The notes under the pieces: model-generated
Database searches by the model: none
The model's input: only the letters and a program-made list of their open reading frames with translations
Told to the model about the DNA's origin: nothing
Shown: one piece after another, positions 1 through 64,000 of the stretch
How the letters are laid out: every line of letters starts with the position of its first letter
Position numbering within the stretch: the first letter of the stretch is position 1
Assembly: GCF_988242995.1 (NCBI RefSeq)
Contig: NZ_OZ547043.1
Reading direction: 5' to 3' (one strand)
Length of the DNA: 64,000 bases
Position numbers and translations under genes: made by a program

Positions 1-32
1 TAAATGTGGTGATCATGGTTAGTCGTGCTCAA
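1..32 (-). CDS. gntK: gluconokinase, N-terminal fragment (gene continues off the window edge)
   Basis: Reverse complement of 1-32 reads TTG AGC ACG ACT AAC CAT GAT CAC CAC ATT = (M)STTNHDHHI, matching the remembered GntK N-terminus; lies downstream of gntR as in the gntR-gntK-gntU arrangement. Confidence 0.55.
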   Translation of the reverse strand, partial: MSTTNHDHHI

Positions 33-62
33 AGTGGTGCCCCCACAATACAAGAAATAAAA

Positions 63-92
63 ATGTTACGGGTAACTGTTATCGGTAACATT
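63..92 (-). promoter_or_regulatory. GntR operator-like palindromes in the gntK promoter region
   Basis: Two half-palindromes atgttacgggtaac / gttatcggtaacat seen directly between gntR stop and gntK start; resembles the ATGTTACCCGTAACAT-type GntR operator. Confidence 0.5.
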
Positions 93-170
93 GTCCGGCC
101 GGACAATATCAGAAGCAATATCCATCCGTGCCTTAAGTGTATAAGTGTGAGCTACTTCAAATTTGTGGGC

Positions 171-1166
171 TTAAATAGATCCGCCCGGTGACAAGGTGAA
201 ACCTAAATCTAACATTTTCGGTGTCACAGATTCGCCACGAATACGCGCCAGCAGGCGTTCAGCGCCAATACTGCCCATCCGCTCACGCGGCGTCAGTACG
301 CTCGCCAACCGTGGTTCCATCACCTGACCAATGTCATGACCATGGAAACCGGCAATCGCCATATCGTCAGGAACTTTCAACCCCAGACGCTGGCATTCAA
401 ACGCCGCGCCGACCGCCAGGTCATCATTAGTACAGAACACGCCATCCAGCTGCGGATATTCCCGCCTCGCCTGGCGAATCAGTTCAATACCGGAAGAGTA
501 AGAAGAAGATTGCTCAACCATCACGCTATACGGCACCAGGCCTGCATCCAGCATCGCCTGTTCGTATCCCTTCTGTTTGATGATAGTACGTTCGTCGAGA
601 CGTGCGCCGAGATAGGCAATGTGGCGATGCCCGCGAGCAATAATGGCGGTGGTCATCTGGCGTGCCGCTTCAAAGTTATCAAAACCGACGGCAATATCGA
701 GGCACGGCGACTTGCTGTCCATCAACTCCACCACCGGAATCCCCGCCACTTCAATCATCTTTAAGGTGCGTGGCGTGTGGGTACGTTCGGTGAGGATCAG
801 TCCATCGATATTCCATGAGAGCATTGATTCGAGGCGTTCTTGCTCCATTTCCGGTTTATAACCGTAGTGCGCCAGCATAGTTTGATAACCGTGCGCGTCG
901 GTGACGCTTTCGATTCCGCGTAATACTTCCGCGAAAACCTGGTTGGTGAGAGAAGGTAACAGGACGCCAATCGCCCGGCTGGTGGCATTAGAGAGGATAT
1001 CGGGCGCGCGATTGGGAATATAACCCAGTTCATCAAGAGCGGCGGCAATCTTGCCGCGTAGAGCGACGGAAACCTGCTCCGGGTTGCGTAAAAAACGGCT
1101 GACCGTCATTTTGGTCACGCCTACACGGTCAGCCACATCCTGAAGTACGGGTCTTTTCTTTTTCAT
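171..1166 (-). CDS. gntR: gluconate-responsive LacI-family transcriptional repressor
   Basis: 331 aa ORF; N-terminal LacI-type HTH (VTKMTVSRFL) and full-length match to remembered E. coli GntR; synteny with gntK. Confidence 0.93.
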   Translation of the reverse strand: MKKKRPVLQDVADRVGVTKMTVSRFLRNPEQVSVALRGKIAAALDELGYIPNRAPDILSNATSRAIGVLLPSLTNQVFAEVLRGIESVTDAHGYQTMLAHYGYKPEMEQERLESMLSWNIDGLILTERTHTPRTLKMIEVAGIPVVELMDSKSPCLDIAVGFDNFEAARQMTTAIIARGHRHIAYLGARLDERTIIKQKGYEQAMLDAGLVPYSVMVEQSSSYSSGIELIRQARREYPQLDGVFCTNDDLAVGAAFECQRLGLKVPDDMAIAGFHGHDIGQVMEPRLASVLTPRERMGSIGAERLLARIRGESVTPKMLDLGFTLSPGGSI

Positions 1167-1389
1167 CGTCCTGAAGGTACAAAAGAGATAGATTCTCTTA
1201 GTTTAACACGGACGCATCAGAACCTTCCCGGGGAAAACAGTGCTTGTTTACAATTATTAGATATACACTAAATCAATTGCATCGCATTGTGCTAACGACG
1301 CGGCAAAACCCCGGAAGCGTACATCAGCACGCGACCGGAGCGAGTGAGGAAGCCTGCAAAAAGGCAGGCTTCAAAGATGCCGTTGAGTT

Positions 1390-2085
1390 TTAAACCGGCG
1401 GCAGATCGAACAGTAACACTTCGCTGTCGCTATCCGCATGAATGGAGATTGCCTGCTCATCCCAGATTGCCAGACCATCGCTGGTCGAGGCTTTCACGCC
1501 GTTAATGGTGACATTGCCTTTCACCACCTGAATCCAGACGCGGCGTTCAGCGGCAATCTGATGCACCGACTGCTCATCTTTTACCAGCGCCCAGCGGTAC
1601 AGTTCCATATCCTGATACACTTTCAGCGAACCATCACGCGCATCCGGCGAGAGCACCAGCTGTTTGCCCTGTACGGCATCGAAGCGACGCTGTTCATAAC
1701 GCGGCGTAATACCGTTTTCTTCAGGCATGATCCAGATTTGATACAGATGCAGACGCTCGGTGCTGCTTGGGTTGTACTCTGAGTGACGAATACCCGTACC
1801 CGCACTCATAATCTGGAACTCACCCGCCGGAACCTGCTCTTTATTGCCCATGCTGTCCTGATGCTCAACAGTACCTTCCAGCACGTAGGTCAAAATTTCC
1901 ATATCTTTATGCGGGTGAGTGCCGAAGCCCTGCCCTGCTTCAATCACGTCGTCGTTAATCACGCGCAGCGCGGAGAAGCCCATAAAGTTCGGATCGTAAT
2001 AGTTGGCAAAAGAGAAAGTATGCCAGGAGTCCAGCCAGCCATGATTTGCATGACCACGTTCATTTGCTTTGCGTAAGTAGATCAT
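1390..2085 (-). CDS. yhhW: pirin-like quercetin 2,3-dioxygenase
   Basis: 231 aa ORF with cupin/pirin His motifs (GFGTHPHKDMEI); matches remembered YhhW. Confidence 0.9.
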   Translation of the reverse strand: MIYLRKANERGHANHGWLDSWHTFSFANYYDPNFMGFSALRVINDDVIEAGQGFGTHPHKDMEILTYVLEGTVEHQDSMGNKEQVPAGEFQIMSAGTGIRHSEYNPSSTERLHLYQIWIMPEENGITPRYEQRRFDAVQGKQLVLSPDARDGSLKVYQDMELYRWALVKDEQSVHQIAAERRVWIQVVKGNVTINGVKASTSDGLAIWDEQAISIHADSDSEVLLFDLPPV

Positions 2086-2207
2086 TTTTATTCGCCCCCT
2101 GAATGATTTCGATGGGCTTAGTGTGGACCCGATCCGCCTGGGATGATAGAGGGTGAAAATTGACCCCTCTGTTCAAAAAAATTGAACTATTCGAGGGGCC
2201 ATAAAAC

Positions 2208-3245
2208 TTACTTCGCGAGAGTCACTGTGGAGGGAGAGGCTTGCTCAAATCCTCGTTCAAGGATTTCCAGATTGGTAAGAACTTCAGATTCCTTGACGTA
2301 ATTTGGCGCACCGTTGGTGATGGTTTGATACAACGCATCATAAACGCGCCCGTAATCGCCCATCTCCGGCTTCATCTCTTCTCTGACCGTCACACCCTCG
2401 TCATTGACATACTCCAGCACACCGACCGAATCATCCGCTGCGAATCCCGGTTCGCCCGGCATAATATTAGCCTTGAGGCTGGTTTCCTGCTGGTCGATAC
2501 CGTATTTAATAAACGAACCTTTCTTACCGTGAACGATAAATTTCGGATAATCGATTTTCACCAGATGGCTGGTTTTGACGATGGCTTTCAGGTCGCCATA
2601 AAACAGCTGCGCTTCAAAGGTGTCGTCAGGATTGGCTTTATTACGCAGGCTGCGGATGTCATAAGCGACGTGATCCGGGCGACCGAACAGAGAAATAATC
2701 TGGTCCATCGTATGCACACCAAGACCATAGAACGCGCCATCCTGCGGCAGCCCAGGTTTGGTTTCTGCCACCGGGCGGTAATAGTCAAAATGGCTTTCCA
2801 CTTCGACAATCTCTCCCAACTTGCCACTTTCAATCGCTTTTTTCGCTGTCAGGAAGCAGGAATCAAAACGACGATTCTGATACGGCGTGACGGTCAGTCC
2901 TTTGCTTTTCGCCAGCGCAAACAGCTCCTTCGCCTGGGCAAGCGTCGGGGTGAACGGTTTTTCGACCAGCACATTTTTCCCGGCTTCCAGCGCGCGCTTC
3001 GCGTACTCGAAGTGGCTGTCTGCATGGGTGCAGACCACAACCAGCTTAACATCGGGATCGTTTAGTACTTCGTCGAGATCGCTGGTGAAATGGATATGAG
3101 AGTAAATGGGGGCCTGTTCTTCCGGCTTCGCATGGCGGCGAAAAATATGCGCGACATGCCAGCTATCCTTGCGGTTAAGTACATACGGCAGATGGTAACG
3201 GGTGGTGCTTTTGCCGAAGCCAATAAAGGCGCAGTTGATGACCAT
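2208..3245 (-). CDS. yhhX: Gfo/Idh/MocA-family NAD(P)-dependent oxidoreductase
   Basis: 345 aa ORF, N-terminal Rossmann motif (IGFGKS), matches remembered YhhX. Confidence 0.9.
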   Translation of the reverse strand: MVINCAFIGFGKSTTRYHLPYVLNRKDSWHVAHIFRRHAKPEEQAPIYSHIHFTSDLDEVLNDPDVKLVVVCTHADSHFEYAKRALEAGKNVLVEKPFTPTLAQAKELFALAKSKGLTVTPYQNRRFDSCFLTAKKAIESGKLGEIVEVESHFDYYRPVAETKPGLPQDGAFYGLGVHTMDQIISLFGRPDHVAYDIRSLRNKANPDDTFEAQLFYGDLKAIVKTSHLVKIDYPKFIVHGKKGSFIKYGIDQQETSLKANIMPGEPGFAADDSVGVLEYVNDEGVTVREEMKPEMGDYGRVYDALYQTITNGAPNYVKESEVLTNLEILERGFEQASPSTVTLAK

Positions 3246-3367
3246 GATTTCGTCCTTTTTAAGGTGATTATTTACACCTTAGCGCAAAGCGGACGTGGTT
3301 CCTACTGGAGTGCGCATAACGAACACAAGCACTTCCCGTGGATAAATTGAAAACGAAAGATCAAAAA

Positions 3368-3457
3368 AAAAGCCAGCACCCGGCTGGCTAAGTAATACTG
3401 GAAGCAATGTGAGCAATGTCGTGCTTTCAGGTTCTCCGCGAGGGTCTTCCTGATCGC
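3368..3457 (-). ncRNA. ryhB: RyhB iron-sparing small RNA
   Basis: Plus strand carries the reverse complement of the RyhB sequence (gcgagggtcttcctgatcgc ... aaaaagccagcacccggctggc) ending in a Rho-independent terminator hairpin plus U-run; located between yhhX and yhhY as in K-12; ends approximate. Confidence 0.85.
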
Positions 3458-3495
3458 AAGACAATAATAATCATTCTCATTCGCACTTGTCCAAC
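3458..3495 (-). promoter_or_regulatory. ryhB promoter with Fur box
   Basis: Minus-strand sequence GAGAATGATTATTATTGTC immediately upstream of the RyhB 5' end resembles the 19-bp Fur consensus GATAATGATAATCATTATC. Confidence 0.6.
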
Positions 3496-3579
3496 ACTTT
3501 TTGCAAAAAAAATGCATTTGACTCGCATTTGAAAGTCAATGATGTTGAAAGGGACATTTACCCCAAAGAGGACAAAGGA

Positions 3580-4068
3580 ATGAGTGAGATAGTGATACGC
3601 CATGCTGAAACGCGCGATTACGAGGCCATCAGGCAGATTCACGCCCAGCCGGAGGTGTATTGCAACACGCTACAGGTGCCTCATCCTTCCGATCATATGT
3701 GGCAGGAGCGACTCGCCGATCGTCCCGGCATCAAGCAACTCGTCGCCTGTATTGATGGAGACGTCGTGGGCCATCTCACCATTGACGTGCAACAGCGCCC
3801 ACGCCGCAGTCATGTTGCAGATTTTGGTATTTGTGTCGACTCCCGTTGGAAGAATCGCGGCGTCGCCAGCGCCCTGATGCGAGAGATGATTGAAATGTGC
3901 GACAACTGGTTGCGGGTAGATCGTATTGAGCTAACGGTGTTCATCGATAACGCGCCAGCAATTAAGGTCTATAAAAAATTTGGATTTGAGATTGAAGGGA
4001 CTGGCAAGAAGTACGCATTACGTAATGGTGAATATGTCGATGCGTATTATATGGCGCGGGTGAAGTAA
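3580..4068 (+). CDS. yhhY: GNAT-family N-acetyltransferase
   Basis: Internal ATG of ORF 3487-4068 gives 162 aa starting MSEIVIRHAETRDY; GNAT motifs (RWKNRGVASALM); matches remembered YhhY. Confidence 0.88.
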   Translation: MSEIVIRHAETRDYEAIRQIHAQPEVYCNTLQVPHPSDHMWQERLADRPGIKQLVACIDGDVVGHLTIDVQQRPRRSHVADFGICVDSRWKNRGVASALMREMIEMCDNWLRVDRIELTVFIDNAPAIKVYKKFGFEIEGTGKKYALRNGEYVDAYYMARVK

Positions 4069-4303
4069 GATAGTGCCCTTTTTCTGAGATGGAAAAAGGG
4101 TGTCATTCAAAATCGGCATACCTTCCTTTAATGTATTTATTTTCCCAATAAATATATAAGATTTACCTCATAATTACGTCCTAAAGTGTAATATTTTATT
4201 TTTTAATATATACGCCTACAATTTCCTGGAGTAAATAAATAACAATTAACAAGCATAATAGTGCCATTGATAAAATAGCATGCCATAAAAGGACTTTTCA
4301 TGG

Positions 4304-5482
4304 ATGAGTAATATTGTTTACCTGACAGTAACGGGAGAACAACAAGGAAGCATCTCCGCAGGTTGTGGGACTTCTGAGTCTACAGGTAATCGCTGGCAGA
4401 GCGGGCATGAGGATGAAATATTTACATTCTCATTCTTAAATAGTATTACTAATACGGGGCTTGGTTCACAGTTCCATGGTATAACATTTTGTAAATTAAT
4501 TGATAAAAGCACTCCATTATTTATTAATTCCATTAACAATAATGAACAATTATTTATGGAATTTGACTTCTATCGAATAAATAGATTTGGTAGATGGGAA
4601 AAGTATTATTATATACAACTAAGAGGCGCTTTTTTATCGGCTATTCATCATCAGATCATTGAAAATCAACTGGATACAGAAACATTAACTGTTAGTTATG
4701 AATTTATCCTCTGTCAACATCTTATCGCAAATACCGAGTTCAGCTATTTGGCACTCCCTGAAAATTATAACTGTTTGTTTTTACCAAATTCAAAAAACCA
4801 AACAAATAATCGTTTCAAAACGTTAAACAGCAAAGCTATTGGCAGGCTACTTGCTGCTGGTGGCGTATACAATGGGAACATTGAAGGATTCAGAGATACT
4901 GCGGAAAAACTGGGTGGAGATGCAATAAAAGGCTATGATCAAATACTAAATGAAAAAACAGCGGGCATAGCGATAGCAACAGCATCTATTCTTTTAACAA
5001 AGCGTTCTAATGTTGATACATATACAGAAATAAATAGTTACTTAGGCAAACTTAGAGGTCAACAAAAACTTCTTGATGGTATAGACATAATAGAAACAAT
5101 ATACATTAAGAGACCTTCAAAAGACTTAGCTAACTTACGAAAGGAGTTTAATAAAACTGTAAGAAAAAATTTTCTTATCAAACTTGCAAAAACCTCCGAA
5201 GCATCTGAAAGATTCAACGCCGAAGACCTTTTAAGAATGAGAAAGGGCAATGTTCCTCTAAATTATAATGTTCACCATAAACTATCTCTAGATGATGGTG
5301 GTACTAATGATTTCGAAAATTTAGTATTAATCGAAAACGAACCATATCATAAAGTTTTTACTAACATGCAATCACGAATAGCTAAGGGAGTATTAGTAGG
5401 TGAAAGCAAAATCACTCCCTGGGCCATTCCATCTGGCTCAATTTATCCTCCCATGAAAAATATTATGGAACCCACAAAATGA
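4304..5482 (+). CDS. yhhZ: Hcp-like protein fused to a C-terminal HNH/colicin-DNase-type nuclease domain (polymorphic toxin)
   Basis: 392 aa; N-terminal Hcp-like segments (FTF, IDKSTP, FYR); C-terminal HNH motif VHHKLSLDDGGTNDFENLVLIENEPYHKVF resembling colicin E9 DNase; AT-rich. Confidence 0.85.
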   Translation: MSNIVYLTVTGEQQGSISAGCGTSESTGNRWQSGHEDEIFTFSFLNSITNTGLGSQFHGITFCKLIDKSTPLFINSINNNEQLFMEFDFYRINRFGRWEKYYYIQLRGAFLSAIHHQIIENQLDTETLTVSYEFILCQHLIANTEFSYLALPENYNCLFLPNSKNQTNNRFKTLNSKAIGRLLAAGGVYNGNIEGFRDTAEKLGGDAIKGYDQILNEKTAGIAIATASILLTKRSNVDTYTEINSYLGKLRGQQKLLDGIDIIETIYIKRPSKDLANLRKEFNKTVRKNFLIKLAKTSEASERFNAEDLLRMRKGNVPLNYNVHHKLSLDDGGTNDFENLVLIENEPYHKVFTNMQSRIAKGVLVGESKITPWAIPSGSIYPPMKNIMEPTK

Positions 5483-5973
5483 TGACTAAAACCCAAATAA
5501 ATAAATTAAAAAAAATGATGAATGATTTAGACTATCCATTTGAAGCACCGCTCAAGGAATCATTTATTGAAAGTATAATCCAAATAGAATTTAATTCTAA
5601 TTCAACTAATTGCCTGGAGAAATTATGTAATGAAGTTAGTATTCTTTTTAATAATCAACCTGATTATCTTAATTTTTTAAGAGCAATGGATGGATTCGAA
5701 GTTAATGGATTACGATTATTTAGCCTCTCGATTCCAGAACCTTCAGTTAAAAACCTTTTTACCGTAAATGAATTTTATAGAAATAATGATGATTTCATAA
5801 ACCCTGATCTACAAGAACGGTTAGTGATCGGGGATGATAGCATTTCAATATTTACTTATGACATTAAAAGTAACTTTTTTGAAATTAGAGATAATATTGG
5901 CACCGAAAATATATTCAGTTCGTTTAGTGATTTCTCTTCATTCTTAAACGAAATCATGGACAGTTGTTCATAA
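5479..5973 (+). CDS. yrhA: putative cognate immunity protein of the YhhZ nuclease toxin
   Basis: 164 aa ORF whose ATG overlaps the yhhZ stop (ATGA); AT-rich; position matches K-12 yrhA, but here uninterrupted. Confidence 0.7.
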   Translation: MMTKTQINKLKKMMNDLDYPFEAPLKESFIESIIQIEFNSNSTNCLEKLCNEVSILFNNQPDYLNFLRAMDGFEVNGLRLFSLSIPEPSVKNLFTVNEFYRNNDDFINPDLQERLVIGDDSISIFTYDIKSNFFEIRDNIGTENIFSSFSDFSSFLNEIMDSCS

Positions 5974-6422
5974 TAATCAAAAGGTAACAAAAATCATTGT
6001 AAACCATGCCATCTTTTTAGAGATTACCAGCAGAAAATTCCTTGTTCGAAACTTAGCAATGCAAGCTATGGAAAAACTTACAACGGAACTACACTCCTTA
6101 AGTGAGATGGACCGAAGACATGTAATCTCTATTTTAGCCGAAATAGCTAATGGCTATGATGATTTTAGTGACATGTTGATTTAGTTAGAATTTCACCCGA
6201 ATCATAAGATTCTGATATCTTAAATAAGAAAATCCCGTTCGACGTTCTGAAAAAGAAATCACAAAATATTAGCAGATACTTATTTCGTGACTGTATATTA
6301 TCCGATGAACTTTTTTCAAAACCAGCATTTAATAATATCTTTGACGAAGATGAACGCGTCTTTTCTCAAAGTATAACGCAAGAATAATAATATAACGATC
6401 AACAATAATATTTATTATAATT

Positions 6423-6707
6423 ATGATTACTTATCACGACGCATTCGCGAAAGCGAACCATTACCTTGATGATGCAGATCTCCCTGCCGTCATCACTCTG
6501 CATGGACGTTTTAGCCAGGGCTGGTATTTCTGTTTCGAATCACAAGAATTTCTTGAATCTGGAGATGAGGCCGCGCGTTTAGCCGGTAACGCACCTTTTA
6601 TTATTGATAAAGACAGTGGTGAAATTCATTCCCTTGGAACGGCAAAGCCGCTGGAAGAATATCTACAGGTTTATGAAATAAAAAAGGCTACCTTCGGCTT
6701 GCCCTGA
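6423..6707 (+). CDS. yrhB: small heat-stable chaperone-like protein
   Basis: 94 aa ORF at the position of K-12 yrhB upstream of ggt. Confidence 0.75.
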   Translation: MITYHDAFAKANHYLDDADLPAVITLHGRFSQGWYFCFESQEFLESGDEAARLAGNAPFIIDKDSGEIHSLGTAKPLEEYLQVYEIKKATFGLP

Positions 6708-6744
6708 CAATACGGCCCTCTTCCCACGAAGAGGGCCGCTAACC

Positions 6745-8490
6745 TTAATAACCCGCCGTTAAATCATCCACCGAGCGCGGATCGGATGCGCCGTACAACT
6801 CGCCGTCCGGCCCAACCATAATGCTTTGTGTACTACCCATCGCCTCTTTCAGCGCCACTTTCTGACCTTTTGCTTCCAGCAGCTTGAGCGTATCCGGGCT
6901 AAACCCTTTTTCGACACGCAGCTCGTCCGGCAACCACTGATGGTGGAAACGCGGTGCATTGGTCGCTTCGGCGACATTCATACCATAATCGATGCTGTTC
7001 ACCACCATTTGCAGCACGGTAGTGATGATCCGGCTACCGCCTGGGCTACCAGTCACTAACCAGGTTTTACCGTCTTTCACCACAATGGTTGGGGACATCG
7101 ACGACAGCGGGCGTTTATTCGGCCCGACCGCGTTGGCGTCACCACCCACCAGCCCGTAAACGTTCGGTACGCCAGGTTTGGCGGAGAAATCATCCATCTG
7201 GTTATTAAGCAGAATACCGCTCTCGCCCGCGACAATGCCCGTCCCGAAGGTGGTGTTCAGCGTATAGGTCACCGCTACCGCGTTGCCGTCTTTATCCACC
7301 ACTGAGTAATGGGTAGTTTGATTACTCTCATAAGGCGCAAGCTTGCCGGGGCGAATTTCGCTGGATGGCTTCGCTTTATTGATATCGATTTGATCGGCAA
7401 TAGATTTGGCATAGGCTTTATTGGTCAGCGCCTGCCACGGAACTTTGACAAAATCCGGGTCGCCAAGATATTCCGAGCGGTCGGCGTAGGCATATTTCTC
7501 AGCTTCTGCCATGATTTGCATCGCGTCGGCGCTGCCAAAGCCGTATTTCTTCATATCGAAGTTTTCCAGAATATTGAGGATTTGTACGATATGGATCCCG
7601 CCGGAAGATGGCGGTGGCATGGAGTAAACCTGATACCCGCGATAATCGCCGCTAATCGGTGTACGTTCGACCGCTTTATACGCCGCTAAATCTTCTTTAG
7701 TGATCAAGCCACCGTTTTTCTGCATCTCCTGAGCGATCTGCTCCGCTATTGTGCCTTTGTAGAATTCGTCCGGGCCGTTTTCGGCAATCATCTCCAGGCT
7801 CTTTGCCAGGTTCGCCTGCACCAGCTTGTCGCCCTTTTTCAGCGGCGCGCCCTCTTTCCAGAAGATAGCCTTGCTGTTTTCGTGATTCGGCAACACTTCG
7901 CTACCGTAGGTTTTGAGATCGTCAGCCAGCGCGTCATTAACGATAAAACCATCGCGTGCCAGTTTAAACGCCGGCTGCACCACTTTATTTAACGGCATGG
8001 TGCCGTACTTCTCCAGCGCCAGCGAGAAACCTGCGACCGTACCTGGCGTACCGGAGGCCAGATGCGAAGTGAGTGATTTTTTGCTGTCCGGGTTGCCCTG
8101 GTCATCGAGGAACATATCGCGGGTCGCTTTGGCGGGTGCCATTTCGCGGAAATCGATAGCGGTGGTATTGCCATTTTTCGAGCGGATCAGCATAAAACCA
8201 CCACCGCCCAGATTCCCTGCCTGCGGATGCGTTACCGCCAGCGCGTAGCCCACCGCCACGGCGGCATCAACGGCATTCCCGCCCTCCTTTAGAATATCTA
8301 CCCCCACCTGAGTGGCAGTAGCATCTACAGACGCCACCATCCCCTGTTTCGCGCGTACCGGATGAAAGACATCTTCCTCCACGCCGTAAGAAACAGGAGA
8401 CGGCGCAGGTGGCGCGGCTACCGTACTAAAACAACTTCCTGTGAACAGAGCAGCAATGGCCACCCGGCGTAAAAACGTCGGTTTTATCAT
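6745..8490 (-). CDS. ggt: gamma-glutamyltranspeptidase
   Basis: Start refined to MIKPTFLRR (signal peptide) within ORF 6745-8517; 581 aa; conserved catalytic Thr region (NQTTHYSVVD) and GGG motifs. Confidence 0.95.
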   Translation of the reverse strand: MIKPTFLRRVAIAALFTGSCFSTVAAPPAPSPVSYGVEEDVFHPVRAKQGMVASVDATATQVGVDILKEGGNAVDAAVAVGYALAVTHPQAGNLGGGGFMLIRSKNGNTTAIDFREMAPAKATRDMFLDDQGNPDSKKSLTSHLASGTPGTVAGFSLALEKYGTMPLNKVVQPAFKLARDGFIVNDALADDLKTYGSEVLPNHENSKAIFWKEGAPLKKGDKLVQANLAKSLEMIAENGPDEFYKGTIAEQIAQEMQKNGGLITKEDLAAYKAVERTPISGDYRGYQVYSMPPPSSGGIHIVQILNILENFDMKKYGFGSADAMQIMAEAEKYAYADRSEYLGDPDFVKVPWQALTNKAYAKSIADQIDINKAKPSSEIRPGKLAPYESNQTTHYSVVDKDGNAVAVTYTLNTTFGTGIVAGESGILLNNQMDDFSAKPGVPNVYGLVGGDANAVGPNKRPLSSMSPTIVVKDGKTWLVTGSPGGSRIITTVLQMVVNSIDYGMNVAEATNAPRFHHQWLPDELRVEKGFSPDTLKLLEAKGQKVALKEAMGSTQSIMVGPDGELYGASDPRSVDDLTAGY

Positions 8491-8609
8491 CGTTATTCTC
8501 CAGAGATTAAGGGGCAACCCCAGCTAAGCCTGGTATATAACTCTGAATTAATCATCGTTTTGCCGGGAAGCGAGTAAACTTAAAGGATATCTTCAGAGGA
8601 GGATACGCG

Positions 8610-9050
8610 ATGAAACGACTTCTGATTCTTACGGCACTCCTGCCGTTTGTCGGCTTTGCACAGCCCATTAATACTCTGAACAACCCCAACCAGCCGGGAT
8701 ATCAGATCCCCAGTCAGCAGCGGATGCAAACCCAAATGCAAACGCAGCAAATCCAGCAAAAAGGGATGCTGAATCAGCAACTGAAAACGCAAACTCAGTT
8801 GCAACAGCAGCATTTAGAAAACCAGATCAACAATAATTCTCAGCGGGTGTTGCAGTCACAGCCGGGGGAGCGAAATCCCGCCCGGCAGCAAATGCTGCCC
8901 AACACCAACGGCGGGATGTTAAACAGCAACCGTAATCCGGATAGTTCGTTGAATCAGCAGCATATGCTGCCGGAGAGGAGAAACGGCGACATGCTGAATC
9001 AGCCCAGCACGCCGCAGCCTGACATTCCGTTGAAAACTATTGGGCCGTAA
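8610..9050 (+). CDS. yhhA: secreted Gln-rich low-complexity protein
   Basis: 146 aa; N-terminal signal peptide ([17 protein letters not shown]) followed by Q-rich repeats ([12 protein letters not shown]); good SD (GGAGGA) upstream. Confidence 0.8.
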
Positions 9051-9780
9051 AGTTCGGACCAATCACGTCAATCGCATCGGTGCAGATGCAATCCACGCCC
9101 CAGCGCAGCAACTCTGCCGCGCGCTGGGGTTTATTGACGGTATAAACCAGAATCCGTAATCCGGCGTCTTTCAACTGCATCACTCGCGCTTTATCAAGCA
9201 ACTTATGATTGAGATGAATAGAGACGCAGCCCAGCCGCGCGGTCAGTTCTCGCCAGTCGTCGCGCCACTCATCAAGCAATAAACCGCGCGGCAGTTCTGG
9301 TACTGCTTGTTGCGCGGCTTCTAAAGCATCAATCTCAAACGATGACAGCAGCGGCGGCGTCATTCCGGCCCACAGTTCGCGTGCCGCCAGCGCCACCATT
9401 TTGCCCGTTAATGGCCCGGTGCCAGTGGTGGGTTTGATTTCGATATTCGCCATCATCCCGTGTTCGCGACAGCGTTCCGCCACCTGCGAAAGCAACGGTA
9501 GCGGCTCACCTTTAAACGCTTTGCTGTACCAACTGCCTGCATCCACGCGCAGTAAATCCTGCCAGTTCAGATCGCCCGCGACGCCCCAGCCGTTGCTGGT
9601 GCGTTCAAGATTGTCGTCATGGAGCAGGAAGATCTCGCCATCTTTCGATAACTTCGCGTCAAATTCGATCATCTTATGACCGTATTTTGCCCCGACGTCG
9701 ATTGCTGCCAGGGTGTTCTCCGGGGCCAGCTTACCGCCGCCACGATGAGCGACGATGCGGGGATAAGGCCAGTTACTCAT
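9037..9780 (-). CDS. ugpQ: glycerophosphodiester phosphodiesterase (cytoplasmic)
   Basis: 247 aa, GDPD-family motifs ([17 protein letters not shown]); last gene of ugp operon. Confidence 0.95.
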
Positions 9781-10847
9781 ACTCGTTGTCCTGTTTCACC
9801 ATCAAAAAGATGCAGCTGATTTTCCGGCAGATGCAGCCACAGCGTGCTGCCTGCCGTCGGGCGCTCCTGATGCGCCAGTCGCACCACCAGCTTCTGTTCG
9901 CCCCAGCGTCCGTGCGCCAGGTTATCTGCGCCGAGGATCTCCAGCGTGTCCATCACCAGCGGTACGCCGCCTTCTGCCTGCGAGCTTAGCGCTATATGTT
10001 CCGGGCGAATGCCGAGAGTCATTTTACGCCCGGCATACTGACGGTAGCCACCGTTTAGCGGTAGCACGATACCGCCGTCCAGTTCAAAATGCGTGCCTTC
10101 ATTATTCACGCGGCCTGTCAGCAGATTCATCGCCGGACTGCCAATAAAACTCGCCACAAACAGGCTGGCGGGCTTTTCGTAGACTTCAACTGGCGTGCCA
10201 ATCTGTTCGGCAACGCCGCCGTTCATCACCATTACTCGCTGGGCGAGCGTCATCGCCTCAACCTGATCGTGAGTAACGTAGAGTGAAGTCGTTTTCAGGC
10301 GACGGTGCAGCTGTTGCAGTTCAAGACGCATCTGTACGCGCAACTTGGCATCGAGGTTAGAGAGCGGCTCATCAAACAGGAACACTGCCGGCTCACGCAC
10401 AATCGCACGCCCCATCGCCACACGCTGACGCTGACCGCCAGATAGCTCACGCGGGCGGCGCTTAAGCAGGCCGTCCAGCTCCAGAATGCGCGCCGCTTCT
10501 TTAACACGTTCGGCAATTTGTTGCTTGCCCATGCCGCGAATTTTCAGCCCCCACGCCATGTTCTCCTCTACGCTCATATGCGGATAGAGCGCGTAGTTCT
10601 GGAACACCATCGCAATCCCGCGATCTTTCGGCTCCATTTCGGTGACACGCTTGCGGTCGATCCAGATATCGCCCGTCGTTACCCGCTCCAGTCCGGCCAC
10701 CATTCGCAATAACGTCGATTTCCCGCAGCCAGACGGCCCGACCATCACGATAAATTCGCCATCCGCCACATCAAGGGTCAGCGGTTTAATGACCTGGGTT
10801 TTGCCATCCCAGCTTTTGGTTACTGCCTGTAATTTCAGTCCTGCCAT
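9777..10847 (-). CDS. ugpC: sn-glycerol-3-phosphate ABC transporter ATP-binding protein
   Basis: Start refined to MAGLKLQAV; Walker [13 protein letters not shown] signature LSGGQRQR; 356 aa. Confidence 0.95.
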
Positions 10848-10848
10848 C

Positions 10849-11694
10849 TTATTTCTCACTATCGACCAGGCCGCGCACAAAGGCACGCTGCATCACTAAA
10901 ACAATCACTACTGGTGGGATCAGGGTTAACAACATCGCCGCCATCACCGAGTTCCATTCCGTGGTGCCTTCGCCTGTGGCGATCATCCCTTTAATCCCTG
11001 CCACGGTGGTGCCGAGATCCACGTCGGTAATAATCAACAACGGCCACAAATACTGGTTCCAGCCGTAAATAAAGGTGATCACAAACAGCGCCGCCAGATT
11101 AGTTTTGGAGAGCGGAAAAACGATGTCGCAAAAGAAGCGCATTGGTGACGCACCGTCGATCCGCGCCGCTTCCACCAGCTCATCCGGCAGCGTCATAAAG
11201 AACTGGCGGAAAAGAAACGTGGCGGTCGCCGAGGCCATCAGCGGCAGCGTTAAACCGGCGTAGCTGTCGAGCATTTTCAGATTGGCGATCACTTCCACCG
11301 TCGGGAAAATACGCACTTCAACCGGCAACATCAGAGTGATAAAAATCATCCAGAAGAAGAGGTTACGTAGCGGAAAACGAAACCAGACAATGGCAAATGC
11401 CGAAAGCATCGAGACGGTAATTTTGCCGAGCGTAATGCTGAACGCCATCACAAAGCTGTTAAGCAACATCCGCCAGAAAGGCGCACTATTCGTGCCTACC
11501 CCGTTCACCCAGATGTTGTGGATGTTTTCCAGCAGATGTGTGCCGGGGATGAGCGTCATCGGCGCGGCGTAGACGGCCTGTTTATCCAGCGTCGCCGCGA
11601 CAAACGCCACGTACAGCGGGAAGAGGATCACCGCGATCCCGAGGATCAGCATGGTATGGCTGAATATCGTCAGCCACGGACGGTTCTCAATCAT
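10849..11694 (-). CDS. ugpE: sn-glycerol-3-phosphate ABC transporter permease
   Basis: 281 aa polytopic membrane protein, MalG-like; synteny in ugpBAECQ. Confidence 0.95.
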
Positions 11695-12578
11695 TGGTAA
11701 CGCACCTTGCTTTCAACATAGCGGAACTGCACCACCGTCAGCACGATGACGAGGAACATCAACACCACCGACTGCGCGGCAGACGAAGCCAGATCCAGTC
11801 CGGTAAAGCCTTCGCGGTAGATCTTATAAATCAGCGTCGTGGTAGCCTGAACCGGCCCGCCGGACGTAGCGGCGTCGATCACCGGGAAGGTGTCGAAGAA
11901 GGCGTACACCAGGTTCACCACCAGCAGGAAGAAACTCACCGGAGCGATAAGCGGCAGAGCAATCTTAAAGAAGCGGCGAATCGGGCCTGCACCGTCGATG
12001 GCTGCGGCTTCGATCAACGAACGGGGAATGGATTGCAGCGCGGCATAGAAGAACAGAAAGTTGTAGCTAATTTGCTTCCACACCGAGGCAAACACCACCA
12101 GAAACATCGCCTGACCGCTGTTTTGCGCGTGGTTCCAGTCGTAGCCGAACTCAGCGAGAAAATGGGTGATCAGCCCGCGACCAGGGTTAAACAGGAAGAT
12201 CCACAATACGGCGGCAACGGCGGGTGCCACGGCGTAAGGCAGCAGCATTAAGGTTTGATAGAAACGGCTGCCGCGCACGATGTACTCCACCAGCGCCGCG
12301 AAGAACAGCGATACCAGCAAACCGCTGACGGTGACAAAGGTGCTGAATTTTATCGTCGTCCAGAAGGAGTCGAGATAATAGCTGTCATGAAACAGCGTGA
12401 CGAAGTTATCCAGGCCGACAAACTGGCTGGAGAAACCAAATGGATCGACGCTTTGCAGCGAGTACCACAACGCTTCGCCCGCAGGCCAGATAAAAAAGAT
12501 AACGGTGATGATGAGCTGCGGCGCGACCAGCAAATAGGGCAGCCAGCGCGAGCGGAACACCGGACGGGATGATGACAT
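11691..12578 (-). CDS. ugpA: sn-glycerol-3-phosphate ABC transporter permease
   Basis: 295 aa polytopic membrane protein; 4-bp overlap with ugpE. Confidence 0.95.
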
Positions 12579-12589
12579 AGTTAAACTCT

Positions 12590-12740
12590 TCGTGTTGTGT
12601 TCCCCTCACCCCGGCCCTCTCCCCAGAGGGGCGAGGGAGAAAGGCGGTGCATACTTTCCCACCGAGCGAAGTTGCAAACCGACACGGCACCTGGATACCA
12701 CGCCGATCGGTCCCCTCTCCCTTTGGGAGAGGGTTAGGGT
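12590..12740. repeat. GC-rich palindromic intergenic repeat (boxC-like), two inverted copies
   Basis: cccctcaccccggccctctcccc...ggggcgaggg and its inverted partner gggagagggttagggtgaggg seen directly; a related copy occurs at about 30420-30490. Confidence 0.65.
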
Positions 12741-12753
12741 GAGGGTAAGAGAA

Positions 12754-14070
12754 TTAAGACTTCGTAGACTGCTCAAAGCGGCGCAGTAACTGATTCCCAC
12801 GCTCAACGGCGGTATCCAGCGCCTGCTGTGGCGTCTTCTTACCGGTCCACACGCTCTCCAGCTCTTCATCCACAATCACGCGGATCTGCGGCATGTTGCC
12901 CAGACGCAGCCCTTTGGTGAACGGCAACGGCGGCTTATTCAGCATCTGACGCGTCGCGGTATCCGCCCCTGGGTTTTTCTCATAAAAACCCTGCTCACGG
13001 GTCAGGTCATACGCCGCTTTGGTGATTGGCAGATAACCAGTTTTCTGATGCCACTCGGCAGCGTTTTCTGGCTTCGCGAGGAAGTCGAGGAACTTCGCCA
13101 CACCCGTATAAGTTTCTTTATCTTTACCCTGCATTACCCACAAGCTGGCTCCGCCGATAATGGCGTTTTGTGGCGCATCTTTCGCATCGGCGTCGTAAGG
13201 CATCATGCCTACGCCGTAGTTAAATTTGGCGTACTCGCGAATGTTGGCGAGAGAACCGGAAGAGGCGGTGGTCATCGCGCAATCACCGTTATAGAACTTC
13301 TCAGTGGATTCATCCTTACGCCCGACGTAGCTGAAATCGCCCTTCTTGTTCATCTCTTCGAGCATAGCGATGTGTTTCACCTGCTCCGGCTTGTTGAACT
13401 CCAGCACCGCGTCTGTGCCGTCAAAGCCGTTGTTTTTGCTGGCAAACGGCAGACCGTTCCAGGCGCTAAAGTTTTCCAGTTGGATCCAGCCCTGCCAGCC
13501 GCTGGCGTAGCCGCACTTCATGCCGGAGGCTTTCAGTTTTGCGGCATAGTCCGCCAGATCCTGCCAGGTTTTCGGCGGCTGTTCCGGGTCTAAACCGGCT
13601 TTCTTGAAGGCGTCTTTGTTGTAATAGAGAACGGGAGTCGAGCTGTTGAACGGCTGGGAGAGTAAGTGGCCGGTTTTGCTGTCGGAGTAGTAGCCTGAAA
13701 CCGTCGGCACAAACTGCGACTCATCGAACTGAATCCCCGCCTCTTTAAACACGTCATATACCGGTTTAATGGCTTTCGACGCCATCATGGTGGCGGTGCC
13801 AACTTCATAAACCTGCAAAATAGCAGGCGCGTTGCCGGTACGAAATGCGGCAATCCCCGCGCTTAAATTCTGTTCGTAGTTGCCTTTATAGGTCGGTACA
13901 ATTTTGTAATCCGGGTTTTCGGCGTTAAAACGTTGGGCCAGAGAATCCACCTCTTTACCCAGTTCCCCTTCCATAGAATGCCAGAACGGAATGGTCGTCA
14001 CTGCCTGTGCATTCCCCATTAACGCCAGTCCGAGCGCCAGTGCTGAAGCTGTATAATGTAACGGTTTCAT
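12754..14070 (-). CDS. ugpB: sn-glycerol-3-phosphate ABC transporter periplasmic binding protein
   Basis: 438 aa with signal peptide ([23 protein letters not shown]); first gene of ugp operon. Confidence 0.95.
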
Positions 14071-14250
14071 CGTTTATCTCTCTTGTTGTACCGAATGCGC
14101 GAATTCACGCGTTTTATGCTCGCGGGGTAACATGACATGCTCGAATTACAGAAAAATAACTTTTTTGTTACATTTGAAAGATAGTAAGGTGTCAGAAAGA
14201 TGACAAGGCGGTGACGGTACGTGTGAGGGAAAATGGGAGATGGGGCACGG
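14071..14250 (-). promoter_or_regulatory. ugpB promoter region (Pho-regulated in E. coli)
   Basis: AT-rich region upstream of ugpB containing CTGTAAT/TGTCAT-like pho-box half sites; assignment from established ugp regulation, individual sites not resolved. Confidence 0.4.
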
Positions 14251-14304
14251 ATAAGCGGGAAAAATAGAAGGTCTGAATCAAACTCTACAGATTGCTCATC
14301 GTTT

Positions 14305-14410
<106 letters not shown>

Positions 14411-14467
14411 TTACATTTGTCACCTGTCTCAAAGGAGTCTTTTGACTCCTTATCAATCAACGTGTTA

Positions 14468-15181
14468 TTACCCGCCTAAATACGCACTTCTCACCGCTTC
14501 ATTCGCCAGCAGCGTATCGCCGGTATCGGAGAGCACAACATGGCCGTTTTCCAGCACGTAGCCGCGATCCGCCAGCTTTAGCGCCTGGTTGGCGTTCTGC
14601 TCGACGAGGAAGATGGTCATCCCCTGCTCGCGCAGCTGCTCGATGGTGTCGAAAATCTGCTGGATGATAATCGGCGCAAGACCGAGCGATGGCTCATCAA
14701 GCAACAATAAACGCGGGTTGCTCATCAGCGCGCGACCAATCGCCAGCATCTGCTGCTCACCGCCGGACATGGTGCCCGCCCGCTGAACACGGCGTTCATG
14801 GAGACGCGGAAACAGTTCATACACCCACTTTATGCGTTCCTGGAACTGGTCACGTTCAGCAAAAAAACCGCCCATCGCCAGGTTCTCTTCCACCGTCATC
14901 CGCGAGAAAACACGACGCCCTTCCGGGACAATCGCCACCGCTTCGCGCATGATTTTCGCCGTCTGCCAGTCGGTAATGTCTTTATCATCAAACACAATTC
15001 GCCCGCTGGTGGCGCGTGGGTCGCCGCATAACGTGCCGAGCAAGGTGGTTTTCCCCGCGCCGTTCGCGCCAATGAGGGTGACAATCTCGCCCTGATTGAT
15101 ATGCAGGCTCACCTCATGCAGCGCCTGGATTTTGCCGTAGTGGGCGCAGACTTTGTCAAAGGACAACATGACTTTTTCCAT
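14468..15181 (-). CDS. livF: branched-chain amino acid ABC transporter ATP-binding protein
   Basis: Start refined to MEKVMLSFDKV; Walker A GANGAGKTT; 237 aa. Confidence 0.95.
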   Translation of the reverse strand: MEKVMLSFDKVCAHYGKIQALHEVSLHINQGEIVTLIGANGAGKTTLLGTLCGDPRATSGRIVFDDKDITDWQTAKIMREAVAIVPEGRRVFSRMTVEENLAMGGFFAERDQFQERIKWVYELFPRLHERRVQRAGTMSGGEQQMLAIGRALMSNPRLLLLDEPSLGLAPIIIQQIFDTIEQLREQGMTIFLVEQNANQALKLADRGYVLENGHVVLSDTGDTLLANEAVRSAYLGG

Positions 15182-15182
15182 C

Positions 15183-15950
15183 TTATGCCTCACCTAAATA
15201 GGCACGGATCACGTCCGGGTTATTACGGATCTGCTCCGGCGTACCGTTTGCCAGCGGCGTCCCCTGGTTGACCACGTAAATTCTGTCTGAAATCCCCATC
15301 ACCAGCTTCATATCGTGTTCAATCAACAAGATAGTGGTGTTGTGATGGTTACGCAGTTCGGCAATCAGCTCATCCAGCTCTTTCGTCTCTTTCGGGTTAA
15401 GACCTGCTGCCGGTTCGTCGAGCATTAAAATCTCCGGCTGCGTCACCATGCAGCGGGCAATCTCCAGACGACGCTGGTCACCATAGGCCAGGTTACTCGC
15501 CTGACGGTTGGCATGTTCCAGCAAACCAATGCGCTCAAGCCAGGTAGCGGCGCGGTCGAGCGCTTCGCTCTGGGCGCGACGGAAAGAAGGCGTTTTCAAC
15601 AGGCCGGAGAACAGCCCGGTTTTCAGTTGCTGATGCTGTGCCACCAGCAGGTTTTCAATTACCGTCATTTCACGGAACAGACGCACATGCTGGAAGGTAC
15701 GCACCACGCCCATGCGGGCAATTTGCTGCCCCGGTAAACCTTCCAGATGCTGATCGCGCAGTAAAATAGTGCCGCCGGTGGGTTTATAGAATCCAGTCAG
15801 GCAGTTGAAGACCGTGGTTTTTCCGGCACCGTTAGGTCCGATTAACGAGACGATCTCCTGCGGGTACAGTTCAAGATTGACGTTGTTCACCGCCAGCAGG
15901 CCGCCGAAGCGCATCATCAGGCCGTTAACGGATAATAATGGCTGACTCAT
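15183..15950 (-). CDS. livG: branched-chain amino acid ABC transporter ATP-binding protein
   Basis: 255 aa; Walker [10 protein letters not shown]. Confidence 0.95.
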
Positions 15951-17224
15951 GCCTGCTCTCCTTTCGCTGCGCCGTTTTTCAGCTTCAGTTGCGGGCGCGT
16001 CATGGGCAGCAAGCCCTGCGGACGCCAGATCATCATCAGCACCATCAAACCACCGAGCATTAACATGCTGTATTCGTTAAAGTCGCGCATCAATTCGCGC
16101 GACACCACCAGCAGAACTGCCGCCAGAATCACTGCAAATTGCGAACCCATACCGCCGAGCACCACTATTGCCAGCACAAAGGCTGATTCGGCAAAGGTGA
16201 AGGATTCCGGGCTGACAAAGCCCTGACGCGCAGCAAACAGCGTTCCGGCAAAACCGGCAAACGCGGCGCTGATGGTAAAGGCGGTCAGCTTGATACGACG
16301 CGGGCTTAAGCCCAGCGAACGGCAGGCAATTTCGTCTTCACGCAACGCTTCCCACGCACGACCCAACGGCATCCGCAGCAGGCGGTTAATGACAAACAGG
16401 CTTAACACCACCAGCAGCAACGCCACCAGGTAGAGGAAAATGACGCGATCGGAGGGATCGTATTTCAGGCCAAAGAAATTACTGAACGTGTCCCAGCCGC
16501 CTTCACGGGCGGTACGGCTGAACTCGAGTCCGAAGAGCGTCGGTTTCGGGATCTGACTGATTCCGTTCGGGCCGCCGGTGATTTCAGTGTTATTGAGCAG
16601 CAATATGCGCACAATTTCGCCGAAACCGAGGGTAACGATCGCCAGATAGTCGCCACGTAAACGCAACACCGGGAAGCCGAGCAGGAAGCCCGCCGCCGCT
16701 GCCATTAACCCGGCAATGGGCAGACAGGTCCAGAACCCCAGACCGTAATAGTGATTGAGCAGCGCAAAGGTGTAAGCGCCGATGGCGTAAAAGCCGCCGT
16801 ATCCCAGCACCAGCAGACCAGAAAGCCCTACCACCACGTTCAGCCCGAGACCAAGAATAATGTAGATCATGGTCAGAGTGGCGATATCCACCGTCCCGCG
16901 TGAGACCATAAACGGCCACGCCACCGCAAGCACCAGCAGCGCCACGAGAAACAGCTTTTGCTTCACCGTGGAGCCATCAATGGCGGGCAGAATAAACTTC
17001 GGTCCGGAAATGCTTTTCAACCCTTTCTGGAAAGCCGGTCGCAAAAGCTGGAAGAAAAAGACCACCGCCGTGCCGATAAACACCCACTGCCAACGGACAT
17101 CCGAAGCGCTATCGACCACCAGTTTGGTGCCATCCAGCTCCAGTTGCACGCCCATAAAGACGCCAGCGAGGACAAAGAACATCGCGGCAGAAAGCAGCGC
17201 CATTGCAATATGCATCGGTTTCAT
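15947..17224 (-). CDS. livM: branched-chain amino acid ABC transporter permease
   Basis: 425 aa polytopic membrane protein; 4-bp overlaps with livG and livH. Confidence 0.95.
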
Positions 17225-18147
17225 ACTTTCTCTACCTCCGGGCGACCCAGAATACCGGTCGGCATCACCAGCAACACCAGAATCAGCAGGGCGAATGAGA
17301 CCACATCTTTATATTCCGTACTCAGATAGGCAGAAGAGAGCGCCTCCGCAATCCCCAGAATCAGGCCGCCAATCATCGCTCCCGGAATGCTGCCAATCCC
17401 ACCGAGCACCGCAGCGGTAAAGGCTTTCATCCCGGCCATAAAGCCGATGTAGGGGTTAATGACGCCGTAGAACTGACCGAGCAGCACACCCGCCACCGCC
17501 GCCATCGCCGCGCCAATCACAAAGGTCAGCGCAATCACCCGGTCGGTGTTAATGCCAAGCAGACTCGCCATTTTCAGATCTTCCGCGCAGGCACGGCAGG
17601 CGCGCCCCATGCGGGAATAGCGAATGAAAATCGTCAGCGCCAGCATGGCAAGGAAGGTGACAATCCAGATCACCGCCTGCATGGTAGTAATAGAGGCAGA
17701 GAAGTTTTCGCTATGGCCCACCACCCACTGACCGTTAAACAGGCTCGGCAGCGCCACGTCGCGCGAACCTTCAGTCAGGCTAACGTAGTTTTGCAGGAAG
17801 ATGGACATACCGATTGCCGAGATGAGCGCAATCAGGCGCTTAGAGTTACGCACCGGGCGATAGGCTACCCGTTCGATACTCCAGCCGTAGGCGCTGGCAA
17901 TGACGATTGCGCCGACGAATCCCGCCGCCACCAGCAGCCAGCCGGTATCAATGCCCATCATCATCAGTGCGGCGATGATCATAAAGGAGACATAGCTACC
18001 AATCATATAAACCTCGCCGTGGGCGAAGTTGATCATGCCGATAATGCCGTAAACCATGGTGTAGCCGATGGCTATCAGCGCGTAGGTACTGCCCAGCGTG
18101 ACGCCGTTAAACATCTGCTGCAAGAAATACAAAAACTGCTCAGACAT
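17221..18147 (-). CDS. livH: branched-chain amino acid ABC transporter permease
   Basis: 308 aa polytopic membrane protein. Confidence 0.95.
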
Positions 18148-18194
18148 AAGGTAACCTTTCTAAACCCGCCCGCATTTTACGGGCGGTGGGATGA

Positions 18195-19304
18195 TCACTT
18201 GGCTGCCGTGGATGAACCGTCGGCGTGCCACTGGAAGACACCAAAATCAAATCCCTTAAGATCGCCTTTTTCATCCCAGTTCAGCGGCCCAATCACGGTG
18301 TTTGCACCGTTAGCTTTTAAATCTTTCACCAGCGCCAGCGGCTCATCGCTGCCGGTACGCTCAAGGGCAGTCGCCAGAGATTGCACCGCCGCGTAGGTGA
18401 TCCAGACATAAGGCCCGGACGGATCTTTCTTGTCTGCTTTCAGCGCATCAACGATGCCTTTGTTTGCCGGATCCTGGTCATAGCGTTTTGGCATGGTGAC
18501 CAACATGCCTTCGGCAGCATCGCCAGCAATATTCGACAGCGACGCATTACCCACACCTTCCGGCCCCATAAATTGGGTTTTCAGGCCGACAGAACGGGCC
18601 TGGCGCAGCATCTGCCCCATTTCCGGGTAGTAACCGCCGTAGTAAACGAAGTCGATATTTTCTTTTTTCAGGCGGGCGATCAGCGCGGAGAAATCTTTCT
18701 CGCCAGCGGTGATGCCGTCGAAGAAGACGACGTTGGCGTTAGCCGCTTTCAGCCCGTCCTGCACCGAACGTGCCAGCCCTTCGCCATACTGTTGTTTGTC
18801 ATGAATGATGGCGATGCGCTGGGGCTTCACCGTCTCAAGAATGTATTTTGCCGCCGTTGGCCCCTGGGAAGAGTCCAGCCCGGCAGTACGCATGATGTAT
18901 TGATAACCGCGTTGGGTCAGCTCCGGGTTGGTCGCTCCCGGCGAGATCATCAGAATACCTTCGTCTTCGTAGATATCTGATGCAGGTTGGGTAGAGGAGG
19001 AACACAAGTGCCCAATAACGTATTTAATGCCGTCGTTAACGATTTTGTTGGCGACCGCAACGGCTTGTTTCGGGTCGCAGGCGTCGTCATATTCCACGCC
19101 AACCAGCTTATCGCCTTTAATTCCCCCTTTGGCATTAATGTCTTTAATCGCCTGACGCGCGCCGTTAAATTCCATATCGCCCCACTGGGCAATCGGGCCG
19201 GACATCGCGCCGACAACGGCGACTTTAATATCGTCAGCCATAGCGGTGTGTGAAATTGCCAGTGCAATCATCCCTGCGATGATAGGTTTCGCATTCCGTT
19301 TCAT
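18195..19304 (-). CDS. livK: leucine-specific periplasmic binding protein
   Basis: Start refined to [23 protein letters not shown] (signal peptide); 369 aa; close paralog of livJ at 20311-21414. Confidence 0.93.
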
Positions 19305-19727
19305 AGTCAAAAATCCCCATTCGTGATGTTGTGTTGCTTTGTTTTTATGTGTTAACAAATCAGACTGTTCTTTTTTTATACTGCACTGTTTTTGCCTGTC
19401 TGATTAAGGGTTTAGCGCAGTATTTTGTGATAATAGCGATTAAAATCCCTATTTTTCAGTCGATTAAGAACAGATAATATTCTGCATTTATTGATAGATA
19501 AACAGAAAAAAGTGCCGTTGTCAGCATAAAATAACGGCACAAAGGACGGAATAATTCACTACCATTCAGGGGATTATGCTGGGTATTTTTCATTCTCTAA
19601 TGTTTTAACTTTGTAATTATTGCTGTTAAAAAATTAATCACCTGCCAAAAGAAATAAAAAAGAGAAAGCCTCCGATTAAATTATTTCGCTACACTGGTTC
19701 CACTTTTGTGATTTACACGGGTTCCCC

Positions 19728-20111
19728 ATGAAGCTGACCATCATTCGATTAGAAAACTTTAGCGACCAGGACCGGATTGACCTGCAAAAGATCTGGCCGG
19801 AGTATTCCCCTTCCTCGTTACAGGTTGACGATAACCACCGTATCTACGCCGCGCGTTTTAACGAGCGCCTGCTCGCGGCCGTGCGGGTAACCTTAAGCGG
19901 CACGGAGGGCGCACTGGATTCCCTGCGCGTGCGGGAAGTCACCCGCCGTCGCGGTGTGGGGCAATATCTGCTGGAAGAGGTTTTGCGTAACAATCCTGGC
20001 GTTTCATGCTGGTGGATGGCGGATGCTGGCGTGGAAGATCGCGGCGTGATGGCGACGTTTATGCAGGCATTGGGGTTTACGGCACAAAAGGGCGGCTGGG
20101 AGAAGCGTTAA
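19728..20111 (+). CDS. panZ: PanD maturation factor (GNAT-like)
   Basis: 127 aa ORF between livK and livJ, matches remembered YhhK/PanZ (MKLTIIRLENFSDQDRIDL). Confidence 0.88.
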   Translation: MKLTIIRLENFSDQDRIDLQKIWPEYSPSSLQVDDNHRIYAARFNERLLAAVRVTLSGTEGALDSLRVREVTRRRGVGQYLLEEVLRNNPGVSCWWMADAGVEDRGVMATFMQALGFTAQKGGWEKR

Positions 20112-20152
20112 TCGTAAAGTTTGATTTCAAAAGTGATGACCAACGAGAAATT

Positions 20153-20252
<100 letters not shown>

Positions 20253-20310
20253 TGAAGCAACGTACTCGATATTAGCAATTTGGCGGCAACCCAAAGTTGC
20301 CGATTAATGA

Positions 20311-21414
20311 TTACTTCGCATCGGTCGCCGTGCCGTTGGCGTGCCAGTCAAATACGCCGAACTCAAAGCCTTTCAGATCGCCTTTCTCATCCCAGGTCAG
20401 CGGTCCCATCACGGTATCCACGGAGTTCGCTTTCAGGTATTTGGCGATTTCTGCCGGATCGTCAGACTGATTCAGGCCCGCCTGCAAAGATTGCAGCGCG
20501 GCGTAGGTGGTCCAAACGAATGCGCCGCTTGGGTCCTGTTTTTTCGCTTTGATCGCATCAACAATGGGTTTGTTCGCCGGAACCTGATCGTAGTTCTTCG
20601 GCTTGGTCACCAGCAGTCCTTCCGCTGATTCACCCGCAATGTTAGACAGCGAGACGTTAGCCACGCCTTCCGGCCCCATAAACTGAGTTTTCAGCCCTGC
20701 CGCGCGTGCCTGACGCAGGATTTGCCCCATTTCCGGGTGATAACCGCCGTAGTAAACGAAGTCGATATTCTCTTTTTTCAGACGCGCCACCAGCGTTGAG
20801 AAATCTTTTTCCCCAGCGGTGATACCATCAAAGAACACCACGTTAGCATTGCCTTTCTTCAGGCCGTCCTGCACCGCACGCGCCAGACCTTCGCCGTACT
20901 GCTGTTTGTCGTGGACGATAGCAATACGCTGCGGTTTCACTTTCTCAAGAATATATTTCGCCGCCGTCGGCCCCTGGTCGGAGTCCAGGCCGGTAGTGCG
21001 CAGGATCAGCTGATAGCCACGAGCGGTCAGCTCTGGCGCGGTTGCCGCTGGGGTGATCATTAAAATGCCTTCATCTTCATAGATGTCTGACGCTGGCTGC
21101 GTTGATGAAGAACAGAGGTGACCAATCACATATTTAATGCCGTCGTTAACGACTTTGTTCGCCACCGCAACCGCCTGTTTCGGGTCACAGGCATCGTCAT
21201 ATTTCACGATTTGCAGTTTGTTGCCTTTGATACCACCTTTAGCATTGATATCCGCAACCGCCTGCTCAGCACCAGTAAACTCCTGGTCACCGTACTGGGC
21301 CACCGGACCGGACATTGCGCCCACGACTGCAACTTTAATATCTTCTGCCAGAGCCATATTGCTGAATGCCAGCGCGATACATCCTGCCAGTAACGCTTTA
21401 CCCTTCATGTTCAT
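20311..21414 (-). CDS. livJ: Leu/Ile/Val periplasmic binding protein
   Basis: Start refined to [16 protein letters not shown] (signal peptide); 367 aa. Confidence 0.93.
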
Positions 21415-21685
21415 CCTGAGGTTCCCCATTCTTCTGGTTATTACGTGTGTTGTGATGTTGTTGTTCAGCACTTTATTTCGTTTTATGCATGACTACCCGT
21501 GCTTTAGCAGCATACTCTGCTAAAACATACCCGATTTTTATGATATTGGAATAGCTATTTTGACAGTTTATTAACAATCTGCGTGGGGATTGGCGTTTTG
21601 CCGGAGGGGGAAACTGATTATTGCAGAGGCCCAAAAAACAAAAACCCCGGATTCTCATCCAGGGTTCTCTGCTGAGTAGCGGAAA

Positions 21686-22540
21686 TTACGCTTCAATGGC
21701 AGCGCGAAGTTTTTTCATCGCGTTCTTTTCCAGCTGGCGCACACGCTCAGCGGAAACACCGTAACGGTCAGCCAGTTCCTGCAACGTGGACTTGTTGTCT
21801 TCATCCAGCCAGCGCGCGCGGATGATATCCTGGCTACGCTCGTCCAGACCTTGCATCGCGTCGGTCAGACGGTTTGCCGCCTGCTCTTCCCAGTTATCAT
21901 CTTCGATGCCGTCAGCAAAGTTAGATGATTTATCCTGCAGATAGAGCACCGGAGCCATCGGCTGGCTGTCGGAATCGTCGTCGGAAGACAGGTCAAAGGT
22001 CATGTCCTGTGCCGCCATACGCGACTCCATCTCACGTACGTCTTTGCTGGTTACGCCCAGTTCACGGGCCACCATTTCAACTTCATCCTGATTAAACCAG
22101 CCCAGACGCTGCTTGGTTTTACGCAGGTTGAAGAACAGTTTGCGCTGCGCTTTGGTGGTCGCAACTTTGACGATACGCCAGTTACGCAGAACGTATTCGT
22201 GGATCTCTGCTTTGATCCAGTGGACGGCGAAGGAGACCAGGCGCACACCCACTTCCGGGTTAAAACGGCGCACTGCTTTCATCAGGCCGATGTTACCTTC
22301 CTGAATCAAATCCGCCTGTGGCAGGCCATAGCCCGCATAATTACGAGCAATATGAACAACAAACCGCAGGTGAGACAGGATCAGCGTTTTAGCTGCTTCC
22401 AGATCGCCATGGTAATGCAGCTTTTCAGCCAGCGCCCGCTCCTCGTCAGCCGACAACATCGGCCACGCGTTAGCTGCCCGGATGTAAGAATCCAGGTTGC
22501 CAACTGGGGCTAAAGCTAAACTTTGCATTTTGTCAGTCAT
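21686..22540 (-). CDS. rpoH: RNA polymerase heat-shock sigma factor sigma-32
   Basis: 284 aa; sigma-70 family regions; full-length match to remembered RpoH ([24 protein letters not shown]). Confidence 0.97.
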
Positions 22541-22632
22541 TCAAATCCTCTCAATCGATATCTTCTGGCGCTTCAGTGGTAGCAACAACTGTGCCAGAGC
22601 TTAAGAGCAACGAGGTTATCATTCACTGTTTT

Positions 22633-22660
22633 ATCAGACCGTGATTTTATCCACAAGTTC
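22633..22660 (-). promoter_or_regulatory. candidate sigma-E-dependent rpoH promoter (P3)
   Basis: On the minus strand: GAACTT - 16 nt - TCTGAT, matching the sigma-E consensus, in the rpoH upstream region. Confidence 0.5.
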
Positions 22661-22784
22661 AATGCAAGCTTGTGAATAAATTACGCACAAAATATGACAT
22701 AGAGATGAAATACCGGGAAGAGACAACGGGGTCTCTTTCCCTGCTACGGAACCCATTGCAGGGAAAGAGTATAACACGCTTTTA

Positions 22785-23843
22785 TTATTCAGGCGTAAAG
22801 TGGCGTAAATGTTGTACCGTGGCAAGCCACGCTGCCACCCAGCCAATCATCGAGCATACCAGCAGCAACAGCAGGCATTCATCGAACGATAAGCCATTGA
22901 TATCAAACTTCGTTCCGAAAACCTGTGCCACTTCTGCAACCGCCGATGACAAACGCAGTACCAGAATTTCTGACAAAATTAATGACAGCAATGCGCCAGA
23001 AAATCCCAGCAATGCGCCTCCGTACAGGAACGGGCGCAGGATGAAACCATCCGTCGCACCAATCAGTTTTTGTACGTTAATGGAGTCACGGCGAGCAAAG
23101 ATGCTCAGACGCACACTGTTGCCGATGACGAGGAACACTGCTGCCACCATCAACACGCCGATCATCGCGGAAACGCGCCCGACCAGCCCGGTCAACGCCG
23201 CCAGACGGGCAAACCAGCTGTCATCCATCCGCACTTCGTCAATGCCGTTGATCTGGGTGATACGATCACGCAGCGTATTCAGTGATTCCGTCCCCTGAAA
23301 ATCGAGTTTCGGGATCACCACCGCCACTGCCGGAAGCGGGTTTTCTTCCAGCATATCCAGCGCGCCGCCAAAACCAGACCAGTTACGGAACTCGCCCAGC
23401 GCGTCTTCACGAGAAAGATAGTTCACTTTCTCTACGCCCTGCTCGGCCTGTAGCTGTGCCACCACGCCCGCAGCGGCGTCATCGTCCAGCGTTTTTTGCA
23501 GATAAACAGTGATTTGCGGTGACGGATAATACTGCGTCGCCGCCTGGTTAACGTTTTTGTACACCATATAACAGACGCTGGGCAGCGTCAGGGAGATGGC
23601 GATAACCATCACCGTTAAAAACGTGGCGAACGGTTTGCTTTTCAGATCCTGCAATGCGCCGTGGAAGGCATAGCGCACCTGTTCGTTGAAAACGTTGGTT
23701 TTGCGATTTACCGGTTTTGGCGAGGATTTCGCGCGTTTCGGTGCGTTACGACCGCCGTCGCCTGAGCCGCCGACCGATTTACGGAAGCGATCCAGACGCC
23801 CGCCAAACTGCCGAATATGATTGATTGCATCGCGCTTATTCAT
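22785..23843 (-). CDS. ftsX: cell division ABC-transporter-like permease
   Basis: Start refined to [15 protein letters not shown]; 352 aa; overlaps ftsE end. Confidence 0.93.
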
Positions 23844-24504
23844 GGCCCACGCCTCCATGCAAGTGACCATCGCTCAGGGTGAGCATGCGATAGGAACGCC
23901 GCGAAATCAGGTTGATGTCGTGCGTTGCCATCAATACGGTTACCCCAACGCGGTTAAACTCTTCAAACAGACGTAAAATGCCTTCCGACAACGCGTCGTC
24001 CAGGTTACCAGTCGGTTCGTCCGCCAGCAGTACCGCGGGCTTGTTCACCACCGCGCGGGCAATGCCAACACGCTGTTGTTCACCGCCGGAAAGCTGAATA
24101 GGGAAGTTCTTCGCTTTGTCCAGTAGCCCGACTTTATCCAGCGCCGCCGACACCCGGCGACGAATATCGTCACCGCTGGCACCGGCGATAATCAGCGGGA
24201 TCGCCACGTTATCGTAGACAGTACGGTCCATCAGTAGATGGTGATCCTGGAAAATCATGCCAATCTGGCGGCGCAGAAACGGAACTTCACGGTTTTTCAG
24301 ACGCGTGATGTCATGGCCGCTAAACCAGATTTTCCCGGCGCTGGGCCGCTCAATCCCACAGATCAGCTTCAGGAGGGTACTTTTCCCTGCGCCGGAATGA
24401 CCGGTCAGAAACGCCATCTCACCCGGCTGCATATGGAACGTAACGCCCTGCAGCGCCTGTCTCCCACCGAGATAAGCCTTGCTGACATGTTCAAAGCGAA
24501 TCAT
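23836..24504 (-). CDS. ftsE: cell division ATP-binding protein
   Basis: 222 aa; Walker [10 protein letters not shown], signature LSGGEQQR. Confidence 0.96.
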
Positions 24505-24506
24505 TG

Positions 24507-26003
24507 TTAATCCTCTCGGGCAAAAAGTGCCTCTATAAAGTCGTCCGCCTTAAACGGACGCAAATCCTCAATACGTTCGCCGACACCAATGTAGCGGATA
24601 GGGATACCAAACTGGTCAGCCACCGAGAAAATTACCCCGCCTTTCGCCGTGCCGTCCAGTTTCGTTAGCGTGATGCCGGTTAAGCCAACGGCTTCATGGA
24701 ACAGTTTGGCCTGGCTTACCGCGTTCTGCCCGGTGCTGGCATCGATAGTCAGCATAACTTCATGCGGCGCTTCAACGTCGAGTTTCTTCATCACGCGGAC
24801 GATTTTCTTCAACTCTTCCATCAGGTGCGATTTGTTCTGCAGGCGTCCGGCGGTATCGGCAATCAGGACGTCGATATTACGCGCTTTAGCGGCCTGAATG
24901 GCGTCGAAGATAACAGAGGCGGAATCCGCACCGGTATGCTGGGCAATCACCGGAATATTGTTGCGCTGACCCCAGACCTGAAGCTGTTCAACCGCTGCCG
25001 CACGGAAAGTATCGCCCGCCGCCAGCATCACCGATTTACCCTGCTGCTCAAACTGACGTGCCAGCTTACCAATCGTCGTGGTTTTACCCACACCGTTGAC
25101 GCCCACCATCAGGATCACGAACGGCGTTTTACCTTCAACATTCAGCGGCTCATCGACTTTCGCCAGAATCTCGCCCATCTCTTCTTTCAGCAGGCCATAG
25201 AGCGCTTCGGCATCACGAAGCTGCTTGCGGGATGCGCCTTCCGTCAGATTGGTGATAATTTTACGTGTGGTTTCCACGCCCACATCGGCGATCAACAGCT
25301 GTTCTTCCAGCTCTTCAAATAGATCATCGTCGATTTTTTTACCGCGGAACAGGCTGATAAATCCGGAACCGAGATTTTCTTTGGTTTTTAACAGGCTGCG
25401 TTTCAGGCGCGCGAAGAAACCTTCTTTGGTCGGTTTTTCCTGCTCCTGAGCGATTTCTTCCACCGGCTGCTCTTCTTCTGCCGGAGGAACCACCATCACC
25501 GCCTCTTCTGCCGCTTCGGCAGCCAGCGCCTGTGCTTCCAGCTCTTCGTCGGTGATTTCTTCTTTAGCCGCTTCTTCTTCCGCCGCTTCGACAATCTCTA
25601 CGGTTTCCGCTTCGGCCTGCCACTCTTCTGGCGAAACCTCTTCGGCGTTGACGTCCTCCGGCAACGGCAGCTCTTCACGCTCGATAGCCACTGGCTCCGG
25701 CGTTTCTTCTACGACCGGTTCCGGCTGTGCAACGACTTCCGCTTCAGGCTGCGCTTTTTCACTTTCAGCAACCTGTTCAGAGACTTCCACAACGTCGGCA
25801 GCAAAAGTTTCCGCTTCGGCCTCAGTATGCGCCTGCGGCTGCTCTTCAACGGCTTGTTCCGAAGCCTTCGCAGGCTCTTGCGCCTGAACGATTTCTTCTA
25901 CAACCGGTTGTTCATTCTGAACTTCTGTCTCTTTTTCCGGGGTCTGCTCTTTTTGACCAAAGCCCAGCCAGGAAAAAAAGCCACGTTTTTTTTCTTTCGC
26001 CAT
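24507..26003 (-). CDS. ftsY: signal recognition particle receptor
   Basis: 498 aa; acidic low-complexity N-terminal domain plus C-terminal SRP GTPase domain (GVNGVGKTTTIGKLA). Confidence 0.96.
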   Translation of the reverse strand: MAKEKKRGFFSWLGFGQKEQTPEKETEVQNEQPVVEEIVQAQEPAKASEQAVEEQPQAHTEAEAETFAADVVEVSEQVAESEKAQPEAEVVAQPEPVVEETPEPVAIEREELPLPEDVNAEEVSPEEWQAEAETVEIVEAAEEEAAKEEITDEELEAQALAAEAAEEAVMVVPPAEEEQPVEEIAQEQEKPTKEGFFARLKRSLLKTKENLGSGFISLFRGKKIDDDLFEELEEQLLIADVGVETTRKIITNLTEGASRKQLRDAEALYGLLKEEMGEILAKVDEPLNVEGKTPFVILMVGVNGVGKTTTIGKLARQFEQQGKSVMLAAGDTFRAAAVEQLQVWGQRNNIPVIAQHTGADSASVIFDAIQAAKARNIDVLIADTAGRLQNKSHLMEELKKIVRVMKKLDVEAPHEVMLTIDASTGQNAVSQAKLFHEAVGLTGITLTKLDGTAKGGVIFSVADQFGIPIRYIGVGERIEDLRPFKADDFIEALFARED

Positions 26004-26152
26004 TTGCGACTACACTCCTCGCTGTTGCTTCATGGCACAGCGTTAACGCTATGTACATAGCAGCTAAAAAAATGATGAAATAGTCTATCACTTAACTTAA
26101 TTCACATCACCGCCTGCAAGTATGTGTTATCTGGCGGATTGAGCAATTTATC

Positions 26153-26749
26153 ATGAAAAAACCGAATCATTCCGGCAGCGGCCAAATCCGCATTATTGGC
26201 GGGCAGTGGCGAGGCCGTAAACTCCCGGTTCCTGATAGCCCAGGTCTGCGCCCCACCACCGACCGCGTACGCGAAACGTTGTTTAACTGGCTGGCTCCGG
26301 TCATTGTTGACGCCCAATGTCTGGATTGCTTCGCCGGGAGCGGCGCGCTGGGGTTGGAAGCGTTATCGCGCTACGCTGCGGGGGCCACGTTGATTGAGAT
26401 GGATCGTGCAGTTTCTCAGCAGTTAATTAAGAATCTGGCGACACTAAAAGCAGGCAATGCACGCGTGGTGAACAGCAACGCGATGTCATTCCTGGCGCAA
26501 AAAGGCACACCGCATAATATCGTGTTTGTCGATCCACCGTTCCGCCGTGGCTTGTTAGAAGAGACGATAAATTTACTGGAAGATAACGGCTGGCTGGCTG
26601 ACGAAGCCCTGATTTATGTCGAAAGCGAAGTCGAAAACGGTCTGCCCACCGTTCCGGCGAACTGGTCATTACATCGGGAAAAAGTGGCGGGTCAGGTGGC
26701 TTATCGGCTGTATCAACGCGAAGCACAAGGAGAAAGTGATGCTGATTAA
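26153..26749 (+). CDS. rsmD: 16S rRNA m2G966 methyltransferase
   Basis: 198 aa; SAM-binding motif (LDCFAGSGALGLEA) and DPPF motif (VFVDPPF). Confidence 0.93.
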   Translation: MKKPNHSGSGQIRIIGGQWRGRKLPVPDSPGLRPTTDRVRETLFNWLAPVIVDAQCLDCFAGSGALGLEALSRYAAGATLIEMDRAVSQQLIKNLATLKAGNARVVNSNAMSFLAQKGTPHNIVFVDPPFRRGLLEETINLLEDNGWLADEALIYVESEVENGLPTVPANWSLHREKVAGQVAYRLYQREAQGESDAD

Positions 26750-27008
26750 TATTGGTCGTTTGTTAATGCTCTGTGTTTGGGGATTTTTAATCCTCAACCT
26801 GGTGCATCCCTTCCCGCGTCCGCTGAATATTTTCGTTAACGTGGCGCTGATTTTTACCGTGCTGATGCATGGTATGCAACTGGCGCTATTGAAATCCACT
26901 TTACCGAAAGATGGCCCGCAGATGACCACCGCCGAAAAGGTGCGGATTTTCCTTTTCGGCGTGTTTGAACTGCTGGTCTGGCAGAAGAAATTTAAAGTTA
27001 AAAAATAA
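26739..27008 (+). CDS. yhhL: small inner membrane protein (DUF1145)
   Basis: 89 aa from internal ATG (MLINIGRLLMLCVWGF) of ORF 26616-27008; overlaps rsmD 3' end by 11 nt. Confidence 0.8.
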   Translation: MLINIGRLLMLCVWGFLILNLVHPFPRPLNIFVNVALIFTVLMHGMQLALLKSTLPKDGPQMTTAEKVRIFLFGVFELLVWQKKFKVKK

Positions 27009-27010
27009 CC

Positions 27011-27370
27011 TTATTGTTCGCCAACAAAGCTAACAAAGCGCGTTCCTTTATAGCTCAGCGTACCTTTATCGCCCACTGTCAGGGCGTGGTACTGCTGGGC
27101 GTCGAGGCGAAACGTCTGCTCCATTCCTCCGCTTTGCGGTTTGAAGCTTGCCTCATAGCGCATACTGGTGCCTGCCGGAGTTACTTCCTGCTGGCGCGAA
27201 CGGCGATCGTTAATCGGTTTTTCCCGCTTGTTGCTCACCACCACCAGCTTTTGCTGGAGCGGTGCCATATCATTATCAGCTTTTTCCCGTCGTTGTTGCA
27301 TAAAACGAAACGATGCGGCGACGATGATTAAGCCAATGATAACAATAAAGAAAAGAGGTGGTTTGCTCAT
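27011..27370 (-). CDS. yhhM: uncharacterised membrane-anchored protein
   Basis: 119 aa with N-terminal TM helix (MSKPPLFFIVIIGLIIVAASF); K-12 synteny. Confidence 0.85.
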   Translation of the reverse strand: MSKPPLFFIVIIGLIIVAASFRFMQQRREKADNDMAPLQQKLVVVSNKREKPINDRRSRQQEVTPAGTSMRYEASFKPQSGGMEQTFRLDAQQYHALTVGDKGTLSYKGTRFVSFVGEQ

Positions 27371-27510
27371 CTTTATCCCTCATCGGAAAATGCGGAATTA
27401 AGCATACCCTGCCAGTTATGGTGTTGTCATCCGTCCACCCTCGCCACTAAACTGGAAGCAAGACCGTAGGCATTCCGCTTACGAAAAAATAACGAATTCA
27501 AGGAACTAAG

Positions 27511-28137
27511 ATGCTTTGGTCGTTTATCGCTGTCTGTCTTTCCGCATGGCTATCTGTGGATGCATCGTATCGTGGGCCAACCTGGCAACGCTGGGTGTTT
27601 AAACCGTTAACCCTTCTTCTCCTGCTGTTACTGGCCTGGCAAGCGCCGATGTTCGACGCCATTAGCTATCTGGTGCTGGCGGGGCTGTGCGCCTCACTGC
27701 TGGGCGATGCGCTAACCCTGTTGCCACGTCAACGTCTGATGTACGCCATCGGCGCGTTTTTCCTCTCGCACCTGCTGTACACCATCTATTTCGCCAGTCA
27801 GATGACGCTCTCTTTCTTCTGGCCTCTGCCACTGGTGTTGCTGGTTCTGGGCGCGCTGTTACTGGCGATTATCTGGACGCGGCTGGAAGAGTATCGTTGG
27901 CCTATCTGCACGTTTATCGGCATGACGCTGGTGATGGTGTGGCTGGCAGGTGAACTGTGCTTCTTCCGTCCGACCGCTCCGGCGCTCTCTGCGTTTGTTG
28001 GCGCTTCGTTGCTGTTTATCAGTAACTTTGTCTGGCTGGGGAGCCACTATCGCCGACGCTTCCGTGCGGATAACGCGATTGCTGCGGCCTGCTACTTTGC
28101 CGGTCACTTCCTGATCGTCCGCTCGCTGTATCTCTGA
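27511..28137 (+). CDS. yhhN: YhhN-family integral membrane protein
   Basis: 208 aa polytopic membrane protein; K-12 synteny. Confidence 0.88.
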
Positions 28138-28142
28138 TAAAA

Positions 28143-28177
28143 CTTGACTCTGGAGTCGACTCCAGAGTGTATCCTTC
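28143..28177 (+). promoter_or_regulatory. zntA promoter with ZntR (MerR-type) operator
   Basis: TTGACT -35, 20-bp spacer containing perfect palindrome actctggagtcgactccagagt, then TATCCT -10; classic MerR-family long-spacer promoter. Confidence 0.8.
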
Positions 28178-28210
28178 GGTTAATGAGAAAAAACTTAACC
28201 GGAGGATGCC

Positions 28211-30409
28211 ATGTCGACTCCTGACAATCACGGCAAGAAAGCCCCTCAATTTGCTGCGTTCAAACCGCTAACCACGGTACAGAACGCCAACGACTGTTGC
28301 TGCGACGGCGCATGTTCCAGCACGCCAACGCTCTCTGAAAACGTCTCCGGCACCCGCTATAGCTGGAAAGTCAGCGGCATGGACTGCGCCGCCTGTGCGC
28401 GCAAGGTAGAAAATGCCGTGCGCCAGCTTGCAGGCGTGAATCAGGTGCAGGTGTTGTTCGCCACCGAAAAACTGGTGGTCGATGCCGACAATGACATCCG
28501 TGCCCAGGTTGAATCTGCGGTGCAAAAAGCGGGCTATTCCCTGCGCGATGAACAGGCCGCCGACGAACCGCAAACATCACGCCTGAAAGAGAATTTGCCG
28601 CTGATTACGCTAATCGTGATGATGGCAATCAGCTGGGGTCTGGAGCAGTTTAATCATCCGTTCGGGCAACTGGCGTTTATCGCGACCACGCTGGTTGGGC
28701 TGTACCCGATTGCTCGTCAGGCATTACGGCTGATCAAATCCGGCAGCTACTTCGCCATTGAAACGTTAATGAGCGTAGCCGCTATTGGTGCGCTGTTTAT
28801 TGGCGCAACGGCTGAAGCTGCGATGGTGTTGCTACTGTTTTTGATTGGTGAACGACTGGAAGGCTGGGCCGCCAGCCGCGCGCGTCAGGGCGTTAGCGCG
28901 TTAATGGCGCTGAAACCAGAAACCGCCACGCGCCTGCGTAACGGTGAGCGGGAAGAGGTGGCGATTAACAGCCTGCGCCCTGGCGATGTGATTGAAGTCG
29001 CCGCAGGTGGACGTTTGCCTGCCGACGGTAAACTGCTCTCACCGTTTGCCAGTTTTGATGAAAGCGCCCTGACCGGCGAATCCATTCCGGTGGAGCGCGC
29101 AACGGGCGATAAAGTCCCTGCTGGTGCCACCAGCGTAGACCGTCTGGTAACGCTGGAAGTGCTGTCAGAACCGGGTGCCAGCGCCATTGACCGGATTCTG
29201 AAACTGATCGAAGAAGCCGAAGAGCGTCGCGCACCCATTGAGCGGTTTATCGACCGTTTCAGCCGTATCTATACGCCCGCGATTATGGCCGTCGCTCTGC
29301 TGGTGACGCTGGTGCCACCGCTGCTGTTTGCCGCCAGCTGGCAGGAGTGGATTTATAAAGGCCTGACGCTGCTGCTGATTGGCTGCCCGTGCGCGTTAGT
29401 TATCTCCACGCCCGCGGCGATTACCTCCGGGCTGGCAGCAGCAGCGCGTCGTGGGGCGTTAATTAAAGGCGGAGCGGCGCTGGAACAACTGGGTCGTGTT
29501 ACCCAGGTGGCGTTTGATAAAACCGGTACGCTGACCGTCGGTAAACCGCGCGTTACCGCGATTCATCCGGCAACGGGTATTAGTGAATCTGAACTGCTGA
29601 CACTGGCAGCGGCGGTCGAGCAAGGCGCGACGCATCCACTGGCGCAAGCCATCGTACGCGAAGCACAGGTTGCTGAACTCGCTATTCCCACCGCCGAATC
29701 ACAGCGGGCGCTGGTCGGGTCTGGCATTGAAGCGCAGGTTAACGGTGAGCGCGTATTGATTTGCGCTGCAGGGAAACATCCCGCTGATGCATTTGCTGGT
29801 TTGATTAATGAACTGGAAAGCGCCGGGCAAACAGTAGTGCTGGTAGTACGTAACGATGACGTGCTGGGTATCATTGCATTGCAGGATACTCTGCGTGCCG
29901 ATGCTGCAACTGCCATCAGTGAACTGAACGCGCTGGGAGTTAAAGGAGTGATCCTCACCGGCGATAATCCACGCGCAGCGGCGGCAATCGCCGGGGAACT
30001 GGGGCTGGAGTTTAAAGCGGGCCTGTTGCCGGAAGATAAAGTCAAAGCAGTGACCGAGCTGAATCAACATGCGCCGCTGGCGATGGTCGGTGACGGTATT
30101 AACGACGCGCCAGCGATGAAAGCCGCCGCCATCGGGATTGCAATGGGCAGTGGCACAGACGTGGCGCTGGAAACCGCCGATGCAGCATTAACCCATAACC
30201 ACCTGCGCGGCCTGGTGCAAATGATTGAACTGGCACGCGCCACTCACGCCAATATCCGCCAGAACATCACTATTGCGCTGGGGCTGAAGGGCGTTTTCCT
30301 CGTCACGACGCTGTTAGGGATGACCGGACTGTGGCTGGCAGTGCTGGCAGATACCGGTGCGACGGTGCTGGTGACGGCGAATGCGTTAAGGCTGTTGCGC
30401 AGGAAATAA
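28211..30409 (+). CDS. zntA: Zn/Cd/Pb-exporting P1B-type ATPase
   Basis: 732 aa; N-terminal metal-binding GMDCAACARK, CPC motif (IGCPCALVIS), phosphorylation motif DKTGTLT, hinge GDGINDAPA. Confidence 0.97.
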   Translation: MSTPDNHGKKAPQFAAFKPLTTVQNANDCCCDGACSSTPTLSENVSGTRYSWKVSGMDCAACARKVENAVRQLAGVNQVQVLFATEKLVVDADNDIRAQVESAVQKAGYSLRDEQAADEPQTSRLKENLPLITLIVMMAISWGLEQFNHPFGQLAFIATTLVGLYPIARQALRLIKSGSYFAIETLMSVAAIGALFIGATAEAAMVLLLFLIGERLEGWAASRARQGVSALMALKPETATRLRNGEREEVAINSLRPGDVIEVAAGGRLPADGKLLSPFASFDESALTGESIPVERATGDKVPAGATSVDRLVTLEVLSEPGASAIDRILKLIEEAEERRAPIERFIDRFSRIYTPAIMAVALLVTLVPPLLFAASWQEWIYKGLTLLLIGCPCALVISTPAAITSGLAAAARRGALIKGGAALEQLGRVTQVAFDKTGTLTVGKPRVTAIHPATGISESELLTLAAAVEQGATHPLAQAIVREAQVAELAIPTAESQRALVGSGIEAQVNGERVLICAAGKHPADAFAGLINELESAGQTVVLVVRNDDVLGIIALQDTLRADAATAISELNALGVKGVILTGDNPRAAAAIAGELGLEFKAGLLPEDKVKAVTELNQHAPLAMVGDGINDAPAMKAAAIGIAMGSGTDVALETADAALTHNHLRGLVQMIELARATHANIRQNITIALGLKGVFLVTTLLGMTGLWLAVLADTGATVLVTANALRLLRRK

Positions 30410-30419
30410 GGCAAACCGA

Positions 30420-30490
30420 TCGCAACATTGAGCGCGATCGGTCCCCTCGCTCCTCTGGGGAGAGGGTTAGGGTGAGGGGAAAAGGCGGCA
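30420..30490. repeat. GC-rich palindromic intergenic repeat (boxC-like)
   Basis: cgatcggtcccctcgctcctctggggagagggttagggtgagggg closely resembles 12690-12740. Confidence 0.65.
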
Positions 30491-30510
30491 TCGAAGCCAA
30501 TCAGCCCCCA

Positions 30511-30756
30511 TCAACCGCCTTTGCGAATCAAATAACGATAAGGCAGTCCATCCGTCTCTTTAGCAACCAGTTCGTGTTCCATAAAGGTACAAAACCCAGG
30601 AATATCGCGGGTAGTGGCCGGATCGTCGGCGATAATCAGCAACGTTTCGCCAGGCTGCATATTGCGCACGGTTTTGCGCACCATCATCACCGGTTCCGGG
30701 CAGCGCAGGCCAAGCGCGTCGAGTGTGTGGTCAGGGCTGGAAAAGAGATCGGTCAT
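30511..30756 (-). CDS. tusA: sulfurtransferase for tRNA 2-thiouridine synthesis
   Basis: 81 aa; CPxP motif ([17 protein letters not shown]); matches remembered TusA. Confidence 0.95.
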
Positions 30757-30976
30757 TTTCTTCTCATCACTTAAAAAAACGGCGCTAGTTTACGCCCTGT
30801 GAGTCCGTAAGCAAACCAGGTTAACGATTGCGTAAAAATTAACCATTGCATTGTCAACGTAAAGCAGTATCATGCGGCGGCTCGAAAAAAGGGTAAGCAC
30901 GTTATTATGTTAAGGTAACAGACGTGTCGTACGTATTGGGTTCCCTCACCCCAATGGCTAATCAAAAAGGTACAAT

Positions 30977-31642
30977 ATGAACGTTGTCTCGCAAACTCAA
31001 CGCTATAAGGCGTTGTTCTGGTTATCGTTATTTCATCTGCTGGTGATCACCTCCAGTAACTATCTGGTTCAGCTTCCGGTCTCCATTTTTGGTTTCCATA
31101 CCACCTGGGGCGCATTTAGCTTTCCGTTTATTTTCCTTGCTACCGACCTGACCGTGCGTATTTTTGGCGCACCGCTGGCCCGTCGTATCATCTTTGCGGT
31201 GATGATCCCGGCGTTGCTGATCTCCTACGTCATCTCGTCGCTGTTCTATATGGGTTCCTGGCAGGGATTCGGCGCGCTCGCCCACTTCAATCTGTTTGTC
31301 GCCCGTATCGCCACCGCCAGTTTCATGGCCTACGCGCTGGGCCAGATCCTCGACGTGCACGTTTTTAACCGCCTGCGTCAGAGTCGCCGCTGGTGGCTGG
31401 CACCAACAGCTTCCACCCTGTTTGGGAACGTCAGCGACACGCTGGCCTTCTTCTTCATTGCCTTCTGGCACAGCCCCGATGCCTTTATGGCTGAACACTG
31501 GATGGAAATCGCGCTGGTCGATTACTGTTTCAAAGTGTTAATCAGTATCGTTTTCTTCCTGCCAATGTATGGCGTATTACTCAATATGCTGTTGAAAAGA
31601 CTGGCAGATAAATCTGAAATCAACGCTTTGCAGGCGAGTTAA
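30977..31642 (+). CDS. yhhQ: queuosine precursor transporter
   Basis: 221 aa polytopic membrane protein; matches remembered YhhQ. Confidence 0.9.
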   Translation: MNVVSQTQRYKALFWLSLFHLLVITSSNYLVQLPVSIFGFHTTWGAFSFPFIFLATDLTVRIFGAPLARRIIFAVMIPALLISYVISSLFYMGSWQGFGALAHFNLFVARIATASFMAYALGQILDVHVFNRLRQSRRWWLAPTASTLFGNVSDTLAFFFIAFWHSPDAFMAEHWMEIALVDYCFKVLISIVFFLPMYGVLLNMLLKRLADKSEINALQAS

Positions 31643-31714
31643 AGGTTCGTTATCAGAGTTGTGATAAGATGGATGAATGAGCCGTTATGGCCGTTTATCG
31701 AAAGGAAGAAGTCA

Positions 31715-32272
31715 ATGCGCAATCTGGTTAAATATGTCGGAATTGGCCTGCTGGTTATGGGGCTTGCGGCCTGTGATGATAAAGACACTAACGCTACGGC
31801 GCAGGGTTCGGTCGCGGAAAGTAACGCTACCGGGAATCCCGTCAACCTGCTTGATGGCAAGTTAAGTTTCTCGCTGCCAGCGGATATGACCGACCAGAGC
31901 GGTAAGCTGGGAACGCAGGCCAATAACATGCATGTCTGGTCCGATGCCACCGGGCAGAAAGCAGTCATCGTCATCATGGGCGATGACCCGAAAGAAGATC
32001 TGGCGGTGCTAGCGAAGCGTCTGGAAGATCAGCAACGTAGCCGCGATCCGCAGCTGCAAGTGGTAACCAATAAAGCCATTGAGCTGAAAGGTCACAAAAT
32101 GCAGCAGTTAGACAGCATTATCTCCGCGAAAGGCCAGACGGCGTACTCTTCCGTTATTCTGGGTAACGTGGGTAATCAACTGCTGACCATGCAAATTACG
32201 CTGCCAGCTGACGATCAGCAAAAAGCACAGACCACCGCAGAAAACATCATTAATACGCTGGTTATTCAGTAA
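31715..32272 (+). CDS. dcrB: periplasmic lipoprotein DcrB
   Basis: Start refined to [20 protein letters not shown] (lipobox LAAC); 185 aa. Confidence 0.9.
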
Positions 32273-32275
32273 GTT

Positions 32276-33493
32276 TTAAGATGATGAGATGGCCTCAGGT
32301 GCTTCCACCGGAGGCCGTTTTTTTAATCGCCACGTCAGTAATAACGCGATTGCGACCAGTCCCGCCGCCGCCAGATAAATCACCGGTACGCCCGCCCAGC
32401 TCATCACCAGCCCAGCCAGTGGTCCGGTCACGCCAAGCGATAAATCCATAAATACGGTGTAAGTTGCCAGCGCCGCCCCCTGATTTTGCTGCGGAACCGC
32501 TTTTACCGCCACTACACCCAATGCAGGGAACACCAGCGAAAACCCTGCCCCCGCCAGTAAGACGCCGATTTTCGCCATCCACGGCATAGTCGCCACGCCA
32601 ACCAGTAGCAGGCCGATTATCTCAACGCTAAAGCAAATCATCGCCACGTTTAAGCCGCCGATACGGTTAATACCATTAGGGAATAACAAACGCGTACCGA
32701 CAAACGCACAGCTAAACAGCGTCAACGCGAAAGCCGCACCGTCCCAACCTTTAGCGTCATAAAACAGCGTGATAAAGGTGGCGATGACGCCAAATCCGGC
32801 GGAAGCCAGTGCCAGCGCCATACCGTACAGCCAGACGCGCCCAAGCACCGCGCGAAACGGCAGCGGTTTGCCTTTACTGGCTTTTACCGTCGGACGCGGG
32901 ATCGCCAACAAAATGGCCACCAGCGCCACGCCCATAATGATTAACGATAACGCCTGCAAGCCGCCCCAGTGATAAAACACGACACCTAACGGCGCACCCA
33001 TCGCCATCGCCCCGTAAGTGACAATGCCGTTCCACGAAATCACCCGCCCGATATGCAGCGAGCCAACCACGCCAACGCCCCACAGGGTCGATCCCGTTCC
33101 GGCAAAACTTTGCCCAATCCCAAGGATGACGCGTCCCAGGCAAAGTAATAACAGGCTGATGACGGGCAGACTGGCGGTTAATCCTGCCGTCAGATATCCC
33201 AGACCGCTCAAAAAGCAGCCGCATAAACCGAAGACGACAATCTTTTTGGGTCCCAGCAAATCGGCGTAACGTCCGGCATGAGGGCGGCTCAGCAAGGTGG
33301 CGAAATATTGCAGGCTGATAACCAATCCTGCCCAGAAAGCGCTAAAGCCCATCACATCATGGACATAGCCCGGTAATACAGCGAGCGGCAACCCGATGGT
33401 GAGGTAGCTGGCGAAGTTAAACATGACAATGGAGACAATGCGCAAATTCAGGCGCAATCCGTTTAGCGCAGGTTCGGCTACGGGTTCGGGCAT
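32276..33493 (-). CDS. yhhS: MFS transporter
   Basis: Start refined to MPEPVAEPALNGLRL; 405 aa, 12-TM MFS-like. Confidence 0.9.
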   Translation of the reverse strand: MPEPVAEPALNGLRLNLRIVSIVMFNFASYLTIGLPLAVLPGYVHDVMGFSAFWAGLVISLQYFATLLSRPHAGRYADLLGPKKIVVFGLCGCFLSGLGYLTAGLTASLPVISLLLLCLGRVILGIGQSFAGTGSTLWGVGVVGSLHIGRVISWNGIVTYGAMAMGAPLGVVFYHWGGLQALSLIIMGVALVAILLAIPRPTVKASKGKPLPFRAVLGRVWLYGMALALASAGFGVIATFITLFYDAKGWDGAAFALTLFSCAFVGTRLLFPNGINRIGGLNVAMICFSVEIIGLLLVGVATMPWMAKIGVLLAGAGFSLVFPALGVVAVKAVPQQNQGAALATYTVFMDLSLGVTGPLAGLVMSWAGVPVIYLAAAGLVAIALLLTWRLKKRPPVEAPEAISSS

Positions 33494-33624
33494 GAGGATC
33501 ACCACATTTTTACAACAGTGTTTCATTTTTACCACGTGCTGACGTGAAAATCAGCATTAAGAATCAGAATATTGCTGGCGTGACTCCCGCTACACTTAAT
33601 ACAAAAAGTCACAAGGAAGCCCCA

Positions 33625-34674
33625 ATGGAAACCCCTCAACCCGATAAAACGGGCATGCACATTCTGCTCAAGCTGGCCTCGCTGGTAGTGATCCTCGCGG
33701 GCATTCACGCAGCGGCAGATATCATTGTGCAGCTGTTACTGGCGCTGTTTTTTGCCATCGTCCTCAACCCGCTCGTCACCTGGTTTATTCGTCGGGGAGT
33801 ACAACGCCCCGTTGCCATTACGATTGTGGTGGTGGTGATGCTGATCGCACTCACCGCGCTGGTCGGCGTACTGGCGGCATCGTTTAACGAATTTATCTCT
33901 ATGCTGCCGAAGTTTAATAAGGAGCTGACGCGCAAACTTTTTAAATTGCAGGAGATGTTGCCTTTTCTTAATTTACATATGTCGCCGGAGCGAATGCTGC
34001 AGCGGATGGACTCGGAAAAAGTGGTTACCTTCACCACGGCGCTAATGACCGGGCTTTCCGGGGCAATGGTGAGCGTGCTTTTGCTGGTGATGACCGTAGT
34101 TTTCATGCTGTTTGAAGTGCGCCACGTCCCTTACAAAATGCGTTTTGCGTTGAATAATCCACAGATTCACATCGCCGGACTACACCGCGCCTTAAAAGGT
34201 GTTTCGCATTATCTGGCGTTAAAGACGCTACTCAGTTTATGGACGGGTGTCATCGTCTGGCTGGGGCTGGCGCTAATGGGCGTACAGTTTGCGCTGATGT
34301 GGGCAGTACTGGCGTTTTTGCTCAACTACGTGCCCAATATCGGCGCGGTAATTTCCGCCGTACCGCCAATGGTTCAGGTGCTGCTTTTTAATGGCGTTTA
34401 CGAATGTATTCTGGTCGGCGCATTGTTTTTAGTGGTCCATATGGTCATCGGCAATATTTTAGAACCACGGATGATGGGCCATCGCCTGGGGATGTCCACC
34501 ATGGTGGTATTTCTTTCATTGTTAATTTGGGGATGGCTGCTCGGCCCGGTAGGGATGCTACTTTCGGTGCCATTAACCAGCGTGTGTAAAATCTGGATGG
34601 AAACCACCAAAGGCGGTAGCAAACTGGCGATTTTACTGGGACCAGGCAGACCGAAAAGTCGGTTACCGGGATGA
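33625..34674 (+). CDS. yhhT: AI-2E/PerM-family membrane transporter
   Basis: Start refined to METPQPDKTGMHILL; 349 aa. Confidence 0.9.
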   Translation: METPQPDKTGMHILLKLASLVVILAGIHAAADIIVQLLLALFFAIVLNPLVTWFIRRGVQRPVAITIVVVVMLIALTALVGVLAASFNEFISMLPKFNKELTRKLFKLQEMLPFLNLHMSPERMLQRMDSEKVVTFTTALMTGLSGAMVSVLLLVMTVVFMLFEVRHVPYKMRFALNNPQIHIAGLHRALKGVSHYLALKTLLSLWTGVIVWLGLALMGVQFALMWAVLAFLLNYVPNIGAVISAVPPMVQVLLFNGVYECILVGALFLVVHMVIGNILEPRMMGHRLGMSTMVVFLSLLIWGWLLGPVGMLLSVPLTSVCKIWMETTKGGSKLAILLGPGRPKSRLPG

Positions 34675-34728
34675 GGCGACAAGTGATACGATACGCACTT
34701 TCATTTTCCATTATACGTTGGCCCTGAT

Positions 34729-35316
34729 ATGTATCGGATAGTTCTGGGGAAAGTTTCGACCTTAAGCGCAGCTCCTCTGCCACCGGGTTTACGCGAGCAA
34801 GCACCGCAAGGTCCACGACGTGAACGCTGGCTGGCGGGGCGTGCATTGCTTTCGCACACGCTTTCCCCGCTACCGGAGATCATCTATGGCGAACAAGGCA
34901 AACCGGCATTCGCGCCGGAAACGCCGCTATGGTTCAACTTAAGCCATAGCGGTGACGATATCGCCCTGCTGTTGAGCGATGAAGGCGAAGTCGGCTGCGA
35001 TATCGAAGTGATTCGCCCGCGCGCCAACTGGCGCTGGCTGGCGAACGCCGTGTTCAGCCTCGGGGAACACGCTGAGATGGACGCCGTGCATCCTGATCAG
35101 CAACTGGAAATGTTCTGGCGCATCTGGACGCGCAAAGAAGCCATCGTTAAACAGCGTGGCGGCAGCGCCTGGCAAATCGTCAGCGTAGACAGCACCTATA
35201 ACTCCTCGCTGTCAGTCAGCCATTGTCAGCTGGAAAATTTAAGCCTGGCGATCTGCACCCCTACCCCCTTTACGCTCACCGCCGACAGTGTGCAATGGAT
35301 CGATTCAGTTAACTGA
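34729..35316 (+). CDS. acpT: 4'-phosphopantetheinyl transferase
   Basis: 195 aa; PPTase motifs (FNLSHSGD, WTRKEA). Confidence 0.92.
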   Translation: MYRIVLGKVSTLSAAPLPPGLREQAPQGPRRERWLAGRALLSHTLSPLPEIIYGEQGKPAFAPETPLWFNLSHSGDDIALLLSDEGEVGCDIEVIRPRANWRWLANAVFSLGEHAEMDAVHPDQQLEMFWRIWTRKEAIVKQRGGSAWQIVSVDSTYNSSLSVSHCQLENLSLAICTPTPFTLTADSVQWIDSVN

Positions 35317-35361
35317 TCCGCCCACCCGACTGCCCATCTATTGATCCAGAACAGGTAATCA

Positions 35362-35389
35362 GTATGACGAATACTTAAAATCGTCATAC
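35362..35389 (+). promoter_or_regulatory. NikR operator in the nikA promoter
   Basis: GTATGA-16 nt-TCATAC perfect dyad (gtatgacgaatacttaaaatcgtcatac) seen directly, about 40 nt upstream of nikA. Confidence 0.85.
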
Positions 35390-35426
35390 TTATTTCCGCC
35401 ATCTATTTTAATCCATTGGGGTTACC

Positions 35427-37001
35427 ATGTTCTCTACACTCCGCCGCACTCTATTTGCGCTGCTGGCTTGTGCGTCTTTTATCGTCCATGCCGCTGCACC
35501 AGATGAAATCACCACCGCCTGGCCGGTGAATGTCGGGCCACTAAACCCGCACCTTTACACGCCTAACCAGATGTTCGCCCAGAGCATGGTTTATGAACCA
35601 TTGGTGAAATATCAGGCAGACGGTTCGGTGATCCCGTGGCTGGCAAAAAGCTGGACTCATTCAGAAGATGGTAAAACCTGGACCTTCACCCTGCGTGATG
35701 ACGTGAAATTCTCCAACGGCGAACCGTTTGATGCAGAGGCGGCGGCAGAAAACTTCCGCGCAGTGCTCGATAACCGTCAACGTCACGCCTGGCTGGAGCT
35801 GGCAAACCAGATTGTTGATGTCAAAGCACTCAGTAAAACAGAGCTGCAAATCACCCTGAAAAGCGCCTACTATCCTTTCCTGCAAGAACTGGCCCTGCCG
35901 CGCCCTTTCCGTTTTATCGCCCCCTCGCAGTTTAAAAACCATGAAACCATGAACGGGATTAAAGCGCCAATTGGCACCGGGCCGTGGATTTTGCAGGAAT
36001 CGAAACTGAATCAGTACGATGTCTTCGTCCGTAACGAAAACTACTGGGGCGAAAAGCCGGCGATTAAAAAGATCACCTTTAACGTGATCCCGGACCCGAC
36101 TACCCGCGCGGTGGCGTTTGAAACTGGCGATATCGACCTGCTGTACGGAAACGAAGGGTTATTACCGCTCGATACCTTCGCCCGCTTTAGCCAGAACCCG
36201 GCTTACCACACCCAACTGTCACAGCCGATCGAAACCGTGATGCTGGCGCTCAATACCGCCAAAGCCCCCACCAACGAGCTGGCCGTACGTGAAGCTCTTA
36301 ATTACGCGGTAAACAAAAAATCGCTGATTGATAACGCGTTGTATGGCACCCAGCAGGTCGCCGACACCCTGTTTGCTCCTTCTGTGCCCTACGCCAACCT
36401 CGGCCTGAAACCGCGCCAGTACGATCCGCAGAAAGCGAAAGCGTTGCTGGAAAAAGCCGGTTGGACGCTTCCTGCGGGCAAAGACATCCGCGAGAAAAAT
36501 GGTCAGCCGCTGCGCATTGAACTGTCGTTCATCGGCACCGATGCGTTAAGCAAATCGATGGCGGAAATCATTCAGGCTGATATGCGCCAGATTGGCGCAG
36601 ATGTCTCACTGGTTGGCGAAGAAGAGAGCAGTATCTATGCTCGTCAGCGCGACGGTCGTTTTGGCATGATTTTCCATCGCACCTGGGGCGCGCCATACGA
36701 TCCACACGCCTTCCTGAGTTCAATGCGCGTACCGTCGCACGCTGATTTCCAGGCACAGCAAGGATTAGCCGACAAGCCGCTGATTGATAAAGAGATCGGC
36801 GAAGTGCTGGCAACCCATGACGAAACGCAACGTCAGGCGCTGTATCGCGACATTCTGACCCGTCTGCATGACGAGGCGGTTTATCTGCCTATCAGTTACA
36901 TCTCGATGATGGTGGTATCAAAACCGGAGCTGGGTAACATCCCCTACGCGCCGATCGCCACCGAAATTCCGTTCGAACAGATTAAACCGGTGAAACCTTA
37001 A
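35427..37001 (+). CDS. nikA: nickel ABC transporter periplasmic binding protein
   Basis: 524 aa with signal peptide; matches remembered NikA. Confidence 0.96.
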
Positions 37002-37941
37002 TGTTGCGTTACGTATTACGCCGCTTTCTGCTGCTGATCCCGATGGTGCTCGCCGCCTCGGTGATCATTTTTCTGATGCTGCGCCTCGGCACCGGCGACC
37101 CGGCGCTCGATTATCTGCGTCTGTCTAACCTGCCGCCGACGCCGGAGATGCTGGCCTCTACACGCACCATGCTGGGGCTGGATCAGCCGCTGTATGTCCA
37201 GTACGGCACCTGGTTGTGGAAGGCGCTGCATCTTGACTTTGGTATCTCATTCGCCAGCCAACGCCCGGTGCTGGACGATATGCTGAACTTCCTGCCCGCC
37301 ACGCTGGAACTTGCAGGTGCCGCGCTGGTATTAATTCTGCTCACTTCCGTACCGCTCGGTATCTGGGCGGCGCGCCATCGCGATCGTCTGCCGGATTTCG
37401 CCGTACGTTTCATCGCGTTTCTCGGCGTGTCGATGCCCAACTTCTGGCTGGCGTTTTTGCTGGTGATGGCGTTTTCGGTATATCTGCAATGGCTACCCGC
37501 GATGGGCTACGGCGGCTGGCAGCACATCATTTTGCCTGCGGTTTCCATTGCCTTTATGTCGCTGGCGATTAATGCACGGCTACTGCGCGCCAGCATGCTG
37601 GACGTCGCCGGTCAGCGTCACGTCACCTGGGCGCGGCTACGCGGCCTGAATGACAAACAGACCGAGCGTCGTCATATTCTGCGCAATGCCTCGCTGCCGA
37701 TGATCACCGCCGTGGGGATGCACATTGGCGAACTGATTGGCGGGACGATGATTATCGAAAACATCTTTGCCTGGCCGGGCGTCGGGCGCTATGCGGTGTC
37801 GGCGATTTTTAACCGTGACTATCCGGTGATCCAGTGCTTTACGCTGATGATGGTGGTGGTTTTTGTGGTCTGTAATTTGATTGTTGATTTGCTCAACGCC
37901 GCGCTGGACCCGCGCATTCGTCGTCATGAAGGAGCCCACGC

Positions 37942-37945
<4 letters not shown>
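37001..37945 (+). CDS. nikB: nickel ABC transporter permease
   Basis: 314 aa; DppB-like permease. Confidence 0.96.
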
Positions 37946-40749
<2,804 letters not shown>

Positions 40750-40947
40750 CACCTACCAACGCGCCGTTATTTCCTGACGGCGCAGTAAATTCCTGCCAAA
40801 TATCGACTCACGTCACATTTTTTTGATCACGATTTGGTCCCTCAAAATGTGAGACGCTTCGATCCTCTTTTTCTCCCGTTCACCTACTATACGCTTGAAG
40901 TTGTCCATGATTGTCCATAGACAACTGTAAATGTTCAGGTGCGCGCC

Positions 40948-41694
40948 ATGAAATCATTAAGTAAGTCGTCACAAATACCGCTCTATCAACAAGTGGTGGA
41001 GTGGATAAGAGAAAGTATTTATACCGGGGATTTGGTGGAAGACGATCGCATTCCTTCGGAATACCAGATTATGGATATGCTGGAAGTGAGTCGGGGAACC
41101 GTTAAAAAAGCAGTCGCCCAACTGGTAAAAGAAGGCGTGTTGATTCAGGTCCAGGGGAAGGGAACATTTGTCAAAAAAGAGAACGTGGCATATCCGTTAG
41201 GTGAAGGATTATTGTCATTCGCGGAATCGCTGGAAAGCCAGAAAATACACTTTACCACTGAAGTTATTACGTCACGGATTGAACCGGCTAATCGTTATGT
41301 GGCAGAGAAATTAAGAATAACGCCCGGTCAGGATATTCTTTACCTTGAGCGTTTACGTTCAATTGGTGATGAAAAAGCGATGCTGATAGAGAACCGTATC
41401 AATATTGAGCTATGCCCCGGCATCGTGGAAATCGATTTTAATCAACACAATTTATTTCCAACAATAGAAAGTTTGTCGCAAAGAAAAATTCGTTACTCGG
41501 AAAGTCGCTATGCCGCGCGATTAATTGGTAATGAACGCGGTCATTTTTTAGATATCAGTGAAGATGCACCCGTTTTGCATCTGGAGCAGTTAGTCTTTTT
41601 CTCCCGAGAGTTACCCGTTGAGTTTGGCAACGTCTGGTTAAAAGGAAATAAATATTATCTGGGTACCGTGCTGCAACGGCGGGAATTGAGTTAA
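40948..41694 (+). CDS. GntR/HutC-family transcriptional regulator (HTH + UTRA effector domain)
   Basis: ATG at 40948 with upstream AGGTG (track start 40939 is GTG); N-terminal GntR HTH (IPSEYQIMDMLEVSRGTVKKAVAQLVKEGVL...GKGTFV); not part of K-12 at this position. Confidence 0.8.
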   Translation: MKSLSKSSQIPLYQQVVEWIRESIYTGDLVEDDRIPSEYQIMDMLEVSRGTVKKAVAQLVKEGVLIQVQGKGTFVKKENVAYPLGEGLLSFAESLESQKIHFTTEVITSRIEPANRYVAEKLRITPGQDILYLERLRSIGDEKAMLIENRINIELCPGIVEIDFNQHNLFPTIESLSQRKIRYSESRYAARLIGNERGHFLDISEDAPVLHLEQLVFFSRELPVEFGNVWLKGNKYYLGTVLQRRELS

Positions 41695-41718
41695 ATACAC
41701 TTTTTTATGAGGAATAAA

Positions 41719-42192
41719 ATGCAAGGCATACAGTTTCAGGAAAATTATATTCAACGACTTCCGGCAGGGTTAAGCGTTGAACAGATCATCCGTCAGTTAG
41801 CGCAACCGTTGGTTGCTGCTGAGCTGGTGGTCCCTGATTTTGCCGATCACGTACTGAAACGTGAGGCGACGTACCCAACAGGGCTGCCTACCGAACCGCC
41901 GTGCGTCGCTATTCCGCACACGGACCATAAACATGTCAGGCACAATGCAATTGCCGTCGGCATCCTGCCGGAACCGGTAGAGTTTGCCGATATGGGCGGC
42001 GATCCTGACCCCGTACCTGTCAGGGTGATTTTTTTGCTCGCCTTAAGCGAAAGTAATAAACAATTAAATGCCCTGGGCTGGATTATGGAGATGATTCAGG
42101 ATACGCCCTTTATGCGCGCCCTGCTTACGATGGAAACAACAGAAATACACACAGTAATCTTAAACAAAATGAAAGAACGAGGTGAAATATGA
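41719..42192 (+). CDS. PTS EIIA component, galactitol (GAT) family
   Basis: GatA-like motifs (YPTGLPTEP ... VAIPHTDH); start taken at ATG after GAGGA (track start 41707). Confidence 0.75.
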   Translation: MQGIQFQENYIQRLPAGLSVEQIIRQLAQPLVAAELVVPDFADHVLKREATYPTGLPTEPPCVAIPHTDHKHVRHNAIAVGILPEPVEFADMGGDPDPVPVRVIFLLALSESNKQLNALGWIMEMIQDTPFMRALLTMETTEIHTVILNKMKERGEI

Positions 42193-42470
42193 GTCAAACC
42201 ATTTTATTTGTCTGCGCCACGGGTATTGCCACATCCACGGCGGTAACAGAAAAAGTCATGGAATATTGTAAAGAGCACGGTCTTAACGTCAATTATTCCC
42301 AAACCAACGTTGCCTCTTTACCTGGAAATACTGACGGCGTAGCACTGGTAGTCTCAACGACTAAAGTGCCTTATGAACTCGACGTCCCGGTGGTTAACGG
42401 CTTGCCGATTATTACCGGTATTGGCGAAGAGAAAGTACTGGCGCAAATTGTTTCGATCCTTAAAAAGTAA
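42189..42470 (+). CDS. PTS EIIB component, galactitol (GAT) family
   Basis: 93 aa; phosphocysteine motif near the N-terminus (ILFVCATGIATST) like GatB; 4-bp overlap with EIIA. Confidence 0.78.
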   Translation: MSQTILFVCATGIATSTAVTEKVMEYCKEHGLNVNYSQTNVASLPGNTDGVALVVSTTKVPYELDVPVVNGLPIITGIGEEKVLAQIVSILKK

Positions 42471-42546
42471 TTAATAATAATTAATTTCAACCCACTCCAT
42501 CAGGCGCTAACGCGAGGTGCGCTCTCGCCTGAAAAAGAGGTTTATT

Positions 42547-43905
42547 ATGAACGATATCGCGCATACCCTCTATAATATTGTGCAATATATATTGGGATTT
42601 GGTCCCACGGTAATGTTGCCGTTGGTGTTATTTATTCTTGCTCTCTTTTTTAAAGTAAAACCCGCTAAAGCCTTACGTTCGTCATTAACGGTCGGTATTG
42701 GTTTTGTCGGTATTTATGCCATTTTCGATATTCTTACCAGCAATGTCGGGCCAGCGGCCCAGGCGATGGTTGAACGCACCGGAATTAATTTACCGGTGGT
42801 GGATTTAGGCTGGCCGCCGCTTTCCGCTATTACATGGGGTTCGCCAATTGCCCCGTTTGTTATTCCCCTGACTATTCTGATTAACGTGGCGATGCTGGCG
42901 TTAAATAAAACCCGCACCGTTGACGTAGATATGTGGAACTACTGGCATTTTGCCCTTGCCGGTACGCTGGTTTATTACAGCACCGGCAGCCTGTTCTTTG
43001 GTTTGCTGGCAGCGGCGATTGCTGCGGTGGTAGTACTTAAACTCGCCGACTGGTCTGCGCCACTGGTACAAAAATACTTTGGCCTGGAAGGGATCTCTTT
43101 GCCGACGCTCTCTTCGGTGGTGTTCTTTCCGGTCGGTCTGTTGGTCGACAAAATCATCGACCATATCCCCGGCCTCAATCGTATTCATATCGATCCGGAA
43201 ACCGTACAGAAAAAGTTTGGCATATTCGGCGAACCGATGATGGTTGGTACTATTCTGGGCATTCTGCTCGGCGTAATTGCCGGATACGATTTCAAAAAAG
43301 TCTTGCTGCTTGGCATCAGCATTGGCGGTGTGATGTTCATCCTGCCACGCATGGTTCGCATTCTGATGGAAGGTTTATTACCGCTGTCTGAAGCCATTAA
43401 AAAGTATCTCAATGCCAAATACCCTGACCGTGACGATCTCTATATCGGCCTGGATATCGCCGTTGCCGTAGGTAACCCAGCGATTATCTCCACCGCCCTG
43501 CTGCTGACGCCAATCTCGGTCTTTATCGCGTTTGTCCTTCCGGGTAATGAAGTCCTGCCGCTTGGCGACCTTGCCAACCTGGCGGTAATGGCGTCGATGA
43601 TTGCTTTAGCCAGCCGTGGCAACATTTTCCGCACCGTTCTGGCGGCGATTCCGGTGATTATTGCCGATCTGTGGATTGCGACTAAAATCGCGCCGTTTAT
43701 TACCGGAATGGCGAAAGACGTTAATTTCAAATTTGCCGAAGGCTCCAGCGGCCAGGTCTCCAGTTTCCTTGATGGCGGTAACCCGTTCCGCTTCTGGCTG
43801 CTGGAAATCTTCAACGGCAATCTCATCGCCATTGGTCTGGTGCCGGTTATTGCCCTGGTACTGTATGGTATTTTCCGAATGACGCGGAGCACGGTTTATG
43901 CCTGA
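42547..43905 (+). CDS. PTS EIIC permease, galactitol (GAT) family
   Basis: About 452 aa polytopic membrane protein; ATG at 42547 preceded by AAGAGG (track start 42517 is GTG). Confidence 0.75.
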   Translation: MNDIAHTLYNIVQYILGFGPTVMLPLVLFILALFFKVKPAKALRSSLTVGIGFVGIYAIFDILTSNVGPAAQAMVERTGINLPVVDLGWPPLSAITWGSPIAPFVIPLTILINVAMLALNKTRTVDVDMWNYWHFALAGTLVYYSTGSLFFGLLAAAIAAVVVLKLADWSAPLVQKYFGLEGISLPTLSSVVFFPVGLLVDKIIDHIPGLNRIHIDPETVQKKFGIFGEPMMVGTILGILLGVIAGYDFKKVLLLGISIGGVMFILPRMVRILMEGLLPLSEAIKKYLNAKYPDRDDLYIGLDIAVAVGNPAIISTALLLTPISVFIAFVLPGNEVLPLGDLANLAVMASMIALASRGNIFRTVLAAIPVIIADLWIATKIAPFITGMAKDVNFKFAEGSSGQVSSFLDGGNPFRFWLLEIFNGNLIAIGLVPVIALVLYGIFRMTRSTVYA

Positions 43906-45406
43906 TAACAGCGCAGCTATCGTTATCGATATTGGCACCACCAATTGCAAAGTCACCTGCTTTTCCTGCCTGGACGCAACGACGTTGGGCGCGCATAAAT
44001 TCGTGACGGCAAAACAGATCTCCCCACAGGGCAATGTCGATTTCGATATCGACGCCCTCTGGCAGGAGGTCCGCCAGGCGATAGCGCAACTGAACGCCGC
44101 TTCGCCGCTGCCAGTCAGGCGGATAAGCATTGCCAGTTTTGGCGAGTCAGGCGTGTTCCTTGACGAGCATGGCGAGATCCTGACGCCAATGCTGGCATGG
44201 TATGACCGTCGCGGTGAAGAGTATCTGGCTACACTTAGCGAGGCAGACAGTGCGGCACTTTATGACATTTGCGGGTTACCGCTGCACAGCAATTACTCTG
44301 CCTTCAAAATGCGTTGGTTGCTGGAACATTACCCACTGCGTAATCGCCGCGGCCTGCGTTGGCTACATGCGCCGGAAGTACTGCTCTGGCGGCTGACCGG
44401 CGAACAGCGCACGGATATCACCTTAGCCAGCCGCACGCTGTGTCTGGACGTGCGCAAAGGCGCATGGTCAGTGAAAGCGGCGGCGTTGTTACACGTTCCC
44501 TGTTCAGCATTTGCGCCATTGGTGCAGCCAGGCGAACACGCCGGATGGGTCAGCGAGTCGCTCTGCAAAACGCTTGGGTTCTCGCAACCGGTCAGCGTGA
44601 CGCTGGCCGGACATGACCATATGGTGGGTGCGCGAGCGTTGCAGATGATGCCGGGCGATATCCTTAACTCGACGGGGACCACAGAAGGTATTCTGCAACT
44701 GGATACACAACCGACGCTGGATGAACAGGCCAAACGTGACAAGCTGGCAAACGGCTGTTATTCGCTTGCAAACCAGTTCACCCTGTTTGCGTCGCTGCCC
44801 GTGGGCGGTTTCGCTCTGGAGTGGCTGCGTAACACGTTCCGGCTAACCGATGAGGAGATCGCCGCATCACTTACTCGCGGACATGCGGATTACCTGGCGG
44901 GGAACTGGTCGCTCGATGACATTCCCCTCTTTATTCCACATCTTCGCGGTTCGGGTTCGCCCTATAAAAATCGCCATACTCGTGGATTATTTTATGGGCT
45001 TGGCGATACGTTAAATATCGACATGTTAATTGCCAGCGTCTCACTGGGATTAACCATGGAATTTGCCAACTGCTTCGCCTGTTTTAATGTGCCTGGCACC
45101 AGCGCGTTAAAAGTGATAGGTCCGGCAACCCAAAATCCCCTTTGGCTGCAATTAAAAGCGGATATTTTACAGCGTCCGGTTGAAGCAATTGCATTTAACG
45201 AGGCGGTTTCTGTCGGAGCATTATTAACTGCCGCACCGGATATTCCACCGCCGCAAGTTACCATAGCCCAACGTTTGTTACCGAATCGGGCGAGATACCA
45301 TCAATTACAGCGTTATCAGCACAAATGGAAAAGCTGGTATCAGTTGAAATTACAGCAAGAAGGCGTGATGCCATTACACCATCGGGAGGAGCACTATGTT
45401 GAGTAA
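43898..45406 (+). CDS. FGGY-family carbohydrate kinase
   Basis: 502 aa; N-terminal actin-fold phosphate-1 motif (AIVIDIGTTNCKV) and FGGY-type glycine-rich segments; 8-bp overlap with EIIC gene. Confidence 0.7.
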   Translation: MPDNSAAIVIDIGTTNCKVTCFSCLDATTLGAHKFVTAKQISPQGNVDFDIDALWQEVRQAIAQLNAASPLPVRRISIASFGESGVFLDEHGEILTPMLAWYDRRGEEYLATLSEADSAALYDICGLPLHSNYSAFKMRWLLEHYPLRNRRGLRWLHAPEVLLWRLTGEQRTDITLASRTLCLDVRKGAWSVKAAALLHVPCSAFAPLVQPGEHAGWVSESLCKTLGFSQPVSVTLAGHDHMVGARALQMMPGDILNSTGTTEGILQLDTQPTLDEQAKRDKLANGCYSLANQFTLFASLPVGGFALEWLRNTFRLTDEEIAASLTRGHADYLAGNWSLDDIPLFIPHLRGSGSPYKNRHTRGLFYGLGDTLNIDMLIASVSLGLTMEFANCFACFNVPGTSALKVIGPATQNPLWLQLKADILQRPVEAIAFNEAVSVGALLTAAPDIPPPQVTIAQRLLPNRARYHQLQRYQHKWKSWYQLKLQQEGVMPLHHREEHYVE

Positions 45407-45665
45407 AACCGTGGAGGTCAGAAACAGTACTGGCCTGCATGCACGTCCGGCGGCGTGTCTGGTGAAAGCCGCCAAAAAGTTTAGCTGTAAAGTGACGCTG
45501 CATTATGAGGGTAATGATATTAATGCCACCAGCATGATGAATATTATGCGCGCCGGAATAAAAGGCGGCAAAACGGTGGAAATACGCTGCGAAGGCGATG
45601 ATGAAAATGAGGCAATACAAACTCTCACTGCCTTATTTCGTGACCGCTTCGGTGAAGCTGAATAA
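45396..45665 (+). CDS. HPr-family phosphocarrier protein (operon-specific paralog)
   Basis: 89 aa; active-site His context GLHARPAA identical in pattern to HPr His15; strong SD GGGAGGAG. Confidence 0.8.
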   Translation: MLSKTVEVRNSTGLHARPAACLVKAAKKFSCKVTLHYEGNDINATSMMNIMRAGIKGGKTVEIRCEGDDENEAIQTLTALFRDRFGEAE

Positions 45666-45695
45666 TTAACTGATATTAAAAGATGAGGTTTTCAA

Positions 45696-46547
45696 ATGCC
45701 ATTAGTTAATGGACGGATACTGCTCGACCGCATTCAGGAAAAACGGGTATTAGCGGGCGCGTTTAATACCACCAATCTGGAGACGACGATTTCAATTTTA
45801 AACGCCATTGAGCGTTCAGGATTACCCAACTTCATTCAGATTGCGCCCACCAATGCACAACTCTCGGGATACGATTACATTTATGAAATCGTGAAACGTC
45901 ACGCCGATAAAATGGATGTTCCGGTCAGTCTTCATCTGGATCACGGGAAAACTCAGGAGGATGTTAAACAGGCGGTGCGCGCGGGCTTTACCTCGGTCAT
46001 GATTGACGGTGCCGCATTATCTTTTGAAGAGAATATCGCTTTCACCCAGGAAGCTGTCGATTTCTGTAAATCCTATGGCGTACCGGTTGAAGCGGAGCTG
46101 GGGGCGATTCTCGGCAAAGAAGATGATCACGTCAGCGAAGCCGATTGCAAAACGGAACCGGAAAAGGTGAAGACCTTTGTCGAGCGCACCGGTTGCGACA
46201 TGCTGGCAGTTTCTATTGGCAACGTTCATGGCCTGGACGATATACCGCGTATCGATATCCCCCTGCTGAAGCGCATTGCCGAAGTCTGCCCGGTGCCGCT
46301 GGTTATTCACGGCGGCTCCGGTATCGCCCCGGAAATATTACGCAGCTTTGTTAATTATCGCGTCGCTAAAGTAAATATCGCCAGCGATCTGCGCAAAGCG
46401 TTTATCACCGCCGTCGGCAAAGCGTATGTGAATAATCACAACGAGGCGAATCTGGCACGAGTGATGGCATCAGCAAAAAACGCCGTCGAGGAAGATGTGT
46501 ATAGCAAAATCCTGATGATGAATGAGGGGCATCGGTTGGTTAAGTAA
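45696..46547 (+). CDS. class II ketose-bisphosphate aldolase (GatY/KbaY/FbaA family)
   Basis: 283 aa; metal-binding His motifs (HLDHG, VIHGGSG) typical of class II tagatose/fructose-bisphosphate aldolases. Confidence 0.8.
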   Translation: MPLVNGRILLDRIQEKRVLAGAFNTTNLETTISILNAIERSGLPNFIQIAPTNAQLSGYDYIYEIVKRHADKMDVPVSLHLDHGKTQEDVKQAVRAGFTSVMIDGAALSFEENIAFTQEAVDFCKSYGVPVEAELGAILGKEDDHVSEADCKTEPEKVKTFVERTGCDMLAVSIGNVHGLDDIPRIDIPLLKRIAEVCPVPLVIHGGSGIAPEILRSFVNYRVAKVNIASDLRKAFITAVGKAYVNNHNEANLARVMASAKNAVEEDVYSKILMMNEGHRLVK

Positions 46548-46640
46548 ATCTTCGCCGGATGCGGCGTAAAACAACTACAATTCAATAAATTGTACCGATG
46601 CGTAGACCCTATAAGCTTACGCATCGGGCAACTGTATTTA
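46548..46640. repeat. REP-like palindromic elements at island/core junction
   Basis: gccggatgcggcgtaaa and cgatgcgtagaccctataagcttacgcatcgg palindromes between the aldolase gene and yhhJ. Confidence 0.7.
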
Positions 46641-47765
46641 CGCCATTGTCCCAATCGTCTTCCTGAATCGCAGCAGTGCGATGGTGAAAAACGCGCCGCC
46701 AATTGCCATCAGCGTCAGGAACTGCGGCCAGACGATTTCGAATCCGGCACCACGGTAGAGAATGGCTTGCGCGAGGCTGACAAAGTGTGTCGTCGGCATG
46801 GTCAGCATAATGTCCTGCACCGTCTGCGGCATACTTTCGCGCGGCGTGGATCCACCGGAAAGCATTTGCAGCGGCAGCAGCACCAGAATCACCAGCAGCC
46901 CCAGTTGCGGCATTGAACGCGCTATCGTCCCCATAAAAATGCCAATTGACGTGGTGGCAAACAGACTGAGCGCCACGCCCAGCATAAATAGCGGGATCGA
47001 GCCTTCAATCGGTACGCCCAGCACGCCTTTCACCATCAGTACCAGCGATAATCCCGACACCACCAGCACCACCAACCCCATCGACCAGACCTTCGCCATC
47101 ATGATCTCAAACGGCGTTATCGGCATCACCAGTAAGTGTTCCACCGTGCCGTGTTCGCGCTCGCGGATCAGCGCCGATCCGGTCAGCACAATCGCCAGCA
47201 TGGTAATGTTGTTGATGATCGCCATCACCCCGCCAAACCACGCGGGATCGAGGTTCGGGTTAAAGCGCATCCGGGTTTCCAGCGATACCAACGGTTCGCT
47301 ATTATCACGGTAGCGCGCGACAAAGCTGTTCACTTCACCGTTGATAATATTCTGGATATAACCGTTGCCAGTGAATGCCTGGCTCATGCGCGTGGCATCG
47401 ACGTTCACCTGAATATCCGGCTGGCGTCCGGCGAGGACATCACGCTGAAAATTAGGCGGAATATTTATCGCGAAGGTATAGCGTCCGGCGTCCAGTCCGG
47501 CATCCATCTCATCGGCGGTGATCATCTCCGGTGGCAAAAACCACGGGCGATAGAAGCTGTTAACGATCCGGTTCGACAACTGCGATTGATCCATATCGGC
47601 TATGGCGATCGGCGCGAGGTTCAACGATCCTGGCGTGACGGTCGCTGACGAATACACCGATACCGTAAACGAGAAAACAATCAACGTCAGCATCGCTTTA
47701 TCACCGAGCAGACTGCGCAACTCTTTGATACCCAGATTAAAAATATTGCGTAAATGGCGCATCAT
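46638..47765 (-). CDS. yhhJ: ABC-2 type transporter permease
   Basis: Start refined to [12 protein letters not shown] (4-bp overlap with rbbA); about 375 aa membrane protein. Confidence 0.9.
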
Positions 47766-50497
47766 CCCTCCTGTTTTTTCAGCAGCAGGATGCTTAAGCC
47801 CATCACCAGCGGGATGGCTATCAGCAGCGGGATAAAAAGTTGCCACAAATCAGTCAGATCCAGCGCTTTCGAGAACGTCCCGCGGGCGATAGTCAGAAAA
47901 TGACTGGTCGGGTAAACCTCGCCGATCCAGCGTCCTGGACCTTCCAGCGAAGCTACCGGATCGATCATCCCGGAAAACTGTGTCGCCGGGATCAACGTGA
48001 TAATCGCCGTACCGAAAATGGCGGCAATCTGGCTTTTCATAAAGGTGGAGATCAGCAGCCCCATTCCGGTGGCAATGATGATATACAGCAGCGCCGCCAG
48101 GGTGAGCGTCAGGAAACTACCTTTATGCGGTACGCCAAACACAAACACCGACAGGCCGCAGAGCAGGAAAAAGTTCAGCATCCCCAGCGCGATGTACGGC
48201 AGCTGTTTGCCAAGCAAAAATTCGCTACGGGTGGTGGGTGTCACGTAAAGGTTGATAATCGACCCTAGCTCTTTTTCCCGCACCACGCTAAGAGCGCTTA
48301 GCATTGACGGGATCATCATCAGCAGAAGCGGGATCACCGCCGGAACAATCGCTGGCAGGCTTTTTACATCCGGGTTATAGCGATAGCGCGTCTCAATATT
48401 CATCAGCCCGTTTTGGCTGGCGGGCGTGGATTGTCGGCTCGCTACATCCTGTAACCAGCTCTGGTGCATAGCCTGCACGTAGCCTTTTACCGTTTCGGCG
48501 CGGCTCGGCATCGCACCATCGATCCAGACACCGAGTTCCACGGGTGTACCACGCGCGATATCGCGCCCGAAATTGGGAGGGATCTCAATCGCCACCGTGA
48601 TATCGCCCGCACGCATTCGACGATCAAGCTCGTCATAACTGGTGAGCGGCGGCTGTTCGATAAAGTAACGGGAACCGGAGAGATTGAGCGTCCACGCCTG
48701 GCTACTGACGGTCTGGTCGCGGTCAAGCACCGCAAAGCGCAGGTTTTCCACATCCATATTGATGCCGTAACCCATTATCAGCATCAGGATCACCGTTCCC
48801 ATCAGCGCCAGCGTCGAACGTACCGGATCGCGTCGCAGTTCCAGCGCTTCGCGGCGGCTGTAGCTAAACAGACGGCGCAGGCTAAATCCCTGACGCGGCG
48901 CGTGGGTGGTGTCGTGTATCACGGGCGGCGCTTCGGCTTCGTTGCTCTGCCCTGCCGCTTCCTGCAAATAGGCGATAAATGCCTCTTCCAGACTTGCGGC
49001 TCCGCGTTTCTCAACCAGTTCCTGCGGTGTACCGCTGGCAAGCACTTTTCCGGCGTGCATCAGGGAGATGCGGTCGCAACGTTCCGCTTCGTTCATAAAG
49101 TGGGTGGAGATGAAGATAGTCACTTTGTCCTGACGCGAGAGATCGACCATCAACTGCCAGAACATATCCCTCGCCACCGGATCGACACCAGAAGTAGGCT
49201 CATCGAGGATTAACATCTCCGGGCGATGAATCACCGCCACCGCCAGCGAAAGCCGCTGGCGAATGCCGAGCGGTAATGACTCAGGCAATACATCTTCAAC
49301 GTCGTTGAGCTTAAAACGCTCGCTCATTTCAGCCACTCGCGCGGGAATTTCCGCTTCCGGGATATGAAACAAACGGGCATGTAACTCCAGGTTTTGCCGC
49401 ACGGTGAGTTCGTTATAGAGCGAAAACGCCTGCGACATATAGCCCACCCGACGGCGGGTATCGATATCTTTTGGATCAACCGGTTGCCCGAACAGCCACG
49501 CCTCACCTTCGCTGGCAGGCAGCAGTCCGGTAAGCATTTTCATGGTGGTGGATTTACCGCAGCCGTTCGAACCGAGGAATCCAAAAATCTCCCCGCGTGG
49601 AATGCGGAAATTGACGTGATCAACGGCAATGAAGGAACCAAAACGCATGGTCAGATCGCGCGCTTCGATGGCAATCTCTGCGTTTTCCGGTTGATATGGT
49701 GGGATCACTACCGCCTGATGCGCCTGGCGTTGCGCTTGCGGTAACAGATTTATAAACGCCTCTTCCAGCGTCGCACTTTGCGTTTGCTGCCGCAGCTCTT
49801 CGGCGCTGCCGGTTGCCAGCACTTCTCCGGCATTCATCGCTACCAGCCAGTCGAAGCGTTCGGCCTCTTCCATATAGGCGGTGGCGACCAGCACGCTCAT
49901 ATTGCTCTGCCGCTGGCGAATACTGTCGATCAGATCCCAGAACTGGGCACGGGAGAGCGGGTCAACCCCCGTTGTTGGCTCATCAAGAATCAACAGTTCC
50001 GGGTCGTGGATTAACGCACAGCACAGCCCAAGTTTTTGCTTCATCCCGCCGGAGAGTTTACCTGCCGGACGATCGCGAAACGGTGCTAACCCGGTGCTGG
50101 TCAGCAGCTCATTAATTCGCACTTCCCGCTCCGCTTTGTCGTGACCGAACAGGCGGGCGAAAAAATCGACGTTTTCATACACCGACAAGGTGTGGTAGAG
50201 GTTTTTGCCCAGCCCTTGCGGCATCCAGGCGATGCGCGGGCAAACGTCACGGCGATGCTTCGGGTCGCGCATATCGCCGCCCAGCACGATCACATTGCCC
50301 TGCTCAATGACACGAGCACCGGAAATCAATGACAATAAACTCGACTTCCCGACGCCATCCGGACCAATCAGCCCAACCATGCAGCGGGCCGGAATATCGA
50401 GAGTGATATTGTTCAGCGCAACGGTTTTTCCATAATGCTGGCTCACGCCCGCCAGTTGCGCGACAGGCGGGACGGGAACCAGTTCCAGATGCGTCAT
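47762..50497 (-). CDS. rbbA: ribosome-associated ATPase, fused tandem ABC ATPase plus permease domain
   Basis: 911 aa; two Walker A motifs ([18 protein letters not shown]), two LSGG signatures, C-terminal ABC-2 membrane domain. Confidence 0.95.
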
Positions 50498-51561
50498 TGC
50501 GGCAACCTCACCACCAGGTCGTCAGGCCACGGAAGTTCTTCATTCACCCGCACCCACGCTACGCCCGGCAAACCGGTTTTGACATATTCCAGATGCTGCT
50601 GGAGTAATTCCGGTGGGATACGCGCTTTGACGCGGAACATCAGTTTCAGCCGCTCATCGCTGGTTTCGACGGTTTTTGGCGTGAACTGGGCGACGCTGGC
50701 GACAAAACTGATGGTTGCAGGAATACGCAGATCTGGCGCGGCATCGAGGATCAGCCGGGCTTCACCGCCCAGTTTCAGCGTGCCCGCCTGTTCGGTTGGC
50801 AGGAAGAAGGTCATATAGACGTCGCTCAGATCGACCATATTCAGCACCCGACCGCCTGCCGCCAGCACTTCCCCTGGCTCGGCAACCCGATACTGCACGC
50901 GTCCGTCACGCGGGGCTTTCAGTTCGCTGTCATCGATATCTGCGGCAATGCGCCGTTCAGTGGCTTGTGCGGCTTCGACGCGTGTTTGCGCCTGAATGAT
51001 ATTGGTGCGTGCCGCTTCTATAGCGGCTTTAGAAGCCGAAACCTGGGCTTTTGCTGATTCCAGCGCAGCTCGGGCGCTCTCAGCGGCGGCGCGATCGTCA
51101 TCCAGCTGTTGCGCAGAAATAGCCCCTCGTTGGGCGAGCGAGCGGGAACGCGTATGACGTTTGGCAACGGAGTCCAGTTCGGCCTGGCGTTGATTGACCA
51201 GCGACTGTGCGGCACGAGTTTCGCTTTGGCGTTGCTCCAGCAAAGCCTGCGCGGCGGCAACGGCGCTTTGTGCTTCTTTGATTTGCGCGATGGCTTCCAG
51301 TCGCTGTTCCTGCAACACGCGAGTATCCATCTTCGCCAGCACTTCACCTTCGCGAACAAACTGGCCTTCTTTCACCAGAATGGTGTCGATACGCCCGGCA
51401 ATTTTGCTGGCGATATCCACTTCCGTCGCTTCAATGCGCCCATTGCTGACGGCAAAGCCTTCCGGCACACCCGCTGGGCGCAACAGCCACCACGCCACGA
51501 TAGCGGCCACCGCCAGTAACCCGACAACCCACCACGCCAGATGGCGCTTACTCTTATCCAT
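50494..51561 (-). CDS. yhiI: HlyD-family membrane fusion protein
   Basis: 355 aa; N-terminal TM anchor then long coiled-coil; 4-bp overlap with rbbA. Confidence 0.92.
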
Positions 51562-52029
51562 AATCGACCCGCCATAATCCCTGTAAGCAAACGACGCGTG
51601 TTACAACTGCCGCCGAACGACGTTCAGCGGATTCTTCCATCCGGGATAAGAAGGAAACGGCAAATACGACCAGCGCGCAGAGCATTGAGCGCCAACGTGG
51701 AAGGCTTAGTGAAAACGGGTAGTAATGTTGTCATCATCAGCATTCCTGGCCGTAAATGAAACACGCATACTCATAAGTGTGATCTATAAAACTGGCTGAC
51801 AAAACGGTATCCATCCTGTTGGATAGCGTTTCACGCCTGTTCAGTTGCAGGAACAGAGCATTCCTTATTACGTTTTATCAACAGTCTCAACCAGATAGTA
51901 ACATTAATATTCATGTTGTCTATGGTTCAGAGCTGTAACATTGTGCGCCTTCTAATCAAAGGCATAAGTCCATTTTTGTTTTTTTCATGCTGGTAAGACT
52001 TCCAGGGAGTGGTTATCTCAGGCCCTGCA

Positions 52030-52745
52030 CCAGGGTTAATTTGGCAATAAATATCCTCCGGCATAGCCGGAGGTTTTTCAAATGCGCCTATAAGGCTCTC
52101 TTACCAGCCGCGCCCTAACAGGCGCACACGATCTGACATTTGCATCCAACTTCGTTACTTACGGCCCGTAAACGGGCTGCCCGGATAGGGAATCGATAAC
52201 TGCTCTCCCATTTTATCCTCTTCAAGCTGGTGCTTTATGTAATCCTGTATCTTCGCCGTGTTCTTACCCACTGTATCGACGTAGTACCCTCTGCACCAGA
52301 ACTCCCTGTTCCTGTATTTGAATTTCAAATCACCAAACTGCTCGTAAAGCATCAGACTGCTTTTCCCTTTCAGATATCCCATAAAGCCGGATACGCTCAT
52401 TTTGGGCGGGATCTCCACAAGCATATGGATATAATCTGCACAGCATTCAGCTTCCAGAATCCGTACGCTTTTCCACTCACACAGCTTTCTCAAAATACTG
52501 CCTATTGCTCTACGCTTCTCTCTGTAGAACACCTGTCTTCGGTATTTTGGCGCAAAAACTATGTGATATTTACAGTTCCATCGGGTGTGCGCTAAGCTCT
52601 TTTCGTTCCCCATTGGGACCCCCTTTTGATTTCTTGTTTGACACTTGCAGTTGCCAGACCGCAAAGTGTTTTAACAAATCAAAAGGGGTTTTAATAACTG
52701 GCTCAAAGCTGAAAGCTTTCCGGAACCCCCAGCCTAGCTGGGGGT
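52030..52745 (-). mobile_element. IS200-like insertion sequence (IS200/IS605 family, tnpA only); boundaries approximate
   Basis: About 0.7 kb element containing a Y1/HUH transposase gene, with a perfect GC-rich hairpin (aacccccagc cta gctgggggtt) at the tnpA-upstream end as in IS200 left ends; absent from the K-12 arrangement. Confidence 0.7.
52155..52613 (-). CDS. tnpA: IS200/IS605-family Y1 (HUH) transposase TnpA
   Basis: 152 aa from MGNEKSLAHTRWNCKYHIVFAPKYRR; HUH-type motif (YIHMLV) and catalytic Tyr region; start refined from ORF 52155-52664. Confidence 0.85.
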   Translation of the reverse strand: MGNEKSLAHTRWNCKYHIVFAPKYRRQVFYREKRRAIGSILRKLCEWKSVRILEAECCADYIHMLVEIPPKMSVSGFMGYLKGKSSLMLYEQFGDLKFKYRNREFWCRGYYVDTVGKNTAKIQDYIKHQLEEDKMGEQLSIPYPGSPFTGRK

Positions 52746-54260
52746 TTTCTGTGCACAATTATGCATGCTGAACATTCTTCCAGCATGTTTACTGTCACGG
52801 GCGTTAAGACCTAAAACTGTCCCCGTTTCACCTATGCGTTCTCTTCCACCATTACCGTTATGTGCAACAACTTGATTTATACCTAACATTTGTGAGCATG
52901 CTAATAGTTCTTCAAGTTTCGGTCTGTAATCTGTCGAAACAGAAAAATAACGATTAAAGGATCGACAAGAGATAGCCCGGCTAGTTTTAAACTTTTTACC
53001 ATTAATGATGGCATGATGCTTCTTATTAATAATTGCCGCTAATTCGACCGGATCGAGAGCATTGGTCATTTCATCAATAGAGACTGTTATCGGTCCTATA
53101 ATGTAACGTTTTCGCTGATCATCAAAAGTTATCCCATGATGATTTGCCATTATTTTGTATTTGGGGTCATAGAAACATACAGGATAATCTTTTATCCCAG
53201 CGTAGGTATCCTCATCAAGTGGTTTCATACGCGTGAAGTTCTGCATATAGTTACCATTGCAATTCGTTTCATGATTACCAGCTAATACATGAACATTTTT
53301 ATTAATACTCATTATGCGTTTTAACAAATCGATGATAAATTGATCGCCACAGATATTACTAAATCGATCGCCGGTTTGGTCACCCAGAAACGTACATGGC
53401 GTCACTGCGCCCTGATTAATAACTAAATATGGCTGAAGACTTTCTAAAACCACATCTCTTCTGTTCAGAATACTGATTATTGTATTAACATTAATGTCTA
53501 GTTCCTCATTAATTTTTTCCCTTAATAAAACGTTGAGAACTTCATCTTCTATATTAAGCAACTGGCTAAGAAAATTTACTTCTTCAGCCATAATTCCCAA
53601 ATGTCCCGTTGCGAAAAGCGCGTACAAAACTGCACCGACTGAGCCATCGGTATCACCAAAATAGGTTGGTCTGGTACTTGTGGGATCAACGGGTGAACAA
53701 TTGGAGAAATAGATTCTGTCAGCGAACTGGGGTTTTATAATTGTTTCGAATTTAATATCAGATACATTGTATTGCGATATTTTCCAGTTCCAGATGGGTT
53801 TGTACGACTCAGTAACTGCAACATCATTAGCATTATCATTTACTGTCATATTATTAAGTAAATAAACAATGCTGCACCAATTAATATCGGTATCATCAAG
53901 AGGGCAACCGTAATTTTTACTATTAATTGTCACAATAAACTGATAACTATTATTCCTACGTAGAATATGGGCACGCATGCCCGATAGCATACTATATTTT
54001 TCTGAATGATTCGTTTCTATGGTAAATGAAATTTTGTCATCTTGAAAAGATTGTTGGAAACGTTCTATTTGCCAATCATCAATTTTTTCCACAACTTCAC
54101 CGAGCATTGTCCTGGCAATACTTGATATATCATCACCTATACCATTTGCAATATACCCAAACAGTTCTTTAGTGAAGTTAGTAACATGCTCTTGCACCAT
54201 ATCATTTGTTGCGATAGTCGTTATACTGTCGTTAGTACCTGCCACAGTTCCAATTTTCAT
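52734..54260 (-). CDS. yhiJ: DUF4049-type protein with C-terminal PPP-like metallophosphoesterase motifs; 3' end abuts or is altered by the IS200 end
   Basis: 508 aa; motifs GDTDG, GDQTGDRF, LAGNHE in PPP order; SD GAGGT upstream; paralog of the next gene; AT-rich. Confidence 0.8.
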   Translation of the reverse strand: MKIGTVAGTNDSITTIATNDMVQEHVTNFTKELFGYIANGIGDDISSIARTMLGEVVEKIDDWQIERFQQSFQDDKISFTIETNHSEKYSMLSGMRAHILRRNNSYQFIVTINSKNYGCPLDDTDINWCSIVYLLNNMTVNDNANDVAVTESYKPIWNWKISQYNVSDIKFETIIKPQFADRIYFSNCSPVDPTSTRPTYFGDTDGSVGAVLYALFATGHLGIMAEEVNFLSQLLNIEDEVLNVLLREKINEELDINVNTIISILNRRDVVLESLQPYLVINQGAVTPCTFLGDQTGDRFSNICGDQFIIDLLKRIMSINKNVHVLAGNHETNCNGNYMQNFTRMKPLDEDTYAGIKDYPVCFYDPKYKIMANHHGITFDDQRKRYIIGPITVSIDEMTNALDPVELAAIINKKHHAIINGKKFKTSRAISCRSFNRYFSVSTDYRPKLEELLACSQMLGINQVVAHNGNGGRERIGETGTVLGLNARDSKHAGRMFSMHNCAQKTPS

Positions 54261-54521
54261 CTTTTACCTCATATAATTCACCGCGAGGAATACATAGTTA
54301 TCATTTAATCTTATGACAAACACCTCATGTTCGATGGAAAAATAATTATATTTTGCACAAATCATTCAGCCTTAAAGCATAATATGAAATTTCTTATCTC
54401 ATAGTAGAGAAAGTCCCTAAAGATTGTAGAGGCGTCATCAGAACATGCCTCTACAATCGATTAAGAAAAACTATGAAATACTGGCAGGATTAAAAAGATA
54501 TACCACCGTATTCATGGAGTT

Positions 54522-56111
54522 TTAATGAGATTGAAAACAACTAAGCCCTGGGACACCTTTTTTATCACCACGTTCGTTAGGTGCTATCTTCCAGGAATTT
54601 AGCCCCATGGTATAATTATCAATTTCTTGATGCTGATCTACCCCTAATCCATAATGGCCATATTTCTGTTTACTTTTTTTGAGCGCCTGTCCACATTTGA
54701 AGATATCTTCAGGTTTTGGTCTGAAAGCAGTAGTGTTATTAAAATAATTGTCATATACAGGTGTGGATGCTATAGCATTGCTTCTAATTAGATGGATAAG
54801 ACGATCATCCATGTGTTGCTTATGTTTTTTATTAAATATATTTGCTAATTCCTCAGGATCAATTGGGTCTTTCATCTGATTAAATGGAACCTGCAAAGCA
54901 CCTAGACAATAACATTCATTTTCTTCATTTCTTATTATTCCGTGATGACTGGTTAAAACTTTCGTTTCTGAGTCATAATTACAAACATCGAGCGTTTTAA
55001 TTAAGTTATATCTATCACCGGAAGAGAGTTTATGATTTGCTAGTCGTGCACTATAGTTACCATTAAAATTGATTTCATGATTTCCAGCCAGAACGACGAC
55101 ATTTTTATTTATACGACTATCTTTATTACCCTCCATATTTCGCATAGAATTTAGCAAAGTAAGGATATATTTATCACCAAAAATAGTACTAAATCTATCG
55201 CCTGTATGATCCCCAAGGAAGATACAAGGGGTAATCGCATCGCCTTTTAAAAAAACATGTTGATGCAACTCATTCAAGATCATGTCTCTCGTATCTAATA
55301 AAGTGAAAAGTTTTTTCAATTTTTTATTTTCATATGCGAATGAAGCCATGTCTTCGTGTTTTAATAATTGACATAATAAACTCCACCCCTCTCCCCTGAT
55401 GCCTATATGCCCTGAAACGAGCAATGCATAAAGTACAGCGCCCACTCTTCCATCTGTATCGCCAAAATAAGCCGTGTTGGGATTTTTTGGGTTAATCACA
55501 CCACACTGTTTATAAAAGTCTATTTTTGAAAAAACAGATTCAACATAGCTATCAAACTTTTCCTTAGTAAACGTCTCTTTAGAGACAGCCCAACGCCAGT
55601 CAGCTTTAAAATTACCGCTAAGAAGAGTAAAAAAATTTTCAGGTATGATAGAAAACCCATCAACTTTATAAATTATGTCTGATTTATCCCCGGAGAAATT
55701 AATAAAATAATAACCGTCCTTACGCTCAATCGTAACGGTAATGGGAGACGATAATTTTATCACATGGTTATTGTCTGGTATAATTGTAAAGATAAACGTG
55801 TCAGTAGTATTATCGGCGAAACTATTATATTCTTTAATATCTATAGATGGCTCACTATTGTAAAACCACAGTTTTTCTATCTGAGGACTATGTTCAGTTA
55901 CGTTCCAGCAGCCATGTTGCAGGAAATAGATGATATGCAGGCCAAAATCGTTATCTATTTGCGAATGTTTATCCAGCTTATCAATTTCAACTATCTTTGA
56001 ACGATGTTTTTTATCAACATTGCCATGGTGTTGATGACTGTTAACTTTATCTGAATGCTTATCTTGATGGTTTGAAGAGAAGTGCTTAAATATATTGTGA
56101 AATACTTTCAT
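54522..56111 (-). CDS. yhiL: DUF4049-type paralog with PPP-like metallophosphoesterase motifs (intact here)
   Basis: Motifs GDTDG, GDHTGDRF, LAGNHE; His-rich N-terminal segment; start uncertain (56111 chosen, longest ORF reaches 56195). Confidence 0.7.
   Translation of the reverse strand: MKVFHNIFKHFSSNHQDKHSDKVNSHQHHGNVDKKHRSKIVEIDKLDKHSQIDNDFGLHIIYFLQHGCWNVTEHSPQIEKLWFYNSEPSIDIKEYNSFADNTTDTFIFTIIPDNNHVIKLSSPITVTIERKDGYYFINFSGDKSDIIYKVDGFSIIPENFFTLLSGNFKADWRWAVSKETFTKEKFDSYVESVFSKIDFYKQCGVINPKNPNTAYFGDTDGRVGAVLYALLVSGHIGIRGEGWSLLCQLLKHEDMASFAYENKKLKKLFTLLDTRDMILNELHQHVFLKGDAITPCIFLGDHTGDRFSTIFGDKYILTLLNSMRNMEGNKDSRINKNVVVLAGNHEINFNGNYSARLANHKLSSGDRYNLIKTLDVCNYDSETKVLTSHHGIIRNEENECYCLGALQVPFNQMKDPIDPEELANIFNKKHKQHMDDRLIHLIRSNAIASTPVYDNYFNNTTAFRPKPEDIFKCGQALKKSKQKYGHYGLGVDQHQEIDNYTMGLNSWKIAPNERGDKKGVPGLSCFQSH

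Positions 56112-64000: not shown

Follow-up and report, generated by a model that had tools for sequence, protein, structure and literature searches.

The minus strand of positions 1-170 of our window, that is, of the whole stretch of 64,000 nucleotides that was analysed, is very probably the promoter, operator and translation-initiation region of gntKU, part of the GntI gluconate system of Escherichia coli. The two genes encode the kinase and the low-affinity transporter of this system. Judged from sequence and conservation, gntK is translated from a UUG codon at window 32..30 which is served by a GGGGG Shine-Dalgarno sequence, and two overlapping palindromes upstream of it are GntR operators whose layout is almost invariant across the Enterobacteriaceae. 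The control region is that of E. coli gntRKU and not that of a relative. Its biology is ordinary and has already been described, and the significance of the finding reaches little beyond annotation quality. We note that a start other than ATG and a pair of repressor operators could both be recognised here from the sequence alone and without tools.

Identity of the locus

The gap between gntR and gntK measures 138 bp (window 33-170). The features of this region are collected in Table 1.

Table 1. Features of the gntR-gntK region in window coordinates; promoter elements and regulator binding sites are predictions
Feature	Position	Strand	Remark
gntK CDS, 5' end (gluconokinase)	1..32	-	TTG at 32..30; leaves the window at its left edge
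Shine-Dalgarno sequence GGGGG	40..44	-	7 nt 5' of the gntK TTG
Upstream in-frame TTG	51..53	-	7 codons 5' of the annotated start; rejected as start
GntR operator 2, promoter-distal, CAGTTACCCGTAACAT	78..63	-	two mismatches to ATGTTA-N4-TAACAT
GntR operator 1, promoter-proximal, ATGTTACCGATAACAG	91..76	-	one mismatch to ATGTTA-N4-TAACAT
Putative -10 hexamer GACAAT	90..95	-	fixed position in 102 of the 121 loci listed
Putative -35 hexamer TTGCTT	113..118	-	same position in 105 of the 121 loci listed
CRP-like site TTTGA-AGTAGC-TCACA	146..161	-	one mismatch to TGTGA-N6-TCACA; centre 153.5
gntR, LacI-family gluconate repressor	1166..171	-	ORF of 331 aa, stop codon 173..171, RefSeq annotation

The product of gntR matches the NCBIfam equivalog profile NF011563 for GntR with 776 bits at a cut-off of 433. 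On the other side of the gap only 10 codons and 2 nt of gntK lie inside the window. The minus strand from 32 to 1 reads TTG AGC ACG ACT AAC CAT GAT CAC CAC ATT TA, which translates as (M/L)STTNHDHHI. The original prediction was silent on the strand; gntK is a minus-strand gene and is truncated by the edge of the window. The full-length GntK was taken from E. coli strain 118UI (locus L001), which is identical to the window over positions 1-1200. This protein of 175 aa is identical from residue 1 to the E. coli gluconate kinase of PDB entry 1KNQ and is also identical to five further PDB entries; since the PDB construct follows the annotation, the agreement at residue 1 is not independent of it. 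Residues 1-174 align to model positions 1-174 of the NCBIfam gluconokinase equivalog NF008583.

Positions 1-1200 of the window show 100% identity to many complete E. coli genomes. The gntRKU locus of K-12 MG1655 is the same locus, and the gap plus start region differs from it at 3 of 175 positions, each by a single base. These SNPs leave the operators, the Shine-Dalgarno sequence and the start codon untouched; the TTG, the operator sequences and the 13-bp offset between the operators are identical. One of the SNPs abolishes an in-frame TAA far upstream of the gntK start. As far as the two sequences tell, the differences are strain-level SNPs only and no functional difference is indicated.

Farther into the window the identity to strain 118UI ends; it covers approximately the first 2.2 kb only, and beyond that the two sequences are not collinear. 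Segments of 14-25 kb of the window find their best match at 98.3-98.9% among 5,426 complete RefSeq E. coli genomes. Positions 25001-50000 comprise zntA to rbbA. Because the window spans zntA to rbbA, it lacks the fatty-acid/polyketide-like cluster of about 15 kb that 118UI has between yhhT and acpT. At window 28145-28185 we observed a perfect palindrome, CTGGAGTCGACTCCAG, between TTGACT and TATCCT. This arrangement lies just 5' of the zntA ORF of 732 aa which starts at 28211, and we take the CTGGAGTCGACTCCAG element to be the known operator of ZntR, a MerR-type regulator, within a long promoter spacer.

The overlapping palindromes upstream of gntK

The GntR operator consensus ATGTTA-N4-TAACAT reportedly goes back to the work of Peekhaus and Conway in 1998. 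The consensus finds support here because perfect versions of it, ATGTTACCGATAACAT and ATGTTACCGGTAACAT, occur in orthologous loci. When the plus strand is read, window 63-78 is ATGTTACGGGTAACTG with two mismatches to this consensus and window 76-91 is CTGTTATCGGTAACAT with one. The original prediction had claimed two overlapping palindromes resembling GntR operators in the gntR-gntK gap, and this is what is found. Their centres at 70.5 and 83.5 are 13 bp apart and the two sites share 3 bp. Operator 1 has the structure ATGTTAC-CG-ATAACAG with CG at the centre, operator 2 the structure CAGTTAC-CC-GTAACAT with CC at the centre, and the pair sits 31-59 nt 5' of the gntK TTG.

Orthologous loci were collected with a degenerate DNA pattern that covers codons 11-22 of gntK only (YVLMGVSGSGKS) and was run against a single genome of each species. 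The start codon, residues 1-9 and the upstream region are left unconstrained by this pattern. At least 120 species loci (L003-L122), almost all from Enterobacteriaceae, were obtained; together with the E. coli references L001 and L002 they make up the 122 loci used here. Operator 1 is present in 121 of the 122 loci listed, and the exception offers only 68 nt of upstream sequence. The core of operator 2, GTTACCCGTAAC, follows operator 1 in 117 of these 121 loci, with an offset of +13 bp in 113 and of +14 bp in 4. An alignment of 20 genera shows almost no variation in the block GACAATGTTACCGATAAC-nGTTACCCGTAACA, whereas the sequence next to it drifts.

That the palindromes are operators of GntR, as originally proposed, is borne out by the adjacent gntR gene, by the occurrence of the pair in 117 of the 121 loci listed and by a statement in the literature: overlapping GntR sites about 13 bp apart 5' of E. 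coli gntKU are functional according to Tsunedomi 2003a as cited in PMC4052901. The summary which the same paper gives of Izu et al. 1997 (J Mol Biol 267:778) and Tsunedomi et al. 2003 (J Bacteriol 185:1783) likewise describes a gntKU promoter-operator with two GntR-binding elements.

Four loci (L009, L034, L040 and L082) carry a single perfect operator, either ATGTTACCGATAACAT or ATGTTACCGGTAACAT, and the second site is absent. The proteins of L009, L034 and L082 begin with MN[I/V]TNHDNH and that of L040 begins with MTTTLNH. These four loci may represent a different gluconokinase copy or operon. The double-operator layout was also seen outside the Enterobacteriaceae, in the two Chitinilyticum loci L019 and L117, where the offset is 14 bp and the start codon is ATG.

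The 31-bp stretch at window 62-92 could also be regarded as one composite element, within which there is a single true operator, or which is read as a whole by a higher-order GntR oligomer or by the paralogue GntH or IdnR. The stretch is itself a near-palindrome: two inverted arms of 15 nt each (62-76 and 78-92) make up a composite repeat in which 26 of 31 positions are self-complementary. Further, the four loci just described manage on one perfect operator, and GntH also controls GntR-regulated genes, if we go by the title of Tsunedomi 2003a. The binding mode is puzzling as well: in the known structures of the LacI family, dimers at a distance of 13 bp are unable to interact (PMC4052901). We nevertheless consider a composite element improbable. 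In 113 of the loci listed the two half-elements show equally strict conservation and a constant offset of 13 bp, and the works cited in PMC4052901 regard them, as reported there, as two functional GntR sites. Moreover the question raised is one of the binding mode and leaves the identity of the element unchanged. We therefore keep to two overlapping GntR operators.

The start codon of gntK

The original prediction had gntK begin with TTG rather than ATG. The RefSeq CDS of strain 118UI (2005..2532, minus strand) starts at this TTG, its first base being window position 32, and gene b3437 of K-12 MG1655 (NP_417894.2; 3577065..3577592, minus strand) begins at the same TTG. A comparison with the reference annotation yielded no differing start or frame in either strain. 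A Shine-Dalgarno sequence is found at a proper distance: the duplex of GGGGG with the anti-Shine-Dalgarno sequence ACCUCCUUA at the 3' end of 16S rRNA has a predicted energy of -8.4 kcal/mol. Random 20-mers from the window give a mean of -2.15 kcal/mol, and about 2.6% of them reach -7 kcal/mol.

At the position aligned to the E. coli TTG, 87 of the 122 loci listed have TTG and the other 35 have ATG; nothing else occurs. Among the matches listed, TTG is found in Escherichia, Salmonella, Citrobacter, Enterobacter, Klebsiella, Raoultella, Kluyvera, Kosakonia, Leclercia, Lelliottia and relatives, and ATG in Buttiauxella, Cedecea, Mangrovibacter, Atlantibacter, Yokenella, Trabulsiella and Chitinilyticum. 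The genera with ATG are more distant ones, outside the group of Escherichia, Salmonella, Citrobacter, Klebsiella and Enterobacter. In 103 distinct sequences among the matches listed, the most frequent residue of codons -15 to -1 reaches a frequency of 0.17-0.58 and stops are frequent, whereas residues +1 to +8 (STTNHDHH) reach 0.86-0.98 with several synonymous codons each; at residue +9, a V/I position, the value is 0.59. Because conservation steps up sharply at the TTG, translation would begin at this codon. The occurrence of ATG in other genera and the conservation step together lend modest independent support to the annotated TTG.

A start elsewhere is very improbable in our view. The open frame does continue upstream through a second TTG (53..51), with FYFLYCGGTT preceding the annotated TTG, and translation from there would give a longer protein; a start at Met14, the first in-frame ATG, would give a shorter one. 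The annotated TTG would then be an internal leucine or a mere convention of annotation, and the K-12 protein record stands at version.2, which means that the sequence was changed at least once. Neither candidate, however, is accompanied by a Shine-Dalgarno sequence (+0.6 kcal/mol for TTG 53..51 and +1.2 kcal/mol for Met14). In the longer protein the Shine-Dalgarno sequence of the annotated TTG would fall inside the extended open reading frame, and among the loci listed neither the upstream TTG nor the residues that follow it are conserved, the frame being interrupted by stops in many species. As for Met14, residues 1-8 which precede it are 86-98% conserved in the loci listed although they lie outside the search pattern. 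Residues 1-9 are conserved with synonymous codons and are therefore translated, which excludes Met14. Also the 35 loci with ATG at the aligned codon, among those listed, speak against a start elsewhere. We therefore retain the annotated UUG as the start of gntK.

In the representative genera that were aligned, a purine-rich block (GGGGG, GGGAG or GGAGG) stands at the Shine-Dalgarno position. None of the 122 loci listed has a predicted duplex weaker than -5.6 kcal/mol, and across the 87 loci with TTG the range is -5.6 to -11.8 kcal/mol. The mean among the loci listed is -8.1 kcal/mol for TTG (n = 87) versus -5.9 kcal/mol for ATG (n = 35). The stronger Shine-Dalgarno sequence at TTG loci may be a compensation for the weaker start codon, though the comparison is confounded by phylogeny and shared ancestry.

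A literature search on the start codon of gntK brought up unrelated papers only, and gntK is not mentioned in the supplements of PMC3415461, which contain genome-wide start-site data. UUG initiates about 3% of the E. coli genes, and in reporter assays the group of AUG, GUG and UUG initiates at 10-100% of the AUG level (bioRxiv 10.1101/063800). The UUG of gntK would then support initiation somewhat below the level of AUG. Its use is a normal minority choice of start codon.

Proposed regulation and comparison with known systems

A scan of the gap for consensus promoters on the gntK strand did not detect a promoter, and TTGCTT and GACAAT match the consensus at 7 of 12 positions. From conservation and geometry we infer nevertheless an activator-dependent promoter TTGCTT-17-GACAAT with a CRP-like site and a transcription start near window 83. 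The spacing of 17 bp between the hexamers is fixed in the loci listed and the sequence of the spacer varies. The motif ATTGC, which is located at the -35 block, is invariant in the alignment of 20 genera. Outside the operators no block of the gap is better conserved in the same alignment than the CRP-like site, and in 98 of the 106 listed loci in which this site was found it keeps a constant distance to the -10 hexamer. The last two bases of GACAAT are the first two of operator 1, and the conservation of GACAAT could reflect the overlapping operator instead of a -10 element. With a start predicted at window 83 or 82, the CRP-like site would be centred at -70.5 or -71.5.

A perfect 16-bp palindrome, TTGTCCGGCCGGACAA, occupies window 91-106 within the putative promoter spacer and abuts operator 1. 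We rejected it as an additional regulatory site. The spacer around it is variable, one of the three SNPs gives it a mismatch in K-12, and it is conserved only in Escherichia and C. koseri. By chance one would expect about one perfect 16-bp palindrome in 64 kb; the window contains three, so that this one is probably due to chance. Another, GCCCGCATATGCGGGC, is found at window 62053-62068.

We suggest that gntKU expression could be controlled in the following steps. A weak sigma-70 promoter, TTGCTT-17-GACAAT, would direct transcription from near window 83 or 82, which would leave gntK with a 5'-UTR of about 51 nt. cAMP-CRP bound at about -70.5 or -71.5, a class I geometry, could help this promoter. 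Without gluconate, GntR supplied by the adjacent constitutive gntR gene would occupy both operators. Operator 1 would extend from about -8 to +8 and operator 2 from about +6 to +21, and the pair would cover approximately -8 to +21. GntR on the operators could in this way block the binding of RNA polymerase or promoter escape. Gluconate would then bind to GntR, which would be released, and the block would be relieved. GntR is cited for negative control of the E. coli gluconate genes, and gluconate for inhibition of GntR binding to the gntT promoter, in PMC2230225.

The leader RNA expected from this promoter folds less well than its shuffles (z = +1.62; 196 of 200 shuffles fold equally well or better), and this weak folding argues against a role as RNA hairpin and fits an accessible initiation region. 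In the 64-kb window there are three matches to ATGTTA-N4-TAACAT with at most two mismatches, and about 2.2 single matches are expected by chance. The third match, AAGTTTTTACTAACAT at window 5352-5367, has two mismatches, is at chance level and has no gluconate gene nearby. Although such single matches arise by chance about twice per 64 kb, it is hardly conceivable that the palindromes upstream of gntK are chance matches too, or an RNA hairpin (a terminator of gntR or a structured 5'-UTR): only 2 of 400 first-order Markov simulations of the window contained two sites within 30 bp of each other, the operator sequence hardly varies from genus to genus whereas the spacer beside it drifts, a terminator scan of the gap on the gntK strand found no terminator-like site, and the leader folds worse than its shuffles.

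The two features of the region can be compared with what is known from other systems. Like other UUG-initiated E. coli genes, gntK has a good Shine-Dalgarno sequence at canonical spacing, and the initiator would be decoded as fMet. What is mildly notable for gntK is that the TTG has been kept across the group of Escherichia, Salmonella, Citrobacter, Klebsiella and Enterobacter. The 13-bp overlapping layout of the operators, for its part, is essentially fixed across the Enterobacteriaceae. Each of the two observations allows a further reading, namely that the UUG of gntK is under selection and offset by the Shine-Dalgarno sequence, so that the translation rate would be tuned, and that the 13-bp pair may need a mode of GntR-DNA binding which has not been seen so far. 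We put these two points forward tentatively and regard them as rather unlikely. If they were true, the weak UUG and the stronger Shine-Dalgarno sequence in the core Enterobacteriaceae would reflect a tuned translation rate rather than drift, and GntR on the 13-bp pair would bind unlike any solved complex of the LacI family, a problem that PMC4052901 has already raised.

The gntK pair can further be set beside the tandem and overlapping operators of the LacI family. Ravcheev et al. 2014 (PMC4052901) report that the inter-site distances in this family peak at 13 bp, and the spacing of the gntK pair falls within this peak. The 13-bp arrangement is conserved for more than half of the GntR-regulated operons in gamma-proteobacteria (PMC4052901). 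Alike are also the even palindromes of 16 bp, the central CG of operator 1 and the position of the pair at 31-59 nt from the start, which is inside the usual zone of 30-140 nt. Operator 2 differs in that its centre is CC instead of the typical CG. Within the family as a whole the 13-bp overlap is a minority mode, and helical phasing is seen at 21-22 bp and 32 bp (PMC4052901). The overlap at 13 bp falls within the zone of specific contacts, a geometry which is hard to reconcile with the known structures (PMC4052901).

Follow-up and report, generated by a model that had tools for sequence, protein, structure and literature searches.

The small RNA gene ryhB between yhhX and yhhY on an Escherichia coli chromosome: anatomy, distribution and annotation of a known element

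The ryhB locus and its RNA

The window, by which we mean the whole stretch of 64,000 nucleotides that was analysed, is part of an Escherichia coli chromosome. In its first few kilobases a gap of 334 bp (3246-3579) lies between yhhX, an oxidoreductase gene (2208-3245, minus strand; NCBIfam equivalog, 779 bits), and yhhY, an N-acetyltransferase gene (3580-4068, plus strand; NCBIfam equivalog, 372 bits), and this gap holds ryhB on the minus strand. The ryhB gene is divergent from yhhY, and the order of yhhX and yhhY is the same as in K-12 and in PMC2189734. The features located in the gap were the following.

3363-3457, minus strand: ryhB gene (RyhB sRNA), by identity to K-12 b4451 and by Rfam RF00057
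3438-3457, minus strand: 5' stem-loop (nt 1-20), outside the Rfam model; predicted, the MFE fold pairing nt 1-4 with nt 17-20
3397-3424, minus strand: conserved 28-nt core (nt 34-61), the target-pairing region, with exact matches in at least 120 loci
3390-3396, minus strand: A/U-rich linker AUUACUU just before the terminator hairpin, read from the sequence
3371-3389, minus strand: Rho-independent terminator hairpin AGCCAGC-CGGGU-GCUGGCU, by terminator scan, RNA fold and the Rfam structure line
3363-3370, minus strand: U tail; nine U follow GCUGGC, the first of which is counted in the stem
3464-3469, minus strand: -10 hexamer TATTAT, by promoter scan
3488-3493, minus strand: -35 hexamer TGGACA, by promoter scan
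3460-3478, read from 3478 to 3460: Fur box GAGAATGATTATTATTGTC, 16/19 match to the 19-bp consensus GATAATGATAATCATTATC
3466-3484: second Fur-box register GCGAATGAGAATGATTATT, 14/19 by hand count, shifted by 6 bp and overlapping the first box
3498-3512: A/T tract upstream of the -35, TTTTTGCAAAAAAAA on the plus strand, holding a one-base length difference from K-12

The minus strand of 3363-3457 reads GCGATCAGGAAGACCCTCGCGGAGAACCTGAAAGCACGACATTGCTCACATTGCTTCCAGTATTACTTAGCCAGCCGGGTGCTGGCTTTTTTTTT. Transcription starts at the G at 3457 and ends inside the T-run, nt 90 being at 3368 and nt 95 at 3363. A sequence-only reading of the same DNA had drawn the element from 3368 to 3495; its start coincides with nt 90, where the classical RNA of 90 nt ends, and its end just takes in the -35.

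To identify the element, we performed a covariance-model scan of the whole window with Rfam 15 at gathering thresholds, which two families passed, RyhB (RF00057) and STnc490. The single RyhB match in the window ran from 3428 to 3364 on the minus strand and spanned model positions 1-67 of 67, without truncation, at 83.1 bits (E 3.6e-14), well above the gathering score of 55. Because the Rfam model leaves the 5' third of the RNA uncovered, this part was compared with the K-12 reference. In the annotation of K-12 MG1655, ryhB (b4451) is a 95-nt ncRNA on the minus strand at 3580922-3581016, between yhhX and yhhY, and alignment of the intergenic regions showed that the window from 3457 to 3363 is identical to it at 95/95 positions. 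The sequence-only reading had proposed a full RyhB sequence on the minus strand of the yhhX-yhhY gap, to be checked by the Rfam RyhB model and by alignment to a RyhB reference; both checks upheld it, the flanking genes were confirmed by their NCBIfam equivalogs, and its description of the element as a known one is apt. A tRNA scan of the window found none. We consider the segment 3363-3457 on the minus strand to be the canonical E. coli ryhB, a Fur-repressed, Hfq-dependent, trans-acting sRNA of about 90-95 nt, with a probability of about 98%, and no observation spoke against it. It is a known and well-studied gene, correctly identified here and not new.

RNA folding reproduced the terminator hairpin and the small 5' stem, and the single-stranded core with which RyhB pairs to its targets, GCACGACAUUGCUCACAUUGCUUCCAGU, is present at 3397-3424 on the minus strand. 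The energy of the whole-RNA fold was no better than that of shuffled sequence (z = -0.59), so fold stability alone would not flag RyhB and was given no weight. A weak overall fold energy is usual among sRNAs with a long single-stranded seed. The terminator that had been claimed for RyhB was recovered by the terminator scan as a 7-pair stem from 3389 to 3371, AGCCAGC/GCTGGCT with 5 GC pairs, followed by the T-run. The nine T after GCTGGC agree with PMC4509938, in which RyhB is assigned a polyU of length 9, Hfq binding is shown to need a polyU at the 3' terminus, and about 20% of polymerases fail to stop at the ryhB terminator. By analogy with the concept set out in the same paper, we infer that the Hfq-binding module has its internal part in the AUUACUU linker.

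A second, weak terminator-like hairpin is located at 3324-3340 on the minus strand, about 25 nt downstream of the ryhB terminator, where CACGGGAAGTGCTTGTG is followed by TTCGTTATGC; it includes a 1-nt indel relative to K-12 at 3334. This hairpin might catch the approximately 20% of ryhB readthrough before it enters yhhX in the sense direction.

Promoter, Fur box and variation within E. coli

The promoter scan returned a single sigma-70-like promoter on the minus strand, with 10/12 consensus matches and an 18-nt spacer between the -35 and the -10. The -10 hexamer ends 6 nt before the start G at 3457, and the spacing of both the promoter and the terminator is as expected. The Fur box spans the -10 hexamer and reaches -3 of this promoter. 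When the whole 64 kb window was searched with the 19-bp consensus at up to 3 mismatches, the box at 3460-3478 was the sole site, and none was found in 100 shuffles. The Fur-box-like promoter proposed from the sequence is therefore present, as a 16/19 box lying over the -10 of a sigma-70-like promoter. The 19-bp box is identical to the K-12 site, which is the one for which Fur binding was shown in PMC2189734. In that study the ryhB site cluster has 25.2 bits, is listed at position -15, was positive by gel shift, and comprises four overlapping Fur sites within 31 bp (PMC2189734). The register shifted by 6 bp, which in several Citrobacter and Enterobacter loci is the one that matches best, would fit this cluster of overlapping sites. 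As in E. coli, Fur-Fe(II) acts directly to repress the ryhB of Klebsiella (PMC3423075).

Further upstream, the A/T tract at 3498-3512 is possibly UP-element-like in function. On the plus strand, no sigma-70 promoter for yhhY was found within 3458-3579 at the scan threshold. An inverted repeat, TTGACT-N10-AGTCAA, was observed at 3518-3539 on the plus strand, in the interval that separates the ryhB -35 from the start codon of yhhY. The repeat may serve as a regulator site or as part of a yhhY promoter, or its arms of only 6 bp may have arisen by chance.

To place the locus within the species, we used the intergenic region 3246-3580 (335 bp) as a query against complete E. coli genomes. A match was found in 5424/5426 genomes, in all cases on chromosomes, with a median of one place per genome. 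In 5358 of the 5424 genomes with a match, identity over the 95-nt RNA was 99% or higher. The whole intergenic region was at least 99% identical in 492 complete genomes (about 9%) from unrelated sources, and 100% identical among the matches listed. Some genomes departed from this pattern: two of the 5426 had no ryhB match, a few had two or three ryhB places (5429 places in 5424 records), and in NZ_CP195448.1 the match was only 91.3% over 104 nt, which suggests that its ryhB carries a small insertion.

K-12 MG1655 and the window agree throughout in the RNA, its strand, the yhhX/yhhY flanks, the -35, spacer and -10, the terminator and the Fur box. Five intergenic differences were found, all of them outside the RNA. 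Two are in the promoter region, namely the base at -1 (3458), which is T here and C in K-12, and a tract upstream of the -35 that is longer by one T, 8-T rather than 7-T (the A-run 3505-3512 on the plus strand; alignment column 68). The other three are downstream of the terminator, at 3351, 3334 and 3267. It is conceivable, and in our judgement unlikely, that the lineage-specific promoter allele with T at -1 and the 8-T tract measurably alters the basal expression of RyhB or the tightness of its repression by Fur, in which case strains with the promoter allele would have a different iron-sparing set-point. As an alternative of this kind, the Fur cluster could also control yhhY, the divergent acetyltransferase gene 122 bp away.

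The same differences could be taken to mark a decayed or silenced copy, in which the RNA is intact and the promoter changes (T at -1; 8 versus 7 T) abolish expression or Fur control; such a reading would draw on the placement of all five differences outside the RNA and of two in the promoter region. However, neither the two promoter hexamers, nor the 18-nt spacer between them, nor the 19-bp Fur box differs from K-12, the intergenic allele recurs in the 492 complete genomes from unrelated sources, and the RNA is still under strong purifying selection. Since the promoter elements and the Fur box match K-12 and the allele is widespread, we regard a silenced promoter as extremely improbable. The wide occurrence of the allele in complete genomes argues that it is a maintained, functional variant.

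The canonical ryhB gene also has to be weighed against a coding interpretation, in which an open reading frame (ORF) overlapping the gene is a real small-protein gene and the similarity to the RNA is secondary. The sequence-only reading had stated that no ORF covers the element, which is not literally so: mechanical ORFs overlapping ryhB are present in the six-frame listing, three on the minus strand (3279-3464, 61 aa; 3302-3517, 71 aa; 3427-3642, 71 aa) and one on the plus strand (3416-3532, 38 aa). Yet these overlapping ORFs had no Pfam match, even at E 0.1, and every one of the three on the minus strand crosses one or more single-nucleotide indels with respect to K-12 (alignment columns 68 and 246). 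Because of these indels the minus-strand frames are not conserved even within the species, whereas the 95-nt RNA is invariant. In addition, the ORFs 3302-3517 and 3427-3642 begin upstream of the mapped promoter, the RyhB RNA contains no AUG, and no CDS is annotated over ryhB either in K-12 or by PGAP. The coding interpretation was rejected on the absence of a Pfam match and on the frame-breaking indels relative to K-12, and hardly any weight is left to it.

Relatives in other bacteria and pairing with sodB

To examine the conservation of RyhB beyond E. coli, we scanned its 28-nt core (nt 34-61) against a collection of species-representative genomes, and it was found exactly in at least 120 loci of Enterobacterales, Aeromonas and Vibrionaceae. 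The genera among the matches listed included Escherichia, Citrobacter, Enterobacter, Klebsiella, Yersinia, Serratia, Photorhabdus, Pantoea, Dickeya, Aeromonas, Photobacterium, Aliivibrio, Salinivibrio and others. Many genomes among these listed matches gave two core loci, as expected for RyhB paralogs.

Fur boxes and terminators were counted in the 117 listed loci that had enough flanking sequence. A Fur box with at most 5 mismatches was located within 150 nt upstream of the core in 116/117 of them, compared with 18/585 (3%) of random 150-nt windows from the listed loci, in which the controls peaked at 9 mismatches. The box typically ends 31-55 nt before the core in the listed loci. A GC-rich hairpin with a T tail followed within 70 nt after the core in 101/117 loci, and the 16 exceptions were all from Vibrionaceae. 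The terminator stems varied in a compensatory manner, as AGCCAGC/GCTGGCT, AGCCCGC/GCGGGCT, GGCCGGC/GCCGGCT, AGCCCAC/GTGGGCT and GGGCCAG/CTGGCCC. From this conservation in the listed loci, it follows that the RNA core, the terminator and the Fur box travel together across three orders.

The core, the Fur box, and the terminator with its U tail are common to E. coli RyhB and to the paralog pairs of other Enterobacterales, such as Salmonella RyhB-1 and RyhB-2 (IsrE), Klebsiella ryhB-2, and those of Yersinia, Photorhabdus and Serratia. Unlike these, E. coli has a single ryhB copy, and the second copies elsewhere in Enterobacterales often have another terminator stem (GCCCGC/GCGGGC) and another 5' region. 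In Klebsiella, ryhB lies between yhhX and yhhY and there is a separate ryhB-2 (PMC3415461).

The RyhB of Vibrionaceae (Photobacterium, Aliivibrio and Salinivibrio) does not differ in the 28-nt core, and the Fur box that lies upstream has 4-5 mismatches. A terminator within 70 nt after the core was found in 0/16 Vibrionaceae loci, so the RNA of these loci has a longer 3' portion. V. cholerae RyhB is more than 200 nt long. PrrF1 and PrrF2 of Pseudomonas and FsrA of Bacillus are functional analogs, that is, Fur-repressed sRNAs that lower the expression of iron-using proteins; they are not known to be sequence homologs of RyhB. In two Salinivibrio loci (L062 and L082), two RyhB cores were found in tandem on the same strand, about 300 bp apart, each with its own upstream Fur-box-like site of 4-5 mismatches, which is an apparent tandem duplication of ryhB.

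Pairing with a target was analysed for sodB, using the K-12 sequence from -60 to +30 since the window is without sodB. RyhB nt 38-46, GACAUUGCU (3412-3420, minus strand), can form nine uninterrupted base pairs with positions -4 to +5 of K-12 sodB, a segment that includes the AUG. Judged on statistics alone the run is modest, being reached by 25 of 1000 shuffles, and it draws its weight from its position over the AUG, which is the published one, and from the published work. The duplex of the RyhB core with sodB had an energy of -18.0 kcal/mol against a mean of -12.2 for shuffled sequences, of which 31/1000 were as good. RNAduplex on the full-length RyhB and sodB from -60 to +30 gave a long weak duplex (-34.8 kcal/mol) that 43 of 500 shuffles equalled, and because this calculation failed to discriminate, the longest perfect run and the core-only duplex were adopted as tests.

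Proposed mechanism, annotation and neighbouring loci

Among bacterial sRNAs RyhB is a textbook case, and within the Fur iron regulon it forms the central post-transcriptional arm. It has about 50 targets and an iron-sparing role, acts with Hfq through translation block and RNase E-dependent decay, and activates shiA and cirA (PMC4666370). The identity of the gene, the anatomy of its promoter, Fur box and terminator, its conservation across species and its complementarity to sodB were observed here. What is said of Fur binding, of induction by iron starvation or fur deletion, of Hfq-dependent stability, of RNase E-coupled decay and of the targets comes from the literature on K-12, whose RNA is identical (PMC4666370; PMC4509938; Fur binding, PMC2189734), and by analogy would hold for this copy too.

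When iron is sufficient, Fe2+-Fur would bind the site cluster over the -10, reaching to -3, and block the transcription of ryhB. When iron is scarce, Fur would leave, and sigma-70 RNA polymerase would transcribe the gene, starting at 3457 and stopping in the U tail that follows the terminator hairpin (3371-3389). Hfq would then bind the A/U-rich linker, the terminator hairpin and the 3' polyU, and present the single-stranded core (nt 34-61) to mRNAs. The targets would be mRNAs for non-essential iron-using proteins, such as sodB, sdhCDAB, acnB and ftnA, on which pairing over the ribosome-binding site or start codon would block translation and lead to RNase E-dependent decay of the mRNA and the sRNA together. 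The net effect of this repression would be that iron is spared, while a few targets (shiA, cirA) would be activated instead.

The presence of ryhB in the window adds no new biology, and the practical point is one of annotation. In a PGAP RefSeq record with 100% identical DNA, only yhhY and yhhX are annotated at the locus, and the eight RefSeq matches listed for the 95-nt query all had no feature under the match. Among the records inspected, ryhB was named only in the curated K-12 record. It was thus fair to call the element easy to miss, given that the inspected PGAP RefSeq records with 100% identical DNA have no feature over ryhB. Because no feature is annotated, a scan based on an ORF track or on PGAP would see an "empty" gap of 334 bp or spurious ORFs of 61-71 aa. 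Pipelines that seek novel intergenic elements should first mask Rfam matches such as ryhB.

The other Rfam family found in the window, STnc490, belongs to a different locus. An IS200C-type insertion sequence is located at 52037-52770, between yhiI (50494-51561) and the gene of a DUF4049 protein (52734-54260), whose stop codon abuts the end of the insertion sequence. The STnc490 match (52623-52746, minus strand; 144.6 bits) is closely followed, on the same strand, by a Y1_Tnp transposase ORF, tnpA (52155-52613, minus strand; Pfam PF01797, 127 bits). A single place covering at least 80% of 51900-52900 was found in 0/5426 complete E. coli genomes, and the insertion site therefore looks strain-specific.

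Closer to ryhB, yhhZ (4304-5482, plus strand) encodes a protein of 392 aa that begins with a tube domain of the Hcp/TssD type (TIGR03344, 119.6 bits; Pfam T6SS_HCP), and its C-terminal extension of about 245 aa had no family match. In the K-12 annotation it is named "putative endonuclease YhhZ". It is followed by yrhA (5479-5973, plus strand; 164 aa), which had no Pfam match and overlaps yhhZ by 4 nt. The yhhZ-yrhA pair, two genes from ryhB, looks like an Hcp-toxin fusion with its cognate immunity gene.

Follow-up and report, generated by a model that had tools for sequence, protein, structure and literature searches.

Between yhhY and ggt, in the 64-kb stretch of DNA analysed here (hereafter the window), lies an AT-rich island with the yhhZ-yrhA gene pair of Escherichia coli, two decayed immunity-gene remnants and an intact yrhB (Table 1). 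The pair is already known, and the present analysis adds a modest refinement. The segment 4069-5973 has a GC content of 0.320; yhhY reaches 0.515, ggt 0.542 and the window overall 0.511, in agreement with the contrast between block and flanks drawn in an earlier sequence-only reading. That reading ended the block at 5973, whereas it extends to about 6420 and holds further immunity-gene material. At 33% GC, open frames of 392 and 164 codons would be expected by chance with probabilities of about 6e-14 and 3e-6, respectively. The coordinates also confirm the proposed layout for translational coupling, since the ATG of yrhA (5479-5481) and the TGA of yhhZ (5480-5482) share an ATGA overlap inside ACAAAATGATGACT. 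Inspection of the leader revealed a hairpin at about 4076-4100, right after the yhhY stop codon, and a Shine-Dalgarno sequence (AAGGA) 9 nt ahead of the yhhZ start codon; a promoter consensus scan of the leader scored no higher than in shuffled sequence. In RefSeq, yhhZ carries the label tssD.

Table 1. Features of the yhhY-ggt island; coordinates are those of the window.
Feature	Coordinates	Strand	Description	Basis
yhhZ leader	4069-4303	+	AT-rich intergenic region, GC 0.294	
yhhZ	4304-5482	+	392 aa; predicted Hcp-linker-HNH polymorphic toxin, Hcp-ET1 orthologue	ORF, domain matches
Hcp (TssD) tube-protein domain	4304-4744	+	residues 1-147	TIGR03344
Conserved linker	4745-4960	+	residues ~148-219	alignment of Hcp-ET variants
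Variable C-terminal toxin domain	4961-5479	+	residues ~220-392; HNH/His-Me finger core ~280-352	
HNH motif	5273-5350	+	H324 H325 ... N335 ... N339 ... H349	invariant residues
Replaceable cassette	4961-6418	+	HNH end, yrhA, two immunity remnants	blastn against L016
yrhA	5479-5973	+	164 aa; predicted SUKH-superfamily immunity protein, ETI1 orthologue	start overlaps yhhZ stop
Decayed immunity gene (yrhD region)	5981-6184	+		homologue: 84-aa gene behind Salmonella Hcp-ET variant
Unannotated immunity-gene fragment	6226-6363	+		homologue: residues 1-47 of C. rodentium 101-aa gene
yrhB	6423-6707	+	intact 94-aa Imm35 protein	
GC-rich hairpin between convergent yrhB and ggt	6713-6738	.	likely bidirectional terminator, right edge of island	sequence

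The N-terminal Hcp domain suggested earlier for YhhZ is well supported. Residues 1-147 match NCBIfam TIGR03344 (E=1.2e-34; 119.6 bits against a curated cut-off of 58.9), YhhZ matches Pfam T6SS_HCP (PF05638, E=7.7e-12), and a family profile of the Hcp part recovers Hcp chains from the PDB (6a2v at 8.5e-18, also 3he1 and 5mxn). Foldseek gave weak Hcp matches (E ~1e-3, TM ~0.27), because the AF2 model of residues 1-190, based on a 13-sequence alignment, has a pLDDT below 50. The adjoining linker, with the motif NSKxxGRLLAAGGxYNGNxEGFRxTAExLGGDA..GYDQ.LNEKT.G, has no Pfam match and is common to all Hcp-ET variants. It also precedes this HNH domain in L018 and L019, a pair of Hcp-less proteins with which the BLASTP similarity of YhhZ begins at residue 162-172; NCBIfam has no family for their non-Hcp N-termini. 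The C-terminal nuclease assignment of the sequence-only reading, which had quoted VHHKLSLDDGGTNDFENLVLIENEPYHKVF (residues 323-352 of YhhZ), stands on several kinds of evidence. The Pfam HNH match is weak (E=0.013, below significance), whereas profile and fold searches link the toxin end to active DNase toxins, and the HH...N...N...H motif of the beta-beta-alpha-metal fold (HNH/His-Me finger), which comprises the catalytic His pair, the structural Asn and the metal-ligand His, is invariant in full. Together, these data support an HNH (His-Me finger) nuclease domain at the YhhZ C-terminus.

YrhA is a member of the SUKH superfamily by both fold and family profile. The protein matches NCBIfam NF038335 (E=2.8e-37), a small and divergent subfamily: a set of 1.84 billion proteins contains 72 representatives at E<=1e-3. 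Taken by itself, YrhA matches nothing significantly in Pfam and reaches no SUKH model there; among 37 members of its family, 11 match SMI1_KNR4 (PF09346), 7 match SUKH_5 and 7 match SUKH_6 at E<=1e-3, and the family profile matches PDB 2icg (E=3.9e-4). With the AF2 model of YrhA (pLDDT 91.5), the best Foldseek matches were 2icg, 2prv (YobK), 3d5p, Knr4 and 2pag (TM 0.38-0.58), and the six best were all SUKH structures, with probabilities of 0.97-1.00 for five of them and 0.80 for Knr4. A YrhA homologue is found downstream of the HNH orthologue at the same site in C. koseri, and homologues also follow two non-Hcp toxins that have unrelated N-termini and a linker-HNH part 49-53% identical; in one case such an Hcp-less pair adjoins conjugation genes (TraG_N, TraH). 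This toxin-YrhA adjacency, conserved in four contexts, and the SUKH family and fold agree with the earlier description of yrhA as immunity-like, and YrhA is predicted to bind and neutralise the adjacent nuclease.

The same description, a toxin gene with its immunity gene ending at 5973, was correct for the pair but missed an array of orphan immunity genes downstream. A tblastn search with the 84-aa protein encoded behind a Salmonella Hcp-ET variant matched the yrhD region at 5981-6157 (E=5e-12, 44% over 59 aa). This region lacks a canonical start codon for the full length, a stop codon at 6182-6184 cuts the 51-aa YrhD of K-12 to 41 aa, and in strain 746 RefSeq lists the gene among the pseudogenes. 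A similar search matched the fragment at 6226-6363 to a 101-aa gene product encoded behind a Citrobacter rodentium Hcp-ET variant (E=4e-11, 43% over 46 aa). NCBIfam has no family for either the 84-aa or the 101-aa immunity gene. The third gene, yrhB (GC 0.449 versus 0.31 for the cassette), belongs to Pfam family Imm35 (PF15567, E=8.8e-22), which is described as specific to Tox-PL1 (PMC3482391). YrhB is 69% identical to the Imm35 protein encoded immediately behind an Hcp-Gln_amidase fusion in C. portucalensis and 78% identical (74/95) to its counterpart right behind the Hcp-Gln_amidase gene of metagenome contig L016. Since the window allele has no Tox-PL1 domain, yrhB is an orphan here, and to judge from these homologies it is the immunity gene of a papain-like toxin end that was displaced by the HNH cassette. 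Searches with eight variant toxins (tblastn) revealed no fragments of displaced toxin ends downstream of yrhA, and a terminator consensus scan found no excess over shuffled sequence and did not confirm the hairpin at the right edge.

Comparison across Escherichia, Citrobacter and Salmonella revealed interchangeable toxin ends on a constant part of YhhZ (residue 1 to the junction at ~220-230), nearly always in the yhhY-ggt slot. Among the 120 matches listed, the N-terminal 58-64% is conserved, and the C-termini differ, belonging to PF15644, PF11429 or PF21814 or having no Pfam match; the many 'partial' YhhZ protein clusters, which may represent pseudogenes or contig ends, were left out of the evidence. 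The gene that follows is specific to each toxin end: YrhA comes after HNH, Imm35 after Gln_amidase and the colicin D immunity protein after colicin D, and two further ends of no known type each precede a unique small gene. A constant N-terminus, variable ends and a matched downstream immunity gene are the hallmarks of polymorphic toxins (Zhang et al. 2012). In a blastn alignment of the window with L016, 2001-4960 is 96.6% identical, 4961-6418 has no match and 6419-9498 is 92.3% identical, placing the cassette breakpoints at 4960 and 6419. L016 represents an alternative, E. coli-like allele, in which a 489-bp papain-like (Tox-PL1/Gln_amidase) end replaces 4961-6418. Short and easily aligned, the locus shows cassette displacement down to the exact breakpoints.

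Contrary to the earlier remark that the locus appears little studied, the orthologous locus of STEC and of E. coli 55989 corresponds to the published effector pair Hcp-ET1/ETI1, described in strains STEC004, 55989 and O104:H4 C227-11 (Ma et al. 2017, Virulence 8:1189, as cited in PMC6730261, PMC6099711 and PMC9990079). According to two of these articles and a preprint (PMC6730261, PMC6099711, 10.1101/2024.03.05.583533), Hcp-ET1 is an HNH DNase that requires T6SS-2 for delivery, degrades target DNA and is neutralised by its downstream immunity protein ETI1. From the reviews, the preprint and a comparison of the 55989 locus, we infer that the 55989 yhhZ gene is the published Hcp-ET1. The 55989 pair shares with the window pair the yhhY-ggt site, gene lengths, overlap and neighbours; it differs by 14 amino acids in YhhZ (378/392 identical, 96.4%) and 5 in YrhA (159/164, 97.0%), with the invariant HNH residues unaffected. 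At two positions, YhhZ of the window keeps the cross-genus consensus (W98 and E86), whereas 55989 and a K-12-like strain have L and G. Confirming the toxin-immunity pair in itself adds little, because the pair already ranks among the established 'evolved Hcp' effectors.

The secretion system for such an effector would be encoded elsewhere. As the sequence-only reading had stated, the 64-kb window has no T6SS structural gene, according to annotation transferred from matching complete genomes over most of its length (about 14254-14467 and 52049-52755 are unaligned). Both proposals of that reading, an orphaned pair and one served by a distant cluster, are compatible with the 64 kb. No complete E. 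coli genome is close enough to serve as a proxy for the T6SS genes of the source strain: the nearest is 98.4% identical over 25 kb of the core flank (window 7001-32000). Strain 746 was considered as a proxy and rejected: its island is 99.9% identical, but the identity outside is only 98-99%, and at nikR-yhhJ it has an Rhs element where the window has a sugar-PTS cluster. By analogy with the published strains, delivery in the source strain may depend on T6SS-2.

We consider it likely that the locus is a cassette-exchanging polymorphic T6SS effector module with leftover immunity genes. This reading builds on observations made here, namely the domain identities, the conserved catalytic motif, the match between each toxin end and its downstream gene, the breakpoints and the homologies of the orphan genes. 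That the toxin acts as a DNase, is neutralised by ETI1 and depends on T6SS-2 is taken from the literature on Hcp-ET1 and was reported for strains other than this one. In the proposed scheme, the Hcp domain would insert YhhZ into the Hcp tube of a T6SS whose genes lie elsewhere (published work names T6SS-2), so that YhhZ would be fired into neighbouring bacteria, where its HNH (His-Me finger) end would cut DNA after delivery. YrhA, produced from the same mRNA via translational coupling, would bind the nuclease directly and shield the producing cell and its relatives. Recombination would swap the toxin end together with its immunity gene as one cassette, the left crossover falling within the linker near residue 220, and each swap would leave the earlier immunity gene downstream, in this case two remnants, both decayed, and yrhB, which is intact. 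The latter may still protect against papain-like Hcp toxins from competitors.

An alternative, which we regard as unlikely, is that the module is a silent leftover of horizontal transfer, unexpressed or undeliverable and decaying like its downstream neighbours, and that it persists since H-NS silences it and it does no harm. Two adjoining immunity genes have indeed decayed, H-NS-bound 'promoter islands' have been reported inside yhhZ and yrhA of K-12 (PMC3661553), laboratory strains have yielded a spontaneous deletion of yhhZ-yrhA, and about 31% of complete genomes lack the island. Comparison of yhhZ among E. coli alleles gives 14 nonsynonymous versus 3 synonymous codon differences, and the resulting dN/dS of ~1.2-1.3, although based on small counts, fits relaxed or diversifying selection and not strong constraint. 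A K-12-like strain has an intact yhhZ and tolerates an IS1 insertion that cuts yrhA to 138 aa; the toxin is thus tolerated at native expression, or the short YrhA works. Decay of the pair itself is at odds with two intact ORFs at 32% GC, a composition at which a frame of the length of yhhZ would hardly survive by chance, and with the invariant catalytic residues and a dN/dS of ~0.17 for the toxin end in comparison with Citrobacter. The full island is carried by 3757 of 5426 genomes, and a function has been reported for an allele that is ~96% identical.

Two further readings are less probable. The pair could act independently of any T6SS, as a toxin-antitoxin-like addiction module or in phage defence, with YrhA restraining the HNH nuclease until stress releases it. 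The tight coupling of the two genes, their position far from any T6SS genes, their retention in K-12, whose strain type is described as lacking T6SS genes (PMC6730261), and the Hcp-less linker-HNH and YrhA-type pair next to TraG_N and TraH would suit such a role. We nevertheless find it improbable: conservation of the Hcp domain is good, with a score that exceeds the curated family threshold; a constant head with a variable end and matched immunity is typical of secreted polymorphic toxins; immunity genes that have lost their partner are of use only if toxins arrive from outside; a K-12-like strain is viable with a truncated yrhA; and T6SS-2-dependent delivery is on record. Least probable of all is that YhhZ serves purely as a structural paralogue of Hcp, with a degenerate HNH region that lacks catalytic activity and perhaps binds DNA or protein. 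Blondel et al. 2009 (PMC2907695) described the domain as 'degenerate' and saw no link between YhhZ and T6SS function, a view that the marginal Pfam HNH score would favour; the complete and invariant motif, the profile and fold matches to active DNase toxins, the pairing with an immunity-type gene and the DNase activity reported for Hcp-ET1 all argue for a working nuclease.

The T6SS effector module remains our preferred interpretation, and its elements can tentatively be combined into a broader one, to which we give somewhat less than even chances as a whole. The yhhY-ggt site would be a cross-genus slot for Hcp toxins, in which cassettes stack up before the resident immunity genes and leave a layered record, with HNH/YrhA as the newest layer, followed by the decayed Salmonella-type and C. 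rodentium-type genes and by the older yrhB; yrhB would be actively protective, and the linker would serve as a delivery or entry module. If this is true, yrhB guards E. coli against papain-like Hcp toxins from Citrobacter or other E. coli, even in strains without a T6SS of their own, and the linker, which also accompanies HNH on non-Hcp carriers, is a functional delivery or entry module and not a passive spacer. The locus suggests that strains without T6SS may keep immunity genes as a defence against the Hcp toxins of their neighbours. The domain and homology evidence also explains three 'y-genes' of K-12 coherently, with yrhA as a SUKH immunity gene, yrhB as an orphan Imm35 gene and yrhD as what is left of a third, and the RefSeq name tssD masks the predicted toxin function of YhhZ.

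The proposed module combines traits of several known toxin systems. Colicins E7 and E9 and pyocins S2 and AP41 enter their targets by receptor binding and Tol/Ton import, whereas YhhZ would rely on the T6SS through its Hcp fusion; the immunity proteins of these DNases have the four-helix Im fold, in contrast to the SUKH fold of YrhA, and the Pfam Col-Pyo_DNase model has no significant match in YhhZ (E=0.78). The Rhs2-CT HNH toxin of Serratia marcescens with its immunity protein RhsI2 (PDB 9t38) is likewise a T6SS effector but is carried by an Rhs/PAAR shell and not by Hcp. With SUKH (SMI1/KNR4) proteins such as YobK of B. subtilis (2prv) and Lin2918 of Listeria (2icg), YrhA shares the fold and the motif Y..FL...DGF..NG, and like SUKH immunity proteins it is encoded directly downstream of a nuclease toxin; it differs in reaching no Pfam SUKH model and in belonging to the divergent NF038335 subfamily. 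Strings of downstream immunity genes are also known from the orphan arrays of rhs and cdi loci and from Usp (Hcp-ET3-4) with its three immunity genes in UPEC; compared with these arrays, the window locus keeps immunity genes or their fragments only, and two of the three are decayed.

The window is an Escherichia coli chromosomal segment with the gene order gntR-yhhW-yhhX-ryhB-yhhY ... ggt-yhhA-ugp, a stretch that only one of 5,426 complete genomes fails to match, and it carries an island between yhhY and ggt. The sequence-only reading had described an AT-rich Hcp-HNH toxin gene with a coupled immunity-like gene at 4069-5973; the island is real, and this description and its interpretation are correct. 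The GC content of that block is 0.320, compared with 0.515 in yhhY, 0.542 in ggt, and 0.511 in the entire window, and the low-GC block extends further than had been noted, to ~6420, with yrhB intermediate (0.449). The yrhA start overlaps the yhhZ stop as described, via the ATGA at 5479-5482. The pair is an already known, characterized T6SS effector-immunity module, and the most probable reading by a good margin is that the HNH DNase half of YhhZ is delivered by the T6SS, that YrhA acts as its SUKH immunity partner, and that toxin end and immunity gene are exchanged as a cassette at the yhhY-ggt site.

Features of the yhhY-ggt island and other annotated elements of the window
Feature	Coordinates	Strand	Description
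RyhB sRNA	3364-3428	-	Rfam 83 bits; just upstream of yhhY; known RNA, unrelated to yhhZ-yrhA
yhhY	3580-4068		left neighbor of island
yhhZ (RefSeq label tssD)	4304-5482	+	392-codon ORF
yrhA	5479-5973	+	164-codon ORF
yrhD, truncated	6059-6184	+	41-codon ORF
yrhB	6423-6707	+	94-codon ORF
ggt	6745-8517 (ORF listing); 6745-8487 (annotated, 1743 bp)		convergent; right neighbor of island
Sugar-utilization cluster, nikR-yhhJ site	40939-46547	+	GntR regulator, galactitol-type PTS IIA/IIB/IIC, FGGY kinase, HPr-like protein, class II aldolase
STnc490	52623-52746	-	Rfam 145 bits; near DUF4049 genes; known RNA, unrelated to yhhZ-yrhA

Residues 1-147 of YhhZ matched the Hcp/TssD family TIGR03344 of NCBIfam (E=1.2e-34, 119.6 bits at a cut-off of 58.9), bearing out the proposed Hcp-like N-terminus, as well as Pfam T6SS_HCP (E=7.7e-12), and the YhhZ family profile retrieved Hcp chains from the PDB (best E 8.5e-18). 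The AlphaFold model of this half is poor (pLDDT <50) and the evidence for the Hcp fold is correspondingly weak, but we consider the Hcp identity to be adequately carried by sequence evidence. The Pfam HNH match of the C-terminus is weak by itself (E=0.013), and the proposed nuclease domain is better supported by residues H324, H325, D330, D331, G333, N335, N339, and H349, invariant in 13 full-length orthologs (identity down to 50%), by profile matches to the DNase domains of colicin E7, pyocin S2, and pyocin AP41 across the catalytic core (E ~2e-3), and by a confident model of residues ~260-380 with a strand-strand-helix arrangement (pLDDT 81-95). YhhZ alleles differ at residues 44, 86, 98, and 157 (window 4304-4744): the window allele has W98 and E86, which are conserved across genera, versus L98 and G86 in the K-12-like and 55989 alleles; at the other two positions it departs from the cross-genus consensus, with F44 for L and C157 for R.

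YrhA alone had no significant match in Pfam, and NCBIfam NF038335 takes it in (E=2.8e-37). An exhaustive protein search yielded a small family of 72 representatives (E<=1e-3). YrhA is a divergent SUKH-superfamily protein, because the alignment of 37 of these 72 contains the motif Y..FL...DGF..NG, the family profile matches PDB 2icg (E=3.9e-4), and Pfam SMI1_KNR4 (SUKH-1), SUKH_5, and SUKH_6 are matched by 11, 7, and 7 of the 37 members, respectively. In addition, the six best Foldseek matches of the high-confidence YrhA model (pLDDT 91.5) were 2icg, 2prv (YobK, two chains), 3d5p, Knr4, and 2pag, five of them with a probability of 0.97-1.00. SUKH is a versatile immunity-protein family in polymorphic toxin systems (PMC3482391).

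Among the matches listed, YhhZ homologs are alike over their N-terminal 58-64% (60-76% identity) and then diverge into Gln_amidase/Tox-PL1 (PF15644), colicin D (PF11429), PF21814, or C-termini without a Pfam match; G221-S228 are the final conserved columns of their alignment. At the yhhY-ggt site, Citrobacter koseri has an Hcp-HNH gene followed by a 164-aa YrhA homolog (67% identity), C. portucalensis has Hcp-Gln_amidase followed by an Imm35 gene, and C. rodentium has Hcp with an unknown toxin end followed by a 101-aa gene. Salmonella, with no yhhY gene called, carries between yhhX and ggt an Hcp with an unknown toxin end and an overlapping 84-aa gene, and C. koseri has Hcp-colicin D with a colicin D immunity gene at a different site, tamB-ppa. 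The downstream gene thus switches along with the toxin end, locus by locus, a pattern that marks toxin-immunity pairs in genomes and, together with the SUKH membership of YrhA, supports the earlier assignment of an immunity-type gene behind yhhZ. No T6SS structural genes adjoin these five loci, nor did we find any in the window, most of which is covered by annotation transferred from strains 746, Ecol_316, and THO-008, in agreement with the sequence-only reading. Two more YrhA homologs sit behind proteins with N-termini unrelated to Hcp (L018:3930-5507 and L019:1-1564), whose linker-HNH portion, starting at YhhZ residue ~165, shares 49-53% identity with YhhZ, so the linker travels with the toxin on other carriers; one of these loci adjoins the conjugation genes TraG_N and TraH. 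No NCBIfam or Pfam family matched their N-terminal domains or the YhhZ-type linker.

The full island occurs in 3757 of the 5426 complete E. coli genomes; other slots are empty (60-bp site) or hold yrhB alone or an unrelated DUF4225 gene, the latter a single 303-aa gene in O157:H7-type genomes. Using the neighbors' downstream genes as tblastn queries against the window, we obtained three clear matches. The Salmonella 84-aa gene matched 5981-6157 in the yrhD region (E=5e-12); no canonical start codon lies ahead of this match, and a stop at 6182 leaves YrhD shorter even than in K-12. The C. rodentium 101-aa gene matched 6226-6363 on the plus strand (E=4e-11, 43% over 46 aa), an unannotated fragment covering only its first 47 residues and absent from the RefSeq annotation of matching genomes, which looks like a decayed immunity gene. 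The C. portucalensis Imm35 matched yrhB (E=2e-40, 69%), itself a member of Pfam Imm35 (E=8.8e-22), a family whose stated specificity is for Tox-PL1 papain-like toxins, not HNH nucleases (PMC3482391). An E. coli-like metagenome contig (L016) has the order yhhX-yhhY-[Hcp-Gln_amidase]-[Imm35]-ggt and is 96.6% identical to the window up to 4960 (YhhZ residue ~219); 4961-6418 has no match in it, and the alignment resumes at 6419, four bases ahead of the yrhB start. Between these two breaks, the window thus carries a 1458-bp cassette made up of the HNH toxin end, yrhA, and the two immunity stumps, in the place of a 489-bp papain-like toxin end; tblastn found no fragments of displaced toxin ends downstream of yrhA. 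The segment 5974-6707 is an orphan immunity array, and its intact member, yrhB, belongs with the displaced papain-like toxin as its immunity gene.

Compared with 55989 (NC_011748.1), the nucleotide identity is 98.6% for yhhZ and yrhA and 94.4% for yrhB, consistent with a different history of the two island parts; the flanks (window 3580-8487) are unusually diverged, with 95.1% in yhhY (dS 0.24) and 94.5% in ggt. Compared with strain 746, the island is 99.9% identical, the flanks ~99.1%, and the rest of the window ~98%. These values suggest that the cassette has spread horizontally in recent times and that its surroundings are a recombination hotspot. The source strain represents a lineage poorly represented among finished genomes, because none of 5,426 complete genomes exceeds 98.4% identity over the 25-kb core flank (window 7001-32000). 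Another variable slot is the nikR-yhhJ site, which holds the sugar-utilization cluster here, an Rhs element with orphan immunity genes in strain 746, and a HicAB pair in 55989.

The main rival explanation is that yhhZ-yrhA is a silent relic in the source strain. The yhhZ gene differs from its 55989 allele at 14 nonsynonymous and 3 synonymous codons (NG86 dN/dS 1.26, from small counts), versus dN 0.005 and dS 0.244 in neighboring yhhY, which argues against strong constraint and fits either diversifying selection or relaxation. A relic would also agree with K-12-like strains, said to be without T6SS genes in the case of K-12 (PMC6730261), where yhhZ is intact despite an IS1 insertion cutting yrhA to 138 aa, and with the H-NS-bound "promoter islands" reported inside K-12 yhhZ and yrhA (PMC3661553). 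However, at the island base composition an open frame of 392 codons would arise by chance with a probability of ~6e-14, the toxin end shows dN/dS of ~0.17 relative to Citrobacter, and both the retention of the full island in most complete genomes and the invariant catalytic residues speak against decay. We regard the relic as improbable and favor the delivered DNase with its SUKH immunity protein.

In one protein of a public collection (P0001), YhhZ and YrhA are fused in frame (...MEPHKMMTKTQ...), which is what a single additional A in the A-run ahead of the ATGA overlap would produce (window 5476-5482); by their length and 95-96% identity, P0004 (556 aa) and P0005 (552 aa) are presumably fusions of this type. 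Proteins of this length (552-556 aa) are few and all come from metagenome or read-archive assemblies, so they may stem from errors in sequencing or from an uncommon slippage variant.

The sequence-only reading was right that the fusion type is described in the literature but not that the locus is little studied. In 2009, YhhZ was described as an "evolved Hcp" whose HNH domain was called "degenerate" (PMC2907695), and a 2017 paper assigned it to His-Me finger group 32 (PMC5714182). According to reviews and a 2024 preprint (PMC6730261, PMC6099711, 10.1101/2024.03.05.583533), Hcp-ET1/ETI1 of STEC004, O104:H4 C227-11, and 55989 is an orphan Hcp-HNH toxin that degrades target DNA, needs T6SS-2, and is neutralized by the downstream ETI1. 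In the literature searched, we found no account of yrhA as SUKH, nor any in which yrhB and yrhD are treated as this locus's orphan immunity genes; the present analysis adds the SUKH assignment, the precise limits of the cassette, and the identification of the orphan immunity array. Based on these accounts and on the yhhZ-yrhA-yrhD-yrhB island of the 55989 chromosome, with 378/392 identical residues in YhhZ and 159/164 in YrhA, we strongly infer that Hcp-ET1 is YhhZ: the window and 55989 are alike in island and site, and their proteins differ at 14 and 5 residues.

Follow-up and report, generated by a model that had tools for sequence, protein, structure and literature searches.

On balance, YhhA is probably a stationary-phase stress protein of the periplasm, which is exported by the Sec route and acts by specific binding of a partner in the envelope. 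The gene, yhhA, is a remaining uncharacterized "y-gene" of Escherichia coli. Virtually all strains carry it, it forms part of the general stress regulon, and its product is abundant in envelope extracts. What the present analysis adds is that this "low-complexity" protein is under strong position-specific and length-specific constraint, which provides a handle for experiments. The question can now be put in a testable form: which periplasmic partner, in the stationary phase, binds the helix of fixed length and the four conserved Met-Leu motifs of the protein. Neither the sequence, the distribution, nor the context of the gene supports "type III effector," the sole function attributed to its product in the literature.

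Gene, family, and neighborhood

The window analyzed here is a stretch of 64,000 nucleotides. The ORF at positions 8610..9050 on the plus strand begins with ATG and consists of 146 codons and a stop codon, encoding a protein of 146 amino acids. The name yhhA and the extent assigned to it by the first-pass annotation were correct, as judged by reading of the ORF and by the matches to the family HMMs. The Pfam family DUF2756 (PF10956) matched over its entire profile (positions 1–105 of 105) with an E value of 1.1e-60 and 202.9 bits (cut-off, 21), and the NCBIfam equivalog PRK10350 matched at positions 1–145 of 145 with an E value of 1.5e-79 and 265 bits (cut-off, 136). Pfam and NCBIfam gave no second family for YhhA, the next Pfam match being noise (E = 0.12). 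The DNA is 100% identical to that of E. coli strain NRZ14408, in which it is annotated as yhhA in RefSeq, and it encodes the allele WP_000825996.1, which is the common one in E. coli. The family hallmark, an N-terminal signal followed by NPSQQR...QPG around a 50-residue Gln-rich segment, is present. From its sequence, the YhhA of the window is a typical member of DUF2756/PRK10350 and shows no departure from the family.

Of 5426 complete E. coli genomes, 5424 contain a match to yhhA, which in every case is chromosomal and lies between ggt and ugpQ. The DUF2756 family is tiny: 467 proteins were found at E ≤ 0.001 among the 5.8 billion entries of a large protein database, and an exhaustive profile search of 1.84 billion proteins gave 79 cluster representatives. 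The latter search for distant relatives returned nothing beyond DUF2756 proteins and their fragments. The family is restricted to Enterobacteriaceae, where it covers some two dozen genera, apart from a set of short forms; among these, the only one that could be assigned belongs to Erwinia. A profile search of the PDB with YhhA gave nothing meaningful (E = 0.8), and there is no solved DUF2756 structure. PADLOC had no match at the locus. The gene yhhA is known and already annotated in E. coli, and it is a genuine, expressed member of the core genome of Enterobacteriaceae. Its family has no assigned function, and in the literature mentioning yhhA, no function has been assigned by any experiment. 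On the opposite strand, a Leu-rich ORF of 77 amino acids (8580..8813) is the mirror image of the CAG and CAA codons; it was rejected because selection acts on the plus-strand frame, as judged by dN/dS.

The features of the locus are listed in Table 1. Of 80 species loci, 78 have ggt upstream of yhhA and 79 have ugpQ downstream. Distant short homologues also keep the convergent position next to ugpQ; at the locus of one of them, a pirin gene replaces ggt upstream. In Citrobacter and other genera, the coding regions of yhhA and ugpQ do not overlap, and YhhA is still retained.

Table 1 Features in and around yhhA (positions in the window)
Feature	Position	Strand	Basis or remark
ggt, periplasmic γ-glutamyltransferase	6745..8490	−	Divergent from yhhA; 119-nt spacer between
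Intergenic block TAAGCCTGGT	8525..8534		Invariant or nearly so in 18 genera (T48–T57 of the first sequence of the alignment)
Intergenic block AATCATCGT	8550..8558		C76 invariant; T78, G80, and T81 at least 90% (18 genera)
Candidate yhhA −10 element, TAAACT then TAA (TAAACTTAA)	8575..8583	+	27 nt upstream of ATG
Shine–Dalgarno sequence, GGAGGA	8598..8603	+	6 nt before ATG; GGAGG in nearly all genera
Predicted Sec-type signal peptide, residues 1–17	8610..8660	+	Kyte–Doolittle profile; invariant A17-Q18-P19
Mature N-terminal cap, residues 18–33	8661..8708	+	Alignment and AlphaFold2 (AF2); invariant NNPN, predicted coil
Predicted Gln-rich helix, residues 34–83	8709..8858	+	AF2 and fixed spacing; conserved family core
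Predicted disordered Pro/Asn/Gln-rich tail, residues 84–146 (63 amino acids)	8859..9047	+	pLDDT < 50; motifs
Terminator-like hairpin for the ugp operon	8976..9015	−	Within the 3′ end of yhhA, 22 nt past the ugpQ stop codon
ugpQ	9037..9780	−	Convergent with yhhA; 3′ coding ends overlap by 14 nt
Probable intrinsic terminator of yhhA	9097..9135	+	GC-rich hairpin then UUUAUU; within the ugpQ coding region (opposite strand)

The spacer between ggt and yhhA was footprinted using an alignment of 18 genera. The block TAAGCCTGGT is a candidate for a site of a shared regulator or for an element of the ggt promoter. The block AATCATCGT sits approximately where a −35 element would be placed relative to the candidate −10 element of yhhA, and it is unlike TTGACA. 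In the TAAACTTAA element, T98, A99, A101, C102, T103, and A105 are invariant in the 18 genera. A −10 element followed by TAA is the form favored by σS promoters. A scan for σ70 promoters upstream of yhhA found none because no good −35 element is present. Downstream of the gene, the hairpin of the probable yhhA terminator has a calculated RNA folding energy of −26.5 kcal/mol (z = −3.0), and none of 200 shuffled sequences was as stable. The terminator scan missed this hairpin because its apical part exceeds the loop limit of the scan. The terminator-like hairpin of the ugp operon forms 13 pairs in the scan (−23.3 kcal/mol, z = −2.7) and is followed by a weak U-tract.

Architecture and conservation of YhhA

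The signal peptide was assigned by rule, using the n-, h-, and c-regions and the residues at −3 and −1. The n-region is M-K-R, the h-region is a hydrophobic stretch of 13 residues from L4 to F16 with Pro12, and the c-region is G15-F16-A17. Small residues occupy the −3 and −1 positions, and cleavage is predicted between A17 and Q18. The A17-Q18-P19 segment is invariant in an alignment of 30 diverse homologues. YhhA contains no Cys and is therefore not a lipoprotein, and it lacks the RR pair, so it is not a Tat substrate. The signal peptide proposed in the first-pass annotation is thus borne out as a tripartite sequence with a rule-predicted and conserved cleavage site.

The mature protein of 129 amino acids is highly hydrophilic (GRAVY, −1.39) and basic (pI ~10.4), with one aromatic residue and no Cys. 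Gln accounts for 29 of the 129 residues (22%; P = 3.6e-13 against a background of 4.4%) and Asn for 18 (14%; P = 3e-6). The sum of the two reaches 36%, compared with a maximum of 14% in the 57 long ORFs of the window. The Pro content is 11%, and there are only two His residues. Seven of the 129 residues are Met, and this enrichment is not significant (P = 0.07). The protein had been described at first as rich in Gln, Asn, and Met; this holds for Gln and Asn but not for Met. Six of the seven Met positions are nevertheless invariant or nearly so among the 30 homologues. Hydrophilins, which are LEA-like proteins, are defined as highly hydrophilic and as having more than 6% Gly. The Gly content of YhhA is 5.5%, below that value, though its hydrophilicity is high, and no 11-mer periodicity of the LEA type stood out in the sequence.

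The sequence had also been called repetitive, which applies in a loose sense. Tandem Repeats Finder (TRF) with a minimum score of 30 detected no tandem repeat in yhhA. The longest run of identical codons is two, and the CAA (9) and CAG (20) codons are interleaved. What does recur are short motifs, namely MQTQ (twice) and x-M-L-N/P (five times), and one degenerate duplication of 24–25 amino acids in the tail, where the direct repeats D1–D3 are spaced by 72–75 nt. The direct repeats in the gene are only 11–17 nt long and scattered.

AF2 prediction with the 30-sequence alignment gave a single helix of 50 residues, from 34 to 83, with moderate confidence (pLDDT 70–82). This segment contains 19 Gln residues and is bounded by P34 and P85. 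Outside the helix, the pLDDT was below 50–60; for residues 84–146, it was below 50, and the overall pTM was 0.22. In the charge–hydropathy analysis, the mean hydropathy of 0.344 against a boundary of 0.424 places YhhA on the unfolded side. The tail carries conserved short motifs (G-M-L and H-M-L), a motif ending in (D/S)ML, and a conserved C terminus. The intrinsic disorder suggested in the first-pass annotation is accordingly consistent with the charge–hydropathy value, the tail, and the low pTM for the protein overall, but not with the predicted helix at residues 34–83. YhhA may be best described, in part from these models, as a largely disordered protein with one long, possibly conditional helix.

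The periodicity of hydrophobic residues in the helix was examined using an alignment-averaged periodogram. Peaks appeared at ~5.05 and 2.15 residues, with no coiled-coil or amphipathic signal, and the power at 3.4–3.8 residues was not above that of permutations (1319 of 5000, P = 0.26). Because the hydrophobic residues recur every ~5 residues, not every 3.6, the helix has no obvious binding face. A canonical coiled coil or amphipathic helix was rejected, as the 3.5–3.67-residue periodicity is absent. When two copies of the helix connected by a 30-residue linker were modeled by AF2 with a paired alignment, the confidence was lower (pLDDT 62–70, pTM 0.35); this is a weak test, and contacts were not reported.

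The amino acid sequence of YhhA is under strong purifying selection. Among four E. coli alleles of yhhA, dN/dS was 0–0.09 at dS values of 0.09–0.18, and one allele pair differed by eight synonymous and no nonsynonymous substitutions. Approximately 30 columns are invariant across the alignment of the 30 diverse homologues; they include NNPN, Q37-R38, M43, K51-G52-M53-L54, Q65-Q67, H118-M119-L120, and M128-L129.

The length of the helix is likewise conserved. At 70 of 80 species-representative loci, the PSQQR-to-QP distance equals exactly 50 residues; an insertion of three to four residues near the C-terminal end of the helix distinguishes the remaining 10, which come from Buttiauxella, Dryocola, Cedecea, and relatives. 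The total length of YhhA varies from 121 to 181 amino acids across the 80 species loci, mainly in the tail. In E. albertii, one copy of the 24-amino acid tail repeat has been lost, and this loss is fixed. Short homologues of 87–103 amino acids, including that of Erwinia psidii, are ~35% identical to YhhA, keep the 50-residue spacing, and end right after the helix, so that the tail is absent from these Erwinia-type proteins. Therefore, the helix represents the ancestral core of DUF2756, to which the tail was added in Enterobacteriaceae. A fixed helix length could stem from something other than the binding of a partner.

Within E. coli, 5422 of 5424 complete genomes contain 80% or more of the 144-nt segment that encodes the helix. 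In a set of 60 evenly sampled genomes, the segment was ungapped in 59, the exception being a truncated allele of strain A16. The variation of repeat number across strains, which the first-pass annotation had proposed to examine, is therefore not seen. In-frame deletion and duplication alleles of the helix (96–165 amino acids) are numerous in the large protein database, with breakpoints at the short repeats. They are mostly singletons from draft or metagenome assemblies; the alleles P0002, P0022, and P0026 were each found on five to seven contigs. The existence of these rare alleles indicates that a change in helix length is not lethal. Variation of the helix length in E. coli is therefore rare noise and not a feature of the protein. 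A contingency protein with variable repeats was also considered and rejected, as TRF detected no array and the helix length is essentially invariant in complete genomes. The initial picture of a featureless low-complexity protein is contradicted by the predicted 50-residue helix, the low dN/dS, and the fixed helix length.

Expression, localization, and proposed function

Transcript and protein of yhhA have been reported repeatedly. The gene has been named as a member of the RpoS regulon and is induced by a cold downshift (PMC4057180). A binding site of the RpoS holoenzyme was found by SELEX within the spacer between ggt and yhhA (PMC5493296), and yhhA is induced along with rpoS at a growth transition (PMC2241611). 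The transcript also increases after acid treatment (PMC2270276, PMC7824302), under several stresses (PMC9501238), and by 5.6- to 9.9-fold under lipoprotein-trafficking stress from an inhibitor of LolCDE (PMC5105897). The protein was observed by mass spectrometry in Salmonella (PMC4265081) and in extended-spectrum β-lactamase–producing E. coli, where it rose 1.7- to 3.1-fold under a β-lactam (PMC9927464). In a surface extract of Shiga toxin–producing E. coli, YhhA was among the 15 most abundant proteins; HdeB, Ivy, YmgD, ZraP, and PsiF were also found in this extract, which was crude and contained cytoplasmic proteins as well (PMC9731836). Absence of a predicted cleavage site and absence of expression had been named beforehand as grounds for doubt, and neither was encountered. 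The initial assignment of YhhA as an exported protein is supported by the conserved signal peptide and by its presence in envelope-type extracts (PMC9731836).

Here, we propose a function of YhhA based on these observations. According to the literature, yhhA is part of the RpoS general-stress regulon, and its expression rises on entry into the stationary phase. After Sec-dependent export and cleavage between A17 and Q18, the protein would accumulate in the periplasm when cells are stressed or stationary. There, it may bind a specific envelope partner via the fixed-length helix and the short linear motifs of the tail. YhhA would thus be a binder or protectant of the stress phase, not a hydrophilic filler with a passive role or a protein with variable repeats. 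Specific binding is preferred to the filler role because the sequence, the motif positions, and the helix length are conserved, whereas composition alone requires none of these. A more elaborate version of this proposal, to which we give a low probability, is that DUF2756 represents a class of its own among the periplasmic stress proteins of enterobacteria, in which the helix of exactly 50 residues (~7.5 nm) docks onto or measures an envelope structure of fixed size in the stationary phase, such as a coiled-coil lipoprotein or a periplasm-spanning element, while the G-M-L and H-M-L motifs of the tail serve a second partner.

Several other explanations have to be weighed against a stress-phase binder. 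The strict conservation of the helix length across divergent sequences could be read as the mark of a ruler in a self-assembling protein, that is, a Gln/Asn-rich polar-zipper coiled coil, amyloid, or condensate that serves as a structural element or spacer in the periplasm, and the Q+N content of 36% and the abundance of YhhA in envelope extracts (PMC9731836) would fit this idea. We consider self-assembly rather unlikely, as neither heptad nor hendecad periodicity of hydrophobic residues is present, the linked two-helix model lowered the AF2 confidence (a weak test), and the high Pro content and the predicted helix-plus-coil structure speak against a curli-like β-amyloid. A periplasmic sponge for Cu(I) or Ag(I), or a methionine-based oxidant sink, of the SilE/PcoE type would have a similar layout, a signal peptide followed by ~130 disordered and helix-prone residues. 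The near invariance of six mature Met residues and of His118, beside Met119, is in line with such a role, as is MQTQM, an MxxxM pair on one face of the helix. This role seems quite improbable to us: Met is not enriched, YhhA has only two His residues and no HxxM, MxxH, MxM, or MxxM motif, metal regulation of yhhA is not reported in the literature searched, and the expression follows RpoS, not CusRS or CueR.

It is very improbable that the protein itself is of little import, with the locus working mainly through its RNA, as an antisense partner ("excludon") convergent with the ugp operon, or with the ORF being a tolerated low-complexity passenger. The overlapping 3′ ends of yhhA and ugpQ, the terminator-like hairpin of each gene within the coding region of the other, and the inclusion of the pair among RNA-seq-defined convergent excludons (PMC12288877) agree with such an arrangement. 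However, the low dN/dS with many synonymous differences points to selection on the amino acid sequence, invariant residues occur along the whole of YhhA and not just in the overlap, YhhA has been identified by mass spectrometry (PMC4265081, PMC9927464, PMC9731836), and Citrobacter and others keep YhhA in the absence of a coding overlap. According to the last explanation, attaching-effacing E. coli would use YhhA as a type III secretion effector, with its SQ/TQ and QS/QT clusters mimicking host ATM/ATR substrates. This idea derives from a preprint that calls enteropathogenic E. coli (EPEC) YhhA (UniProt B7UKZ9) an "experimentally validated effector," citing SecretEPDB, and notes conserved S/TQ sites in the protein (bioRxiv 10.1101/364117). 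A primary experimental source for this label was not found in literature searches on B7UKZ9 and the EPEC secretome, and SQ/TQ dipeptides are expected by chance at a Gln content of 22%. The conserved, predicted cleavable Sec-type signal would route the protein to the periplasm, not to the type III secretion system. Moreover, the gene occurs regardless of pathotype in 5424 of 5426 E. coli genomes, and also in Erwinia and in about two dozen genera of Enterobacteriaceae, and it resides at the housekeeping ggt/ugpQ locus, never in a pathogenicity island. The effector role is therefore hardly credible.

Comparison with known systems

YhhA resembles type III effectors in being disordered and rich in SQ/TQ; it differs from them in its Sec signal, its occurrence throughout Enterobacteriaceae including lineages that lack a type III secretion system, and its housekeeping context. 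The curli protein CsgA is built of imperfect β-strand repeats, and Q-rich polar-zipper coiled coils show heptad periodicity. YhhA shares with them its predicted export and its richness in Gln and Asn, but it has no imperfect β-strand repeats and no heptad periodicity, and a helix and coil with 11% Pro are predicted instead. SilE and PcoE are disordered periplasmic proteins rich in Met and His, which gain helix on metal binding and carry HxxM/MxxH motifs. In layout, YhhA is similar to them in its signal peptide, its ~130 disordered, helix-prone residues, and its conserved Met and His, whereas the HxxM/MxxH motifs are absent, Met is not enriched, and metal-responsive regulation is unreported.

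Asr, HdeA/B, Spy/CpxP/ZraP, OsmY, and YmgD are small, Sec-exported, stress-induced periplasmic proteins of enterobacteria, and they are basic and partly or conditionally disordered. In the Pfam and NCBIfam searches, no sequence relationship of YhhA to Asr or the other periplasmic stress proteins and no match to the LTXXQ family were detected, and YhhA is rich in Gln and Asn, in contrast to the Lys/His/Ala-rich stress proteins of the Asr type. In its other properties, YhhA is like the members of this group: it is small, predicted to be Sec-exported, stress-induced, basic, and partly disordered. It is, like Asr, restricted to enterobacteria, and it was co-extracted with HdeB, ZraP, and YmgD (PMC9731836).

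Lineage of the window and its annotated features

Over positions 8400–9200 (801 nt), at least 99% identity to the window was found in only 3 of 5424 genomes, the majority being 95 to 99% identical, and the window therefore comes from an uncommon E. coli lineage. It matches strain NRZ14408, a wound-swab isolate, at 100%. Despite the uncommon DNA, the encoded YhhA is the common allele WP_000825996.1.

Features in the window and their coordinates
Feature	Position	Strand	Remark
Hcp1-family (tssD) gene, then frameshifted yrhA	~4305–5973	+	upstream of ggt; NRZ14408 annotation
Spacer block TAAGCCTGGT	8525–8534		invariant or near-invariant in 18 genera
Spacer block AATCATCGT	8550–8558		invariant or near-invariant in 18 genera
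Leu-rich ORF, 77 aa	8580–8813	−	opposite yhhA's Gln-rich stretch, in antisense
yhhA codon 97 (Pro97)	8898–8900	+	site of C290T
Tetratricopeptide-repeat protein gene	~14430–15176	−	ugpB/livF interval; NRZ14408 annotation

The antisense ORF was rejected as a gene, since its CTG and TTG codons are the mirror of CAG and CAA in the plus frame, on which selection acts. The two conserved blocks in the ggt/yhhA spacer matched no assignable promoter consensus; they may form part of the ggt promoter or a site for a shared regulator.

Exceptions to the conserved gene order

An upstream ggt was absent from only two of the 80 species loci compared, namely those of Escherichia sp. MOD1-EC7003 (L008), in which ugpQ is reduced to a 52-residue piece, and Intestinirhabdus alba (L084), which also lacks ugpQ. 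A further locus (L045; CACSKA010000004.1), titled "Chryseobacterium sp. 18061", carries a ggt-yhhA-ugpQ-ugpC block typical of Enterobacteriaceae, the proteins of which are 86 to 90% identical to those of E. coli. The record has probably been assigned to the wrong organism, or else its assembly contains contaminating sequence.

Length and substitution alleles of yhhA

Rare in-frame length alleles of the predicted Gln-rich helix of YhhA (residues 34–83) occur in database proteins P0001–P0035, P0051, P0083, P0092, and P0107. They comprise deletions of 3 to 50 aa and duplications of 9 to 29 aa, and their breakpoints fall in short repeats of Gln codons. One E. coli protein of 163 aa, for instance, has a 17-aa duplication, and a 167-aa protein from a Salmonella enterica assembly has a 29-aa tandem duplication. 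Because most of these alleles are singletons and several derive from metagenome assemblies, some may be assembly artefacts.

The only truncated allele among the complete genomes sampled is that of E. coli strain A16, isolated from an otter (NZ_CP028758.1; locus L001, 1705–2521). The 3' part of yhhA is deleted beyond residue 69, and the same deletion removes the 3' end of ugpQ, so that the two convergent genes are fused; RefSeq annotates both as pseudogenes.

A substitution is present in C41(DE3), a strain used for membrane-protein overexpression, which has yhhA C290T (Pro to Leu) and whose reporters deemed the change irrelevant (PMC4632034). The affected residue is the proline of the near-invariant L-P-N motif.

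Follow-up and report, generated by a model that had tools for sequence, protein, structure and literature searches.

Layout of the ugpB–ugpA spacer

The window, by which we mean the whole stretch of 64,000 nt analysed here (contig NZ_OZ547043.1 of RefSeq assembly GCF_988242995.1), carries ugpB and ugpA on its minus strand, and the intercistronic spacer between the two genes contains two copies of the repeat BoxC, also called TM_ECO, in opposite orientation. Gene names were confirmed by the annotation that RefSeq gives for the corresponding, 100% identical stretch of Escherichia coli strain NRZ14408. The features of the locus, together with a third BoxC copy located elsewhere in the window, are as follows.

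11691-12578, minus strand: ugpA (name confirmed by the RefSeq annotation of NRZ14408)
12579-12753, minus strand: ugpB–ugpA intercistronic spacer, BoxC allele, 175 bp (from ORF coordinates and the NRZ14408 annotation)
12586-12591, minus strand: putative Shine-Dalgarno sequence of ugpA, GAAGAG, 7 nt before its ATG (12578-12576; from the sequence)
12602-12637, minus strand: BoxC/TM_ECO copy of type B with one mismatched triplet (from the sequence, the consensus regular expression and a 3-mismatch match)
12638-12712, minus strand: core between both BoxC copies, 75 bp, with a small predicted hairpin of its own
12713-12746, plus strand: BoxC/TM_ECO copy, perfect type A (from the sequence, exact matches and the regular expression)
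12754-12775, minus strand: ugpB 3′ end that accompanies the BoxC allele, ...GAG CAG TCT ACG AAG TCT TAA (K-12: GAG AAA TCG...)
12754-14070, minus strand: ugpB (name confirmed by the RefSeq annotation of NRZ14408)
30444-30479, plus strand: third BoxC copy, single, type A, downstream of zntA and before the next gene; corresponds to K-12 TM_ECO no. 16 of PMC4666352

A sequence-only reading of this DNA had placed two ccctctccc/gggagaggg-type copies in opposite orientation inside the ugp operon, and both were indeed present, at 12602-12637 and 12713-12746. The distance between them, given there as about 50 bp, is in fact 75 bp (12638-12712), and the right-hand limit of 12740 that had been set for the element cuts off the last block of the type A copy, which ends at 12745/12746. 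The minus-strand copy reads CCCTCGCCCC TCT GGGGAGAGGG CCG GGGTGAGGGG; it stands in sense orientation in the ugp mRNA and corresponds to the 3′ half of the hairpin described below. The plus-strand copy reads CCCTCTCCC TTT GGGAGAGGG TTA GGGTGAGGG T and contains a 9-bp perfect local hairpin, as detected by a repeat search; its reverse complement corresponds to the 5′ half of the mRNA hairpin and starts 8 nt past the ugpB stop codon. The same kind of search delimited inverted arms at 12595-12636 and 12712-12753, each 42 nt long, 71% complementary and separated by 75 nt, and the core that lies between the two copies begins with the BoxC-associated extension GGGGACCGATCGG. Sub-motifs of 21 nt from BoxC were matched two and three times in the window against 0.01 matches expected from shuffled sequence, which shows that the matches did not arise by chance. 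Small ORFs that overlap the spacer were set aside as mechanical products of the GC-rich repeats.

Assignment to the BoxC family

The literature on the BoxC/PIT family runs from the work of Bergler and Bachellier in the 1990s to that of Hoyne et al. in 2000. The more recent survey by Holder et al. (2015, PMC4666352) equates the elements that it calls TM_ECO with the BoxC of the 1990s and with the "potential intrastrand triplex" (PIT) elements of Hoyne and Maher, gives them the consensus CCCTCNCCC N3-6 GGGNGAGGG N3 GGGNGAGGG, and types them by their second loop, TTA denoting type A and CCG type B. According to the same survey, E. coli K-12 MG1655 carries 23 copies, including five sites with inverted pairs, each of which consists of one type A and one type B copy (PMC4666352). 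Both ugp copies fit this consensus when searched as a regular expression, and their second loops are TTA in the plus-strand copy, hence type A, and CCG in the minus-strand copy, hence type B. The label "boxC-like" used in the sequence-only reading was therefore well chosen, and it is practically certain that the feature in the ugp spacer is the known enterobacterial repeat BoxC (PIT, TM_ECO), present as one type A and one type B copy in inverted orientation.

The ugp pair shares with the published elements the consensus, the inverted A + B pairing, the intergenic position and membership of a multi-copy family. Its closest full-length relative was the lldD–trmL pair of K-12 (TM17+18), with 71% identity over 146 nt; in that pair, too, the G-rich ends face outward on either side of a long spacer, a layout shared by the phnK–phnL BoxC pair of strain 789. 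The five K-12 pairs have spacers of 16-59 bp, whereas the ugp pair has one of 75 bp with a core that is unique to the locus. By spacer alignment, the ugp operon of K-12 is free of BoxC, and the part of the 56-genome table of PMC4666352 considered here contains neither "ugp" nor the exact type A sequence. Published work already covers the family, both of its types and the inverted pairs, and ugp is not among the K-12 copies; what the ugp spacer adds is therefore a new locus, the kind of element being known already.

A census bore out the repeat character of the motif, which was found at other intergenic sites as well. Of 5,426 complete E. coli genomes searched by BLAST with a 176-bp query, 5,396 had matches, at 60,522 places in all, with a median of 13 per genome and with 12 in strain NRZ14408; just 41 of all these places were plasmid-borne. 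Within the window itself, the third copy at 30444-30479 carries one C-to-T change in block 1 relative to K-12 no. 16, and its local hairpin is weakened.

Predicted structure of the spacer transcript

The sequence-only reading had also suggested that the pair could form a large RNA secondary structure, and folding agreed with it. Folded as ugp mRNA, that is, as the minus strand, the spacer reached a minimum free energy of −83.9 kcal/mol compared with −64.8 ± 4.6 kcal/mol for dinucleotide shuffles (z −4.1), and none of 200 shuffles was as stable. The predicted hairpin spans about 145 nt, from 8 nt past the ugpB stop codon to 24 nt before the ugpA AUG, and its outermost blocks, CCCUCACCC and GGGUGAGGG, pair with a probability of 0.99-1.0. 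The single long hairpin (−83.9 kcal/mol) has a close competitor at −82.9 kcal/mol, in which an unchanged outer stem carries two local hairpins. With 60 nt of coding sequence on each side (295-nt context), the hairpin was retained, and the putative ugpA Shine-Dalgarno sequence lies outside it. A pairing of CUCUU (12747-12751) with GAAGAG was predicted in the fold of the spacer alone and in about 5 of 14 BoxC-class spacers; because it was absent from the others and was lost in the longer context, Shine-Dalgarno sequestration or translational coupling was dropped as a reading.

Downstream of the hairpin, the transcribed strand continues with GAACACAACACGAAGAG and has no U-run. A terminator scan found no intrinsic terminator in 12579-12753 on either strand, and a promoter scan found no promoter-like site in the spacer, so that both an internal promoter and an intrinsic terminator were ruled out there. 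It is accordingly highly improbable, in our judgement, that the hairpin serves as a terminator or attenuator lowering read-through into ugpAECQ, or as a protein-binding site. The high stability and GC content of the hairpin and its place immediately behind a gene would fit such a role, but the T-run is missing, the scan was empty, and ugpA has no predicted promoter of its own, so that the transporter would lose an essential part if termination here were strong. In published tests summarised in PMC4666352, these elements likewise showed no terminator activity.

A search of 12000-13300 against Rfam families at a permissive threshold gave sub-threshold matches only, the best overlapping one being whalefall-1, whose 17.7 bits (E = 0.15) fall short of the threshold of 37. 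For annotation, the ugp spacer should be treated as an allele that carries inserted repeats of a known family, not as a new regulatory RNA.

BoxC and REP alleles of the spacer in E. coli

In K-12 (strain J53), O157:H7 and NU14, the spacer is 97 bp long, contains two inverted REP-type palindromes and has no alignable similarity to the spacer of the window. Across complete E. coli genomes, the BoxC allele was found in 317 of 5,426 (about 6%), among them NRZ14408 and PCN033, and the REP spacer, at a coverage of at least 80%, in 5,105 (94%), so that 5,422 of the 5,426 genomes have one of the two alleles. In this strain and in about 6% of E. coli, a BoxC pair thus replaces the REP pair at the same position. 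The two have in common their place in the operon and their origin from dispersed palindromic repeat families, and the REP pair, too, is predicted to form a single large hairpin, which extends from about 10 nt after the ugpB stop to about 22 nt before the ugpA start (−49.4 kcal/mol, z −6.9, for the K-12-type 97-nt spacer). They differ in repeat family and in length (97 nt for REP, 175 nt for BoxC) and share no sequence similarity; the REP/BIME consensus (GCCGGATG...CATCCGGC, GGCCTAC) was absent from the window spacer by regular expression, and no sequence in it could be aligned with the K-12 REP spacer. A third spacer allele was seen in "E. coli" SCPM-O-B-8794 (L009), where it is 100 nt long and carries a REP pair nearer to those of Citrobacter (L019, L032) than to that of K-12.

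When the 75-bp core was searched alone by BLAST, its only matches were single ones in the same 317 genomes, and in 316 of the 317 it was at least 95% identical to the core of the window. The sole markedly diverged core, with 86.7% identity, belongs to E. coli strain N3 (L008) and represents either real divergence or an assembly error. The composite of 157 bp was rejected as a single mobile unit, since its core occurs only at ugp and the corresponding spacers in other species are either duplicated or without relation to it; if anything here is mobile, it is the BoxC element of about 35-56 bp. Inverted arms of the kind seen in MITEs are present, but there is no flanking direct repeat and the core is not repeated. 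Similarly, the ugp pair resembles ERIC and the Correia/NEMIS elements of Neisseria in its terminal inverted repeats, variable core, insertion into a transcribed spacer and long RNA hairpin, and differs from them in that no target-site duplication is visible at its ends and its core is not repeated elsewhere. REP elements are mobilised by RAYT transposases; we know of no mobilising enzyme for BoxC.

The coding flanks of the spacer show 2-4 differences per 100 nt relative to K-12 on both sides, so that the surroundings are about 97% identical, and the import of a larger foreign segment was rejected on this ground. Mismatches with K-12 cluster in the last 20-80 nt or so of ugpB, with seven in the first 100 nt from the spacer. 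From the low divergence of the flanks and this small cluster at the ugpB 3′ end, it follows that the exchanged tract comprises approximately the spacer and the very end of ugpB. The C-terminus of UgpB reads EQSTKS in the window and EKSTKS in K-12, and the CAG codon responsible accompanies the BoxC allele; its association with this allele and its frequency in many BoxC-class species indicate that the exchanged tract reaches slightly into ugpB.

Such a whole-spacer replacement, with a replaced tract that extends about 20 nt into ugpB, also bears on the view favoured by Holder et al. (PMC4666352), in which the repeat has a role at the level of DNA through triplex formation and local instability. 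At ugp, one G-rich copy on each strand could give rise to an intrastrand purine-motif triplex, or the pair to a cruciform, and such structures would hold up replication and favour local rearrangement; what would then matter is the polymorphism of the spacer, not gene regulation, and an action of this kind would be compatible with one through RNA. The consensus TM_ECO oligonucleotide forms an intrastrand purine-motif triplex in vitro, and more sequence change has been found around TM_ECO loci than around control sites (Holder et al., PMC4666352). Switches between the BoxC and REP classes, moreover, recur within genera, as set out below. Against these points, the allele is stable, 316 of 317 spacers being at least 95% identical to that of the window, and E. 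coli shows two alleles, not a spectrum of deletions. On balance we consider an action at the DNA level unlikely at this locus.

Recurrence of the two spacer classes across Enterobacteriaceae

We surveyed other species by a protein-guided scan of one genome per species, which located 80 ugpB loci and allowed the spacer to be extracted from 79. A BoxC pair in the layout of the window was present at 13 of the 79 loci and in at least eight genera, namely Pseudocitrobacter, Superficieibacter, Phytobacter, Pluralibacter, Enterobacter, Kluyvera, Leclercia and Buttiauxella. In mRNA sense, the layout of this class runs through CCCTCACCC-TAA-CCCTCTCCC-loop-GGGAGAGGG, a variable spacer and CCCTCNCCC-loop-GGGAGAGGG-CCG-GGGTGAGGG to a last stretch of about 20-30 nt with a ribosome-binding site of the GAG type. 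The type A copy came first and the type B copy second in 10 of the 13 orthologous pairs. The sequence between the copies varied in both composition and length, from 0 to about 210 nt, the lower extreme being Enterobacter soli, where the pair forms a single 83-nt hairpin.

In four spacers (L012, L026, L027 and L049), the inter-copy sequence was tandemly duplicated, the modules being shortest in L049 (about 36 nt) and longest in L012 (about 110 nt). Each duplicated module carries a degenerate half-BoxC, and the spacers concerned reach up to 308 nt.

A REP-like pair, accompanied by a CAGGAA ribosome-binding site, occupied the spacer at about 24 of the 79 species loci, including those of E. albertii, Klebsiella and Citrobacter. 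Both classes were found within each of Escherichia, Pseudocitrobacter, Enterobacter, Leclercia and Buttiauxella. Nearly all BoxC- and REP-class spacers folded far better than their shuffles, with z from −3 to −11, and more distant genera such as Pectobacterium and Dickeya had short, unstructured spacers.

Two further spacers contain both repeats. In the 155-nt spacer of a Leclercia adecarboxylata metagenome-assembled genome (L035), a BoxC-like hairpin, CCCTCATCCCAACCCTCTCCCACAGGGAGAGGG, lies inside the loop of a REP pair, and this spacer may represent a transitional state between the two classes. In the pstA–pstB spacer of K-12 (L091, 168-349), a BoxC copy and a REP pair stand side by side, from which it follows that the two repeats can coexist as well as replace each other.

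Constraint on the hairpin arms

Across the 13 species with a BoxC pair, the 36 core positions of the arms were 94-100% identical to those of the window, compared with 54-67% for the adjacent third-codon positions of ugpB. We also aligned the core blocks by hand and examined covariation in this small sample of seven distinct rows, in which 99.2% of the cells were paired, the one broken cell being that of L026. Three pairs were changed on both sides, against a mean of 0.6 in shuffled alignments, and this number was reached by 4 of 500 shuffles. The compensatory changes were A-U to U-A in L024 and L047, and C-G to U-A in L020 and in L021. The change in L021 pairs the 5′ inner block with the distal and not the local G block, which favours the long hairpin over the fold with two local hairpins.

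Neither the conservation of the arms nor the compensatory changes need reflect selection on RNA, for both can arise through gene conversion among the dozen or more copies of the repeat, and re-insertion or template switching within a DNA palindrome can also produce them. The main rival to a role in expression is, correspondingly, that the pair is a neutral or selfish repeat without any effect on ugp expression, kept uniform by gene conversion or repeated insertion and forming a hairpin as a by-product. BoxC occupies many unrelated intergenic sites without functional bias (the median of 13 places per genome noted above), the spacer between the arms shows no constraint on length or sequence, ranging from 0 to about 210 nt and being tandemly duplicated in some cases, and the allele is carried by just 6% of E. 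coli. The presence of BoxC and REP together in one spacer, as in K-12 pstA–pstB and Leclercia L035, likewise suggests simple accumulation. What such neutrality would leave unaccounted for is that a structured element of one family or the other sits at this junction in nearly every sampled species of Enterobacteriaceae, at similar distances from the stop and start codons, that the arms are far more conserved than synonymous sites, and that changes in the arms are mostly compensatory. We regard neutrality as a serious possibility, although its chances in our view lie clearly below even.

A proposed role in ugp expression

REP hairpins that follow binding-protein genes, for instance that between malE and malF, have the classical role of protecting the mRNA upstream of them. 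For the malE–malF hairpin, the stabilisation of the upstream mRNA segment was reportedly shown by experiment by Newbury et al. in 1987. This hairpin resembles the ugp pair in being intercistronic, in lying directly after the binding-protein gene of an ABC transporter and in having no terminator U-run; it differs in repeat family, and its function is experimental, whereas for the ugp pair we infer one.

We propose, as a possibility that falls only a little short of an even chance, that the BoxC pair acts as an mRNA hairpin in the manner of REP pairs after binding-protein genes. Transcribed within the ugpBAECQ mRNA, the C-rich 5′ half (CCCUCACCC-UAA-CCCUCUCCC) would pair with the G-rich 3′ half (GGGAGAGGG-CCG-GGGUGAGGG) and close the hairpin of about 145 nt. 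RNA polymerase would read through the hairpin, which has no U-run after it, and the folded RNA would block 3′-to-5′ exonucleases, with the result that the ugpB segment would outlive ugpAECQ. Through this prolonged life of the ugpB segment, more of the periplasmic binding protein UgpB would be made than of the membrane subunits. The BoxC pair and the REP pair would, on this proposal, be interchangeable cassettes with the same geometry.

The sequence-only reading had suggested that the structure influences the expression of ugpB relative to the genes downstream. Such a role is backed indirectly by the presence of an unrelated REP hairpin with the same geometry at the same junction, by the conserved arms and by the lack of a terminator T-run, and by analogy it is plausible that the hairpin would tune UgpB relative to UgpAEC. 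Published findings on BoxC count against this mechanism. The distance of the repeats to ORFs and their position in operons followed no trend, and no link to gene regulation was found (PMC4666352). According to the same paper's summary of the functional study by Hoyne and Maher, the elements had neither promoter nor terminator activity and left RNA polymerase unaffected. Repeats of this kind may accumulate in spacers that tolerate them. Taken jointly, the identity of the element as a BoxC pair and its action as an mRNA hairpin constitute the explanation that we consider best overall, and we lean slightly towards it.

A more far-reaching proposal is that the BoxC and REP pairs are non-homologous but equivalent hairpin cassettes, kept by selection as a trans-genus polymorphism, which would confer different UgpB:UgpAEC ratios or mRNA decay and would tie BoxC to phosphate starvation. 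The last of these ties was proposed because BoxC copies lie inside or just after several operons of the Pho regulon, namely ugp, pst (L091, 168-349) and phn, the latter represented by the phnK–phnL spacer of strain 789 (L006, 1183-1358) and by a copy after phnP in K-12 (L090, 199-344). This coincidence was noticed post hoc and may reflect only that these are long transporter operons with roomy spacers. We consider the proposal as a whole quite unlikely.

Implications for the BoxC family

BoxC has been known for about 30 years without an accepted function, and the ugp junction offers a natural allele-swap experiment. To the existing descriptions of the family, our analysis adds the alternation of BoxC and REP pairs at a single operon junction, seen among E. 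coli genomes as well as between genera. In E. coli, one or the other of these pairs occupies the junction in surroundings that are otherwise about 97% identical, and the same choice recurs from genus to genus. If exchanging one cassette for the other proved neutral but deleting it altered ugp expression, BoxC would gain a role in mRNA like that of REP; if neither the swap nor the deletion changed expression, the view of BoxC as neutral or as a source of DNA instability would be strengthened.

Follow-up and report, generated by a model that had tools for sequence, protein, structure and literature searches.

Among the promoters of rpoH, the Escherichia coli gene for sigma-32, P3 is the one assigned to the envelope stress factor sigma-E (RpoE), which was itself identified through initiation from rpoH P3 at lethal temperature; the promoter is also stimulated by ppGpp and DksA (reviewed in PMC8103513). 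Purified E. coli E-sigma-E and the SigE holoenzyme of Bordetella both transcribe an isolated rpoHP3 template in vitro (PMC3490749), and an rpoHP3::lacZ fusion, which serves as the standard sigma-E reporter, shows a 3.8-fold rise in activity in an rseA deletion strain (PMC4759930). The MicA paper describes rpoH P3 as "exclusively transcribed by sigma-E", and in Rhodius 2006 (PMC1312014), the section "The Core sigma-E Regulon" credits sigma-E with enhancing the expression of sigma-32 (b3461). The arrangement extends beyond the enteric bacteria, the fam promoter of Bordetella bronchiseptica being a SigE-type promoter of an rpoH homologue (PMC3490749).

The rules for sigma-E promoters were derived from 28 mapped starts (Rhodius 2006, PMC1312014). 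They comprise a -35 motif, GGAACTTTT, and a -10 motif, (T/C)GGTCAAAA, separated by a spacer of 15-19 nt, with 16 nt strongly preferred; a discriminator of 5 or 6 nt, which places the purine start 26 or 27 nt from the -35 element; and an A/T-rich window of 30 nt upstream of the -35 element. Two sRNA promoters of strain MG1655 display this geometry, with the annotated first base of the sRNA at +1 in both cases: micA reads GAACTC-16 nt-TCTGA-6 nt-G(+1), and rybB reads GAACTT-16 nt-TCTTA-6 nt-G(+1).

Here, we analyzed a DNA stretch of 64 kb (hereafter, the window) from an E. coli other than K-12, which contains the ftsX-rpoH locus. Matches to a 501-nt query at 95% identity or higher were found in 5425 of the 5426 complete E. 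coli genomes and invariably fell under rpoH and ftsX; the best of these matches are 99.8% identical. The preliminary description had pointed to GAACTT and TCTGAT with 16-nt spacing on the rpoH strand, and its coordinates, strand, and spacing all proved exact (Table 1). On that strand (minus), the sequence runs ...AAGCTTGCATT GAACTT GTGGATAAAATCACGG TCTGAT AAAACAGTGAATG..., with CATT directly before GAACTT and AAAACAG directly after TCTGAT. The hexamer TCTGAT occupies 22638..22633; its first five bases, TCTGA, form the sigma-E -10 core, and the discriminator starts with the sixth, T 22633. The promoter elements lie 93-120 nt upstream of the rpoH ATG (22540), the -35 element beginning at -120.

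Table 1. Promoter elements and neighboring features at the rpoH locus (window coordinates)
Feature	Position	Strand	Remarks
Sigma-E -35 element GAACTT	22660..22655	-	6/7 of consensus GGAACTT; preceding base T, not G
P3 spacer GTGGATAAAATCACGG	22654..22639	-	16 nt
Sigma-E -10 core TCTGA	22638..22634	-	Counterpart of TCAAA in the 2006 consensus, conserved C included
rpoH coding sequence (sigma-32, 284 aa)	21686..22540	-	Gene driven by the promoter; open reading frame, rpoH in RefSeq E. coli annotation
Leader of the predicted P3 transcript	22541..22626	-	Holds the sigma-54-type element and the RBS GAGAGG
A/T-rich stretch at the position of an UP-like region	22663..22692	-	20/30 A/T (67%), moderate
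Perfect DnaA box TTATCCACA	22647..22655	+	Within the P3 spacer; shares one base, the last T, with the -35 element
DnaA-box-like sequence TTATTCACA	22671..22679	-	8/9; 10 nt upstream of the -35 element
Sigma-54 -24/-12 pattern TGGCACAGTTGTTGCT	22596..22581	-	Only perfect match in the window; rpoH leader
Extended -10-like sequence TGTTATACT	22776..22768	-	9 nt after the ftsX stop; no good -35 hexamer

Comparison with rpoHp3 of K-12 MG1655 (NC_000913.3; MG1655 coordinate = window coordinate + 3,578,243) revealed identical -35 element, spacer, -10 element, and leader, with the same gene neighbors, ftsX upstream and livJ downstream, and no functional difference between the two. Across 281 nt, from the last part of ftsX through the intergenic region into the beginning of rpoH, the sequences differ at one position, which falls outside the promoter: the window carries T at 22694, roughly 67 nt upstream of the predicted start, where MG1655 has C. 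Four further divergent E. coli strains likewise have C here, so that T would seem to be a rare variant among strains. Given the identity with K-12, the sigma-E dependence of the site in the window is taken from the literature.

Measured against the motifs of Rhodius 2006, the site reads TGAACTTGT, 16 nt, CGGTCTGAT. TGAACTT agrees with GGAACTT at 6 of 7 positions, the spacer has the preferred length, and TCTGA agrees with TCAAA at 3 of 5 positions. The match to the classic GAACTT/TCTGA consensus is circular, because that consensus was derived partly from rpoH P3 itself. Where the spacer meets the -10 core, the final CGG of the former and the TC of the latter fit the extended -10 motif (T/C)GGTC, with CGGTC present exactly in CGGTCTGAT. 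Upstream of the -35 element, the local GC content is 0.35, a modest A/T enrichment in the place of an UP-like region. At 6 nt past TCTGA and 27 nt past the -35 element, there is a purine, A 22627. The micA and rybB promoters share with rpoH P3 the elements GAACT(C/T) and TCT(G/T)A and the 16-nt spacer, their 6-nt discriminator and purine start would have counterparts in the predicted P3 start, and the micA -10 core is identical to that of P3. When their geometry is applied to rpoH P3, the start is predicted at A 22627, equivalent to position 3,600,870 of MG1655 and 87 nt before the ATG. Unlike rpoH P3, which drives a sigma factor gene, micA and rybB drive porin-repressing sRNAs, and their promoters have neither a DnaA box in the spacer nor an additional promoter cluster.

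Published box identities tie the elements in the window to the P3 of the literature. According to the MicA paper, the -35 and -10 boxes of micA are 85% and 100% identical, respectively, to those of rpoH P3; the comparison with the window gives 5/6 for GAACTC and GAACTT and 5/5 for TCTGA and TCTGA. Since the reported values fit only GAACTT and TCTGA, the published P3 boxes are those at 22660..22655 and 22638..22634. A full-text literature search for the promoter sequence itself returned a qPCR primer in an enChIP paper as its sole match. In the ChIP-chip data of Cho 2014 (PMC3923258), the sigma-E region SigE_39 spans 3,598,793-3,599,393 in an older MG1655 numbering, which is offset by ~1,977 bp from NC_000913.3, as checked on the glnA-typA spacer. 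After conversion, SigE_39 corresponds to window positions 22527-23127 and contains the P3 site, although the region is 600 bp wide, so that P3 is inseparable in it from the neighboring promoters. Collectively, the K-12 identity, the literature, the micA box identities, and the ChIP-chip region uphold the earlier assignment: the element is almost certainly rpoH P3, the sigma-E promoter of the E. coli sigma-32 gene.

We considered whether the hexamers resemble a sigma-E promoter by chance, the true P3 lying elsewhere in the 245-nt intergenic region. In favor of this reading, the relaxed pattern is not above chance, with 7 matches in the window against 4.1 expected when up to 2 mismatches are allowed. 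The statistical case is therefore made by the exact match, its position, strand-specific conservation, and a weight matrix from other genera. A single copy of GAACTT-N16-TCTGAT was found in the window, both strands considered, and none in 100 dinucleotide shuffles; there is also no second GAACTT-N16-TCTGA in the window. The matrix was built from 29 rpoH-upstream sites of other genera, with Escherichia, Citrobacter, and Enterobacter left out. It assigns 21.2 bits to the P3 site, the highest score in 128 kb, as opposed to 10.4 bits for the runner-up in the window, and of 300 random windows generated with a first-order Markov model, a single one reached 21.2 bits anywhere. No second site was found with this matrix on the rpoH strand of the intergenic region. 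With the P3 block, moreover, invariant in related genera (see below) and the micA identities fitting these very boxes, a fortuitous resemblance appears extremely improbable.

Strand-specific conservation was assessed in a scan of species-representative genomes, which yielded 80 rpoH loci (81 counting the window) from gamma- and betaproteobacteria, ranging from Enterobacter and Citrobacter to Vibrio, Haemophilus, relatives of Pseudomonas, xanthomonads, Bordetella, and Burkholderiales. A loose sigma-E pattern, GAAC[TC][TA]-N15-17-TCNNA, searched in the 350 nt upstream of rpoH, was conserved in sense orientation at 32 of the 81 loci and missing from the other 49; the controls gave 1 match in the upstream antisense strand, 1 in the coding sense strand, and 0 in the coding antisense strand. 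At the motif-bearing loci, the -35 element mostly begins 70-200 nt before the start codon. Among close relatives, four divergent E. coli strains, Citrobacter werkmanii, and an Enterobacter sp. all carry the block GAACTTGTGGATAAAATCAC[G/T]GTCTGATAAAA without change, whereas the eight bases directly 5' of the -35 element vary freely. Citrobacter and Enterobacter have the full GGAACTT. The sole variable position of the P3 core is 22640 in the spacer, two bases before the TC of the -10 element, where CACGGTC alternates with CACTGTC; the T form is common to some E. coli strains (loci L086 and L087), Citrobacter (L017), and Enterobacter (L002).

Farther afield, the motif was found upstream of rpoH in Haemophilus, Vibrio, Stutzerimonas, xanthomonads, Bordetella, Paraburkholderia, and others. 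These RpoE/AlgU/SigE-type (ECF02) promoters of rpoH homologues carry sense-strand GGAACTT-N16/17-TCNNA, as in E. coli P3. Nevertheless, their spacers and flanks are unrelated to those of P3, their -10 element is often CACTC(T/C)NA rather than CGGTCTGA, and they lack the enteric DnaA and sigma-54 elements. Within the Enterobacterales, the P3-type motif is degraded in Photorhabdus (L003; TAACTT...TCTGG), and a sigma-E motif is absent upstream of rpoH in two A/T-rich, reduced-genome Pantoea insect symbionts (L005 and L006), a pattern that hints at loss or divergence of the sigma-E-rpoH link in some members of the order.

The same bases invite another reading, in which they serve mainly as a DnaA/CRP-CytR operator and supply the -35 region to the sigma-70 promoter P4, the sigma-E match being secondary; P4 is described as overlapping the P3 region of rpoH. 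The perfect DnaA box within the spacer, TTATCCACA, is the only one in the window and is kept in Citrobacter and Enterobacter. Of the second, DnaA-like box, the E. coli strains and Enterobacter have an intact copy, and Citrobacter has TTATACACA. DnaA is said, in work by Wang and Kaguni from 1989, to repress rpoH P3 and P4. A CRP-like site, CGTGATTTTATCCACA, overlaps the DnaA box, but the CRP pattern is not above chance. There is sigma-70, sigma-S, and sigma-54 ChIP-chip signal over the region (Cho 2014, PMC3923258), and rpoH was dropped from one sigma-E data set for high sigma-E-independent activity. Such overlap is nonetheless compatible with sigma-E function; in vitro, sigma-E holoenzyme transcribes P3 from an isolated fragment, which is also employed as a sigma-E-specific reporter, and a generic sigma-70 scan had no match at P3. 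We thus regard a primarily operator or P4 role of these bases as very unlikely and retain their assignment to the sigma-E promoter P3. As for regulatory consequences, the spacer DnaA box could condition the envelope-stress induction of sigma-32 on replication-initiation status and, separately, upstream input (UP or CRP/CytR) could be changed by the T at 22694. Both propositions are highly doubtful, and either effect, if true, would be a refinement of a known system.

The remainder of the rpoH upstream region holds further promoter-like elements. The sigma-54-type element TGGCACAGTTGTTGCT presumably corresponds to the described rpoH P6, and Citrobacter and Enterobacter retain its GG and GC dinucleotides. 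A published RpoN gSELEX peak (converted, at about 22604 in the window) and a sigma-54 ChIP-chip region (PMC3923258) coincide with the element. Next to ftsX, the extended -10-like sequence TGTTATACT is probably the major rpoH promoter P1. The generic scan for sigma-70 promoters and terminators called none of the known rpoH promoters, TGTTATACT included, and is uninformative on sigma-E. Its sole sigma-70 match, TTGAGA-16-CAAAAT with a TG (22527-22554, minus strand), lies over the RBS and start codon of rpoH and was dismissed as a chance occurrence (1 against 0.7 expected).

Just past ftsX, at the start of the putative P1 transcripts, two tandem hairpins (22718-22764, minus strand; CCCUGC..GCAGGG and AGAGAC..GUCUCU) have a folding energy of -27.8 kcal/mol with a z-score of -4.1, and the first of them is kept in Citrobacter and Enterobacter. 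As a T-run is missing, the hairpins were not scored as an intrinsic terminator. An Rfam scan of positions 20000-25000 gave no match in the rpoH leader or promoter. Downstream of livJ, it matched naRNA4, a REP-derived nucleoid-associated RNA, at 20221-20276 on both strands, with 40.4 bits against a gathering threshold of 59.5; this sequence is most likely an ordinary REP element.

Finally, rpoH P3 is an already known promoter and textbook biology, and nothing new is learned about it here; the case serves instead as a positive control, in which an alternative-sigma promoter was located by eye from sequence alone. Sigma-E is freed from RseA by DegS and RseP. The amount of free sigma-E increases when the envelope is stressed, under extreme heat, or as cells enter stationary phase, and the sigma-E holoenzyme then binds GAACTT (-35) and TCTGA (-10), 16 bp apart, and opens the DNA. 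Transcription is predicted to start about 6 nt downstream of the -10 element, near 22627, giving an rpoH mRNA with an 87-nt leader. The outcome is more sigma-32, through which envelope damage is tied to the chaperones and proteases of the cytoplasmic response. P3 is, in this way, the link from envelope stress, sensed through sigma-E, to the cytoplasmic heat-shock regulator sigma-32.

Follow-up and report, generated by a model that had tools for sequence, protein, structure and literature searches.

The 64-kb window analysed here, i.e., the whole stretch of DNA under study, carries ftsY on its minus strand as the first gene of ftsY-ftsE-ftsX. On the 3' side of ftsY, ftsE (23836-24504) and then ftsX follow on the same strand, and rsmD (26153-26749), yhhL, yhhM, yhhN and zntA lie upstream in divergent orientation. 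An earlier note made from the DNA had taken the region to be coding with a continuous frame, and this is borne out by a single ORF running from 26003 to 24507 with one terminal stop (Table 1). The encoded protein scored 386.2 bits with the NCBIfam FtsY model TIGR00064 (cut-off 260.7), while the Ffh model stayed under its own cut-off (233.7 against 473.2), and Pfam placed SRP54_N (PF02881) at residues 211-276 with 56 bits and the SRP54 GTPase (PF00448) at residues 294-494 with 268 bits. The SRP-GTPase motifs were searched in the translation with the patterns GxxGxGKT (G1), DTFR (G2), DTAGR (G3) and TKxD (G4) and are complete, i.e., GVNGVGKTT (301-309), DTFR (331-334), DTAGR (383-387) and TKLD (447-450), with core residues that do not vary in a 61-sequence FtsY alignment. 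The neighbours were equally well recognised by their profiles (FtsE TIGR02673, 311.7 bits; FtsX TIGR00439, 355.4; RsmD NF008157, 401.3), and the enterobacterial order ftsY-ftsE-ftsX with divergent rsmD is common to seven annotated E. coli records; in the annotated records compared, the homologous gene is labelled ftsY. Besides, the protein has full-length matches in chains 5gad_l and 2yhs_A of E. coli FtsY, and 5gad and 2yhs are the two full-length E. coli FtsY chains in the PDB. An identical 498-aa protein is listed as E. coli FtsY on 88 public contigs, and neither this protein nor the exact DNA was seen in the 5,426 complete genomes searched, among which the best A-region DNA match reached 99.1-99.2% identity. 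These results identify the gene as ftsY, encoding the SRP receptor, which contributes to ribosome docking at the membrane.

Table 1. Features of ftsY and of its A domain in the window, with residue numbers of the 498-aa protein.
Feature	Residues	Position	Strand	Basis or remark
ftsY CDS		24507..26003	minus	498 codons plus stop, single unbroken frame (ORF list, translation)
A domain	1-197	25413..26003	minus	no Pfam match, net charge -47, low AF2 pLDDT
Basic/aromatic N-terminal segment (MAKEKKRGFFSWLG)	1-14	25962..26003	minus	net positive
Acidic low-complexity core	21-190	25434..25943	minus	composition, sliding windows
In-frame indel zone	~85-176	25476..25751	minus	alignments of E. coli/Shigella alleles
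21-nt direct repeat, upstream copy		25732..25752	minus	encodes Q-P-E-A-E-V
21-nt direct repeat, downstream copy		25600..25620	minus	encodes Q-A-E-A-E-T; 81% identical to the upstream copy
8-nt direct repeat CAGAAGAG, upstream copy		25623..25630	minus	one edge of the 120-nt natural deletion in PSJ-07
8-nt direct repeat CAGAAGAG, downstream copy		25503..25510	minus	other edge of the 120-nt deletion
TRF array, 15 bp x 2.2		25557..25589	minus	sole array; score 52; TTCTTCTTCAGCCGC on the plus strand
Predicted helix	152-164	25512..25550	minus	AF2; no other helix predicted in the core
Amphipathic helix at the A/N junction (GFFARLKRSLLKT)	195-207	25383..25421	minus	hydrophobic moment, AF2
Start of the N domain	198-235	25300..25412	minus	inside the interval of the earlier note, not part of the A domain

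The compositionally biased stretch of this gene lies N-terminal to the NG domain and agrees with the published definition of the A domain (PMC4602035, PMC2928010, PMC5094494), as had been recognised from the DNA. No Pfam family matched residues 1-210 at E<=0.01, the NCBIfam FtsY model begins at residue 223 of the window protein, weak and sub-threshold FlhF matches extend back to about residue 131, and crystal constructs of E. coli FtsY restricted to NG begin at residue 195-202. The core consists of 31% E, 18% A, 13% V, 9% P and 9% Q, so that the earlier description as E/A/Q/V-rich is accurate, with P as common as Q. Its 56 acidic residues outweigh 6 basic ones (net charge -50), and this acidity agrees with the pI of 3.72 published for residues 15-188 (PMC5094494). 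Sequence entropy is 3.11 bits in the core and 3.96 bits in the NG part. Sliding windows of 40 residues show the bias from about residue 21 onwards and no longer in the window starting at 181, and residues 198-235 have an ordinary composition, with an EAQVP fraction of 0.17-0.30 and a net charge of about -2 to -4. The extent given before needs correction on two points: the limit set at 25300 corresponds to residue 235, some 38 codons into the folded N domain and past the end of the A domain at residue 197 (25413), and the A domain makes up 40% of the gene and not its first third.

Both ends of the A domain differ from the core in character. The N-terminal segment MAKEKKRGFFSWLG is the same in K-12 as in the window, varies only by K6R among the aligned E. 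coli/Shigella alleles, and is without nonsynonymous change in 10 of 11 alleles. Many of the extensions in distant FtsY proteins also start with an aromatic/basic motif resembling that of E. coli (65 of 136 representatives). Residues 1-14 have been shown to bind lipids (PMC5094494, PMC4602035). At the other end, the helical hydrophobic moment within residues 1-215 reaches its maximum in residues 195-207 (GFFARLKRSLLKT; 0.70, with the peak at 196-206, compared to a mean of 0.23 in the core), a segment with a net charge of +4; AF2 puts a helix at 196-203, and the segment shows no variation among the aligned E. coli/Shigella alleles. It corresponds to the membrane-targeting helix that needs Phe196 (PMC2928010), and this helix, too, has been shown to bind lipids (PMC5094494). 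With Phe196 as its sole A-domain residue, the NG+1 construct still shows most of the lipid stimulation, and FtsY depletion is complemented by FtsY-NG+1 (PMC2928010). The published NMR, cross-linking and NG+1 mechanism thus justify the label of a membrane-targeting A domain for the end segments, but the label does not hold for the acidic core, which does not bind lipids by NMR (PMC5094494). Based on this literature, the acidic low-complexity part is a translocon-binding tether and not a lipid-binding element.

The core is predicted to be intrinsically disordered, matching published NMR (PMC5094494). With the 61-sequence alignment of diverse FtsY proteins as input, AF2 gave block-mean pLDDT values of 37-62 for residues 1-190, with no secondary structure except the helix at 152-164, and values of at least 87 from about residue 190. 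The NMR study found the A domain disordered with a transient helix at Asp152-Ala161 (PMC5094494), with which the predicted helix coincides, and this helix also overlaps the peptide 143-176 to which the SecY cross-link was mapped (PMC4602035). According to the same study, all structural models of FtsY lack the A domain (PMC5094494). The core binds the cytoplasmic loops C4/C5 of SecY (PMC4602035, PMC5094494), these loops being positively charged and the core a flexible tether (PMC5094494). The binding of its central acidic part to SecYEG is salt-sensitive with a Kd of 0.18 uM, and the isolated A domain has the same Kd for SecYEG as full-length FtsY (PMC5094494). The authors of that study proposed a flexible electrostatic tether that leaves the NG domain free to search for ribosome-bound SRP (PMC5094494).

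The sequence of the core evolves much faster than that of its flanks. Nei-Gojobori estimates over 11 ftsY alleles gave a pooled pN/pS of 0.18 for the core, 0.023 for residues 1-20 plus 191-210, and 0.017 for NG, and in the comparison with AF10, the most divergent genome (dS about 0.5), dN/dS came to 0.145 for the core and 0.010 for NG. Taken over both estimates, the core lies at 0.15-0.18 and NG at 0.01-0.02, which amounts to amino-acid change about 10 times faster in the core. Variable amino-acid columns are distributed in the same way (38/170 in the core, 1/40 in residues 1-20 plus 191-210, and 5/288 in NG), and of the 5425 complete E. coli genomes with a match, 55 are at least 99% identical to the window in the A region, compared to 1599 in the NG region. 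On these rates, the core is relaxed yet not neutral, i.e., still under purifying selection, and the lipid-binding ends are as constrained as the GTPase. A function that depends on charge and flexibility, encoded by few codons with short direct repeats, would account for amino-acid change about 10 times faster than in NG. Before NG, 133 complete representatives at 50% identity carry extensions of 2 to 942 aa (median 172), and of the 125 extensions with at least 30 aa, 90 have a net negative charge.

A comparison across strains, as the earlier note had suggested, was carried out and the length of FtsY does vary, from 458 to 542 aa in E. coli/Shigella. In a sample of 60 evenly spaced A-domain DNA matches from complete E. 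coli genomes, 39 are as long as the window allele and 18, of the K-12 type, lack 3 nt, so that two lengths account for 57 of the 60, and the other three are 9, 15 and 120 nt shorter, respectively. Alleles of 458, 493, 495, 497 and 498 aa were aligned with those of 499, 500, 501, 502, 504, 514, 529 and 542 aa that the protein searches added. In each allele aligned, the indels are all multiples of three and fall within residues ~85-176, with sizes from -40 to +44 residues, and no indels were found at either end or in NG among these E. coli/Shigella alleles. Alleles with a large indel are rare (1 of the 60 sampled complete genomes) and mostly come from single-contig records. A further protein of 516 aa (P0131) was not accepted as a length allele of the A domain, as its 18 extra residues are N-terminal and replace MAKE, pointing to a start that is differently called or altered.

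Most of the indel junctions coincide with direct repeats, tandem units or the GAA tract. The two copies of the 21-nt direct repeat are 132 nt (44 codons) apart, and the 542-aa allele (P0001) carries a tandem duplication of precisely this length, 132 nt, with identical copies. In PSJ-07 (NZ_AP027619.1) the 120 nt between the CAGAAGAG octamers are gone, and an intact FtsY of 458 aa is annotated. The 514-aa allele has two additional copies of a 24-nt unit encoding QPEAEVVA, and P0033 has a 24-nt unit three times; the large insertion alleles P0033 and P0073 lie on metagenome scaffolds and may reflect assembly errors. The TRF array encodes AAEEEAAKEE and includes a GAA run that is variable between strains: it is 15 nt shorter in GN02050 (493 aa), 12 nt longer, i.e., (GAA)4, in S. 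flexneri P0095, and 18 nt longer in P0099, and over all alleles this GAA run/15-bp unit varies by -15, +3, +9, +12 and +18 nt. On the other hand, no junction microhomology was found at the 1-codon difference to K-12, and the small insertions of the divergent AF10 genome are not copied from adjacent sequence. From the position of the junctions we infer slippage or unequal exchange at short repeats as the mechanism in most cases. Our search of the open-access literature found no prior report of ftsY length polymorphism or a VNTR in E. coli, although it may still be published; the matches on length polymorphism concerned M. tuberculosis, other organisms and a general survey of low-complexity sequences. 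The length polymorphism of FtsY within the species is real, but unsurprising for a disordered low-complexity segment.

The variability of the core raises the question of whether it is a near-neutral low-complexity spacer, resized by slippage, that merely joins the N-terminal lipid-binding segment to NG. Many bacterial FtsY homologues lack the A domain, which is non-essential (PMC4602035), NG+1 is nearly as good in vitro and complements in vivo (PMC2928010), natural alleles that have lost 40 aa or gained 44 aa retain an intact, annotated ftsY, and the extension of the relatives spans the wide range of lengths given above. However, the dN/dS of the core, about 0.15, is well below 1, the net negative charge recurs in most of the divergent extensions, large indel alleles are rare in the sampled complete genomes and mostly confined to single contigs, and the isolated A domain shares its Kd for SecYEG with full-length FtsY (PMC5094494). 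Considering these findings, we regard a near-neutral spacer as improbable, and prefer a core that acts as a tether.

The repeat character of the DNA was evaluated independently of the strain comparison. TRF, run at a permissive minimum score of 30, reported the one array of Table 1, and an array scoring at least 52 arises in 7.7% of 300 codon-shuffled versions. The best internal match of the protein in a BLOSUM62 self-comparison scores 54, which is under the mean of 58.9 obtained with residue shuffles (P=0.73). Repeated 8-, 10- and 12-mers number 43, 15 and 6, compared to 4.2, 0.3 and 0.0 expected from nucleotide shuffles and 30.4, 6.5 and 1.3 from codon shuffles; the observed count was reached by none of 500 nucleotide shuffles, and against the codon shuffles it has a P of 0.05-0.07 for the core and of 0.02-0.03 for residues 1-197. 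GAA accounts for 38 of the 170 core codons, and in the core codon position 1 is G in 64% and position 2 is A in 46%. The repetitive look of the A-domain DNA is thus mostly due to the reuse of few codons (GAA; G at position 1, A at position 2), to which a small number of genuine direct repeats, 12-32 nt long and dispersed across the A-domain region, are added. Repeats in the A domain are mostly compositional, not a real repeat architecture, and the imperfect repeats described before amount to one array that codon shuffling also produces, with no excess of self-similarity in the protein; the tandem-repeat look that the note had also mentioned comes down mostly to codon usage plus the handful of short direct repeats. 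True tandem repeats as the organising principle were rejected, since TRF, k-mer counts and self-comparison are all weak against the shuffles.

These data also bear on a genuine VNTR-like array, in which copy number would be the relevant variable, possibly at a contingency-type locus. The A domain does show copy-number polymorphism, both in the GAA run/15-bp unit at 25557-25589, which overlaps the single 15-bp x 2.2 array and differs between strains, and in the 24-nt unit at ~25729-25752, of which P0033 has three copies. The several head-to-tail copies beyond composition that a VNTR also has are absent: the window has no multi-copy array, its single array is equalled in the stated fraction of codon shuffles, there is no periodicity at the protein level (P=0.73), and almost all evenly sampled complete genomes (57/60) share two lengths. 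Besides, all aligned variants are in frame, so that on/off switching of expression, as at a contingency locus, would not result. A genuine VNTR is thus very unlikely.

On the plus strand, ORFs are present at 25552-25887 (111 aa), 25727-26083 (118 aa) and 25827-26060 (77 aa). In 10 of 11 alleles the codon-aligned antisense frame has no stop anywhere in the A domain, the longest stop-free antisense run in P0095 being 124 codons. This open frame results from a sense strand without TTA, CTA and TCA codons, and all of 500 codon shuffles of the A domain had a fully open antisense frame of 197 codons. An overlapping antisense gene encoded by these ORFs has next to no probability, since the shuffles are equally open, constraint tracks the sense frame, the products are S/A/T-rich as a mirror of the sense bias, ftsY is the sole annotated feature there in the E. 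coli records compared, and an Rfam scan of 22500-28500 gave no match at the gathering score; we consider the ORFs artefacts. The one candidate for a structured RNA, a match to the sR32 snoRNA model at 25113-25160 with 19.8 bits against a threshold of 40, lies in NG-coding DNA and was dismissed as chance. A scan of 25300-26300 yielded a promoter-like site at 26221-26192 on the minus strand, inside the start of rsmD and upstream of ftsY, and one terminator-like site, both of which are uninformative on the A domain.

The closest known system is the A domain of K-12 FtsY (residues 1-197 of 497 aa), which has the same gene, position, neighbours and domain order as that of the window. The two proteins are 99% identical, with identical residues 1-20 and 191-210, and differ by EAQAL in the window against ET-AL in K-12 (the one additional codon of the 498-aa allele) and by V45A, T75S, A122E and A293T. 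Other bacterial FtsY proteins have the same NG core, preceded, if at all, by an extension of 2 to 942 aa that is usually acidic and often has an aromatic/basic start (MGFFSFLFGKKK), with sequences that are not alignable in the core region. The FtsY proteins of Thermotoga maritima (1vma) and Thermus aquaticus (1rj9/2q9a) begin at NG, unlike that of the window. In the COX15-CtaA-FtsY fusions, which were found in metagenomes and in a Methylococcaceae MAG and not in E. coli, an N-terminal module before NG should hold the receptor at the membrane, as the A domain does; this module is hydrophobic, uncharged, about 340-370 aa long and heme A synthase-like, whereas that of E. coli FtsY is acidic and disordered. 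In eukaryotes, the N-terminal region of SR-alpha (SRX plus a charged linker) is likewise non-GTPase and localises NG to the membrane beside the translocon. SR-alpha is anchored by its folded SRX domain on the integral membrane protein SR-beta. Unlike FtsY, it has no lipid-binding helices and no acidic disordered segment for anchoring. This parallel, drawn in part from the introduction of PMC2928010, is an analogy of role and claims no sequence relationship.

Considering the above, we are confident that the interval of the earlier note comprises the FtsY A domain, i.e., a disordered acidic tether with lipid-binding ends and length alleles, together with about 38 residues of the N domain. [quoted passage not shown] According to the literature, both end segments would bind anionic phospholipid, and the core would tether the NG GTPase near the translocon, leaving it free to search for ribosome-bound SRP. 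For its function the core would need charge and flexibility, not a particular sequence, and it may gain and lose in-frame segments by replication slippage or unequal recombination, giving rise to the length alleles. In this scheme, gene identity, composition, predicted disorder, conservation and indels come from our computations, lipid and SecY binding and dispensability from published work, and slippage from our reading of the junctions. None of our results speaks against this scheme. The biochemistry rests on K-12 FtsY, which differs from the allele of the window by 5 residues and the deletion of one codon. Under laboratory conditions cells can do without the A domain (NG+1 complements), so that it is uncertain how much this domain contributes in vivo.

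It is conceivable, though we consider it quite doubtful, that the length of the A domain is not neutral, and that lineage alleles set the reach of the tether or its affinity for SecY and are selected. If true, the GAA/15-bp tract would be a tunable evolutionary knob on co-translational targeting. Candidates are the E. coli length classes of 495, 497 and 498 aa and, in Shigella flexneri, the (GAA)3-7 series, in which the 499-aa P0039 occurs in 776 contigs and the 502-aa P0095 in 18. The dominance of two classes in 57 of the 60 genomes fits inheritance along the phylogeny equally well.

The FtsY A domain is already known from genetic, biochemical and NMR studies, and the window contributes one further FtsY allele that is itself present in public databases. 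The repeat-like look and the long antisense ORFs of such DNA are by-products of its codon composition. The value of the present findings is modest and lies in documenting the evolution of a low-complexity disordered segment inside one species, with natural deletion and duplication alleles that can be used for testing the effects of tether length. Overall, the pattern of a relaxed core, conserved ends and in-frame indels supports the charge-and-flexibility model of the A domain.

The disordered core of the A domain of FtsY (residues 21-190) holds a single AlphaFold-predicted helix (table below), and this helix lies in the same place as the transient helix Asp152-Ala161 observed by NMR. It is enclosed by the peptide 143-176 that cross-links to SecY, and the segment containing it is taken out by the natural 40-aa deletion of E. 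coli strain PSJ-07.

Coordinates of the predicted helix and of the upstream-ATG ORFs of neighbouring genes in the window
Feature	Coordinates	Extent	Annotated in E. coli records	NCBIfam match start
Sole AlphaFold-predicted helix within the disordered core of FtsY	25512-25550	residues 152-164		
ftsX ORF from the mechanical list, upstream ATG	22785-23870	361 aa	352 aa (1059 nt incl. stop)	residue 66
yhhL ORF from the mechanical list, upstream ATG	26616-27008	130 aa	89 aa (270 nt incl. stop)	residue 42

The longer ftsX and yhhL ORFs are details of ORF calling and not features. At the start of FtsY itself, a 516-aa protein from a 4.9-Mb E. coli genome (P0131; WXP39172.1) carries an 18-residue N-terminal extension, MYIALTLCHEATARSVVANGERKKRGFF..., in place of MAKE, which implies that the normal start codon has been lost or was not called; the N-terminal lipid-binding segment (residues 1-14) would be altered in this protein. 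A divergent ftsY, encoding 504 aa, was found in the record of 'Escherichia coli' isolate AF10 from a UK blood culture (genome match L006; NZ_OZ546911.1). Its DNA coding for the N and GTPase domains (NG) is 91.7% identical to that of the window, whereas the other sampled E. coli genomes reach 98-99.7%, and dS between the AF10 ftsY and that of the window is approximately 0.45-0.57. To judge from these sequence comparisons, the record probably represents a cryptic clade or another Escherichia species deposited as E. coli.

The 90%-identity protein cluster that contains the FtsY of the window, the cluster of P0015/P0121, counts 11,145 members, among them 222-aa FtsE proteins of E. coli, Citrobacter and Cedecea. 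The two proteins were presumably brought together by a bridging read-through or fused ftsY-ftsE sequence, and this database quirk calls for caution when interpreting cluster sizes.

Among FtsY relatives, some proteins have very large acidic N-terminal extensions, namely those of Alysiella crassa (P0224, 1246 aa) and P0152 (1044 aa). The two extensions comprise 942 aa with a net charge of -226 and 744 aa with a net charge of -65, and no Pfam domain was matched upstream of NG in either protein. In about 20 clusters of FtsY relatives (50% identity; P0148, P0150, P0163 and 17 similar representatives), the acidic A domain is replaced by a hydrophobic N-terminal extension of approximately 340-370 aa. 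In all three members scanned with Pfam, this extension matched COX15-CtaA, heme A synthase (residues 4-310 of P0148, E 5e-70). It is followed by SRP54_N and the SRP54 GTPase domain, and the NG of the group is 55-66% identical to that of E. coli. One of these sequences comes from a Methylococcaceae MAG and the remainder from metagenomes. As gene-called, the putative COX15-CtaA-FtsY fusion would appear to be an SRP receptor with a permanent membrane anchor.
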